NCBI GenBank assembly: GCA_963725255.1
Contig: CAVRXV010000012.1
Location: forward strand, 14,301 to 78,300
Length of the DNA stretch: 64,000 nt
Direction of reading: 5' to 3'
Source of the DNA: an uncultured Gammaproteobacteria bacterium
GTDB lineage: Bacteria; Pseudomonadota; Gammaproteobacteria; JAIEPX01
Shown: one piece after another, positions 1 to 64,000 of the stretch
Layout of the letters: each line of letters opens with the position of its first letter
Numbering within the stretch: the stretch's first letter is position 1
Notes under the pieces: generated by a model
Databases searched by the model: none
The model's input: the letters and a program-made list of their open reading frames with translations, nothing else
Told to the model about the DNA's origin: nothing
Made by a program: the position numbers and the translations under genes

Positions 1-8312: not shown

Positions 8313-10979
8313 ATGACTGATTCACCCATGATGGTTGATAATGATCCCTTAGAAACGCAAGATTGGCTTGAAGCATTGGCGTCCGTGATGAGAGTGGAAG
8401 GCGCTGAACGTGCGCGCTTCTTAGTGAGTTTATTGGCCTCACAAGTGAATTTAACAGCAGGACAAGGCGCTATTAATACGCCTTATGTGAACTCAATCAG
8501 AGTGTCAGATGAAGTGAAACTGCCTGATGATGGGGTGTTAGCTGAGCGTCTACAAGCACTGATTCGCTGGAATGCAAAAGCCATAGTACTTCGTGGAGGT
8601 AAGCGAGCTTCTGAGCTGGGTGGTCATATCGCAACGTATGCCTCTGCATCAACCTTATATGAAGTGGGTTTCAATCATTTTTTCCGTGGTCGGCAGTCTG
8701 ATTTTTTAGGCGATCTACTGTTTATTCAAGGTCATTCTTCTCCTGGTATTTATGCGCGTGCCTATTTAGAAGGTCGTATTAGTGCTGAACAATTAGATCA
8801 GTTTCGACAAGAAGTTGCAGGGAAAGGTCTTTCGTCTTATCCCCATCCCTGGTTGATGCCGAATTTTTGGCAATTTCCTACAGTTTCTATGGGACTCGGC
8901 CCACTTCAGGCAATTTATCAAGCGCGTTTTTTAAATTATCTTAGGCAATCGTGGTTTGGTAGACAATAAAAATCGTCAATGTATGGGTTTTTTGCGGCGA
9001 TGGTGAAATGGATGAGCCGGAATCAATGGGTGCATTATCCATTGCTGCGCGTGAAAAATTAGATAATCTTATTTTTGTCATTAATTGTAATTTGCAACGT
9101 CTTGATGGTCCTGTGCGAGGCAATGGCAAAATAATTCAAGAATTTGAAGGTGTTTTTCGCGGTGCGGGTTGGAATGTCATTAAAGTGATTTGGGGAAGTC
9201 GTTGGGATGCATTATTTGCCAAAGATACTCAAGGTATATTAGAGCAACGCATGGAGAATGTGTCGATGGTGAATATCAAAATTATAAAGCTAAAGATGGT
9301 GCTTATTTCCGCGAACATTTTTTTGGCAAATACTCCAGAATTAAAAGCGATGGTTGCCGATATGACGGATGAAGAGATATGGCATTTAAATCGCGGTGGT
9401 CATGATTCTACAAAAAGTATATGCCGCTTATCATGCGGCAGTGACTCATCAAGGCAAGCCACTGTTATTTTAGCCAAAACTGTTAAAGGTTATGGTATGG
9501 GAGCCGCCGGTGAAGGATTAAATATAACTCATCAACAAAAAAAAATGACGACAGAAGATTTAATAGCATTTCCGCGATCGATTTAAAATTCCCATTATCA
9601 GAAGAAGAAGTCGCTAAATTATCCTTTTATCGACCGCATGATGATGCGCCAGAAATGCAATATTTACAACAACGTCGAAAAGAATTGGGTGGATATTTAC
9701 CGCTCGATCTACAAGAATGTCCAAATCATTAGAAGTGCCTGCACTTGAAAAGCTTTTAAGCTTTATTAAAAGTCAGGGGATCGTGAAATTTCAACGACGA
9801 TGGCATTTGTGCGTATTTTGAGTATGTTACTTAAAGAAAAAAATATTGGACAACATATTGTGCCTATTGTTCCTGATGAATCTCGCACTTTTGGTATGGA
9901 AGGATTATTTCGACAAATTGGAATTTATTCTCCGAGTAGGTCAATTATATGAACCCGTTGATACAGATCAAGTGATGTATTATCGAGAAGAAAAAAGACG
10001 GGCAATATTTGCAAGAAGGTATTAGTGAAGCAGGAGCGATGTGCACATGGATGGCTGCTGCGACTTCGTATAGTACCAATAATGTTCCCGATGATTCCTT
10101 TTTATATTTATTATTCCATGTTTGGTTTTCAGCGGGTTGGTGGATTTAGCTTGGGCCGCTGGCGATATGCGTGCTCGAGGATTTTTGATGGGAGCAACCG
10201 CTGGTCGCACAACATTAGCAGGAGAAGGTTTGCAACATCAAGATGGTCATAGTCATGTGATGTCTGCGACTATTCCGAATTGTGTTAGCTTATGATCCGA
10301 CGTATGCCTATGAATTAGCCGTTATTATTCATGATGGAATGCGACGAATGGTCATGAACAAGAAGATGTTTTTTACTACATCACTGTAATGAATGAAAAT
10401 TATGCGCATCCTGCTATGCCAGCAGGAGTTGAAGAAGACATTATCAAAGGTCTGTATTTATTACGTGCGGCGAGTGGAAATAAATCTCATCAAGTGAATT
10501 TATTATCGTGTGGCGCGATTTTGCGTGAGGCAGAAGAAGCTGCAAAATTACTCAGTGAAGAAAATATTGACGCGAATGTATGGAGTGTCACCAGTTTTAC
10601 AGAACTTGCGCGAGAAGCATTGCATCATGAACGTGAAAATCGACTGCATCCTGAAAAAGAACCAGCTTTAAGTTTTGTAACAAAAACATTGATGGCTCAT
10701 CCTGGACCCGTAATAGCTGCTACAGATTATGTGCGTAGTTTTGTAGATCAAATTCGTGCATTTGTGCCATTTGATTATACGGTATTGGGTACCGATGGTT
10801 ATGGTCGAAGTGATACACGTGTCAATCTCCGTCATTTCTTTGAAGTCGATGCAAAAGCGATCGCGGCAACAGCAATGAGCGCGTTATGTCGCGAAGGTAA
10901 AATTGATGTTGCCACAGTGCAGCGTGCGATGACGAAGTGGGGTGTTGATCCCGCCAAACAGAATCCAGTAACAATGTAA
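8313..10979 (+). pseudogene. aceE: pyruvate dehydrogenase E1 component, multiply frame-disrupted
   Basis: AceE-like peptides are spread over all three + frames, for example [40 protein letters not shown] and [18 protein letters not shown]. By hand count there are about 16 frame changes between ~8935 and ~10350. Confidence 0.9.
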
Positions 10980-11001
10980 TCGGAAGGGTGGAGTAAGCTT
11001 A

Positions 11002-12546
11002 ATGATAAAGGAAATAACCATACCCGATATTGGTGGCGCAACAAATGTTGACGTCATTGAAGTTTCTGTGAAACCGGGTGATGTTGTCGCGAAAGAAGAT
11101 GCATTAATTACGCTTGAAGGTGATAAAGCCACGATGGAAATTCCATCGCCTTTTGCTGGAAAAATTGTCAGTGTGCAAGTGAAGGTGGGTGACAAACTCA
11201 GTGAAGGAAATTTAGTTGCAACAATTGAAGTAAGCGAAACGGAATCAACTGTATCAAATGAATCAGAAGAAAAAAAAGCATCTCCGCAAACAGTAGTAGT
11301 CCCTGATATTGGTGGTGCATCGAATGTCAATGTGATTCAAATTCATGTCGCTGTAGGCAGTGAAGTAATAAAAGAAGACCCTTTAATTACTTTGGAAGGT
11401 GAAAAAGCGACGATGGATATTCCCTCGCCTTTTTCAGGAAAAGTGACTGAAATTTTGGTGAATGTTGGAGCGAAAGTTTCAGAAGGTGATCCTATTGCAG
11501 TTGTTTTGGCTGTATCTGAAGGAGCACCTGCTAAAAAAGAATCAGTTGTTCAGAGTTCAGCACAGCAATCTTCTGAAAATATTCCTAAATCGGCACCCGC
11601 CATTTCTCCAATCCCGGTTTCTGCTCGAGGCATTTTGCCTGTTACACCACCCGGTGCTAATGTTCATGCAAGTCCTAGTGTTCGAAGGATCGCTCGCGAA
11701 TTTGGTGTAGATTTACGTTTAGTAAAAGGATCTGGTGCAAAATCACGTATTCTTAAAGAAGATGTGCAAGCCTTTGTGCGAGGTGAATTGGCAAAACCAC
11801 GTGGTGGCATTGGACTCGATTTAATTCCTGCACAAAAAGTGGATTTTGCAAAATTTGGTGCGATAGAAATTCAGCCACTGAATAAGATTAAAAAATTAAC
11901 GGGCGCAAATGTACATCGATCTTGGGTAACTATTCCGCACGTGACACAATTTGGTGAAGCCGACATTACGGCATTAGAAAAATTGCGAAAAGAACAAGCA
12001 GCAAAAGCTACTGAAAAAGGCGTAAAATTAACGCCGCTTGTTTATGTTATGAAAGCGGTAGTCGCAAGTTTAAAAGCGTATCCGACTTTTAACAGTTCAC
12101 TTGATGAGTCGGGTGAAAACTTAGTGATGAAAAAATATTTTCATTTGGGAATTGCCGTCGATACACCTAATGGATTAGTCGTTCCAGTGATTCGTGATGT
12201 TGATCAAAAAGATGTTTTTACTTTAGCGGATGAACTCGCAAAAATCAGTGCAAAAGCGAGAGAAAAAGGATTAACGCCTGTGGAAATGGCAGGAAGTTGT
12301 TTTACGATTTCAAGTTTAGGTGGCATCGGAGGTACTGCATTTACGCCAATAGTAAAAGCACCTGATGTTGCAATTTTAGGAGTTTCACGTTCGTCGATGA
12401 AGCCCGTTTATGAAAATGGTGAATTTGTGCCTCGTCTGATGTTGCCATTATCTTTATCTTATGATCATCGTGTCATTGATGGTGCTGATGGAGCGCGATT
12501 TATGGTTGATGTAGTGAATCGTTTGTCTGAACAAAATTGGGAGTAA
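11002..12546 (+). CDS. aceF: dihydrolipoamide acetyltransferase (PDH E2), two lipoyl domains
   Basis: Two copies of [13 protein letters not shown] / [13 protein letters not shown], a PSBD segment, and the catalytic DHRVIDGA motif. Confidence 0.95.
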
Positions 12547-12550
12547 AAAC

Positions 12551-13975
12551 ATGCCTGCAAGTAACACAATAAATGCTGATCTCGTTGTATTAGGTGCTGG
12601 ACCGGGAGGTTATTCAGCTGCCTATCGTGCTGCAGATTTATTTAAAGAAGAAAAATCTGGAAAAACTGTTGTCATGATCGATGATGGTGAAGCATTAGGT
12701 GGTGTTTGTTTAAATGTTGGTTGTATACCTTCGAAAGCCTATCTGCATATCGCAAAAGTATTAACAGAAACGCAAGAAATGGCTGCGCATGGAATTGATT
12801 TTGGTAGGCCAAAAATTGATGCTGACAAATTAAGAGCCTGGAAAAACAGTGTTGTTAAGCGATTAACCGGCGGACTTGATATGCTCGCTAAAAAACGAAA
12901 AGTCACTGTTGTTCAAGGGACGGGTAAATTTATTAGTCCCACTGAAATTGAAGTAGTTAAAGGTTCAGAAAAATCAATTGTAAAATTTTCACAATGCATT
13001 ATTGCAGCAGGTTCACGACCCATTAATTTACCCTTTATGCCCCAAGATCAGCGAATTATTGATTCTACTGGTGCGCTTGAATTACCTGAATTGAATTGCA
13101 AGTTATTAGTTTTGGGTGGTGGAATTATCGGATTAGAAATGGGTACGGTGTATGAGGCATTGGGTGCGGAAGTTCATGTCGTTGAATTCATGGATCAATT
13201 AATGCCCGGTGCAGATAAAGATCTTGTTGCTCCGTTACATAAACGCATGGAAAAACGCTTTAAGAGCATAATGCTCGAAACCAAAGTAACTGCAGTTGAA
13301 GCCAAAAAAGACGGATTGTATGTCACATTTGAAGGTAAAAATGCACCGTCTGGTCCACAAAAATTTGATTATATTTTACAATCTGTTGGGCGTCGTCCTA
13401 ATAGTGATCAATTATCATTGGAAAAAGCAGGTGTTTCTGTTGATCAGCGAGGATTTATCACGGTCGATAATCAGCAACGTACTAATGTTGCCAATATTTT
13501 TGCCATCGGTGATATCGTCGGCAATCCTATGCTTGCACATAAAGCAGTGCCCGAAGGACATCTTGCTGCTGAAGTCATTGCCGGCAAAAAACATATTTTC
13601 GATCCAAAATGTATTCCTTCTGTTGCTTACACTGATCCTGAAGTGGCGTGGGCAGGATTAACAGAAACTGAAGCAAAAGCAAAAGGGATTAAATATGGTA
13701 AAGGTGTATTCCCTTGGCTCGCGAATGGTCGTTCACTCAGTATGGGACGTAGCGAAGGACTCACTAAATTATTATTTGATCCAGATACAAAACGTATTTT
13801 GGGTGGTGGAATTACAGGTACCAATGCAGGTGATTTGATTTGTGAAATTGCCCTTGCAATTGAAATGGGTTGTGATGCTGAAGATATTGCGCTCACTATT
13901 CATCCTCATCCAACGCTGGGTGAAACAATAATGTTAGCAGCGGAAGTTTTTGAAGGTACAGTGACCGATTTGTAA
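12551..13975 (+). CDS. lpdA: dihydrolipoyl dehydrogenase (E3)
   Basis: GAGPGGY FAD motif, redox-active GGVCLNVGCIPSK, C-terminal HPHPTLGE. Confidence 0.95.
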   Translation: MPASNTINADLVVLGAGPGGYSAAYRAADLFKEEKSGKTVVMIDDGEALGGVCLNVGCIPSKAYLHIAKVLTETQEMAAHGIDFGRPKIDADKLRAWKNSVVKRLTGGLDMLAKKRKVTVVQGTGKFISPTEIEVVKGSEKSIVKFSQCIIAAGSRPINLPFMPQDQRIIDSTGALELPELNCKLLVLGGGIIGLEMGTVYEALGAEVHVVEFMDQLMPGADKDLVAPLHKRMEKRFKSIMLETKVTAVEAKKDGLYVTFEGKNAPSGPQKFDYILQSVGRRPNSDQLSLEKAGVSVDQRGFITVDNQQRTNVANIFAIGDIVGNPMLAHKAVPEGHLAAEVIAGKKHIFDPKCIPSVAYTDPEVAWAGLTETEAKAKGIKYGKGVFPWLANGRSLSMGRSEGLTKLLFDPDTKRILGGGITGTNAGDLICEIALAIEMGCDAEDIALTIHPHPTLGETIMLAAEVFEGTVTDL

Positions 13976-14212
13976 TGAAAATTTAATTATCATTACAAAT
14001 TAAAGTAACGATGAATGGAAAAGCATCGCTTGCGACCTATTGTGCTAGGGCATACAATTCAAACGCGATTTAGCTAATATCATGCGAACTCAAAAATTCA
14101 GTTTATGTACAAATAAAATACAGATTACTTTCTTGTTAGATCTTGTATACAGTCAAAAAATGTTGATTGAATGGCTCTCCTAAGATATTGCTTTTCTTCT
14201 GGGGATAAACTA

Positions 14213-14228
14213 TAATATGACCATATTA
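14213..14228. promoter_or_regulatory. 7-2-7 perfect palindrome TAATATG-AC-CATATTA overlapping the -10 of the TA operon (likely antitoxin operator)
   Basis: Read directly from the sequence. TATAAT at 14211-14216 and TTGATT at 14163-14168 lie upstream. Confidence 0.55.
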
Positions 14229-14248
14229 GGTGACCACTTTTGGAGATT

Positions 14249-14494
14249 ATGATGTTAAATACAGCCCATGAGATTTCTGCAACGGAATTCAAAGCAACCT
14301 GCTTAAAGGTAATGGATCAAGTGCATGATAAACATATAGAGTATGTTATTACAAAACATGGTAAACCGATTGCTATGATTATACCGGTGCCTGAGAGTGA
14401 AACTGCCGAGATATTTGGTTGTTTGGCAAATACGGCAACCATTCATGGAGATATTATATCTCCAATAAAAGATGAGTGGGAAGCGAATGAATAA
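14249..14494 (+). CDS. Phd/YefM-family antitoxin
   Basis: ORF track (TTG 14240). ATG 14249 lies after GGAG. The ISATEFKATCLKVMDQV...VITKHGKPIAMIIP pattern is present. It overlaps the toxin gene by 8 nt (ATGAATAA). Confidence 0.8.
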   Translation: MMLNTAHEISATEFKATCLKVMDQVHDKHIEYVITKHGKPIAMIIPVPESETAEIFGCLANTATIHGDIISPIKDEWEANE

Positions 14495-14900
14495 TCTTTT
14501 ATTAGATACGCATATTTGGCTATGGTTAGTGCTGGGTGATAAACATTTAAAAAAGTCTGCGATTACATCAATTAAAAAGGCATCTAAAAATCACACAATT
14601 TATGTGTCAGCAATATCGATGTGGGAAATTGCCATGTTGGAACATAACAAACGGATATCACTGGGTTGTCCTATTGATGAATGGCTTCACAGAGCTCTAA
14701 GTGCTCCAGGAATTAGTTTAGCTTCATTGTCTCCTGAGATAGTCATGGATAGTGTAAAAATGCCTGATCATTTTCACAAAGACCCTGCAGATAGAATTAT
14801 TGTTGCAACAGCACGTGTGATGAACTTGACCTTACTTACTCGGGATGAGCGTATTTTAAAGTATAGTAATCAAGGTTATGTTAACACTATTAATGGTTAA
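14487..14900 (+). CDS. vapC: PIN-domain toxin (VapC-like)
   Basis: LLLDTHIWLW ... SAISMWEIAML ... DPADRIIVATA ... LLTRDERI (PIN acidic residues). Confidence 0.85.
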   Translation: MNNLLLDTHIWLWLVLGDKHLKKSAITSIKKASKNHTIYVSAISMWEIAMLEHNKRISLGCPIDEWLHRALSAPGISLASLSPEIVMDSVKMPDHFHKDPADRIIVATARVMNLTLLTRDERILKYSNQGYVNTING

Positions 14901-14918
14901 ATTACTTATTATTATATT

Positions 14919-15740
14919 ATGGTGTGTAAAATGACATTAGATCAAGCGCTAGTACTCAAGCATCAGAAATATGCAAGAAAAACCAATGATCAAGCTGCGA
15001 TCGTGCAGCGTGAAATTTTTAATCGTTTGATTGAACGATTAGAATATATGTTGATTAGGCCTGAAAATGTGCTTAATTTAGGTGCCGCGACAAAATATGG
15101 AGAGGAATTATTGCAACGGCTTTATCCTCAAACTAAAATTATTTCTGTTGATATTCCTTCATATTTTTCTTCTAAAAATAGTGTTTTGCCATTACCAGAT
15201 CATTCTCAGCAGCTCATTGTCTGTAATTTATTATTTCATTGGGTGAATGAACCGCAAAAATTATTGCAAGAAATTGCGCGAGTATTAGATCCTAAAGGTG
15301 TTTTGTTACTGACATCAATGGGTGTTGATACACTAAAAGAATGTAGAGAGGCTTTTTTACAGGTTGATAATTATCCTCATGTCCATGATTTTCCCGATAT
15401 GCACGATGTGGGTGATTTAATGTTACAGACAGGATTTGTGGATCCCGTTGTGGATGTGCAAACACTGACTGTTAATTATAAAAGTGTGCAGCAATTATTT
15501 CAGGATCTGCGTGATACGGGGACAACCAATGCTCATTGTGATCGTCGTCGAGGACTAATGGGAAAAAACCAATGGAATAAAATGCTTGCTGCTTATGAAG
15601 AAATGAAAAATGAAAATGCTTATCCAGGAACCTACGAAATTATTTACGGACATGCATGGGGAGTGCGTATTCAACGGAAACAAAATGGGGAAATTAGTGT
15701 ACCTTTGTCATCAATGGAAAAATTGCTCAATTCAAAGTAG
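14919..15740 (+). CDS. BioC-like class I methyltransferase with a degenerate SAM motif I
   Basis: Colinear with the BioC pattern (VQREI...L, FHWV, VLDPKGVLLLTS, TYEIIYGHAWG). However, motif I reads VLNLGAATKYG instead of the BioC-type motif I (E. coli BioC: VLDAGCGPG). Confidence 0.55.
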   Translation: MVCKMTLDQALVLKHQKYARKTNDQAAIVQREIFNRLIERLEYMLIRPENVLNLGAATKYGEELLQRLYPQTKIISVDIPSYFSSKNSVLPLPDHSQQLIVCNLLFHWVNEPQKLLQEIARVLDPKGVLLLTSMGVDTLKECREAFLQVDNYPHVHDFPDMHDVGDLMLQTGFVDPVVDVQTLTVNYKSVQQLFQDLRDTGTTNAHCDRRRGLMGKNQWNKMLAAYEEMKNENAYPGTYEIIYGHAWGVRIQRKQNGEISVPLSSMEKLLNSK

Positions 15741-15768
15741 AGGAAAGGGGCGGGCTTGCGACTAAAGG

Positions 15769-15793
15769 AAGGTGTCAGACACCTTTATTTCTC
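15769..15793. terminator. hairpin terminator between convergent genes
   Basis: aaggtg (15769-15774) / cacctt (15780-15785), followed by TTTATTTCT. Confidence 0.5.
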
Positions 15794-15864
15794 TGAAATC
15801 ATCAAATGGAGAATTGACCCCCACCTCACATTTTCAAAAGAACTGTACAAATCAGGCTAATGTA

Positions 15865-16833
15865 TTAGCCCGTAATAGATGGCGATGTACAATGTGCAGG
15901 TTCTAAGTCCCATGCTTTTGAAACATCCAAGATCGCTTTTGCGGCTTCTGGATTAGCGTAGGGCGATTTAGTAATATCTGGTATCAAATATCCGCCTATA
16001 GAGGTTAAAACACCAAGACAAAGTCCAACAAGACCCGCACTGTAAACTGCTCCAACAGTGTTTGTTGATAAGGTTACACCAACCATTGTGCACACAGTTA
16101 AACCAAAACTAGGCACTGCAGTACAAACAATGAGTCCGCCTAACAGGGTAAGACCGGCAACTGCTAATAGTGTCCCTAAAACAATAAAGAACGTGCCATT
16201 TATTCCATCATTCTCTAATAATTTTCCTAGTTCTGCGAGTTTAAGAATAATTTCATTTTTTGAAAATGGTTTGGGATCATCAGCTTTATTAGTTCCTAAA
16301 TGCGCATTAAGTGCGCGTGTAACAAGATCCATCACTTCGATTGCAACGAGTGAATTTTTGCGGGTAATGTTATTTGGCATTTTGAGTTTTTGTGATAATT
16401 GACGAAGAGCTCGTAAAAGTTCTTGGTTTGCTGTTTCTAGAGTTGGATTGGGGGATTGTAATTGATGTTCAACGAGTATGTCGCTAACTTTCGATGTGAG
16501 ACCTTCATTAAATTTACTAAATTGATTTTCATCATCTACTAAAGCGTGTTGTTCATTGAATAGCTTTAGTAATGCTTTAGATGCTTTAAATTCGCGATCA
16601 TTTCTTTCCTCTACCGATTCCCACTGGCTTGTGACTGGATTTACTCTGTAAAGACCAGAAGTAAGCGGGGCAGTATTAGGTCCCGTATTATTTTCAGGAG
16701 CTACTTTAGCGACCAAACTTTGAAACGCAGCAAGTTTTTGATCGTACTCTTTTTTTAACTCAGCATTAGATTTTTTACTATCAAAAAAAGCACTCGAATA
16801 TTCTGTTGTTTTAAACATCATTAAAAACCTCAT
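15865..16833 (-). CDS. orphan membrane protein with a C-terminal glycine-rich multi-lobed hydrophobic segment (Inc-like, candidate effector)
   Basis: ORF track. Hydrophobic segment GTFFIVLGTLLAVAGLTLLGGLIVCTAVPSFGLTVCTMVGVTLSTNTVGAVYSAGLVGLCLGVLTSIGGYLI. N-terminal SSAFFDSKK motif. Confidence 0.65.
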   Translation of the reverse strand: MRFLMMFKTTEYSSAFFDSKKSNAELKKEYDQKLAAFQSLVAKVAPENNTGPNTAPLTSGLYRVNPVTSQWESVEERNDREFKASKALLKLFNEQHALVDDENQFSKFNEGLTSKVSDILVEHQLQSPNPTLETANQELLRALRQLSQKLKMPNNITRKNSLVAIEVMDLVTRALNAHLGTNKADDPKPFSKNEIILKLAELGKLLENDGINGTFFIVLGTLLAVAGLTLLGGLIVCTAVPSFGLTVCTMVGVTLSTNTVGAVYSAGLVGLCLGVLTSIGGYLIPDITKSPYANPEAAKAILDVSKAWDLEPAHCTSPSITG

Positions 16834-16875
16834 ATTTTACGTATTACATAGTCTGTATATTTTCTAGTATCATAG

Positions 16876-16915
16876 ATAGTACCTTCTGTTCCTCGCCCAG
16901 TCAAGCAAATTTGCT
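16876..16915 (-). promoter_or_regulatory. sigma70-like promoter plus adjacent 12-nt palindrome AGCAAATTTGCT
   Basis: On the minus strand: TTGACT (16899-16904), 17-nt spacer, TACTAT (16876-16881). Perfect palindrome at 16904-16915. Confidence 0.5.
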
Positions 16916-16972
16916 ATATTTTTGGGGTAAAACCCGCTGAATTTGCCTGTTGGGGCTGAGTGGTCAAGTCTA

Positions 16973-17683
16973 CTAAACTCTTGCTGCGCACCAAATACTG
17001 ACCCTTTCTACCCCATTCGCCTTAAAAAGGTGACTCAGGCCGCCTACTGTCGCTCCTGTGGTCATCACGTCATCAATGATCGCAACATGTTGAGCTTCAA
17101 TCGGTTTGTTGATGCTGAAAGCATCGACGATATTAGACTTTCGAAATTCGGCAGAAGTTTTGCTTTGAGGGGTCGTATAACGGATCCGTTTGCACAGGTT
17201 TATGTTCATCGGTATTTGAGTGAGATTAGAAATATGTTTTGCAATCAAAGTGGCTTGATTATAACCCCGCTGACGTAAACGTTTTGGATGAAGTGGAACA
17301 GGAATCAGCAGTGTCGGTAAGTCATACGAAGAATGCTGAGCAATCACTCGTTCAGCAATTAACTCAGCGAATAAACGTGTGGCAGAAAGATTATTATAGA
17401 ACTTCATTTTTGTAATCAAACTGATAATTTCCCCTTGATATATTAAAGGGGCAAGAGTGGCATTAAAACTCGGATGGCACTTGAGGCATTCTCCACAATA
17501 CAATGGCTCATTGTGTGCAATATCAAGTGGTTTCGCACATTGATAACAACTCGACAATAACCAAGGTAAAGTAGCCCAACACTGCTCACAAATATCTCTT
17601 CCTGTGTCGCTTTTTTTGTTGCACAGCAAACAATGGTTCGGGAATATACTGTTGAATAAAGATTTTAAAATAGGATTTAACAT
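16973..17683 (-). CDS. comF: ComF-family phosphoribosyltransferase-like protein
   Basis: N-terminal Cys clusters (CLLC...CEQC, CYQC...CGEC) and a C-terminal PRT motif VAIIDDVMTTGATV. Start moved to ATG 17683. Confidence 0.8.
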   Translation of the reverse strand: MLNPILKSLFNSIFPNHCLLCNKKSDTGRDICEQCWATLPWLLSSCYQCAKPLDIAHNEPLYCGECLKCHPSFNATLAPLIYQGEIISLITKMKFYNNLSATRLFAELIAERVIAQHSSYDLPTLLIPVPLHPKRLRQRGYNQATLIAKHISNLTQIPMNINLCKRIRYTTPQSKTSAEFRKSNIVDAFSINKPIEAQHVAIIDDVMTTGATVGGLSHLFKANGVERVSIWCAARV

Positions 17684-17732
17684 GGTGCAGTTATAGCAAA
17701 ACTGCACCCGTAAAAAAATACCGTACTATTTC

Positions 17733-18155
17733 TTAAAGATGAAAGCTGCCTAAATCTTCTAATGTCGATACTGATGCAAATGACTCTTGAGAACCTGAAA
17801 GGGCCTGCCTCAGTTTTTTACGTCCTTTATCTTTAGTAGGTTGCTGTTCAGTTTCTGAATTTTCGGCTACCATTGCAGGCTTTACTTCAGCCTTTTCAAC
17901 ATGTTCTGCGTTGTCACGCTTTTTAGAATTGAAGAATGCTGAGCTGTGATTTAACTTAGTTTTATCTGATTTTTTAGTGGCTGGTGGGCTTTCGGGGAGT
18001 GCAAGAACACTCGTCGGGCTATCTGAACGTGTTGATTCTTCGTCAGCCATATAGGGAAAATTATATCCAGAAAAATTTGATTCTGCACTGATGCTCATTT
18101 TTCTCGGTCCTTGTTCCTCATCGCTTAAATATAATTCATCATTCGATTTTTGCAT
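17733..18155 (-). CDS. orphan acidic/Ser-rich 140-aa protein, probably disordered (candidate effector)
   Basis: ORF track. Extended -10 (TGTATAAT) just upstream. Contains SSAFFNSKKRDNAE. Confidence 0.5.
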   Translation of the reverse strand: MQKSNDELYLSDEEQGPRKMSISAESNFSGYNFPYMADEESTRSDSPTSVLALPESPPATKKSDKTKLNHSSAFFNSKKRDNAEHVEKAEVKPAMVAENSETEQQPTKDKGRKKLRQALSGSQESFASVSTLEDLGSFHL

Positions 18156-18217
18156 AAATACCTCTCGCTGCTCATGTATAAAAGATAATATTATACAAGC
18201 TGATTCTTAAGATATCC

Positions 18218-28319: not shown

Positions 28320-29528
28320 CTACGAGGTGAGCTGGGTAATCGTTTTTTGCATGATCTGGGCTATTTCATCAATTTGATCGGCAGTGATGATCAGGGGTGG
28401 CGCGAGTCGAACCACTGTTTCATGGGTTTCTTTGCTGAGGAGCCCATTTTCCAAGAGCGCGAGGCAGACATCGCGTGCTGCATGATATTTTGGATCAATT
28501 TCAATGCCGATAAGCAATCCTTTGCCGCGAATGTCTTTAATGATTGGAGATTTGATTTGCTTTAAATGTTGCTGTAATCGATCGCCCATTGCTGCTGCAT
28601 TCTCAGAAAATTTTTCTTCTACAATAATATTCAGCGCTGTTAGACCAATGTTGGCTGAGAGTTCGTTGCCCCCAAAAGTACTGCCATGATCGCCTGGTTT
28701 AAAAACATCAAGAATATTTTTGTTTGCTAAAAATAATGAGACAGGCAACATTCCGCCTCCGAGTGCTTTGCCCAAAAGTATTCCATCAGGTTGAACATTC
28801 TCGTGCTGACACGCTAGCAATTTACCGGTGCGTCCAAGTCCCGTTTGAATTTCGTCGCAAATCATGAGCACGTTATTTTCGCCACAAATTTTTGCGCATT
28901 CTGCGAGATAGCCTTCAGGTGGGACAATAATTCCTGCTTCGCCTTGAATGGGTTCTACGAGAAAAGCCGCCGTATTTTTATTAATCGCTTTTTCCAGTGA
29001 TTTTGTATCGCCATAAGGAATTAATTTAAATCCTGGAGTGAGTGGGCCAAAGTTTTCGTAATATTGTGGTTCGGAAGAAAAACTAATGATGGTGGTAGTT
29101 CGGCCGTGAAAATTATTGTTGCACACAATGATTTCAGCTTTATTGTCAGGAACACCTTTAACAGTATAGGCCCATTTTCGTACTGCTTTAATTGCAACTT
29201 CGACGGCTTCTGCGCCTGAATTAAGCGGGCAACCTCCAAAATAGTTTGTAAGTTCGCAGGCCCTCTGCAAAAATTTTCCTAAAGTGGGTGAATAAAAAGC
29301 GCGTGAAGTGAGCGTTAATTGTTCCACTTGCTGTTGAATTTTTGCAACTAATTTTGGATGGCAATGACCATGTGATAATGCGGAATAAGCACTCATACAA
29401 TCGATGTATTGTTTTCCCTCTTCATCCCACACATGAATACCTTTTCCTTTTGTGATAACGACAGGTAGTGGTTTATAATAATTAGCACCGTAATGCTTTT
29501 CTCTATTTATCGTTTCGTTTGTGGTCAT
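28320..29528 (-). CDS. rocD: ornithine aminotransferase
   Basis: YGANYYKPLPVVITKGKGIHVWDEEGKQYIDCMSAYSALSHGHCHPK, DEIQTGLGRTGK. Start moved to ATG 29528 after AAGGAG. Confidence 0.85.
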   Translation of the reverse strand: MTTNETINREKHYGANYYKPLPVVITKGKGIHVWDEEGKQYIDCMSAYSALSHGHCHPKLVAKIQQQVEQLTLTSRAFYSPTLGKFLQRACELTNYFGGCPLNSGAEAVEVAIKAVRKWAYTVKGVPDNKAEIIVCNNNFHGRTTTIISFSSEPQYYENFGPLTPGFKLIPYGDTKSLEKAINKNTAAFLVEPIQGEAGIIVPPEGYLAECAKICGENNVLMICDEIQTGLGRTGKLLACQHENVQPDGILLGKALGGGMLPVSLFLANKNILDVFKPGDHGSTFGGNELSANIGLTALNIIVEEKFSENAAAMGDRLQQHLKQIKSPIIKDIRGKGLLIGIEIDPKYHAARDVCLALLENGLLSKETHETVVRLAPPLIITADQIDEIAQIMQKTITQLTS

Positions 29529-29541
29529 AATTCGCTTCTCC

Positions 29542-30420
29542 TTAAAATAGTGTTTCAATAAGATCAAAAATAATTTCTTCTGTTTGATGATTTTTATCGA
29601 GTGAAGGATTAAATTCTGCAATTTCAAGTCCAACTAAAAGTGGATGGTTATTCCATAATTTCATTGCGTTAAACAGTTGTTTCGATGATAATCCGTTAGG
29701 TGCAGGAGTTCCTACGCCGGGTGCTTCAATTGGATCGATCGCATCAAGATCAAAACTAATTCCGAATCCTGCAGTTCCTGTTGTGGCAATAGTCAGCGCT
29801 TCGCTTAAAACAATTTCGATTCCACGTTCATTTATTTCTTCCATGTAAAAAATGCGGACGTTGAGATGTTCGAGTAATTTTTTTTCTTCAGCCTCATAGG
29901 AACGTACGCCGATGAGACAAAGATGTTCTGGTTTAATTTTAGGTGTTGATGTTCGCACTGAGGTGAGTGAAGGATCACCATAACCTAGTAGCGTAGCGAG
30001 TGGCATGCCGTGAATGTTTTCTGAAGGCGTTGTTTCAGGTGTGTGGCTATCCATGTGTGCATCGACCCAAATTAACCCCAAATCTCCGCGTTTTGCTATT
30101 CCTGTAGAAGCACCACTCCAAGTTCCGATGGCTGAGCTGTGGTCACCGCCCAATGTGACAAAATGTTTGTCAGCACGCGATAATTTTTCAGTAGCCGTTG
30201 CCATTCGTACGTTGATGTCGTGTAAAAAAGGGAGTGCCTCTATACCATGAGCGCGTCCTGTTGGGTAAAAACATTCATAATCACTGATTAAATGGTTGAG
30301 CCGATGCATAGACCCAGAGTTAATAATCTGTTCGGGACCTTTCTCGGTGCCTGCTTGAGACGTGCCTAGATCGCAGGCGTACCCGAGTAGAGTAACTTTT
30401 CCGTTATTTGATTGAGGCAT
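29542..30420 (-). CDS. rocF: arginase (ureohydrolase family)
   Basis: Mn-binding motifs GGDHS, DAHMD, SFDLDAIDP. Ends 13 nt upstream of rocD. Confidence 0.8.
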   Translation of the reverse strand: MPQSNNGKVTLLGYACDLGTSQAGTEKGPEQIINSGSMHRLNHLISDYECFYPTGRAHGIEALPFLHDINVRMATATEKLSRADKHFVTLGGDHSSAIGTWSGASTGIAKRGDLGLIWVDAHMDSHTPETTPSENIHGMPLATLLGYGDPSLTSVRTSTPKIKPEHLCLIGVRSYEAEEKKLLEHLNVRIFYMEEINERGIEIVLSEALTIATTGTAGFGISFDLDAIDPIEAPGVGTPAPNGLSSKQLFNAMKLWNNHPLLVGLEIAEFNPSLDKNHQTEEIIFDLIETLF

Positions 30421-30441
30421 ATTGAGCTCCGTTTCACTGTG

Positions 30442-30513
30442 TGCTCCCTAGGGGAATCGAACCCCTGTTTGCGCCGTGAGAGGGCGACGTCCTAACCGCT
30501 AGACGAAGGGAGC
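30442..30513 (-). tRNA. tRNA-Glu, anticodon CUC
   Basis: Hand-folded cloverleaf: acceptor GCTCCCT/AGGGAGC, anticodon loop CTCTCAC, T-arm AGGGG-TTCGATT-CCCCT. Close to the E. coli tRNA-Glu body. No encoded CCA. Confidence 0.85.
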
Positions 30514-30624
30514 GTTCATTCATTATATGCAATTAGTGTCGTTGGGGATAGGGGAGGGATCTGCCCCCTTTCACTATCTGTGCAAAATGGGTATTATCCT
30601 AGCCTTTTATGAACGTTGTAGCGA

Positions 30625-32091
30625 ATGAAGAAAGTTTGGAACACAATTAAGTCCCGCGTCAGTAAGCCTCGACGGGCAGAATCATCCACGAGTATATCGG
30701 CAAATGCTGAGATTATTCCGAGTGCATCTCACAACATTTCACAAAACAATATTAGTTCCGCGTCTTTAAAAGTATTGCATCGTCTAAACGATGCTGGCTT
30801 TTCTGCTTATCTCGTTGGTGGTGGCGTTCGTGATTTATTGTTAGATCGAAAACCCAAAGATTTTGATGTTGCAACAAATGCATCGCCCGAACAGATTCGT
30901 CGTTTGTTCAGTAACAGTCGAATTATTGGTCGTCGTTTTCGATTGGTGCATATTCGATATGGTAGAGAAATTGTTGAAGTTGCAACGTTTAGAGGAAAGG
31001 GCGGAAATGTTCCTGACGAGGAATTGGAAAATAATTTAGATAGAATTGAAGAAAATGAAGATATTGTTTCAGAAGATTTTGAAAAAGAAAATTTTGTAGC
31101 ACAAAAATCGAAGAAAAAACCATCTCGTACCCCCGCGGGCATTTTAGAACACGATAATGTTTATGGTACGATGGAAGAGGATGCGTTTAGACGCGATTTT
31201 ACAGTAAATGCTTTATTTTATGGGGTAGAAGATTCTTCCGTAATAGATTTTTGCCATGGTATGCAAGATTTAGAAAATAAAAAAATTCGCGTAATTGGTG
31301 ATCCAGAGCAGCGTTATCGAGAAGATCCTGTTCGCATGTTGCGAGCAATTCGTTTTGCTGCAAAATTGGGTTTCACGATTGACCAACATTCTGCGGCACC
31401 TATTCGAAAGTTATCAGATTTACTGTCGCATGTTCCCCCCGCCAGAATGTATGATGAATTTATCAAATTAATTGTAAGCGGCTTTTCTGTTCAAACGTTT
31501 GAATTATTGATGCAGTACGGATTATTTGAATATATTTTTCCTCATACTCATCGTTGTTTGAAAGGATCTAATGGTGATTCGGTTTTAAAATTTATCGAAG
31601 TTGCATTGCAAGAAACTGATGCCAGGATTGCAGCAGGAAAAACAATTAATCCAGCATTTATGTTAGCCGTTTTGTTATGGCATCCTTTGCAAGAGCGCCG
31701 ACAATTTTACGAACAAGAGGGTCATAATCTTTACGTGGCAAATCAATTAGCTCAAAACGATGTGATCAAGGAACAATTATCTCGAATTGCTTCACCACGA
31801 CGTACTACAACAACATTACGAGATATTTGGATGTTGCAAAATCTTTTAGTTCAAACGCGAAAAATGCGTATTTTAAGGGCTTTTCATCATCAGCATTTTC
31901 GAGCAGGATACGATTTTTTATTGTTGCGTGGTCGAGTGGGAGAATCAGTTCAATCATTGGTTGATTGGTGGACTCATTTTCAGCAGGTTGATGAGGAAGC
32001 GCAAGAAAATTTAATGAATGAACTTCAGTCAATGCAAGGTTCAAAAAGACGAGGGTCTCCACGACGACGACGGTCACCTTCAAAAAGATAA
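30625..32091 (+). CDS. pcnB: poly(A) polymerase I
   Basis: AYLVGGGVRDLLLDRKPKDFDVAT, RDFTVNALFY, basic C-terminal tail. Followed by folK as in E. coli. Confidence 0.9.
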   Translation: MKKVWNTIKSRVSKPRRAESSTSISANAEIIPSASHNISQNNISSASLKVLHRLNDAGFSAYLVGGGVRDLLLDRKPKDFDVATNASPEQIRRLFSNSRIIGRRFRLVHIRYGREIVEVATFRGKGGNVPDEELENNLDRIEENEDIVSEDFEKENFVAQKSKKKPSRTPAGILEHDNVYGTMEEDAFRRDFTVNALFYGVEDSSVIDFCHGMQDLENKKIRVIGDPEQRYREDPVRMLRAIRFAAKLGFTIDQHSAAPIRKLSDLLSHVPPARMYDEFIKLIVSGFSVQTFELLMQYGLFEYIFPHTHRCLKGSNGDSVLKFIEVALQETDARIAAGKTINPAFMLAVLLWHPLQERRQFYEQEGHNLYVANQLAQNDVIKEQLSRIASPRRTTTTLRDIWMLQNLLVQTRKMRILRAFHHQHFRAGYDFLLLRGRVGESVQSLVDWWTHFQQVDEEAQENLMNELQSMQGSKRRGSPRRRRSPSKR

Positions 32092-32191
32092 ATATTATTT
32101 TTGAGTATTGAAGAGGATTTGTAACCATTCACCACGTTGGCTAGAATGGCTAAAACGTTTCCATCCTGTGGTGAAAAGTTAAGAGGATTTT

Positions 32192-32677
32192 ATGTCTGAG
32201 GTTATCGCCTATATTGGATTGTCTAGTAATCTTTCGGATCCGTTCCAGCAGGTTCTACGAGCATTTGATGAGCTTGCTGAGCTCCCTAAGACTCAGTTAG
32301 TGGCAAAATCTAAGTTATACCTGAATCCGCCTATGGGGCCACAAGATCAACCGGATTATATTAATGCGGTGGTTCAATTATCGACAAAATTACACCCCGA
32401 AGAACTGATGGATGAGCTACAAAATATCGAGCAATGCCATCATCGGGAGCGTATCATTTACTGGGGTCCGCGAACATTGGATCTTGATATGCTATTATAT
32501 GGACATGAAGAAATTTCATCGGAGCGTCTAAAAGTGCCGCATCCAGGTTTAAAGCAGCGGATATTTGTGGTGCAGCCTTTGTTAGAAATTGCTCCAGAGC
32601 TGATATTGCCCGATGGCACGAAATTGGTCTCATTGATGAAAGAGTTGGGTCCTGAAATGACAGGAATTTTAGTATAA
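32192..32677 (+). CDS. folK: 2-amino-4-hydroxy-6-hydroxymethyldihydropterin pyrophosphokinase
   Basis: HPPK pattern (GPRTLDLDMLLYG, LKVPHPGL). Confidence 0.9.
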   Translation: MSEVIAYIGLSSNLSDPFQQVLRAFDELAELPKTQLVAKSKLYLNPPMGPQDQPDYINAVVQLSTKLHPEELMDELQNIEQCHHRERIIYWGPRTLDLDMLLYGHEEISSERLKVPHPGLKQRIFVVQPLLEIAPELILPDGTKLVSLMKELGPEMTGILV

Positions 32678-32709
32678 GCGGGGGTCCCGCTGTTGAAAGA
32701 CGAGGTATC

Positions 32710-33455
<746 letters not shown>

Positions 33456-33560
33456 TTACTCAAAATTCGGATTACCATTGTTTATGCAAAATCCAGACTC
33501 GCAGTATCTTTTTTATCCCTGACGCGGTACAATGACTCGTTATCTAAACGGAGACGTACC

Positions 33561-34763
33561 ATGATACATAGCTTAGTTTCACTATCATTTTGGGGTAATG
33601 TAATTGTTACACTTATCCTAACTCATATCACTGTATTAGGCGTGACAATTTATTTGCATCGCTGTCAGGCACATCGAGCTTTGGATTTGCATCCCGCTTT
33701 ATCACACTTTTTTAGAATGTGGCTGTGGTTATCGACTAGTATGAGTACGCGCGCTTGGGTAGCAATCCACCGTAAACATCACACCTTTGTGGAAACGGAA
33801 GACGATCCACACAGTCCGGTTGTTATGGGATTGCCCAAAGTATTTTTTGGCGGTGTTTTGTTGTATCGTAATGAAAGTAAAGTGAAAGAGACGTTGGAAC
33901 GATTTGGTCGTGGAACGCCCGAAGATTGGCTTGAAAGAAAGCTTTATGCTCCTCGTCCACTTACAGGTGTTATTACGCTATTAATTCTGGAACTGATGAT
34001 ATTTGGTTGGCCTGCGTTGATTATGTGGGTTGTTCAAATGCTTTGGATTCCATTCTGGGCAGCTGGAGTGATCAATGGTATTGGGCACTGGTGGGGCTAC
34101 CGAAATTTTGGAAGTCCTGATGCTTCGACAAATATTGTGCCGTGGGGAATAATTGCTGGTGGAGAAGAGCTACACAATAACCACCATGCCTTTGGTACCT
34201 CAGCTAAACTCTCCGTTAAATGGTATGAGTTTGATATTGGTTGGTTCTATATTCGGTTATTCGAAATCCTAGGATTAGCAAAAGTGCATCGGTCTATACC
34301 CAAAATCATCTCTGATCCTAAAAAGAATGTCGTAGATAGCGATACACTGGGTGCTTTGTTAGGAAATCGCTTTCAAGTACTCGATCAATACTGGCGTAGA
34401 GTTTTTAGACCAGTGATACGTGACCTAAAACAACGGGCTTCTAAACCTCAGCAAGGGCTTTTACGTGGCGCGCGTCGATTATTGAACAAAGACGAAGCAC
34501 AGAGAAATCCTGCAGAACAGGCTCAATTACAAGAGATTTTGGCTCAAGGCTCAACGTTAAAAACAATTTATGATTTGCGTAACGAGCTTCAAGACATTTG
34601 GCATCGTACAACGGCGAACCAGGTAGAGATGTTGGAACGCTTGCAAAATTGGTGCCACGAGGCTGAAGCCACTGGGATTCAGGCTTTGAAAGAATTCGTA
34701 GCGCTCCTGAAGACTTATACCTTGCAACAGCAACGTGTGCGTGTGAAGTCTAACGGACAGTAA
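33561..34763 (+). CDS. membrane fatty-acid (acyl-lipid/acyl-CoA) desaturase
   Basis: Histidine boxes HRCQAH, HRKHH, HNNHH. Confidence 0.85.
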   Translation: MIHSLVSLSFWGNVIVTLILTHITVLGVTIYLHRCQAHRALDLHPALSHFFRMWLWLSTSMSTRAWVAIHRKHHTFVETEDDPHSPVVMGLPKVFFGGVLLYRNESKVKETLERFGRGTPEDWLERKLYAPRPLTGVITLLILELMIFGWPALIMWVVQMLWIPFWAAGVINGIGHWWGYRNFGSPDASTNIVPWGIIAGGEELHNNHHAFGTSAKLSVKWYEFDIGWFYIRLFEILGLAKVHRSIPKIISDPKKNVVDSDTLGALLGNRFQVLDQYWRRVFRPVIRDLKQRASKPQQGLLRGARRLLNKDEAQRNPAEQAQLQEILAQGSTLKTIYDLRNELQDIWHRTTANQVEMLERLQNWCHEAEATGIQALKEFVALLKTYTLQQQRVRVKSNGQ

Positions 34764-34926
34764 CAAGCTAAATTGAGATGATTTAGATAGCCATTCTAAT
34801 AAAGGTGGCGAATGGCTAAAATCCATTATGTGGTGAATAGTTGCTAAATTAGGAAGTGGCGAGAATAAGCTTGATTGCTGGTTTAAACTCTGCTATAAAT
34901 CGCTGTTCTTTGTGTTGGAGATAATC

Positions 34927-35154
34927 ATGGCAAAAGTATGTATAGTGACGGGCAAGAAACCCATGTCTGGGCATAATGTTTCGCACTCAAATCGAAAAAC
35001 GAAAAGACGTTTTTTACCGAATTTGCAAACGCGACGTTTTTGGGTCGATAGTTTGAAGAAGTGGATCACACTGCGTGTTTCTACTAAAGCGATACGTACT
35101 ATCGACAAAAAAGGGATCGAAGCGGTTCTCAAAGATCTTGAGAGTCGTAAGTAA
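34927..35154 (+). CDS. rpmB: 50S ribosomal protein L28
   Basis: [34 protein letters not shown]. Start moved to ATG 34927. TTGATT-17-TATAAA promoter upstream. Confidence 0.95.
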
Positions 35155-35173
35155 ATATTAAGAGGATTAAAGA

Positions 35174-35338
35174 ATGGCAGCTAATCGTGAAAAAATTAAA
35201 TTAGTTTCTACAGCTGGAACTGGTCATTATTACACCACTACAAAAAACAAGCGCACCAAGCCTGAAAAAATTTCGTTGAAAAAATATGATCCAGTAGTTC
35301 GTAAGCATGTCGAATATAAAGAAGACAAGATTAAGTAA
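35174..35338 (+). CDS. rpmG: 50S ribosomal protein L33
   Basis: Hand translation: [54 protein letters not shown]. Below the ORF-track cutoff. Confidence 0.9.
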
Positions 35339-35369
35339 TTTCTCTTCAGCAGTTTTCACTAATCAGTAA

Positions 35370-35400
35370 GCGCTTCTCGATCTGAAGAAGCGCATTTTTT
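35370..35400 (+). terminator. rho-independent terminator after rpmG
   Basis: gcgcttct (35370-35377) / agaagcgc (35386-35393), followed by TTTTTT. Confidence 0.8.
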
Positions 35401-35437
35401 CCAATATTGATGATATTCAAGTAATTAAACCTATAGG

Positions 35438-36112
35438 TCAGATCAGCCCTTCTTCTGCAAATGAGATTGCATTGCAATTCCCGATGATAATGTGATCTTT
35501 CACGACTAAATCAAGTGGTGATAGCGCCTTAATAAATTCCCGAGTTAAATTTTTGTCAGCTAGACTGGGGCATGGGTCACCAGAAGGATGATTGTGTGCA
35601 AAAATTAGACCCACTGTAGGATGAGCGAGTGCTCTCTCGATGATTATACGTAGATGTATGGTGGCTGAATTAACGGTTCCATGAAACAATTCTTCATAGG
35701 CAATTAATCGATTGTGGCTATCAAGGAATAAAACAGCGAAGGTTTCATGTTTGAGGTGACGCATTTTTCTGATCAGAAATTGTTTGGTGGCGATTGTCGT
35801 TGAAAGTGTGGGGCCGCGTTGCAGTGGCTCTTGCAGGTAACGGAGAGTAAGTTCAAGCCCGGCGCGAAGTTGACAAAATTTTGCACTACCAAGGCCAGAG
35901 GTTTTACGTAACGTGTTAAAATCTGCGTTGAGTAAGTTGTTAAGTCCACCGAATTGTTCGAGCAATTCATGGGCGAGTGCAATGGATGAGGTGCCTCTGC
36001 GACCCGTGCGTAAAAAAATGGCAAGCAATTCAGCATCGGTTAGAGCTTCAGCGCCATAGGCGATTAAACGTTCGCGAGGACGTTCATTGAGAGGTATATC
36101 TGAGATTTTCAT
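35438..36112 (-). CDS. radC: RadC-family JAMM protein
   Basis: MKISDIPLNERPRERL..., HNHPSGD motif. Start moved to ATG 36112. Confidence 0.85.
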   Translation of the reverse strand: MKISDIPLNERPRERLIAYGAEALTDAELLAIFLRTGRRGTSSIALAHELLEQFGGLNNLLNADFNTLRKTSGLGSAKFCQLRAGLELTLRYLQEPLQRGPTLSTTIATKQFLIRKMRHLKHETFAVLFLDSHNRLIAYEELFHGTVNSATIHLRIIIERALAHPTVGLIFAHNHPSGDPCPSLADKNLTREFIKALSPLDLVVKDHIIIGNCNAISFAEEGLI

Positions 36113-36250
36113 TTCTGCATATTCCATTTTCTATTTAACATCGTCAATACCGTATCGAGAGAGGAAATAGCAGTTATTCTTGATTTAAGGGAGCCAAATC
36201 AGTACATTGTTAAATTATGTTTCATGCAGGCTTAAGAAAGATTGTGAGGA

Positions 36251-36718
36251 GTGATGATGCAAAAAACCGTTCAATTGAAAATTCTCGACGATCGTATTGG
36301 TACTGAACAATTTCCATTGCCAGAATATGCAACGACAGGATCTGCTGGATTAGATTTGAGAGCTTGTCTTGATGAGCCTTTAGAAATTGCACCGGGTGAA
36401 GTGAAGTTAATTCCTACTGGTTTGGCAATCCACATTAATGATCCCGGGTATGCGGCGACTATACTGCCACGATCAGGATTGGGCCATAAACACGGCGTAG
36501 TGTTGGGCAATTTAGTAGGATTAATTGATTCGGATTATCAAGGCCCTCTGATGCTTTCATGTTGGAATCGCAGTGATAAATCCTACACAATTCAACCTGC
36601 TGAACGTATCGCACAATTGGTTGTCATGCCAGTGAGTCGAGTGACATTTGATGTTGTCGATGAATTTACAAATAGCGATAGGGGAGAAGGTGGATTTGGA
36701 TCTACAGGAAAACGATAA
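36251..36718 (+). CDS. dut: dUTP diphosphatase
   Basis: [37 protein letters not shown]. Confidence 0.95.
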
Positions 36719-38123
36719 ATTGCAGCAATATCAAATTGTCAAAGACATTCCAGAAACCATTTTTCGAGCGTACGATATTCGAGGAATTGTTAATGAAAAT
36801 CTCACACCAAATATTGTTTATACTATTGGATTAGCAATTGGTGCTGAAGCGAAATCGCGCGGTGAAAATTTTGTCGCTGTGGGTCGTGATGGTCGTCATT
36901 CTTCTCCAGAATTATCTCAAGCATTACAAACAGGATTAACTCACGCTGGAGTCACCGCGGTAGATTTATTGCAAGTGCCCACTCCTGTTTTGTATTTTTT
37001 TCTGCATAATGATGAAAAAATTACTTCTGGTGTGATGGTAACAGGTAGTCATAATCCCAGTCAGTATAATGGTTTGAAAATTGTATTAGGAAGAAAGACT
37101 CTGTTTGGTGAAGCAATCAGTGCCCTACGACAGCGAATTATTAACGGTGTTTCTATTGAGAATAATAATATTCCGTCTCATTTTGTTTCAAATGCAGTGG
37201 AAAATTATCAAACATTTATTGTGGATAAAATTAAATTAGACAGGCCACTCAATATCGTGATTGATTCTGGAAATGGTGTGACTGGTTCTGTTGCACCCTC
37301 TCTGTTTCGTCGATTAGGTTGTACTGTTCATGAATTATTTTGTGACGTCGATGGTGATTTTCCCAATCACCACCCAGATCCTTCACGCCCTGAAAATTTA
37401 GGTGATTTAATAGCAAAAGTAGAAGAGACAGGTGCTGATCTAGGATTGGCCTTTGATGGTGATGGTGATCGATTAGGCGTTGTGACTGCAAAAGGAAAAA
37501 TAATCTGGCCTGATCGGCAATTAATGCTATTTTCTCAAGATATTTTATCTCGAAATGCAGGAGCATCAATTATTTATGATGTTAAATGTTCGCGTCATTT
37601 AGGCGATGTGATCGAAGCTGCGGGTGGTATGCCCCTGATGTGGAAAACAGGGCATTCGTATATTAAAAGCAAAATGCTCGAAACGGGCGCTTTATTGGCT
37701 GGAGAAATGAGTGGGCATATATTTTTCAAAGAACGTTGGTTTGGTTTTGATGATGCCTTGTATGCTGCTGTTCGTTTATTAGAAATTATAAGTCATGACA
37801 AACTTTCTGTTGATGAAATTTTTTCTGCATTGCCAGATAGTTTATCGACACCTGAATTGCAATTAAAAATTGACGATGAACGTAAATTTCTTTTTATGGA
37901 TAAACTCGCGGAATCTGCTCATTTTCCGAATGCGAAAATTTGCACTATCGATGGAATCAGAGTGGATTTTTCAGATTCATGGGGGTTGGTACGCGCATCG
38001 AATACTACACCTTCGATCGTTTTTAGATTTGAAGCTGATGATGAAATCGCATTAGAAAACGTAAAATTGAAATTCAGGCAATGGCTTCATTCGTTGGATT
38101 CTAATTTGAAATTACCGTTTTGA
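36690..38123 (+). CDS. phosphomannomutase/phosphoglucomutase (AlgC/ManB type)
   Basis: FRAYDIRG, active-site [11 protein letters not shown], metal loop FDGDGDR. The start is uncertain (GTG 36690 or TTG 36696), because the track start 36648 overlaps dut. Confidence 0.85.
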
Positions 38124-38145
38124 TATCGGGATATAGTGAGGGAAT

Positions 38146-38925
38146 ATGATGTTAAAAGTTGTTTCAGCTAATTTAAATGGCATTCGATCTGCTCAAAGAA
38201 AAGGTTTTTTTGAATGGCTGCTGGCGGAACAACCGGATGTTATATGCGTTCAAGAAGTCAGAGCTCATATGAATCATTTGAAGGATCAACATTTTTATCC
38301 AGAAGGTTATCATCATTATTTCGTGGATGCTGAAAAAAAAGGCTATAGTGGTGTCGGTATATATTCTAAAAAGAAACCTGATCGCGTTATTACTCAACTG
38401 GGTTGGGATATTTCAGATAGAGAAGGGCGCTATATTCAGCTCGATTTTGGACAATTAAGTATTGCATCATTGTATTTACCCTCAGGGACCAGCGGTGAAG
38501 GTCGGCAAGATATCAAGTATCATTTTTTAGATCAATATGAAAAGGTATTACGTAAGCAGCGTCATGATGGTCGTCATTATATTTTATGTGGCGATTGGAA
38601 TATTGCACACAAAGAGATCGATCTCAAAAATTGGAAAACCAATCAAAAAAATTCGGGTTTTTTACCTGAAGAGAGAGCCTGGTTAGATAAATTATTTGAT
38701 GATATTGGTTTTGTGGATGCTTTTAGAGTGCTCAATCAAGAGCCTGATCAATACACCTGGTGGTCTCATCGCGGACAAGCGTATGCAAAAAATGTAGGAT
38801 GGCGTATCGATTATCAAATCGTTAGCCCCGAATTAAAAAAGAAAATTCAAAATGTCAGTATTTACAAAGATCAGAAATTTTCTGATCACGCGCCACTGAT
38901 TATTGATTATGATTTAAATGTCTAA
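38146..38925 (+). CDS. xthA: exodeoxyribonuclease III
   Basis: NLNGIRSA, CVQE, GDWNIAH, SDHAP. Confidence 0.9.
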   Translation: MMLKVVSANLNGIRSAQRKGFFEWLLAEQPDVICVQEVRAHMNHLKDQHFYPEGYHHYFVDAEKKGYSGVGIYSKKKPDRVITQLGWDISDREGRYIQLDFGQLSIASLYLPSGTSGEGRQDIKYHFLDQYEKVLRKQRHDGRHYILCGDWNIAHKEIDLKNWKTNQKNSGFLPEERAWLDKLFDDIGFVDAFRVLNQEPDQYTWWSHRGQAYAKNVGWRIDYQIVSPELKKKIQNVSIYKDQKFSDHAPLIIDYDLNV

Positions 38926-38926
38926 A

Positions 38927-39570
38927 TTATTTAGTCCCGAATAATCGATCACCAGCGTCCCCTAATCCAGGTACCATGTACGCATCATCATTTAAATATT
39001 CATCTAATGCAGCCACATAAATAGGAATGTCACTAAACAGTGAGTTAAATACTGTTATGCCTTCAGGAACTGCAATAAGTGCTAAAAAGCGGATATTTTT
39101 ACGATCGATTCCTTGCTCTAATAAAATCTCAATGGCTCGTACAGCAGAGTGGCCAGTTGCTAACATGGGATCGAGAACAATAAACATTTGATTTTTATTT
39201 GTAGGAAGTTTGACAAAATATTCGATGGGTGATGTGATATCGGATCACGGTATAGTCCAATGTGGCCTTCATTCGCTGTAGGCATAAGTTCTCTGAGTGC
39301 ATCAGCCATGCCGAGGCCCGCTCTTAAAATAGGTATAATTGAAACATCATGATCATCAAAGACAAGACCCGATGTTTCAGTAATAGGAGTTTTGATCGTG
39401 ACAGCTTTAGTAGGGAAATCTTTAGTTAATTCGTAGCCCATCAAAAAAGTGATTTCTCGGAGTAATTGGCGAAATTGCCCTGATTTCGTTTCTTCCATCC
39501 TCATCAGCGTCAACTTATGTTGAATGAGTGGGTGGTTAATGACGTGTAGATTAGGGAAAGTTCGGTTCAT
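38927..39570 (-). pseudogene. upp: uracil phosphoribosyltransferase with one frameshift (~39240)
   Basis: The N-part ...GHIGLYRDP switches frame before PIEYFVKLP...[14 protein letters not shown]...[14 protein letters not shown]. The two track ORFs overlap at 39160-39187. Confidence 0.8.
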
Positions 39571-39592
39571 GATTACTCCAAATTAAGGGTTT

Positions 39593-40489
39593 TTACGCAA
39601 TTTGAAATTGCACGAAGATTGCGCTAGCCATGATTAGAAAACCGCCGATAAATTGCAACATGGTGACGGATTCATTGAGTAAAATAATTCCAACAATCAC
39701 CGTGACGAGCGGTTCTAATACTGAAATTATCGAAGCCCTTGTTGCGCTCATATGTTGTAATCCAGTCATCATTAATTGAATAGGTAAGGCCGTTACTAAA
39801 ATACCCAGTGCAAGCAGTGATGCCCATGCCCCGCCACTTTGTGGAAGTATGAAGCTATTTGTTGTCAGCGATAAAATTAAAAATAAGGACGCGCTTCCAA
39901 AGCATACAATCATCGTGAGTAAGTTTGAATTTATATCAGCGGTGGCGAATTTTTTGCTGCCAATAATGTATAGTGCATAACTTAGAGCAGCCAGAATTCC
40001 CATGAATAATCCATTCAGACTCAGTGTGTGACCGGAAAAATCGTGCAGTAAAATTAATCCAACAAACATGAGCAAGAGTGTCAAAAAAGTTAGAATGCTC
40101 ATTTTATGTCGGTGTACAATCCAAGAATATAAGGCGATTGCAATGGGATAAGAAAAGAATATGACCATGGCAAGTCCAGTTCCAATTGATTGACTGGAAA
40201 CGAAATAAAATCCGCTCGATCCAGAGTAGCCTGCTGCACTGAGTAAAAACATAATAATTATGATTTTAGGATCGAAAGAAATATTTTCACGGCGGACAAT
40301 ATCTTTGGTGACGAAAATCATCATCCACAGGCCGGCAATTAAAAATCGCCAAAAAAGCATACATGAGATAGACATATTGTCGTTGATGATGTAAGTGCCG
40401 AGATACCCCATAAATCCGTATAATGCAGCCGATAGTGCAATCATAAGCCAGGCATGTGTCTTTGTTATTGAATTGAGTTTTTGAGCCAT
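39593..40489 (-). CDS. EamA/DMT-family transporter
   Basis: 10-TM-like 298-aa protein with two EamA-like halves. Confidence 0.7.
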   Translation of the reverse strand: MAQKLNSITKTHAWLMIALSAALYGFMGYLGTYIINDNMSISCMLFWRFLIAGLWMMIFVTKDIVRRENISFDPKIIIIMFLLSAAGYSGSSGFYFVSSQSIGTGLAMVIFFSYPIAIALYSWIVHRHKMSILTFLTLLLMFVGLILLHDFSGHTLSLNGLFMGILAALSYALYIIGSKKFATADINSNLLTMIVCFGSASLFLILSLTTNSFILPQSGGAWASLLALGILVTALPIQLMMTGLQHMSATRASIISVLEPLVTVIVGIILLNESVTMLQFIGGFLIMASAIFVQFQIA

Positions 40490-40588
40490 TATCGCTACCT
40501 AAAGAGTGTAAAATTTGTGATTCTTGGGCATTATACACCATCAGAAGGCTTTTTAACATAGATTTTAGTGAATTACATGCTGACTGAC

Positions 40589-42460
40589 CTATATTGATAC
40601 TTGTCGCCCAATTTCGACGACTTGATCGCTGGGTAAGCAGAAATAATCTTTCAGATGAGCTTGGTTTCGTTCAAGTATATCGTATACTTCTTCTTGCCAC
40701 GGCGGTAACCCTTTTCCATCAGTTCGATTCATAATTGAGTCACGTCCAACATAATATGTCACATCATCAGTATTAATTTTATATCCTAATACTTCACAAT
40801 CTTTTAATAATGCAGGAATGTCTGGACTTTCCATGAATCCATATCGCACTTCAGCGCGCCAACAATTTTTTGAAATTTCTTTGATTGAAATTCGGTCGGA
40901 AGATTTTACCCATGGAATTTGTAATATTTTGGTATGTAAAATAAAAACTTCTTCATGGAGAGAGCGATTTTGTCTAAGATGCCATACCATCACAGGTGGT
41001 GTGTCTTTTATTGATCGTGTTAAAAAGACTGCCATACCCGGAACTCGAGGGACATGTCTGGCTTCAAGCGATGATAGAAAATCAGGTATTGGTATCAGTT
41101 TCTGTTGTAATTGTTCTGAAACAGCGCGAGCACCTCGGTGCCAAATCCACATAATTGAGTAAACAAAAATGGCTATCATTAAAGGGATATAACCACCCTC
41201 TTTAATTTTTGCAAGATTGGCAATACAGAATGCACTGTCAATCGTGAAGAAAATAAATGTGATACCGCCTGCAATAAATAAATTCCATTTCCAAATATCG
41301 CGCATTGCGATGAAAAGAAGGGCAGTGGTCATCAGCATCGTCATAGAGACTGCTATACCATATGCAGAAGCTAAATTTGTTGATTTGCCAAATCCAATGG
41401 TTAATCCGATTGTGAAGAACATCAGTAAAAAGTTAATTGCACCAATATAGATTTGTCCATACCCCATTGATGAAGTATGTTTAATCCACATGCGTGGTAA
41501 CCAGCCTAGTAAAATGGCCTGACGAGTCATTGAAAATGCCCCAGTGATAATGGCTTGGCTTGCAATGATAGTTGCGATAGTGGCAAGAATTACCATGGGA
41601 ATTAATAACGACTCTGGGCAAAGGCTATAAAAAATATTGCTTTCAGTTGAAGCACCGTCAAGCACGGTTCCCGCTTGTCCAGCATAGTTCAAAATTAAAC
41701 TGGGAAATACGATTGAAAACCAAGCATATTTAATCGGTGTTCTTCCAAAATGTCCCATGTCTGCATATAAGGCTTCTGCACCCGTGACGCAGAGAAAAAC
41801 ACCACCGAGTAAAAAAAATCCAGAAAGCCCATTACTCAGAAGATAACTGAATGCATAATATGGATTCAGTGCAGTAATCACACTGGGATGTTGTAAAATT
41901 CCACGAATTCCAAGGACCGCGATGATGATAAACCAAATTAACATTACAGGACCAAACAGTTTTCCGATTCGTGCAGTGCCTTTAGATTGAATTAAAAAAA
42001 GCAGTACTAAAATTAATACCGATGCGGGAACAATGTACGGTTTGAAACTTGTGGTTACCATATTCAAACCTTCCAGCGCAGAAAGAACAGAAATAGCGGG
42101 AGTAATTGCGCCGTCACCGTAAATTAATGCGGCACCAAAAAGTCCCACTGCAATGATGGCAGGACGTTGTATTTTTTTCGTACCTAATAATGACAAGAGC
42201 GCCATAATTCCGCCTTCACCATCATTGTCGAATCGCAGCGCAAATAAAACATATTTAATGGTAGTGATTACGAATAATGTCCAGATTATTAAAGATAGAG
42301 TTCCCAAAATGGTACTGGAATCTGGAGAATGAGAAGTTCTACTTAATATTGTTTGAAAGGTATAAAGAGGACTGGTTCCAATATCCCCAAACACTATGCC
42401 CAGCGCCGCAAGGCTTAGAAAAGGTACATTTTCACTTGACGCTTTTTCACTCGGTCGCAT
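40589..42460 (-). CDS. kup: KUP-family potassium transporter
   Basis: GIVFGDIGTSPLYTF, EALYADMGHFG. Start moved to ATG 42460. Confidence 0.9.
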   Translation of the reverse strand: MRPSEKASSENVPFLSLAALGIVFGDIGTSPLYTFQTILSRTSHSPDSSTILGTLSLIIWTLFVITTIKYVLFALRFDNDGEGGIMALLSLLGTKKIQRPAIIAVGLFGAALIYGDGAITPAISVLSALEGLNMVTTSFKPYIVPASVLILVLLFLIQSKGTARIGKLFGPVMLIWFIIIAVLGIRGILQHPSVITALNPYYAFSYLLSNGLSGFFLLGGVFLCVTGAEALYADMGHFGRTPIKYAWFSIVFPSLILNYAGQAGTVLDGASTESNIFYSLCPESLLIPMVILATIATIIASQAIITGAFSMTRQAILLGWLPRMWIKHTSSMGYGQIYIGAINFLLMFFTIGLTIGFGKSTNLASAYGIAVSMTMLMTTALLFIAMRDIWKWNLFIAGGITFIFFTIDSAFCIANLAKIKEGGYIPLMIAIFVYSIMWIWHRGARAVSEQLQQKLIPIPDFLSSLEARHVPRVPGMAVFLTRSIKDTPPVMVWHLRQNRSLHEEVFILHTKILQIPWVKSSDRISIKEISKNCWRAEVRYGFMESPDIPALLKDCEVLGYKINTDDVTYYVGRDSIMNRTDGKGLPPWQEEVYDILERNQAHLKDYFCLPSDQVVEIGRQVSI

Positions 42461-42529
42461 TGTTACATCCATGTAAAAGATCTATCCTGAGATTATAGCC
42501 TATTATAAGCTTTCGGTATTATAAAGGTG

Positions 42530-44020
42530 TTAATCAGTAGAAATTTTATTAATCGCTTTTTGCCAACCTTCATACAGTGAGTCTCGCTGATTTTGAGAGA
42601 GTGCAGGTTCAAACCGACGGTCTAAAGTCCAAATATCGGTGAGTGAAGAAAGATTTTTGAATACTCCGGTTGATAATCCAGCAAGATAAGCAACGCCCAT
42701 GGCAGTGGTTTCTGTGAACTTTGGCCTCTCAACGGTTAATCCAGTAAGGTCGGCTAAGCGTTGACAAAACCAGTTGTTTTTTACCATGCCACCGTCGACT
42801 TTTATTCGTCGTGGATGTCCTAAGTTGGCATCATGCATGTCTCGCGCTATTGCGTTGAGTAAATCTCGCGTTTGAAAGCAAACGGAATCGAGTGCCGCTT
42901 TGGCAATTTCGGCTGTGCCTGTATCACGAGTGAGTCCTAAAATAGCGCCGCGCGCATTCGGGTCCCAATAGGGTGCGCCTAATCCTGTAAAGGCAGGAAC
43001 AAAATACAGTCCTTCAATGGGCTTTGCTGTGGTTGCTAAAGCTTCAATTTCAGAGGCGGTATGAATAAGTCCTAATGCATCACGCAACCATTGAACGACT
43101 GCACCAGCAATAAAAATACTGCCTTCAATCGCGTAGGTTTTCTGATTGTTAATACTATACGCGCAGGTTGATAATAATTTATTTTTTGAAGTTGAGATTG
43201 AAGAACCTGTGTTCACTAACATAAAACATCCTGTACCATAGGTAGATTTTACATCTCCCGCATTGAAACACGTTTGTCCGAATAAAGCAGATTGTTGATC
43301 TCCTGCAACGCCTCGAATAGGAATAGATTCACCAAAATAACTCGGAAGTGTTTCTCCAAAATTATCAGCGCTTTCACGAATTTCAGGAAGACATTGTGCT
43401 GGAATGTTAAATAATTTTAGGAGCGATTCACTCCATTTTAGAGAATGTAAATTCATTAACATTGTTCGTGAAGCATTCGTAACATCTGTCGCATGAATTT
43501 TTCCACCCGTTAATTTACAAATTAAATAAGAATCTATAGTCCCTGATGCAAGCTCTCCTTTTTCTGCACGTGCACGTGATCCCGGAATATGATCGAACAA
43601 CCATTCTGCTTTTGTCGCAGAAAAATACGGATCTAATAATAATCCCGTTTCATTAGAAATGATTTTTTCGTAACCCGCTTCTTTAAGTTCGCGGCATCGA
43701 TCGGCAGTACGACGATCTTGCCAAACAATGGCGTTATGTAAGGGTGTTCCTGTGTGACGATCCCAAAGAACAGTTGTTTCGCGTTGATTCGTAATTCCAA
43801 TAGCAGCGATCTGGTTTGCAGGAATGAGTTTTGTCATTGCTTGGCCACATTTTAATGTGGCCTCCCAAATTTCGTTGGGATCGTGTTCGACCCATCCATT
43901 AGCAGGATAAATTTGTTTTAGTTCAATTTCATGTCTAGCAATTGGAATTCCATGGGAATCAAAGAGTATGGCGCGCGTTGATGTGGTGCCTTGATCAATT
44001 GATAAGATGTATTTGCCCAT
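42530..44020 (-). CDS. glpK: glycerol kinase
   Basis: YILSIDQGTTSTRAILFD, GITNQRETT, GDQQSALFGQ. Confidence 0.95.
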   Translation of the reverse strand: MGKYILSIDQGTTSTRAILFDSHGIPIARHEIELKQIYPANGWVEHDPNEIWEATLKCGQAMTKLIPANQIAAIGITNQRETTVLWDRHTGTPLHNAIVWQDRRTADRCRELKEAGYEKIISNETGLLLDPYFSATKAEWLFDHIPGSRARAEKGELASGTIDSYLICKLTGGKIHATDVTNASRTMLMNLHSLKWSESLLKLFNIPAQCLPEIRESADNFGETLPSYFGESIPIRGVAGDQQSALFGQTCFNAGDVKSTYGTGCFMLVNTGSSISTSKNKLLSTCAYSINNQKTYAIEGSIFIAGAVVQWLRDALGLIHTASEIEALATTAKPIEGLYFVPAFTGLGAPYWDPNARGAILGLTRDTGTAEIAKAALDSVCFQTRDLLNAIARDMHDANLGHPRRIKVDGGMVKNNWFCQRLADLTGLTVERPKFTETTAMGVAYLAGLSTGVFKNLSSLTDIWTLDRRFEPALSQNQRDSLYEGWQKAINKISTD

Positions 44021-44044
44021 CTTATGGTTCCTAATTTAACTACA

Positions 44045-44419
44045 CTATCTCAATATTCCATCTCGTTGGATTACATTGCAAAACGGAACATTAGTAATTC
44101 CACATTGTAGTTTGAATTTTTCATTTTCACTTACAAAGACAGCTTCTTTGCGTCCTTTGAGTAATTGTTTTGCGAGATCACCGGAAAATCCAGAACGAGA
44201 AGCTGTTATTTCGCAGGATTGCTTTCCACATCGTATGCTGAACTCAGCGTTGGAAATAGAAGCTTCGCCAAATACTTTTTTAAATCCTTCTGCATCAGCG
44301 CCATTAATAATAGTAATTTTTTTAATGCTCACAATGGTGTGAGTGTCGGCGAGACATGAAATGCTGAAAAGACTTAGTGAAGCCAGTGTAAGAATCTGAA
44401 AAGATTTAATCAATTGCAT
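44045..44419 (-). CDS. small secreted Cys-containing protein, unknown function
   Basis: Signal peptide MQLIKSFQILTLASLSLFSISCLA; six Cys in the mature part. Sits 24 nt downstream of glpK. Confidence 0.5.
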   Translation of the reverse strand: MQLIKSFQILTLASLSLFSISCLADTHTIVSIKKITIINGADAEGFKKVFGEASISNAEFSIRCGKQSCEITASRSGFSGDLAKQLLKGRKEAVFVSENEKFKLQCGITNVPFCNVIQRDGILR

Positions 44420-44589
44420 TAGAACCCCCTAATTTGAATACAGTCTTAATTGTACTCTTCGGCAATTAACTAGACAAGTGACCATCTTAACCTTTAAGAT
44501 GAGAATGATTATTATCTCGCTCAAGCTTATAGCCCGATTGGGCCTTTATTGGTTCATTTACAGCAAAGTTGATTACTTTGAGAGTATTA

Positions 44590-45084
44590 ATGAGTATTAA
44601 CGATTTGAAAGAAAATGATTCTAGAGTCTGTCCCTGTGGCTCGGGAAAATCATACGGATCTTGTTGTGGGATATTTCATCATGGTTTGAAATTTCCACAA
44701 AACGCTGAAGAATTAATGCGATCCAGGTATTCTGCTTATGCGTTGAATAATTTAACCTATATAAAAAATACAATGCAGGGAAAAGCGGCGCAAGGATTTT
44801 TAGAAAAAGAATCCGATACGCAACAAAAATCACATCAATTGTTAGGTCTTGAAGTACTGCGACATATTAAGGATAAAAAAAATCCTAATCATGCTTTTGT
44901 TGAATTTAGAGCACTGCATCAATATCAAGAAAAATGTTCAGTTATCCAAGAACTCAGTGAATTTTTAAAGATCGACGGGAAATGGTTTTATGTTGATGGT
45001 AAAGTAGAGAAAAGTAGTCGAAATGATCCATGCCCTTGCCATAGCGGCAAAAAGTTTAAAAAATGTCATGGTATTAATGAATAA
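44590..45084 (+). CDS. YchJ-like protein with two SEC-C motifs
   Basis: CPCGSGKSYGSCCG at the N-terminus and CPCHSGKKFKKCHG at the C-terminus. Confidence 0.75.
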   Translation: MSINDLKENDSRVCPCGSGKSYGSCCGIFHHGLKFPQNAEELMRSRYSAYALNNLTYIKNTMQGKAAQGFLEKESDTQQKSHQLLGLEVLRHIKDKKNPNHAFVEFRALHQYQEKCSVIQELSEFLKIDGKWFYVDGKVEKSSRNDPCPCHSGKKFKKCHGINE

Positions 45085-45338
45085 TAGCACGTAAAAATGT
45101 TATATATACGCTTTTTCTACCTTGACCTTTCTTGTCTACGCAAGTATTTCGTGAAATTACGATACACTTACGCTGAGTTTTTAGAGTAAACCATCGTTTT
45201 TCATGCTATTTTTGAATATGAGAGAATTAAAAGCCCTATTATTATAATATTATTTGTTCGCTATTGTTTTTCCTACCCGTAATTTTTTCAAGAATTATGC
45301 TATAATAAAATCATGTAGAGATGTATAGGAGTAGTATC

Positions 45339-45845
45339 ATGCTGCGCAAATACATTGTACAGTACAAGTCGACAATTGCTTACTTAGCACTTATAGTGTT
45401 GCTAAGTAAAATGTTTGAAATTAGTCCCAGATTTTCTTTTCTTGAAGAAATATTTTCACCTTTTGATGCTGTAGTTGGCGCTGTCTATTTATTTCGTAAT
45501 TTTTCTCAACGAGAAGTGGGTCACTGGATAGTAGTGCTGATGATATTTGCAGGTTTTCTCAGTCATCTAGTGGCTGATGTTCCGTATGCAAGTACTTTTG
45601 CTTTTCTTGGTGGTGAGTTAGTTGATTTATTTATATTTTCCTATTTAAGATTGCCTTTAGTTGATAGATTATTTTGGGCTGCTACATTAAGTACACCTAT
45701 CGATAGCCTTATTTTTCTTTATATGAATGAAAATCTGAATTGGGTCACGATAAGTTTTATGACGGGCACAAAATTAATCACGATTATTCTTATTCTTTTA
45801 GTTTGGGAATACTTTTACGGTGAAAAAGTAAAAGCAACTAATTAA
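45339..45845 (+). CDS. polytopic membrane protein, possibly VUT/YhhQ-type (queuosine-precursor) transporter family
   Basis: ATG 45339 lies 8 nt after AGGAG. About 5 TM helices. The family guess is weak (pattern FRNFSQREVG). Confidence 0.4.
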   Translation: MLRKYIVQYKSTIAYLALIVLLSKMFEISPRFSFLEEIFSPFDAVVGAVYLFRNFSQREVGHWIVVLMIFAGFLSHLVADVPYASTFAFLGGELVDLFIFSYLRLPLVDRLFWAATLSTPIDSLIFLYMNENLNWVTISFMTGTKLITIILILLVWEYFYGEKVKATN

Positions 45846-45863
45846 ATGACACAGTTTATTATT

Positions 45864-46325
45864 CTATTTTTTGTGTTGAATTCCGGCCCATGTATCAAGA
45901 GGTTTTCCAGTTTCTAAAAGCGTCTTCATGCTTGAGAGAACACGTGGCCACCCTGCAGAAATACTGCGATACATATCAGAATTTTCTTCCATTTGATTAT
46001 GAGAGACTGTCACGCGAGACATTGATTCTATAGGCTCAATTTCAATGTTAACTTGGGTGTGTTTAGATATGTCATTGATATCTTGAGGTAACATCCATGA
46101 TAGAACCAATTGTTTAGATGGGGTTACTTCAATAATTTTTCCAACAACTACAACTTTGTCAGAGCCATCAGCACGTCGATGTTCCCAGCTCGATCCTTTT
46201 TTCCAGTCAGAAATATTTTCATGTCCCCAGTATTGACGAGTGATTTCTGGATTTACAATCGCATTCCATATTTTTTCTGGTGAAGTGGCAATATAAACAT
46301 CATAGACAAATTTTGCTTTAGCCAT
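45864..46325 (-). CDS. SRPBCC/AHSA1 (Aha1-domain) protein
   Basis: Typical AHSA1 N-terminus (...YIATSPEKIWNAIVNPEITRQYW...) and size (153 aa). Confidence 0.7.
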   Translation of the reverse strand: MAKAKFVYDVYIATSPEKIWNAIVNPEITRQYWGHENISDWKKGSSWEHRRADGSDKVVVVGKIIEVTPSKQLVLSWMLPQDINDISKHTQVNIEIEPIESMSRVTVSHNQMEENSDMYRSISAGWPRVLSSMKTLLETGKPLDTWAGIQHKK

Positions 46326-46429
46326 TCCTTATCTCCTATTAAAACAAAATAAAACTTCATTGCAATATCCAGGTTAAGTTAATTTTATCTGACCAGGGTA
46401 TTAGCCTAACCTAGTTTAAGATGTTAGCT

Positions 46430-46481
46430 TGTTCATTCATAATGAACATTATTGCATGATATTGTTCACTGTCAATGAACA
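46430..46481. promoter_or_regulatory. two 19-bp palindromic operators (TGTTCATT-N3-AATGAACA) covering the -35 and -10/+1 of the minus-strand promoter
   Basis: 46430-46448 is a perfect 8-3-8 palindrome, and 46463-46481 has one mismatch. On the minus strand, TTGACA (46470-46475), 16-nt spacer, AATAAT (46448-46453). Confidence 0.6.
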
Positions 46482-46565
46482 TTGTTAAAGGATCGGTAGT
46501 TATTGAGTCAGTAGGGCCATCATCTTAGATGCGCTAGCAACTTCTAGTAGCATTTTCGTATTGTA

Positions 46566-46593
46566 TTGACAATTGCTAGTTAATGCGTATAAT
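46566..46593 (+). promoter_or_regulatory. consensus sigma70 promoter for ORF 46619
   Basis: TTGACA (46566-46571), 16-nt spacer, TATAAT (46588-46593). Confidence 0.7.
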
Positions 46594-46618
46594 AATCACC
46601 TTAATTAGGTAAAAAACA

Positions 46619-48667
46619 ATGAAATTAAGCAAAGAATCTTCTGAACATATAAAACCTCAGCTAGAAGGGGGCGATACTATAACAGCCGGAAATCGGGTTA
46701 GTATTGAAGGCTATCTGAAAATTGCTTTGGGTGATTTAGAAGAAGACTATGATAAGGCTCAAAGAATACAAGCGCTTGCCTTTATTCTAATGCCAAAAAA
46801 ATTCTCTCTTAACGATGATAAGAAAGACTTTCTCGATGAAGTAAATGCTATCAAAGAAAATTATCACAATCCTGCAGATCTGATCGTTTTTTTAAGAAAG
46901 CGACAAAGGTATACAGGAGATGATCAGCAGCTTCGGGAAGAAATTCGTTCAATACAAAGTCATATTTTAATTCAAGAATTAAAAAAAATGGATCCAGATC
47001 ATCCACTTTTACAAGAGTTTGATCAGGCACAATTTGCTGTAAAACAAAAGAATCATGAATCATCCACTGTTTCAGTGCTAAAAGATTCAGAAAAAAAATC
47101 TGAGGACGAATCAACGACGCAGTTTGAAATTTCTACTGAAACAGTCTCTACAGATGATATTCGTAAACGAGAGCATGGTTTTTTACACGAAGTCGAAGAG
47201 TTTATGCCCGTCATTTGGTTGCAGTATCCAATCGGCTCACCTAGAATGCTTTATATCTATCTTAAAATGGTTAAAATATTTAGACAATTTAACTTGCCAA
47301 GTTATAAAATTCTGGGTCAGGAATATAATGAGATAAGTGGAATACGGGGAAAATTCGATAATCTCTTTATCTATCTGACACCCGATATATCCCTTGAGCA
47401 AGTCTTGCAATTAATGGCGGTATTGGGGGAGCCGAAAACAAAGAGAGATGAAGTATTTTTACATAATATTGACTTCGACTTTCGATGGTATCATTTTAAA
47501 GAGATGGGTAGTTATCAGCAGAATATTGATGCGGCCTTATCAAAAGTCCAAGAGTTAAAGAGACACAAATTGTCTCTAAGCTATCCTTATTTATTCGCAA
47601 TGAATTCTTTGTTGAGGCATGATTTAAAATTCTGGAAAGATAGTGATGTAGATTTAGCAAGAAATCTTATTACTGACTTTGATCGCGAAGAAATGAATCA
47701 GAGAGAGGATGTACGTGGTAGTTTAAGATTGCCTTCTGCTGAGTTAGAATTGTGTATTGCAAAATATTATGATAACAAAAATAGATTGAGAGAGGCGTGT
47801 GAATATTATTATAGAGCAAAATTAAGATTGGTCGATAATGTGAAAGTACATATAGATGGTTTTAATTCTGATCCCTTTGATAGAGTCGGCTTTTTTCATA
47901 GCGTTTCCTTGCCTATGTCTGCAAAACGTTTAACCGCTCTGATAAGATGTCTAGATAGTTTGATCATTGTAGAGCTCAGATTAGGTGAGTCGGTCGTTAC
48001 AATTAATGACCACATTCGTTCATTGAATAGCTATATTGATAAACTGCAGCTGATTGAACCCTTAACCGTGTTGACCATTTCAAAACGAGAAGAAACCCCA
48101 ATATTGACTACGTCTCCAGAAAAATCTAAAGAGATCTTAAAGGATGTCAACCCCATGCAACAATTTCCAAAATCTGCTTTTTTCACTAAACAAATTCAAG
48201 ATGGTTTTCAGTTTAATCTAACTGCCTTCTTAAAACTGACCAATTTTGCGAATTCTAAAATTAAACATATTAAAAAACACCTAGTTTCAGGAGTTGAAAT
48301 TTATTTAGAAAATCTGGAGGATAGTAATCTTCTATATGATATTCTTTTAAAGATAATGGCTGATGGTGATGAACGGAAATATGGTGGGCACTTGTCTCAT
48401 GATAAATCTGAATGTTGTATAGAAATTACATTTAGGGCGTATAATGCTTTCAAAAAATGCCTTGAGATTGTTGATCAAATTTCGGTTGAGCCTATCAATG
48501 AAACTCAACTGAGCTCTGAATTTATTTCACCTGAAACTTTACGAAGGATACTTCAAGCATTGACTGTTCACAAAACACCGGGCCAGTTAATGACTTGCAC
48601 ATCGGATGATGATATATATGGAAAAAATATTAGTTCATCAGATGAATCTTCATTTGAAGTCAATTAG
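46619..48667 (+). CDS. 682-aa orphan protein (candidate effector)
   Basis: Uninterrupted ORF behind a consensus promoter. No recognisable motif. Acidic/Ser-rich tail ...NISSSDESSFEVN. Confidence 0.65.
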   Translation: MKLSKESSEHIKPQLEGGDTITAGNRVSIEGYLKIALGDLEEDYDKAQRIQALAFILMPKKFSLNDDKKDFLDEVNAIKENYHNPADLIVFLRKRQRYTGDDQQLREEIRSIQSHILIQELKKMDPDHPLLQEFDQAQFAVKQKNHESSTVSVLKDSEKKSEDESTTQFEISTETVSTDDIRKREHGFLHEVEEFMPVIWLQYPIGSPRMLYIYLKMVKIFRQFNLPSYKILGQEYNEISGIRGKFDNLFIYLTPDISLEQVLQLMAVLGEPKTKRDEVFLHNIDFDFRWYHFKEMGSYQQNIDAALSKVQELKRHKLSLSYPYLFAMNSLLRHDLKFWKDSDVDLARNLITDFDREEMNQREDVRGSLRLPSAELELCIAKYYDNKNRLREACEYYYRAKLRLVDNVKVHIDGFNSDPFDRVGFFHSVSLPMSAKRLTALIRCLDSLIIVELRLGESVVTINDHIRSLNSYIDKLQLIEPLTVLTISKREETPILTTSPEKSKEILKDVNPMQQFPKSAFFTKQIQDGFQFNLTAFLKLTNFANSKIKHIKKHLVSGVEIYLENLEDSNLLYDILLKIMADGDERKYGGHLSHDKSECCIEITFRAYNAFKKCLEIVDQISVEPINETQLSSEFISPETLRRILQALTVHKTPGQLMTCTSDDDIYGKNISSSDESSFEVN

Positions 48668-48707
48668 TATTCTCATTAATGAATTGAATAGGAAGGGAGT
48701 GTATAGA

Positions 48708-49046
48708 ATGGCTGAAATTACTTATGACGAATTCGAACGTGTTGAATTACGTTCTGGTACGATTGTTAAAGTTGAAGAGTTTCCTCGTGCAAAGAAACCT
48801 GCATACAAAGTATGGGCAGACTTTGGCCCAGAAATAGGCGTTTTGCAAACCTCTGCACAAGTGACGGCTCACTACACACCTGAAAAATTAATGGGGCGAC
48901 AGATTGTGGGTTGCGTTAATTTAGGTGAAAAAAATATCGCCGGATTTGTTTCACAGTTTCTACTTGTCGGATTTTCAGATGAAAACGGTGGTATTTGTTT
49001 AGCAACCGTTGATCCTAAAGTGAGCAATGGAAAAAAATTACACTGA
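48708..49046 (+). CDS. csaA: tRNA-binding (CsaA-like) protein
   Basis: FERVELRSGTIVKVEEFPRAKKPAYKVWADFG...VGCVNL. ATG 48708 after AGGAAGGGAG. Confidence 0.8.
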   Translation: MAEITYDEFERVELRSGTIVKVEEFPRAKKPAYKVWADFGPEIGVLQTSAQVTAHYTPEKLMGRQIVGCVNLGEKNIAGFVSQFLLVGFSDENGGICLATVDPKVSNGKKLH

Positions 49047-49263
49047 CTTTGGTCAATCAATGTCCTGTATTCATAGCTGCCTATTTTAAAACCCCTCATT
49101 GAGAAGGGAAAATCTTCTAACAGCTTGAATGCAAATGATTTCTCTCAGCTGGGAACTGGTGTTGCACTGATAAACTTATTGGTCTTGAGGTCAAATCATG
49201 CTATAATAATACGAATGAAACCAATATTAGTTATGAATTTTCGAATAAAATGATGAGTATTTA

Positions 49264-57743: not shown

Positions 57744-59861
57744 GTGCGAGTCATTAAACAACTGGTTCGCAAACTGGATTACCTTTCTAAAGACCAGATT
57801 GATGAAGTTCACAGAGCCTACCATTTAGCCAATGATGCCCACGTTGGGCAGCGACGATATACTGGCGAACCCTATATTACCCATCCAATCGCTGTAGCGA
57901 CCATCTTAGCTGAAATCCGCATGGATAAAGAAAGCATTATTGCGGGTTTATTGCATGATGTGGTTGAAGATACCCATATTACTAAAGCGGAAGTGGCAAG
58001 ACAATTTGGCGATACTGTTGCAGATATCGTAGAGGGTGTCACCAAACTTAGTAAAATAGAATTCAAAAGTCGTACCGAAGCCCAGGCTGAAAATTTTAGT
58101 AAAATGGTATTGGCGATGTCTAAAGATATTCGAGTGATCATCGTGAAACTCGCCGATCGTTTACATAATATGCGCACGATTGATTCATTACCTATTCCAA
58201 AACGTCGCCGTATTGCAAAAGAAACCCTTGAAATTTACGCTCCAATTGCTAATCGACTCGGTATGCATAGTTTTTATTTAGAGCTTGAAGATTTAGGGTT
58301 TAAGGCGAGTTACCCTCGTCGTTTTAGAATTTTGCAAAAAGCTGTTGATAAAGCAACCGGAAATCGGCAAGAAATTTTTGATGTGATTTTCAAATCCATT
58401 AAAAATGGGATGTACAATAGCGTGGTTGATAAATATGAAATAAAAGGACGTGAAAAACATTTGTTTGGTATCTATAAAAAAATGATCAGAAAAAGTTTAG
58501 CGTTTGATGAGATCATGGATGTCTATGGTTTTCGAGTTATTGTAACAACACAGGATATGTGTTACCGAGTATTAGGAATAATGCACAGTCTTTATAAGCC
58601 AGTACCTGGACGATTTAAAGATTATATTTCTCTGCCAAAAGCCAACGGATATCAATCAATTCACACCACATTAGTAGGGCCTTATGGTGTACCTATCGAA
58701 GTTCAAATTCGAACTTTTGAAATGGATGAACAAGCTAATAATGGAATTGCGGCTCATTGGTTGTACAAATCTGGTGCGCAATCACCTGAAATGACTGAAA
58801 TGAAAGAACAGCAGTGGCTTAAAAATTTATTGGATATGCAACAACGAACAGGTAGCTCAGAAGAATTTATTGAAAATGCAAAAGTAGATTTATTCCCCGA
58901 CGAAGTTTATGTTTTTACGCCAAATGGAAATATTATTCAGCTTCCAGCGGGTGCTACGCCCGTGGATTTTGCGTACGCCATTCACACCGATATTGGAAAC
59001 TTTTGTGTGGCCGCAAAAATCGACAGACAATTAGCACCCTTATCAAAACGATTATCGAATGGACAAACAATAGAAATAATCACATCACGATCAGCAAGAC
59101 CTAATCCTAATTGGCTTGATTTTATTGTGACAGGAAAAGCACGATCTAGTCTTCGTAATTATTTAAAAATGCAAAAACGCGCTGAATCGGTTTCGTTGGG
59201 TAAACGATTGCTTGATAAAGCATTAGCGAGTTTTTCACTTTCTTCCAAGAAAGTTCCCGCAGAAAAATTTGATGCTCTATTAGCTGAAACAAAATTGGAA
59301 ACCCGAGAAGATCTCTATGCTGAAATTGGAATGGGAAATCGTGTTCCCATGTTGGTGGCTCATCGATTAGCAGATGCACTGATGGTGCATTCACCAGAAA
59401 AAAATGCTCCAGATAAATCAACTGCGCCATTAATGATACATGGAACTGAGGGTTTAGTGATACAAATGGCAGAATGTTGTTATCCTCTCCCAGGTGATCC
59501 TATTGTAGGAATCATTAGTTCAGGTCAGGGTGTGATTGTACACAGTGAATTTTGTCATCACATTGCAAAATTACGCTTAGATTCTGACGTGTGCTTGCCA
59601 CTTCGCTGGGAGCCTCATATTAAAGGTGAATTTACTACACTCATTGAAGTAGATGTAATTAATCGACGAGGAGTGTTAGGGGAAATGGCAAATGCAGTTT
59701 CTGCGGCCGCCGCAAATATTGATGATATTCATGTTCACGAACGCGACGATCATCGCTATACCGTTTCTTTTACTCTCATTGTTGACGATAGGGCCCATTT
59801 AGCGAATGTCATTCGAAACATTCGAAAGTTAAAATCTGTTGTGCATGTGCGTCGAGTGTGA
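57744..59861 (+). CDS. spoT: bifunctional (p)ppGpp synthetase/hydrolase
   Basis: HD domain (HPIAVA...LLHDVVEDT), RelA/SpoT synthetase, TGS and ACT regions; 705 aa. GTG start. Confidence 0.95.
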   Translation: MRVIKQLVRKLDYLSKDQIDEVHRAYHLANDAHVGQRRYTGEPYITHPIAVATILAEIRMDKESIIAGLLHDVVEDTHITKAEVARQFGDTVADIVEGVTKLSKIEFKSRTEAQAENFSKMVLAMSKDIRVIIVKLADRLHNMRTIDSLPIPKRRRIAKETLEIYAPIANRLGMHSFYLELEDLGFKASYPRRFRILQKAVDKATGNRQEIFDVIFKSIKNGMYNSVVDKYEIKGREKHLFGIYKKMIRKSLAFDEIMDVYGFRVIVTTQDMCYRVLGIMHSLYKPVPGRFKDYISLPKANGYQSIHTTLVGPYGVPIEVQIRTFEMDEQANNGIAAHWLYKSGAQSPEMTEMKEQQWLKNLLDMQQRTGSSEEFIENAKVDLFPDEVYVFTPNGNIIQLPAGATPVDFAYAIHTDIGNFCVAAKIDRQLAPLSKRLSNGQTIEIITSRSARPNPNWLDFIVTGKARSSLRNYLKMQKRAESVSLGKRLLDKALASFSLSSKKVPAEKFDALLAETKLETREDLYAEIGMGNRVPMLVAHRLADALMVHSPEKNAPDKSTAPLMIHGTEGLVIQMAECCYPLPGDPIVGIISSGQGVIVHSEFCHHIAKLRLDSDVCLPLRWEPHIKGEFTTLIEVDVINRRGVLGEMANAVSAAAANIDDIHVHERDDHRYTVSFTLIVDDRAHLANVIRNIRKLKSVVHVRRV

Positions 59862-59863
59862 AC

Positions 59864-59948
59864 AGCATCTCCCGGTTAAGGATTTTGTATGTTTTAGTCA
59901 CTCAATGCCCTCTATTAATTGTTGTTGATTTTTAAACCGTGAGATGCT
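59864..59948. repeat. family-2 MITE-like element (14-nt imperfect terminal inverted repeats)
   Basis: agcatctcccggtt (59864-59877) versus the rc of aaccgtgagatgct (59935-59948), 13/14 match. Starts 3 nt after the spoT stop. Confidence 0.75.
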
Positions 59949-60032
59949 TCCTTTTATATAATTAGTGGAGAGAATCACGATTCTCTCCCCTAAAACCCCT
60001 CATCGCGAAAGGAATGCTGGGAATTGCTATAA

Positions 60033-61052
60033 CTATAGAATACACACTTCCGGGGTTAATTCTATTGAGAATTTCTCTTTGACATCTGTTTGAATTGCCT
60101 TCGCTAAATTACAAATATCGTCACCCGAACCATGATCATAATTAATAATAACCAGCGCTTGATTTTCATGAACGCCAACACGACCCAAACGTTTTCCGCG
60201 CCATCCACATTGCTCGATTAACCAAGCTGCGGGAATTTTTTTCATATTGTTTTTTTCAGGATAAAATTTAATATCTGGAAATTTTTTGAGTAGTGACTCG
60301 AAAAGTTCTTGAGTAATAATGGGGTTTTTGAAAAAGCTACCTGCATTGGGTAATTGAGATGGATCTGGTAATTTACTTCGGCGAATGTTGATTACGGCTT
60401 CACTGATAGTTTTAATAGACGGTGTTGTGACACCCATTTCTTTAAGCACATCACGAATTTGACCGTAATCCAAATGAAATAGGGGTTTTTTATTGAGACG
60501 TAATGTCACATCGGTAATGCAAAATTGATGGGCACATTCTGATTTGAATATACTCAAACGATACCCAAAATCACAATCCGCATGATCAAATCGAGTTGTT
60601 TTTCCCGACTTGAGATCAAAGGCTGTTAGCTCTACAAATACTGATTCAAATTCTACGCCGTACGCTCCGATATTTTGAATGGGTGCTGCGCCTACAGTTC
60701 CAGGAATTAACGAAAGATTTTCTATTCCAGCATATTCATGGGCGATGCAAAACTGCACTAACTCGTGCCAATTTTCTCCGGCACCTACCTTTAACCAAAT
60801 ATGATCCGATGACTCTTTTACTATCTCTATGCCTTGAATCCCGTTGAAAAGTATGAGGCCTGAAAAATCTTGTTGGAAAAGAGTATTACTTCCTGCTCCT
60901 AAGATGAGTAATGGATTATCCTGCCACATCTGGGTTTCTCGCAATGCCGTGAGATCGTTGATGTGCACGATTGGAGCTGCATAGCGGGCCTTAGCATCGG
61001 TGGCAAACGTGTGATGGTCTCTTAGTGGGACATTATTTTCGATAGTGGGCAT
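60033..61052 (-). CDS. murB: UDP-N-acetylenolpyruvoylglucosamine reductase
   Basis: LILGAGSNTLF, GIENLSLIPGTVGAAPIQNIGAYG, GSFFKNP. Confidence 0.95.
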   Translation of the reverse strand: MPTIENNVPLRDHHTFATDAKARYAAPIVHINDLTALRETQMWQDNPLLILGAGSNTLFQQDFSGLILFNGIQGIEIVKESSDHIWLKVGAGENWHELVQFCIAHEYAGIENLSLIPGTVGAAPIQNIGAYGVEFESVFVELTAFDLKSGKTTRFDHADCDFGYRLSIFKSECAHQFCITDVTLRLNKKPLFHLDYGQIRDVLKEMGVTTPSIKTISEAVINIRRSKLPDPSQLPNAGSFFKNPIITQELFESLLKKFPDIKFYPEKNNMKKIPAAWLIEQCGWRGKRLGRVGVHENQALVIINYDHGSGDDICNLAKAIQTDVKEKFSIELTPEVCIL

Positions 61053-61112
61053 ATTAGTCGCTAATCCAAGTCCAGGAAACAGCTATTATCATCAAATGGT
61101 CTGAGTTTTACA

Positions 61113-61150
61113 AGCATCTCACGGCTAGGGATTTTGAATGCTTTGGTCAT
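61113..61150 (+). repeat. family-2 repeat, solo end
   Basis: agcatctcacggctagggattttgaatgctttggtcat aligns with agcatctcccggttaaggattttgtatgttttagtcac at 59864. Confidence 0.7.
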
Positions 61151-61211
61151 ATTTGATATTTGTCAATCCTTGCGGAACAAAGTAAGATTAGGGTATTGAG
61201 AGGAGATTGTT

Positions 61212-61475
61212 GTGGAACGAGAAAGTAGATCAGCAAAAAAACGTGAGGTGGAGGCACTTCAAAAATTAGCATTGTCAATTGCAAAGCTCTCTGAAAAACA
61301 GATTGAGCGACTCAACTTGCCAGAAGAATTATATACTGCAGTATTAACATACAAAAAATTGAACTCCAATGGCGCTTTACGAAGACAAGCACAATATTTA
61401 GGTGTCTTAATGCGAGAAGCGGATCCTGATTTAATTCAGGCTCTTATGAAACAATTACAGAATTTTAAAAAATGA
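61212..61475 (+). CDS. short DUF615/YjgA-like protein (87 aa)
   Basis: SAKKREVEALQKLALSIAKLSEKQIERLNLPEELYTAV...GALRRQAQYLGVLMRE resembles the central part of YjgA. GTG start after GAGAGGAG. ATGA overlap with rlmL. Confidence 0.55.
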   Translation: MERESRSAKKREVEALQKLALSIAKLSEKQIERLNLPEELYTAVLTYKKLNSNGALRRQAQYLGVLMREADPDLIQALMKQLQNFKK

Positions 61476-62674
61476 ACTTTTCAAACTCACTTTTCGTTAC
61501 TTGCCCCAAAGGCATCGAAGGTTTATTACTCGAAGAAATAACTCAATTAGGGGCTACTTCCTGTAAGGAAACAGTAGGTGGCGTATTTTGTGAAGTATCA
61601 CTTGAAAACATGTATCAAATATGTATGTGGTCACGATTAGCCAATCGTGTATATCTGCCCCTCATTAAGGGCCCTGTATATAACACACAAGACTGTTATG
61701 ATTTATGTTCACGATATGATTGGTCTAAACTTTTTAAATTAGACAGCACATTGATGATTAGCTTTTCAGGTCATTCAGATTTTATTCGAAATACCGTTTT
61801 TGGTGCACAGTTAATTAAAGACGCTATCGTTGATAACTTAAGAAAAACATTACAACGTCGTTGTGATATTGATACAAAAAATCCTGACTGTCGTGTGCAT
61901 GCGCGATTGCGTCATGGCGTGCTGTCTGTGTATTATGATTTAAGTGGGCACAGCCTTCATCAACGAGGGTATCGCAAAAAAGGTGGCGAAGCACCAATCA
62001 AAGAAAATCTTGCGTGTGCATTATTAATGCGAGCAGGTTGGCCTGCAATGTCAAAAAATTGCCAACCACTCATTGATCCTGTATGTGGCTCAGGCACATT
62101 TTTAATTGAAGCAGCTATGATCGCAACTGATAAAGCGCCTGGACTGGATCGTTTTGATTATGGTTTTATCAATTGGCAAGGGCACGATTCAGAATTATGG
62201 AAAAAGCTACAAAAAGAAGCGCTCCTTAGACATGAGCGAGCGATGGAAGAGCCAATGTCTCTTTTTATTGGATTTGATAAAGATCAAGACGTCTTAAAAA
62301 TTGCCGAGCGAAATATTCACGCTGCAGGATTTTCAGGCATGATCCAACTTCAACATAAATCGCTCCATGAATTTGAATTACCAGCAGAATGTAAAGGAAA
62401 AACAGGATTGATTATTGCAAATCCACCTTACGGAGAAAGATTAGAAGAATCCGCAGATCTCATTCCACTCTATCAGGAATTAGGAGTAGCGCTCAGTCGA
62501 CATGCGCTTGATTGGAAAGCCGCAATTTTTACTTCAGATCCACTGCTTGCCCGATCAATAGGTTTACGTTCACATAAAAGTTATTCATTTTTAAATGGAA
62601 CAATTCCTTGCAAACTCTATTTGTTCGATTTAAATAAAGATAATCGACTGAAAGATAATGGCGTCGCGTCTTGA
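61472..62674 (+). CDS. rlmL: 23S rRNA m2G2445 methyltransferase domain (RlmL half only); the ORF ends inside a family-3 repeat
   Basis: THUMP-like N-terminus, DPVCGSGTFLIEAA, NPPYGERL. 400 aa versus about 700 for the fused E. coli RlmKL. The stop TGA at 62672-62674 lies in GGCGTCGCGTCTTGA. Confidence 0.85.
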   Translation: MNFSNSLFVTCPKGIEGLLLEEITQLGATSCKETVGGVFCEVSLENMYQICMWSRLANRVYLPLIKGPVYNTQDCYDLCSRYDWSKLFKLDSTLMISFSGHSDFIRNTVFGAQLIKDAIVDNLRKTLQRRCDIDTKNPDCRVHARLRHGVLSVYYDLSGHSLHQRGYRKKGGEAPIKENLACALLMRAGWPAMSKNCQPLIDPVCGSGTFLIEAAMIATDKAPGLDRFDYGFINWQGHDSELWKKLQKEALLRHERAMEEPMSLFIGFDKDQDVLKIAERNIHAAGFSGMIQLQHKSLHEFELPAECKGKTGLIIANPPYGERLEESADLIPLYQELGVALSRHALDWKAAIFTSDPLLARSIGLRSHKSYSFLNGTIPCKLYLFDLNKDNRLKDNGVAS

Positions 62675-62866
62675 TAACGGCGTCGCGTCTTGAGTTGTGA
62701 TAGGTTTTGTCTTTTTGATGAAATTACTTCGTAAAAAAATCATGGTTTTCATAATCTCAAAATGAAATTTAGCTATTTAAATAGTCACAATTTTTACCAA
62801 TATAATTATTTTCTATTTAATTTTTATACCGATTTTCCCAAACGTCCCACAACTCAAGCTACGGGT
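62660..62866. mobile_element. family-3 MITE (~190 bp, imperfect terminal inverted repeats) preceded by a 15-nt duplicate of its own tip
   Basis: GGCGTCGCGTCTTGA occurs at 62660-62674 and again at 62679-62693. The left end is GGCGTCGCGTCTTGAGTTGTGATAGGTTTTG. The right end cccaaacgtcccacaactcaagctacggg (to 62866) is its imperfect inverse. Confidence 0.75.
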
Positions 62867-62876
62867 ATTTTTTTCA

Positions 62877-63401
62877 TATCCAAACATTGATTTATTTGAA
62901 CGTTTTGCAGATCCGACGGATTATGAGGCAATCTATGAAATTGAAAAAAAGACAAATGATCGATTACGTGACAGCAATGGTGAGATTAAATTAGTCTCTC
63001 CTGAACAAAAAGTCACTGGTCCTGGTAGCTCCTACATCATGGCAGTTATTACGCATTTGAAACCTGAGGGTAGTCGTTTTAGTGATGGATCCCATTGAGC
63101 TTCATATGCGAGTCCTGAAAGAGAAACTTAATGCACAGTTACATGATATTACAGGTCAACAAAAAAATATGCTGGCGTCTATGATCTAAATGATTACACG
63201 CAATCGAAACGTTTTGCAAACCAATTAAGAAGCAAAGACGTTTCCGGTATAACTTACAGCAGCGTAAGATGCGAAAATCATGGTGATTATGCAGCAATAT
63301 TTCATCTTAACACCTTATCAAATTGCCAAGAAGATCATCACTTTTATTATTCCTGGAATGGCAAAGAGCTAGTTTCAATGTTAGACCTACCACTTTCGTA
63401 A
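62877..63401 (+). pseudogene. RES-domain toxin, N-terminally cut, internally deleted and frameshifted
   Basis: ...ERFADPTDYEAIYEIEKKTNDRLRDSNGEIKLVSPEQKVTGPGSSYIMAVITHLKPEGSRFSDGS then stop. Later DYTQSKRFANQLRSKDVSGITYSSVRCENHGDYAAIFHLN...HHFYYSWNG in another frame. No upstream antitoxin gene. Confidence 0.65.
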
Positions 63402-63444
63402 AAAAGGGATTGTATGTATGACATGCATATGCTATACATATAGT

Positions 63445-63620
63445 ATGGAATTCGAATAGCACGAAACAAAAGCTAGGATAAATGCGAAAAAACATGGTGT
63501 GACCTTTGAAGAGGCGATCACCTGCTTGTGTCTTATACAATAAGAGAGAAAGCGATACGCTTAATTTCAGCTAGATTGGCAACGAAGCAGGAGGTGAAAG
63601 ATTATGAAAAAGGCATATGA
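63445..63620 (+). pseudogene. BrnT-like toxin remnant (TGG->TAG nonsense plus internal deletion)
   Basis: MEFE*HETKARINAKKHGVTFEEAI..., then in another frame LYTIREKAIRLISARLATKQEVKDYEKGI*. Confidence 0.6.
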
Positions 63621-63930
63621 TTTGAAAAAGCTTAAGGTGAAACGTCGTGGCGTTTTATCAGCACTGCAAGCCGAAGAAACGTCTACAAATAAAGTGCGTA
63701 TTACGATCTCGCTGGATAAGGATATCATTGATTATTTTAAATCTGAGGCCAAGCATCCGGGTGCATTTCCATATCAGACACAAATTAATCATGCGCTACG
63801 ACAGTTAATCGAAAAAAGGCATGGGTCAGGTCATGAGGATATTGAAGTGCTAAAATCAGAGTTATTGCATGATGTTACTTTTATCAGCGAATTAGCCAAA
63901 ATGGTGAGTCGAAAACACACTAGAAAATAG
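63604..63930 (+). CDS. brnA: BrnA-like antitoxin (apparently intact)
   Basis: KVRITISLDKDIIDYFKSEAKHPGAFPYQTQINHALRQLI matches the remembered BrnA pattern (RxTxRLDxDVxxWFK...GYQTxINxxLR). Confidence 0.7.
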   Translation: MKKAYDLKKLKVKRRGVLSALQAEETSTNKVRITISLDKDIIDYFKSEAKHPGAFPYQTQINHALRQLIEKRHGSGHEDIEVLKSELLHDVTFISELAKMVSRKHTRK

Positions 63931-64000
63931 AACTCAGCGGGAGCTGCCTATTTGATTGTGCGTGGATCTTTAATTGTGTATTTCTTGTAGTCACAATGTT

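What the first reader, a model, noticed from the sequence alone, without database searches (positions are those of the whole stretch)
8313..10979. aceE is riddled with ~16 frame changes confined to its central 1.4 kb, while aceF and lpdA are intact
AceE-like peptides can be followed through the whole gene, but the frame switches at roughly 8935, 8990, 9252, 9333, 9412, 9465, 9570, 9592, 9708, 9778, 9945, 9990, 10090, 10140, 10290 and 10348 (hand tracing against the remembered E. coli AceE sequence). Some switches are in homopolymers (T6 at ~8990, CCC at ~9592, the A-run at ~9990) and others are not. The first ~620 nt and last ~630 nt have none, and I saw no substitution-type stop. If real, the organism lacks PDH E1 while keeping E2 and E3, which points to recent loss and dependence on host acetyl-CoA or alternative routes. 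However, the tight clustering of indels is not what uniform neutral decay predicts. It is equally compatible with a locally error-prone stretch of the assembly.
Basis: partly seen in the sequence, partly recalled or inferred. Interest (0 to 1): 0.6.

Follow-up and report, generated by a model that had tools for sequence, protein, structure and literature searches.

The report
aceE frameshifts are a chimeric-consensus artefact
The 16 frame breaks in the pyruvate dehydrogenase E1 gene are really in the file, but they lie in a sharply bounded 1.4-kb block where the metagenome assembly blended this bacterium's gene with aceE from other bacteria, so this is almost certainly an assembly error and not a dying gene.

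Summary
The gene's flanks have none.

The gene-loss reading is not supported. Read across the shifts, the block keeps 227 of 228 near-invariant AceE residues and has no stop on the best path. It carries 55 private amino-acid changes, against 4 in its closest relative. The flanks give 1 v 1 and 3 v 4, aceF 8 v 10, and lpdA 5 v 6.

Most of the 55 changes go to Legionella-type residues and erase deep signature residues of the organism's own clade. Synonymous sites stay own-clade-like. Where the clade's base differs from a base held by over 90% of 57 diverse aceE genes, the window has switched at 22 of 24 sites in the block and 0 of 9 in the flanks.

Ten of the 11 extra bases are the own allele and the foreign allele written side by side. 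None changes a homopolymer's length. Near-conspecific metagenome populations lack every indel that their contigs cover.

Best reading: a mixed-read (cross-mapped) consensus in a metagenome-assembled genome (MAG). Confidence 0.85. The source reads were not available.

The parts
8313..10979 (+). aceE (pyruvate dehydrogenase E1, homodimeric type). 889 codons, with start and stop in the same frame.
   Evidence: The read-through translation scores 1425.8 bits on TIGR00759 (cut-off 859.9), matching profile positions 4-884 of 885. It is 88% identical over 100% of its length to intact P0001. The locus is syntenic with L081: ampD-ampE-aceE-aceF-lpdA.
8313..8938 (+). Clean 5' block of aceE, own lineage.
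   Evidence: No frameshift. 96% aa and about 92% nt identity to L081. dN/dS 0.06. One private aa change against one in the sister.
8939..10354 (+). Chimeric block. Holds all 16 frame changes plus the substitutions towards the foreign consensus.
   Evidence: There are 55 v 4 private aa changes. 22 of 24 clade-specific bases at universally conserved sites are switched. Own and foreign alleles are written in tandem.
10355..10979 (+). Clean 3' block of aceE, own lineage.
   Evidence: No frameshift. 96% aa identity to L081. dN/dS 0.08. 3 v 4 private changes.
8939..8940 (+). +1 site: TA[T][C] TTA.
   Evidence: The alleles TAT and TAC of one codon are both written.
8979..8980 (+). +1 site: CA[A][T].
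   Evidence: Own CAT and foreign AAA/AAG. Both third letters are written.
9254..9255 (+). -1 site: 2 nt where a codon is expected (ATG GA|GAA TGT).
   Evidence: Own GTG AAT against foreign GAA GAA, merged with one base lost.
9325..9334 (+). Legionella-type GGC AAA TAC, including a codon that the own clade lacks, followed by an extra T (+1).
   Evidence: The clade has AAT ACA ---. L002 has GGG AAA TAC. The TAC and TAT alleles are written in tandem.
9407..9410 (+). +1 site: TCT+A.
   Evidence: Foreign TCT (as in L008) merged with own TTA.
9462..9463 (+). -1 site: CT where a codon is expected.
   Evidence: Own GTT against foreign ACC/ACA.
9571..9578 (+). +1 site: TT[T][C], followed by foreign-type CGC GAT.
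   Evidence: The own sequence is TTT AAA CAA. The foreign consensus is TTC CGC GAC.
9597..9598 (+). +1 site: [A][T]CA.
   Evidence: Own ACA and foreign TCx. Both first letters are written.
9703..9775 (+). Messiest stretch. It has -1 sites at 9703-04 and 9774-75, plus probable compensating indels near 9712, 9726-27, 9753-58 and 9772.
   Evidence: Only 65% nt identity to L081. The DNA alignment places extra and missing bases here.
9935..9938 (+). +1 site: A+GTA.
   Evidence: Own AGT overlapped with foreign GTA (L002 and L008).
9989..9990 (+). +1 site: GA[A][G], just before an A6 run of unchanged length.
   Evidence: Own GAG and Legionella-type GAA. An X3 contig lacks the extra base.
10086..10087 (+). 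+1 site: GT[T][C] CCG.
   Evidence: Two third-position letters are written in tandem. An X3 contig lacks the extra base.
10139..10142 (+). +1 site: GGT+G.
   Evidence: Foreign GGT followed by the last G of own ATG. X1 and X3 contigs lack one base here.
10289..10290 (+). +1 site: AG[C][T].
   Evidence: Foreign xCC and own AGT. X1 and X3 contigs lack the extra base.
10351..10355 (+). -1 site: GTC A-T.
   Evidence: The own sequence is GTC ACT. X1, X21 and X3 contigs carry the missing C.
11002..13975 (+). aceF and lpdA, intact and evolving clock-like.
   Evidence: Pfam domains are complete. Private changes, window v L081, are 8 v 10 for aceF and 5 v 6 for lpdA.

Best explanation
Window 8939-10354 is an in-silico chimeric consensus. 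The organism is an uncultured Legionellales-like gammaproteobacterium known from a metagenome-assembled genome (MAG).

Proposed mechanism:
- The central part of aceE is the most conserved part of a very conserved gene.
- During assembly or polishing, sequences of other bacteria's aceE (mainly Legionella-type) were piled onto this contig there.
- Where the foreign sequences agree with each other (conserved first and second codon positions), they outvoted the organism's own base.
- Where they disagree among themselves (synonymous sites), the own base kept the plurality.
- Where own and foreign differ by several letters, the consensus wrote both alleles next to each other (+1) or dropped a letter (-1). 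This gave 16 or more frame breaks.

The real gene is most likely an intact aceE of about 884-886 codons with clade-type residues.

What is shown: the mosaic, its direction, its boundaries, the tandem alleles, and the absence of the checkable indels in relatives. What is inferred: that the mixing happened in software and not in a cell, and that long reads and polishing were involved.
For: (1) Conservation. 227 of 228 columns that are at least 98% conserved among 120 AceE homologues are kept in the block, the same as in intact controls. There is no stop on the best path.

(2) One-sided change. Private aa changes, window v sister P0001, with P0002-4 as outgroups:
- block: 55 v 4
- flanks: 1 v 1 and 3 v 4
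- aceF: 8 v 10
- lpdA: 5 v 6

(3) Direction of change.
- 34 of the 55 changes go to residues common in 113 Legionella-type AceE proteins, and 45 of 55 are seen in at least one of 111 of these proteins (the set without P0008 and P0009).
- The block's identity to Legionella-type proteins is 0.754, against 0.677 for P0001. The two values are equal in the flanks.
- Signature residues shared by P0001-P0009 are replaced by the Legionella-type state: N250, V274, N315, M321, V325, N338, L355, M376, Q388, G574, A576, M608, T641 and L651.

(4) Dose-response. I took sites where the clade base (L081 = L084) differs from the majority base of 57 diverse aceE genes, and counted switches to that majority.
- Block, majority above 0.9: 22 of 24.
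- Block, 0.8-0.9: 11 of 44.
- Block, 0.7-0.8: 14 of 93.
- Block, below 0.7: about 7-12%.
- Flanks, majority above 0.9: 0 of 9.

(5) No foreign tracts. Among codons with the same amino acid, the fraction with a synonymous difference is 0.215 in the block and 0.185 and 0.152 in the flanks. It is 0.17 right next to replaced codons. No single database protein explains more than 33 of the 55 changes.

(6) Tandem alleles. Ten of 11 extra bases are the own and the foreign allele written side by side. Chance is P = 2e-4 under a generous null. The window also carries a Legionella-type codon that the whole clade lacks (9325-9333).

(7) Cross-mapping potential. In four public metagenomes, foreign contigs of at least 80% identity pile up 5 to 20 times deeper than the own lineage only over about 8777-10441. 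This matches the block.

(8) Relatives. Near-conspecific populations (X1 and X21, 96-99% identical in the flanks) and an X3 population of about 92% lack every indel their contigs cover: 9938, 9990, 10087, 10139-42, 10289 and 10354. They also have clade-type letters at 9758-9787.

(9) Background. Errors of this general kind in long-read metagenome assemblies are documented: chimeras, sequences unsupported by any read, and indels that break ORFs (bioRxiv 10.1101/2025.04.22.649783).
Against: - The reads behind this assembly could not be found. No read-level proof exists, and the sequencing platform is unknown to me.
- Third codon positions switch less often than first and second positions at the same panel frequency. 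A pure vote model predicts this only if the real cross-mapping community differs from my 57-gene panel.
- Earlier notes list other multiply frameshifted genes in this genome (kdpA/B, miaB). These could mean that genuine gene decay goes on in this lineage (untested).
- aceF and lpdA are also conserved, yet they are unaffected.
Confidence: 0.85

Rival explanations
1. The mosaic is real. The block exists on real DNA molecules. aceE of this bacterium took up foreign aceE DNA, and dense template switching or patchy heteroduplex repair produced a fine mosaic with junction errors. This killed E1 while E2 and E3 remain.
For: - The foreign contribution is certain.
- The lineage looks host-associated and may tolerate loss of PDH.
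- Other broken genes are noted in this genome.
- The indels are private to this assembly, as a very recent event would be.
Against: - A real donor tract would carry its synonymous differences along, and none is seen next to replaced codons.
- Switching depends steeply on how conserved the base is across many bacteria. A single donor would give about 73% switching in the 0.7-0.8 bin, and 15% is observed.
- No single relative explains more than 33 of 55 changes.
- I know of no recombination or repair product that writes two alleles in tandem at ten sites.
Confidence: 0.07
2. Ordinary pseudogene. aceE was inactivated and has since decayed neutrally by indels and substitutions.
For: - There are sixteen frameshifts.
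- dN/dS rises to 0.25 in the block.
- The excess of synonymous and nonsynonymous change is roughly neutral in ratio.
Against: - All lesions lie in 53% of the gene (P = 4e-5). The flanks stay at dN/dS 0.06-0.08.
- Only 1 of 228 invariant residues is changed, where about 40 or more would be expected at that nonsynonymous divergence (the expectation is my estimate).
- There is no stop on the best path.
- 62% of the changes converge on Legionella-type residues, and half are multi-nucleotide codon changes.
- Relatives 96-99% identical in the flanks lack the indels that could be checked.
Confidence: 0.02
3. Plain local sequencing noise. The block is a low-coverage or unpolished stretch with random read errors, with no foreign DNA involved.
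For: - The indels are clustered in an otherwise clean contig.
- The single frameshifts in upp and yicC are also absent from relatives. This is compatible with scattered residual errors.
Against: - Random errors would hit invariant residues and create stops.
- They would not be directed towards the foreign consensus or erase clade signatures.
- None of the indels is a homopolymer-length error.
Confidence: 0.05
4. Programmed recoding. The gene is expressed through ribosomal frameshifting or transcriptional slippage at the 16 sites.
For: The read-through product is a perfectly conserved full-length AceE.
Against: - The 16 sites go in both directions and share no motif.
- There are no slippery runs at the sites.
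- The sites are absent from all relatives, including near-conspecific ones.
Confidence: 0.01

Closest known systems
Chimeric or mis-polished consensus in long-read metagenome assemblies (cross-mapping at conserved genes; error classes in Trigodet et al., bioRxiv 10.1101/2025.04.22.649783)
   Same: - The block is sharply bounded, inside a highly conserved gene, in an otherwise clean MAG contig.
- It mixes two or more sources.
- Indels break the ORF.
- The sequence was found in no public run searched.
   Different: - That paper documents contig-scale chimeras, haplotype errors, phantom sequence and indels in PacBio HiFi assemblies. Its text (as searched) does not describe this base-by-base vote between a genome and a multi-species background.
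- The platform and pipeline of this assembly are unknown to me.
Collapsed-strain consensus artefacts noted earlier in this scan (e1-2357051 murC/murG, e1-2345717 tuf/rpl genes, e1-3316678 cytochrome b)
   Same: - Frameshift clusters confined to conserved genes.
- Extra bases that are the other allele written beside the first.
- Intact versions in relatives.
   Different: - Those are AI notes on other genomes that I did not check.
- Here the second source is not a co-occurring strain. It is family-level foreign (Legionella-type) sequence, apparently from several taxa.
Natural mosaic genes made by interspecies recombination (penA of Neisseria, pbp genes of pneumococci; from my own knowledge)
   Same: A central segment of a housekeeping gene carries residues of another lineage between own-lineage flanks.
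   Different: Natural mosaics are in frame and are built of contiguous donor tracts that include the donor's synonymous differences. Here there are no tracts, the synonymous sites stay own-lineage, and there are 16 frameshifts.
Multiply frameshifted pseudogenes of host-restricted bacteria (for example Coxiella, Sodalis, Mycobacterium leprae; from my own knowledge)
   Same: Many indels in one metabolic gene while the neighbouring genes are intact.
   Different: Real pseudogenes lose conserved residues, gain stops, and decay along their whole length. None of this is seen here.

Membership tests
AceE, pyruvate dehydrogenase E1, homodimeric type (TIGR00759): the underlying gene | Full-length match above the curated cut-off | tested here: met
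   The read-through translation scores 1425.8 bits against a cut-off of 859.9, over profile positions 4-884 of 885. It is 88% identical to P0001 over 100% of its length.
AceE, pyruvate dehydrogenase E1, homodimeric type (TIGR00759): the underlying gene | Operon context aceE-aceF-lpdA | tested here: met
   aceF has lipoyl, E3-binding and catalytic domains. lpdA is complete. The order is the same in L081 and L084.
AceE, pyruvate dehydrogenase E1, homodimeric type (TIGR00759): the underlying gene | One uninterrupted reading frame in the deposited sequence | tested here: not met
   There are 16 frame changes. I attribute this to the assembly and not to the organism.
Neutral-decay pseudogene | Lesions spread over the whole gene | tested here: not met
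   All 16 lie within 8939-10354. P = 4e-5.
Neutral-decay pseudogene | Loss of conserved residues and appearance of stop codons | tested here: not met
   1 of 228 near-invariant columns is changed, as in intact controls. There is no stop on the best path.
Neutral-decay pseudogene | Undirected substitutions | tested here: not met
   34 of 55 changes go to common Legionella-type residues. 22 of 24 switches occur at universally conserved sites.
Neutral-decay pseudogene | Lesions shared by close relatives or independent isolates | tested here: not met
   X1, X21 and X3 contigs, L081 and L084 all lack them where covered.
Chimeric (mixed-source) consensus artefact | Sharply bounded block with clean own-lineage flanks | tested here: met
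   Private changes and indels both start at about 8939 and end at about 10354.
Chimeric (mixed-source) consensus artefact | Alleles of two sources written next to each other at indel sites | tested here: met
   This holds at 10 of 11 +1 sites. P = 2e-4 under a generous null.
Chimeric (mixed-source) consensus artefact | Block coincides with the stretch where foreign sequence is similar enough to be recruited | tested here: met
   Foreign contigs of at least 80% identity pile up only over about 8777-10441 in four metagenomes.
Chimeric (mixed-source) consensus artefact | Source reads show a mixed pile-up, and own-lineage reads give an intact gene | not testable with these tools
   No public run holds the contig. 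The best share of 31-letter words is 0.17 for the flanks and 0.03 for the block.
Natural interspecies mosaic gene | Contiguous donor tracts carrying the donor's synonymous differences | tested here: not met
   The synonymous-difference rate is flat, 0.17 next to replaced codons. The single-donor expectation fails.
Programmed frameshifting or transcriptional slippage | Conserved slippery motif or homopolymer at the site, shared by relatives | tested here: not met
   There is no common motif, no change in run length, and the sites are absent from relatives.

The most novel reading that the evidence does not exclude
The mosaic sits on real DNA molecules. An intracellular Legionellales-like bacterium took up aceE DNA from other Legionellales. 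Dense template switching or very-short-patch repair of the heteroduplex produced a codon-scale mosaic with ±1 junction errors. This destroyed PDH E1 in one strain, while E2 and E3 stay intact.
Probability: 0.06. Interest if true: 0.65.

Novelty: not a real feature. Interest (0 to 1): 0.08.

Why it matters
The value is mainly as a warning. Taken at face value, this gene would lead to a false metabolic inference (loss of pyruvate dehydrogenase and dependence on the host) for a poorly known lineage of intracellular bacteria. It would also add to an inflated pseudogene count for that lineage.

The tests used here give a reusable way to separate blended consensus from real gene decay when no reads are at hand:
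- counting private changes on each branch against a sister genome;
- checking whether near-invariant residues are retained;
- measuring switching as a function of how conserved a base is in other taxa;
- looking for own and foreign alleles written in tandem.

Other multiply frameshifted conserved genes noted in this genome (kdpA/B, miaB) should be re-examined in the same way before they are called pseudogenes.

Tried and rejected
- Plain tblastn read through the shifts and merged frames. I replaced it with my own frameshift-aware dynamic programme.
I could not search the genome for a second aceE, PFOR or pyruvate formate-lyase. I also could not test other conserved genes of this genome.
- Three searches for sequencing runs did not find the source sample. 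The best share of words was 0.17, so read-level proof was impossible.
- The first family alignment timed out. I repeated it with a faster setting.
- I first favoured simple sequencing error because the translation looked conserved. I then weighed a real pseudogene, when identity to L081 dropped in the block and earlier notes listed other broken genes. Both readings fell to the invariant-residue and direction tests.
- I considered a recombination tract from a basal lineage and rejected it. Synonymous distance to L081 in the block (dS 0.46) is half that between L081 and L084 (0.95).
- I rejected a single Legionella-type donor.
- I rejected a short-read de Bruijn chimera by reasoning. Paths that switch at shared k-mers stay in register and cannot create frameshifts.
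- I found no methylation-motif or common sequence context at the indels.
Full report
**Observation.** The region 8313-10979 begins with an ATG and ends with a stop in the same frame (2667 nt, 889 codons), but it is cut into many short ORFs. I aligned four intact AceE proteins to the DNA with a dynamic programme that allows frame changes. The proteins came from relatives found with the clean N-terminal part. Each gave exactly 16 changes, at about 8940, 8980, 9255, 9334, 9410, 9463, 9571, 9597, 9704, 9775, 9935, 9990, 10087, 10142, 10290 and 10352. Eleven are +1 and five are -1.

The first 626 nt and last 625 nt have no change. aceF and lpdA are intact. The rest of the 64-kb window is densely packed with long ORFs. 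It has only two other frameshifts, in upp and yicC. The clustering is far from chance: (1416/2667)^16 = 4e-5.

In the DNA alignments, the T6, CCC and A6 runs have the same length as in intact relatives.

**Who it is, and the comparators.** The translation read across the shifts is a full-length AceE (TIGR00759, 1425.8 bits, cut-off 859.9). Its closest relatives are intact 883-890-aa proteins of uncultured gammaproteobacteria: P0001 at 88%, P0002-P0004 at 84-85%, and P0005-P0007 at 80-81%. Next come P0008 and P0009 at 71%, and Legionella-type proteins at about 67-69%. P0001 lies in a MAG contig (L081) that is syntenic with the window, with the order ampD-ampE-aceE-aceF-lpdA and a phd/PIN pair downstream. 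P0003 gives a second locus, L084. The flanking genes are about 91% identical to L081 at the DNA level.

**Not decay.** Against L081, the flanks of aceE have dN 0.02, dS 0.3 and dN/dS 0.06-0.08. The block has dN 0.115, dS 0.46 and dN/dS 0.25. That looked at first like relaxed selection. Three results rule this out:
- Of 228 columns that are at least 98% conserved among 120 homologues, the block changes one. That is the same as intact controls.
- There is no stop on the best path.
- With P0002-4 as outgroups, the window branch has 55 amino-acid changes in the block against 4 on the P0001 branch. The flanks give 1 v 1 and 3 v 4. aceF gives 8 v 10 and lpdA 5 v 6.

**The changes have a direction.**
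- 34 of the 55 go to a residue common in 113 Legionella-type proteins. 45 of 55 occur in at least one of 111 of these proteins (the set without P0008 and P0009).
- The block's mean identity to Legionella-type proteins is 0.754, against 0.677 for P0001. In the flanks the two values are equal.
- Signature residues shared by the whole deep clade P0001-P0009 are replaced by the Legionella-type state. These are N250, V274, N315, M321, V325, N338, L355, M376, Q388, G574, A576, M608, T641 and L651.
- At 9325-9333 the window even carries a Legionella-type codon that the clade lacks.

Descent with modification cannot produce this pattern. Foreign aceE information is present in the block.

**Not a recombination tract.**
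- Synonymous distance to L081 in the block (0.46) is half the L081-L084 distance (0.95). The backbone is therefore still the sister of L081.
- Codons that keep the same amino acid differ synonymously at 0.215 in the block, against 0.185 and 0.152 in the flanks. Right beside replaced codons the value is 0.17. So the foreign residues did not bring neighbouring donor DNA with them.
- I took nucleotide sites where the clade base (L081 = L084) differs from the majority base of 57 diverse aceE genes, and counted how often the window has switched to that majority. The result was 22 of 24 when the majority exceeds 0.9, then 11 of 44, 14 of 93, and about 7-12% at lower majorities. In the flanks it was 0 of 9 at majorities above 0.9.
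- A single donor that converted nearly all of the first class would convert about three quarters of the 0.7-0.8 class. Only 15% is observed.
- No database protein explains more than 33 of the 55 changes.

A vote explains the pattern. Where many foreign sequences agree, they win. Where they disagree among themselves, the own base keeps the plurality.

**The indels themselves.** Ten of the 11 extra bases are the own allele and the foreign allele of one position, or two overlapping codons, written next to each other. Examples:
- TA[T][C]
- CA[A][T]
- TT[T][C]
- [A][T]CA
- A+GTA (own AGT overlapped with foreign GTA)
- GA[A][G]
- GGT+G (foreign GGT, own ATG)
- AG[C][T]

Under a generous null, the chance of this is 2e-4. 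The missing bases lie where own and foreign differ by several letters. This is how a consensus caller mis-resolves a mixed pile-up. I know of no mutational process that does this.

**Independent populations.** No public run holds the contig. Only 3% of the block's 31-letter words are found anywhere. One sediment sample (X1, X21) holds a population 96-99% identical in the flanks, and a bioreactor sample (X3) holds one of about 92%. Their contigs lack every indel they cover: 9938, 9990, 10087, 10139-42, 10289 and 10354. They also have clade-type letters at 9758-9787.

In the same metagenomes, foreign contigs of at least 80% identity stack 5 to 20 times deeper than the own lineage only over about 8777-10441. 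This is the very interval of the block, and it shows that this stretch is where cross-recruitment happens.

**Conclusion.** The block is best read as a chimeric consensus made during assembly or polishing of a MAG (confidence 0.85). Errors of this general class in long-read metagenome assemblies are documented. They include chimeras, sequence not supported by reads, and indels that break ORFs (bioRxiv 10.1101/2025.04.22.649783). Earlier notes of this scan describe similar cases in other MAGs; I did not check those notes.

**What remains open.** The platform is unknown and the reads are missing. Third codon positions switch less than my panel frequencies predict. I attribute this to the panel not being the real community. 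For the same reason I could not look for a second aceE, PFOR or pyruvate formate-lyase.

**Rivals.**
- A real in-vivo mosaic: 0.07.
- Plain sequencing noise: 0.05.
- Neutral pseudogene decay: 0.02.
- Programmed recoding: 0.01.

The finding is not a biological feature, and I score its interest low.

Noticed in passing
window 38927-39570 (- strand), break near 39225: upp (uracil phosphoribosyltransferase) is split by a single missing base, around GAT CC|G ATA TCA on the coding strand. Contigs of the near-conspecific population (X1, X21) and of X3 carry one more base there, so their upp is intact. This is probably another consensus error.
   Followed up: partly
window 51502-52408 (+), break at 51789/51790: The YicC-family endoribonuclease gene is split by one extra base. 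One piece matches profile positions 1-85 and the other 106-291. X21 and X3 contigs lack that base.
   Followed up: partly
same genome, other windows (earlier notes e1-1483632, e1-3230838): kdpA/kdpB (at least 7 frameshifts) and miaB (3 frameshifts) are noted as decaying. Both are conserved genes and might carry the same blended-consensus signature as aceE.
   Followed up: no
window 6966-7985 (- strand): A 339-aa ORF with no Pfam hit lies between ampE and aceE. It is absent from the syntenic relative L081.
   Followed up: no
window 14240-14900 (+): A Phd-family antitoxin ORF overlaps a 142-aa ORF. The equivalent pair in L081 is PhdYeFM plus PIN. This is an ordinary type II toxin-antitoxin pair downstream of lpdA.
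   Followed up: no
window 28320-30420 (- strand), tRNA at 30442-30513: An arginase gene and an ornithine-oxo-acid transaminase gene are adjacent. Their listed ORFs overlap by 92 nt, and both have full-length family matches, so they are two genes and not a frameshift. A tRNA gene lies just upstream.
   Followed up: partly

Follow-up and report, generated by a model that had tools for sequence, protein, structure and literature searches.

What kind of repeat does rlmL run into at its 3′ end, and does it belong to a mobile family that supplies stop codons and new C-termini to neighboring genes? An earlier note on this DNA had read it as a MITE family. The 64-kb stretch analyzed here (the window) and its counterparts in relatives, cited by handles such as L001, indicate that it is probably a lineage-restricted, non-autonomous, MITE-like repeat family. 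"MITE" is a structural label and not a demonstrated mechanism, because an autonomous partner was not found and copies were counted in ~134 kb only. The family is previously undescribed and, in the databases searched, is seen only in this bacterium and its close relatives. The host lineage is probably intracellular (ankyrin, U-box, and WipA-like genes). The element is an ordinary kind of small mobile-element relic.

Structure of the repeat and its copies in the window

The 21-mer CACAACTCAAGACGCGACGCC occurs at exactly three sites in the window (25235-25255 (+), 27935-27955 (+), and 62679-62699 (-)), where none is expected. No further window site was found at up to three mismatches, and 100 shuffles gave no match. 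The copies and the genes that adjoin them are the following.

61472-62674 (+): rlmL (RlmL-only, 400 aa), ending KDNGVAS, with its stop TGA (62672-62674) read from the left end of the element
62654-62672 (+): first unit of a 19-nt duplication, GATAAT plus GGCGTCGCGTCTT, equal to the left junction and the outer 13 nt of the tip
62673-62858 (+): near-full-length copy (profile E=4e-56; orthologue L001 11186-11407), composed of the extension GATAAC (62673-62678), the left inverted repeat (62679-62709), an AT-rich interior, and the right subterminal region
62859-63380 (+): RES-toxin pseudogene, 5′-truncated, with the fusion to the element's truncated right end at about codon 15
27863-27955 (+): 5′-truncated copy, the right part of the element, ~80-93 bp (E=2e-10; orthologue L005 9499-9645)
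27934-28107 (-): conserved 57-aa gene, ending ITASRLEL (stop 27934-27936), of which the six terminal codons ASRLEL, like the stop, are supplied by the tip in frame 2
25171-25255 (+): internally deleted copy, 85 bp, with a 9-nt left tip GGCGTCACG (8/9 match) and ~75 nt of the right part, including a perfect tip

The copy behind rlmL had been described as a ~190-bp element at 62679-62866 with both ends. It is not intact and spans 62673 (or 62679, without the extension) to 62858. At its right end, only CACAACTCAAG (62848-62858) and ~45 nt of subterminal similarity are kept, and the outer 10 nt of the tip are lost. Of the four copies or ends claimed for the window, three carry the exact 21-mer, whereas the fourth keeps CACAACTCAAG only. 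The truncation at 62858 reads as a deletion that fused the element to the RES-toxin pseudogene. Compared with the relative, the window is without the Xre antitoxin and ~4.2 kb, and the intact Xre-RES pair is located at L001 15216-16312. The junction (62855-62879) was also considered as templated filler from murB (60223-60247, 23/25 match), which was rejected in favor of an in-frame RES N-terminus (LRVFFSYP versus WRIIPSVYP). At the left end, the 15-nt tip is indeed present twice (62660-62674 and 62679-62693, with TAAC between). The doubling is real but is better described as a 19-nt tandem duplication, GATAATGGCGTCGCGTCTT (62654-62672) followed by GATAACGGCGTCGCGTCTT (62673-62691), with 18/19 positions identical. 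It is missing from the orthologous site in L001 and L015.

The copy at 27.9 kb had been taken for a solo end (27903-27955), but profile alignment reveals a 5′-truncated copy. It extends over 27876-27954 with the element profile and over 27863-27952 with a single full copy as query. Its 22-nt tip (27934-27955) is perfect, and its outer end points toward the 57-aa gene. The 85-bp copy had been correctly recognized as a short version with a 9-nt tip. It is intergenic, between a 1172-aa orphan gene and a DUF4143 ATPase gene (two gene starts), and no ORF ends inside it. The segment 25000-26678 is wholly missing from the near-identical strain contig L004.

The full unit measures 207-216 bp in the two full copies of the closest relative (MAG GCA_019748175.1). 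Its terminal inverted repeats of ~30 nt (GGCGTCGCGTCTTGAGTTGTGAKAGGTTTTG) are 94% complementary and include a perfect tip of 21-22 nt that is G+C-rich. The left end alone carries an extra conserved GAKAAY, an asymmetry of the ends that counts against the MITE-like reading. The interior is conserved, AT-rich, and without a gene. Three near-full copies (62673-62858 of the window, L001 11186-11407, and L001 17447-17659) share a mean column identity of 81% over ends and interior. A full copy is predicted to form a hairpin with a 30-bp stem (z = -7.1); a single tip has no internal hairpin, and a one-ended copy folds like shuffled sequence (z = -0.17). That the element has no coding capacity was borne out, as no reading frame is backed by homologues. 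The sole conserved open frame in six-frame translation comprises 25 codons read outward, and its peptide has no homologue among 5.8 billion proteins. Searches against Rfam gave no match at E≤1 in 62500-63000 and none to the element at the gathering score, at which the sole window match is a tRNA (30442-30513). No promoter or terminator was scored inside the window copy when 62400-63000 was scanned. By eye, one of the three full copies fits the candidate IHF site WATCAANNNNTTR.

Prokaryotic MITEs are defined structurally as multicopy, non-autonomous elements below ~500 bp with terminal inverted repeats of ~4-30 bp and flanking direct repeats, which according to the review fade with age (PMC10969869). 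The present family has inverted repeats, no transposase gene, a presence that differs between relatives, and a fitting length (207-216 bp in full copies, 186 bp in the truncated window copy). Flanking direct repeats are missing from the four two-ended copies: no target-site duplication was found at offsets of about -9 to +9, the best repeats being 3-4 nt long at inconsistent offsets. The right flanks are variable, and GAKAAY flanks the left end. Published prokaryotic MITEs are of similar size and, as here, have inverted repeats and an AT-rich core, come in truncated variants, and overlap the 3′ ends of ORFs (PMC10969869, PMC5896051). What stands of the proposed MITE family is a repeat, dispersed within the ~134 kb inspected, with inverted ends, a conserved interior, and extra copies in a relative, but neither a target-site duplication nor a partner transposase was found.

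No transposase, integrase, or recombinase accompanies the element among the scanned window ORFs (mainly those of non-syntenic stretches) or in the Pfam listings of the relatives. A transposase fragment does not adjoin any copy, and an autonomous IS with matching ends was not found in the scanned loci. An ISCR/IS91-like C-terminal remnant (56695-57108) was considered as partner and found unrelated, because no tip lies nearby and IS91-type elements are not known to carry long inverted repeats. The ORF at 33561-34763, listed with an ISL3 Pfam match, reads as an ordinary fatty-acid desaturase. Beyond the lineage, the exact 21-mer has no match in GTDB species-representative genomes or JGI metagenomes. 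The degenerate tip GGCGYCGCRTCTTGAGWTGT, searched in 185,579 species-representative genomes, has a sole relevant match at a relic site in GCA_029777855.1. Two further matches in MAGs of Actinomycetota and Bryobacterales, which lie under long ORFs in G+C-rich genomes, were taken as chance. The same applies to a single match of the inner inverted-repeat pattern in metagenomes that is missing the outer tip, and blastn against plasmids returned short AT-rich chance matches only.

Genes that end in the tip

Direct reading confirmed that two of the three inward frames of the tip GGCGTCGCGTCTTGAGTTGTGA contain TGA. Wherever an insertion or rearrangement brings the tip into the final codons of a gene, the ORF would for this reason end within 5-7 codons. 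Both proposed cases were verified, with rlmL ending GVAS at a stop (62672-62674) inside the first tip copy and the 57-aa ORF ending ITASRLEL (stop 27934-27936). A 1281-aa ankyrin protein of the closest relative is the third such gene. The endings of these independent genes (n=3) use two frames, GVAS in frame 1 (rlmL) and ASR(L/F)EL in frame 2 (57-aa gene and ankyrin protein). RlmL of element-free relatives ends NRLSLAEKG (L002) or NRLKESDAVPY (L012). The N-terminal 36 codons of the 57-aa gene are conserved in three lineages; against L007, it shows 10 synonymous and five non-synonymous codon changes, and it has no match in Pfam or NCBIfam.

The supply of new C-termini is thus real in three genes, but it amounts to just 4-7 element-derived residues beyond the conserved domain. 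A functional effect on RlmL appears unlikely because only these few residues past its conserved domains are changed. Tolerated positions would be near-terminal or intergenic only, which may explain the association with gene ends without any targeting. In gene annotation of this lineage, a few codons derived from the element are to be expected at the ends of some genes.

Copies in relatives and competing explanations

The closest relative, GCA_019748175.1, contains two full copies (207-216 bp), one of them at a new, non-orthologous site, and truncated copies. At L001 17453-17659, both tips match at 21/22 positions. Other non-orthologous truncated copies lie at L001 12284-12350, L001 15069-15086, and L005 11502-11544. 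Three loci in the 64-kb window and six in ~70 kb of the relative, at least seven of them independent, were counted in the ~134 kb inspected from the two genomes. They cluster in variable regions, with four of the six loci of the relative inside one 7.7-kb hypervariable island. A walk over 28 kb of new sequence on the MAG contig turned up no additional copies.

The rlmL site is without a recognizable element in L002 (RlmL ~80% identical) and L012, holds the full element in L001 and the near-full copy in the window, and in L015 (flank identity to L001, 99.5%) contains a 37-bp two-tip palindrome; these comparisons include no clean empty/filled pair with identical flanks. An enzyme that the genome encodes at another locus would have spread the copies, whether formerly or up to the present. 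As the two arms form a long palindrome, the copies would be prone to internal and one-sided deletion. The decay products seen are the 85-bp form, right-end-only forms, tip-only remnants, the 19-nt slippage duplication, and, in one strain, the 37-bp palindrome. When both tips are co-transcribed, a very stable hairpin may form that possibly serves as terminator or RNase III substrate, as for other bacterial MITEs.

The tips are better conserved than this decay would predict. In the orthologous pairs of window and MAG (n=2), the 22-nt tip is identical at 22/22 positions, and the remainder at 66-72% (gaps counted) or 81-88% (ungapped blastn). Under uniform decay, a rough estimate of the probability of this difference is P ~5e-4. 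A dead transposon in passive decay would not be so well conserved at its tip, which suggests either gene conversion between copies or a function tied to the tip sequence. In one relative lineage otherwise without the family, the tip has decayed to 17/22. Strain-to-strain rearrangement breakpoints fall inside tips and not exactly at element ends. In three strains, they lie inside or within 5 nt of a tip, at several tip positions (about 10-13 and 18-19). A Logan contig also ends inside a tip, as is common in assemblies at multicopy repeats, and the family explains contig breaks at this sequence in the lineage.

The tip identity of 22/22 against 66-72% in the interiors, the 17/22 of the otherwise family-free lineage, and the breakpoints in three strains would also fit a bolder reading. 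A 22-24-nt tip would be actively maintained, by a still-active enzyme or by selection, as a breakpoint or recombination site that swaps effector and toxin-antitoxin (TA) modules in hypervariable islands and rewrites the C-termini of neighbors as a by-product. It is judged unlikely. If it were true, the rewritten C-termini would include those of ankyrin-type putative effectors, and in Legionella-like bacteria the C-terminus is where such effectors would carry their secretion signal. The more interesting lead, though not an established one, is that the breakpoints of a rapidly changing effector/TA island are linked to perfectly conserved tips.

A related explanation, to which a still smaller chance is given, holds that the tips are recombination sites (att-/attC-like or the core of a tyrosine/serine recombinase) bounding modules in effector/TA islands, with the ~200-bp "element" being a site with a variable center. 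Strains whose flanks are 95-99.5% identical indeed differ in the rlmL-ABC2 interval, which measures 0 to 7.7 kb and has copies or tips between its modules. Left-type tips prefixed by GAKAAY and in direct orientation (L001 11186, 15063, and 17447) bracket module groups, and the island holds TA modules (Xre-RES, BrnA-like), as chromosomal integron arrays do. The L015 form, two 15-bp inverted arms around a 7-bp spacer, has the geometry of a recombinase core site; the conservation of tips over interiors and the missing target-site duplication also fit. However, no integrase or recombinase gene was found in the scanned window ORFs or the relatives' Pfam listings, single copies also occur at scattered housekeeping loci (ispA/xseB region), and the modules are multi-gene and in both orientations. 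The stem pairs perfectly, with none of the bulges that attC requires, and the core motifs RYYYAAC/GTTRRRY of attC are missing. The spread of breakpoints over several tip positions, moreover, gives no single crossover point.

Just as improbable is that a larger IS or transposon, autonomous and located elsewhere in the genome, gave rise to the copies as its solo ends or deletion remnants. Most copies are one-ended or truncated, inverted repeats of 30 nt are typical for an IS, and the inspected sequence covers only ~134 kb of two genomes. Against this, three copies of 186-216 bp at two independent sites have the same non-coding interior from end to end, so the short unit itself was duplicated. 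No copy has a transposase fragment beside it, and the tip pattern is unmatched, bar the one relic site, in the 185,579 species-representative genomes, JGI metagenomes, and plasmids.

Least probable is a host-functional palindrome kept by selection and not by mobility (a REP-/SPRITE-like terminator, an mRNA-stabilizing hairpin, or a protein-binding site): the L015 palindrome is predicted to fold at -33.9 kcal/mol (z = -7.9) and, lying between the convergent rlmL and wipA, has U-rich tracts after it on both strands, orthologous tips stay at 22/22 while interiors diverge, and copies lie at or just past gene 3′ ends, but one-ended copies, which have no pairing partner and fold as shuffled sequence, nevertheless keep perfect tips, the window copy scored no site resembling a terminator, Rfam gave no match even at E≤1, and the 25.2-kb copy sits between two gene starts.

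Comparison with known systems

The MITE-like family most resembles the QMITEs of Coxiella burnetii in its behavior. QMITE2 is a non-coding element of 150-190 bp with 23-29-nt inverted repeats, a stable hairpin transcript, 7-11-bp direct repeats, and a GTAG REP that is targeted by IS1111; QMITE1 measures 300-400 bp and harbors an IHF site and basic peptides (Wachter et al. 2018, PMC5896051). Common to both systems are a gammaproteobacterial host of intracellular type, a non-coding element with inverted repeats and a hairpin (here predicted), the occurrence of full-size, 5′-truncated, and short forms, and the overlap of ORF 3′ ends by a few bases. In contrast to QMITE2, the present element has no target duplication and no REP-type palindrome inside a single tip, and at ~210 bp it is shorter than QMITE1. 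No sign of homology was seen, as far as published descriptions and the tip search of GTDB representatives allow comparison.

Correia elements (Neisseria) and enterobacterial ERIC measure 100-200 bp, carry ~25-nt inverted repeats, and lie in intergenic regions or at gene 3′ ends; their co-transcribed hairpins are processed by RNase III or RNase E, which affects mRNA levels (PMC10969869). Small size, inverted repeats, and intergenic or 3′-end positions are shared with the present family, but no sequence similarity is seen. Unlike Correia elements, which have IHF sites and promoters and duplicate TA, the present family showed no target duplication, and no promoter-like site was scored in the window copy.

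Integron attC sites have RYYYAAC...GTTRRRY core sites, an unpaired central spacer, and extrahelical bases, and IntI is encoded nearby. Like attC sites and CALINs, the present copies are imperfect palindromes with conserved ends and a center of variable length, and they separate modules, TA systems among them, in a hypervariable region. They differ in missing the core motifs, spacer, and extrahelical bases, in the lack of an IntI among the scanned ORFs and listings, and in their mixed orientations and single copies also far from the island. The unit of REP/BIME sequences, which are mobilized by RAYT, is an imperfect palindrome of 20-40 nt; here, a single tip is not a palindrome, and a one-ended copy folds like shuffles.

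In Tn10, "nearly precise excision", documented for this composite transposon in E. coli, leaves a palindromic remnant. The L015 form similarly keeps 18 nt of each inverted repeat, back to back. It would be the expected product of a hairpin-promoted, transposase-independent deletion between long inverted repeats, a process we infer from its product only.

Rickettsia palindromic elements (RPE) are likewise small palindromic repeats, which change the proteins encoded by an obligate-intracellular lineage (PMC10969869). RPE are inserted in frame inside genes and add an internal peptide, whereas in the present case the stop codons of the element close ORFs at the very 3′ end. Beside QMITE, ERIC, and RPE, the family is thus a further example of small palindromic repeats that trim or extend ORFs.

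Anatomy and distribution of the element

The repeat family proposed in the earlier note is real, and its outline was correct. In the window, the terminal 21-mer CACAACTCAAGACGCGACGCC occurs exactly at 25235-25255 (plus), 27935-27955 (plus), and 62679-62699 (minus), with no further site at up to three mismatches and none in 100 shuffles. Read inward, the tip is GGCGTCGCGTCTTGAGTTGTGA and carries TGA in two frames, as was claimed. Protein searches place the window in an uncultured gammaproteobacterial lineage, whose nearest public genome is the MAG GCA_019748175.1 (RlmL 95%, IspA 89% identical). GCA_029777855.1 is a more distant relative (about 80% and 86%, respectively), and close strains were found on several Logan metagenome contigs. 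About 70 kb of the MAG (loci L001, L005, and L016-L018), about 50 kb of the more distant relative (L002, L003, L007, and L009), and the strain contigs L004 and L012-L015 were compared. Ankyrin, U-box, and WipA-like genes occur in the lineage, which suggests a host-associated, Legionella- or Coxiella-like lifestyle.

Element copies in the window and in MAG loci L001 and L005
Window 25171-25255, plus: 85-bp copy, 9 nt of left tip and ~75 nt of the right part
Window 27863/27876-27955, plus: 27.9-kb copy, ~80-93 nt aligned to the element
L001 11186-11407: full copy with both ends, 216 bp, orthologous to the window copy after rlmL
L001 17447-17659: full copy of 207 bp at a second, unrelated site, each tip 21/22
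L001 12284-12350, minus: truncated copy, right part, outer 11 nt gone
L001 15069-15086: tip-only copy, GAGAAC prefix present
L005 9499-9645: truncated copy, orthologous to the window 27.9-kb copy
L005 11502-11544: truncated copy, right part

The end-to-end alignment of the three near-full copies, the one after rlmL in the window and the two full MAG copies (mean column identity 81%), defines a unit that begins with GAKAAY and GGCGTCGCGTCTTGAGTTGTGAKAGGTTTTG, continues through a conserved, AT-rich interior, and closes with the inverted tip. The predicted fold is a hairpin whose stem is 30 bp long (z = -7.1). As proposed, no coding capacity is supported: the three copies share one open frame only, which reads outward for 25 codons (MK[TS]M..KP[IL]TT[QK]DATP) and has no homologue in a collection of 5.8 billion proteins. 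An Rfam search gave no match to the element.

Several boundaries were revised. The 15-nt tip is indeed doubled at 62660-62693, but as part of a 19-nt tandem duplication (62654-62672 and 62673-62691, 18/19 identical) that is specific to the window relative to L001 and L015. The right end of this copy does not extend to 62866; only CACAACTCAAG (62848-62858) and ~45 nt of subterminal similarity are kept. The 27.9-kb copy, described as a solo end, is a longer truncated copy, and the 85-bp copy is a short form as stated, with its composition now refined.

At least seven independent loci (orthologues counted once) are present in about 134 kb of the window and MAG genomes. No copy turned up in another 28 kb of the MAG, and an element profile had no hit in the ~50 kb from the more distant relative. 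Searches of 185,579 species-representative genomes and of JGI metagenomes yielded no meaningful match to the exact tip, to a degenerate tip, or to the inner inverted-repeat pattern; a full copy likewise had no meaningful match among PLSDB plasmids. On available evidence, the family appears limited to the window genome, the MAG, and their close strains.

The window harbors other repeats. Two near-perfect palindromes of 65-77 nt (6896-6960 and 8157-8233; arms GGGGTCAGATCT.../...AGATCTGACCCC, 87-95% complementary) constitute another small palindromic family, and between them lies a minus-strand gene of 339 aa without a Pfam match. A third short repeat, CAGCATCTCCCGGTTAAGG(ATTTTG), lies at 6870-6890, 57343-57385 (minus), 59862-59905, and 61110-61132, among them a site immediately past the spoT stop, one upstream of murB/darP, and one beside the 6896 palindrome. 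At 1943-2504, one of two overlapping ORFs carries 33-nt tandem repeats (2124-2253); its lysine/alanine-rich, low-complexity product has a histone H1-like composition and no Pfam match.

Genes that end in the tip

Three independent genes terminate inside the tip; ORFs abutting it end there because of its TGA in two inward frames.

Gene endings within the tip
rlmL: frame 1, GVAS
57-aa gene: frame 2, ASRLEL, identical in the MAG and Logan strains
MAG 1281-aa ankyrin protein: frame 2, ASRFEL

The stops reported for rlmL (61472-62674; ...KDNGVAS, stop at 62672-62674) and the 57-aa ORF (27934-28107, minus; ...ITASRLEL, stop at 27934-27936) agree with the sequence and ORF lists. The 57-aa ORF is probably genuine, since codons 1-36 show conservation across three lineages, with 10 synonymous and 5 non-synonymous codon changes against L007; it has no family match in Pfam or NCBIfam. 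The suggestion of new C-termini holds for the ending residues, which are KDNGVAS with the element and SLAEKG (L002) or ESDAVPY (L012) without it, but the change in RlmL is small and affects the last 4-7 residues only. The conserved domain of RlmL ends at ...CKLYLFDL, and the clade normally has RlmL-only proteins of 380-400 aa. The remaining loci are intergenic (one 12 nt past a stop, two between gene starts). Targeting of ORF ends is not inferred, as three of ~7 loci is within the expectation from selection against disruptive insertions.

Strain variation and breakpoints

Between rlmL and the convergent ABC-2 transporter operon lies a hypervariable interval of 0 to 7.7 kb, whose flanks are 95-99.5% identical among strains.

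The rlmL-ABC2 interval
L012: 0 kb, genes abut; only GCGACGCT is left, a possible 8-nt right-tip remnant
L015: 1.1 kb
L001: 7.7 kb
L002: a different gene, 486 aa

L015, with flanks 99.0-99.5% identical to L001, has a 37-bp palindrome where L001 has the full element. In this palindrome, 18 nt from each tip enclose a single base (GGCGTCGCGTCTTGAGTT-G-AATTCAAGACGCGACGCC). Its folding energy is -33.9 kcal/mol (z = -7.9), and it sits between convergent rlmL and wipA, followed by U-rich tracts on both strands. That the copies represent a host-selected, terminator-like palindrome is considered unlikely. The wipA-like phosphatase alleles of L015 and L001 are only 89.6% identical despite the 99% flanks, which points to a recent recombinational replacement.

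A deletion in the window has cut the element's right end after ...CTCAAG and joined it to a RES toxin gene near codon 15, taking away some 4.2 kb along with the Xre antitoxin. The RES pseudogene (62859-63380) lacks its first ~15 codons, contains a premature in-frame stop, and shows an internal gap of ~90 bp when compared with L001. A BrnA-type antitoxin gene follows it (63604-63930); the Xre-RES pair is intact in the MAG (L001 15216-16312). A 23/25-nt match between the junction (62855-62879) and internal murB (60223-60247) was judged coincidental because of a T7 run and because the segment encodes the RES N-terminus in frame.

L004 is 100% identical to the window over ispA and xseB, is devoid of the 1.7 kb that carries the 85-bp copy, and terminates inside the 27.9-kb tip, as is typical for assembly breaks at repeats. 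In these comparisons, breakpoints tend to lie within or beside tips, at various positions. That the copies are recombination sites at module boundaries is considered unlikely.

The DUF4143/AAA_14 ATPase gene (25419-26656), apparently split into three ORFs (25419-26315, 26350-26508, and 26489-26656), is absent from L004. The guaC-like to ispA region is a second variable "effector" slot, with a 1172-aa orphan protein in the window (21403-24921, minus) and the unrelated 1281-aa ankyrin protein in opposite relative orientation in the MAG (L005 11520-15365, minus); each of the two genes has an element copy at its border.

Origin and relation to known repeats

The tip is 22/22 identical in both orthologous window/MAG pairs, whereas identity over the element remainder is 66-72% when gaps are included (81-88% by blastn); under uniform decay, P is roughly estimated at about 5e-4. 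The more distant relative keeps a 17/22 tip relic, preceded by AAC, at the same gene end, and the family was otherwise not found there. Gene conversion among copies, or ongoing recognition of the tip, would fit this pattern better than plain decay. The inverted repeats of QMITE1 are likewise described as better conserved.

Besides this tip conservation, two results speak against a textbook MITE: no target-site duplication was found at any two-ended copy, and no transposase or integrase in the scanned window ORFs or the precomputed Pfam listings for the relatives' loci. The sole transposase trace is a C-terminal ISCR/IS91-like remnant (56695-57108, plus), judged unrelated to the element. We give little credence to the copies being remnants of a larger IS. 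The 137-aa ISCR/IS91-like remnant aligns with the last 108 positions of the ISCR clade Ia (IS91-like) transposase model in NCBIfam (E=4.5e-8). It is carried by a segment of 4.2 kb (53057-57309) that is inserted in the window relative to the MAG, also holds three Pfam-less ORFs of about 300 aa each, and is flanked by direct repeats of about 160 bp (53005-53266 and 57190-57351; 98% and 91% identical).

We consider it likely that the element is a lineage-specific, non-autonomous MITE-like unit, whose own palindromic structure would give rise to the range of deletion derivatives. Each of the three alternatives is compatible with a MITE origin. The lead of interest is the combination of perfectly maintained tips with island breakpoints. 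On the question of Coxiella QMITE raised in the earlier note, the element behaves like QMITE2, and also like Correia and ERIC elements; no sign was found of its membership in any of these families.
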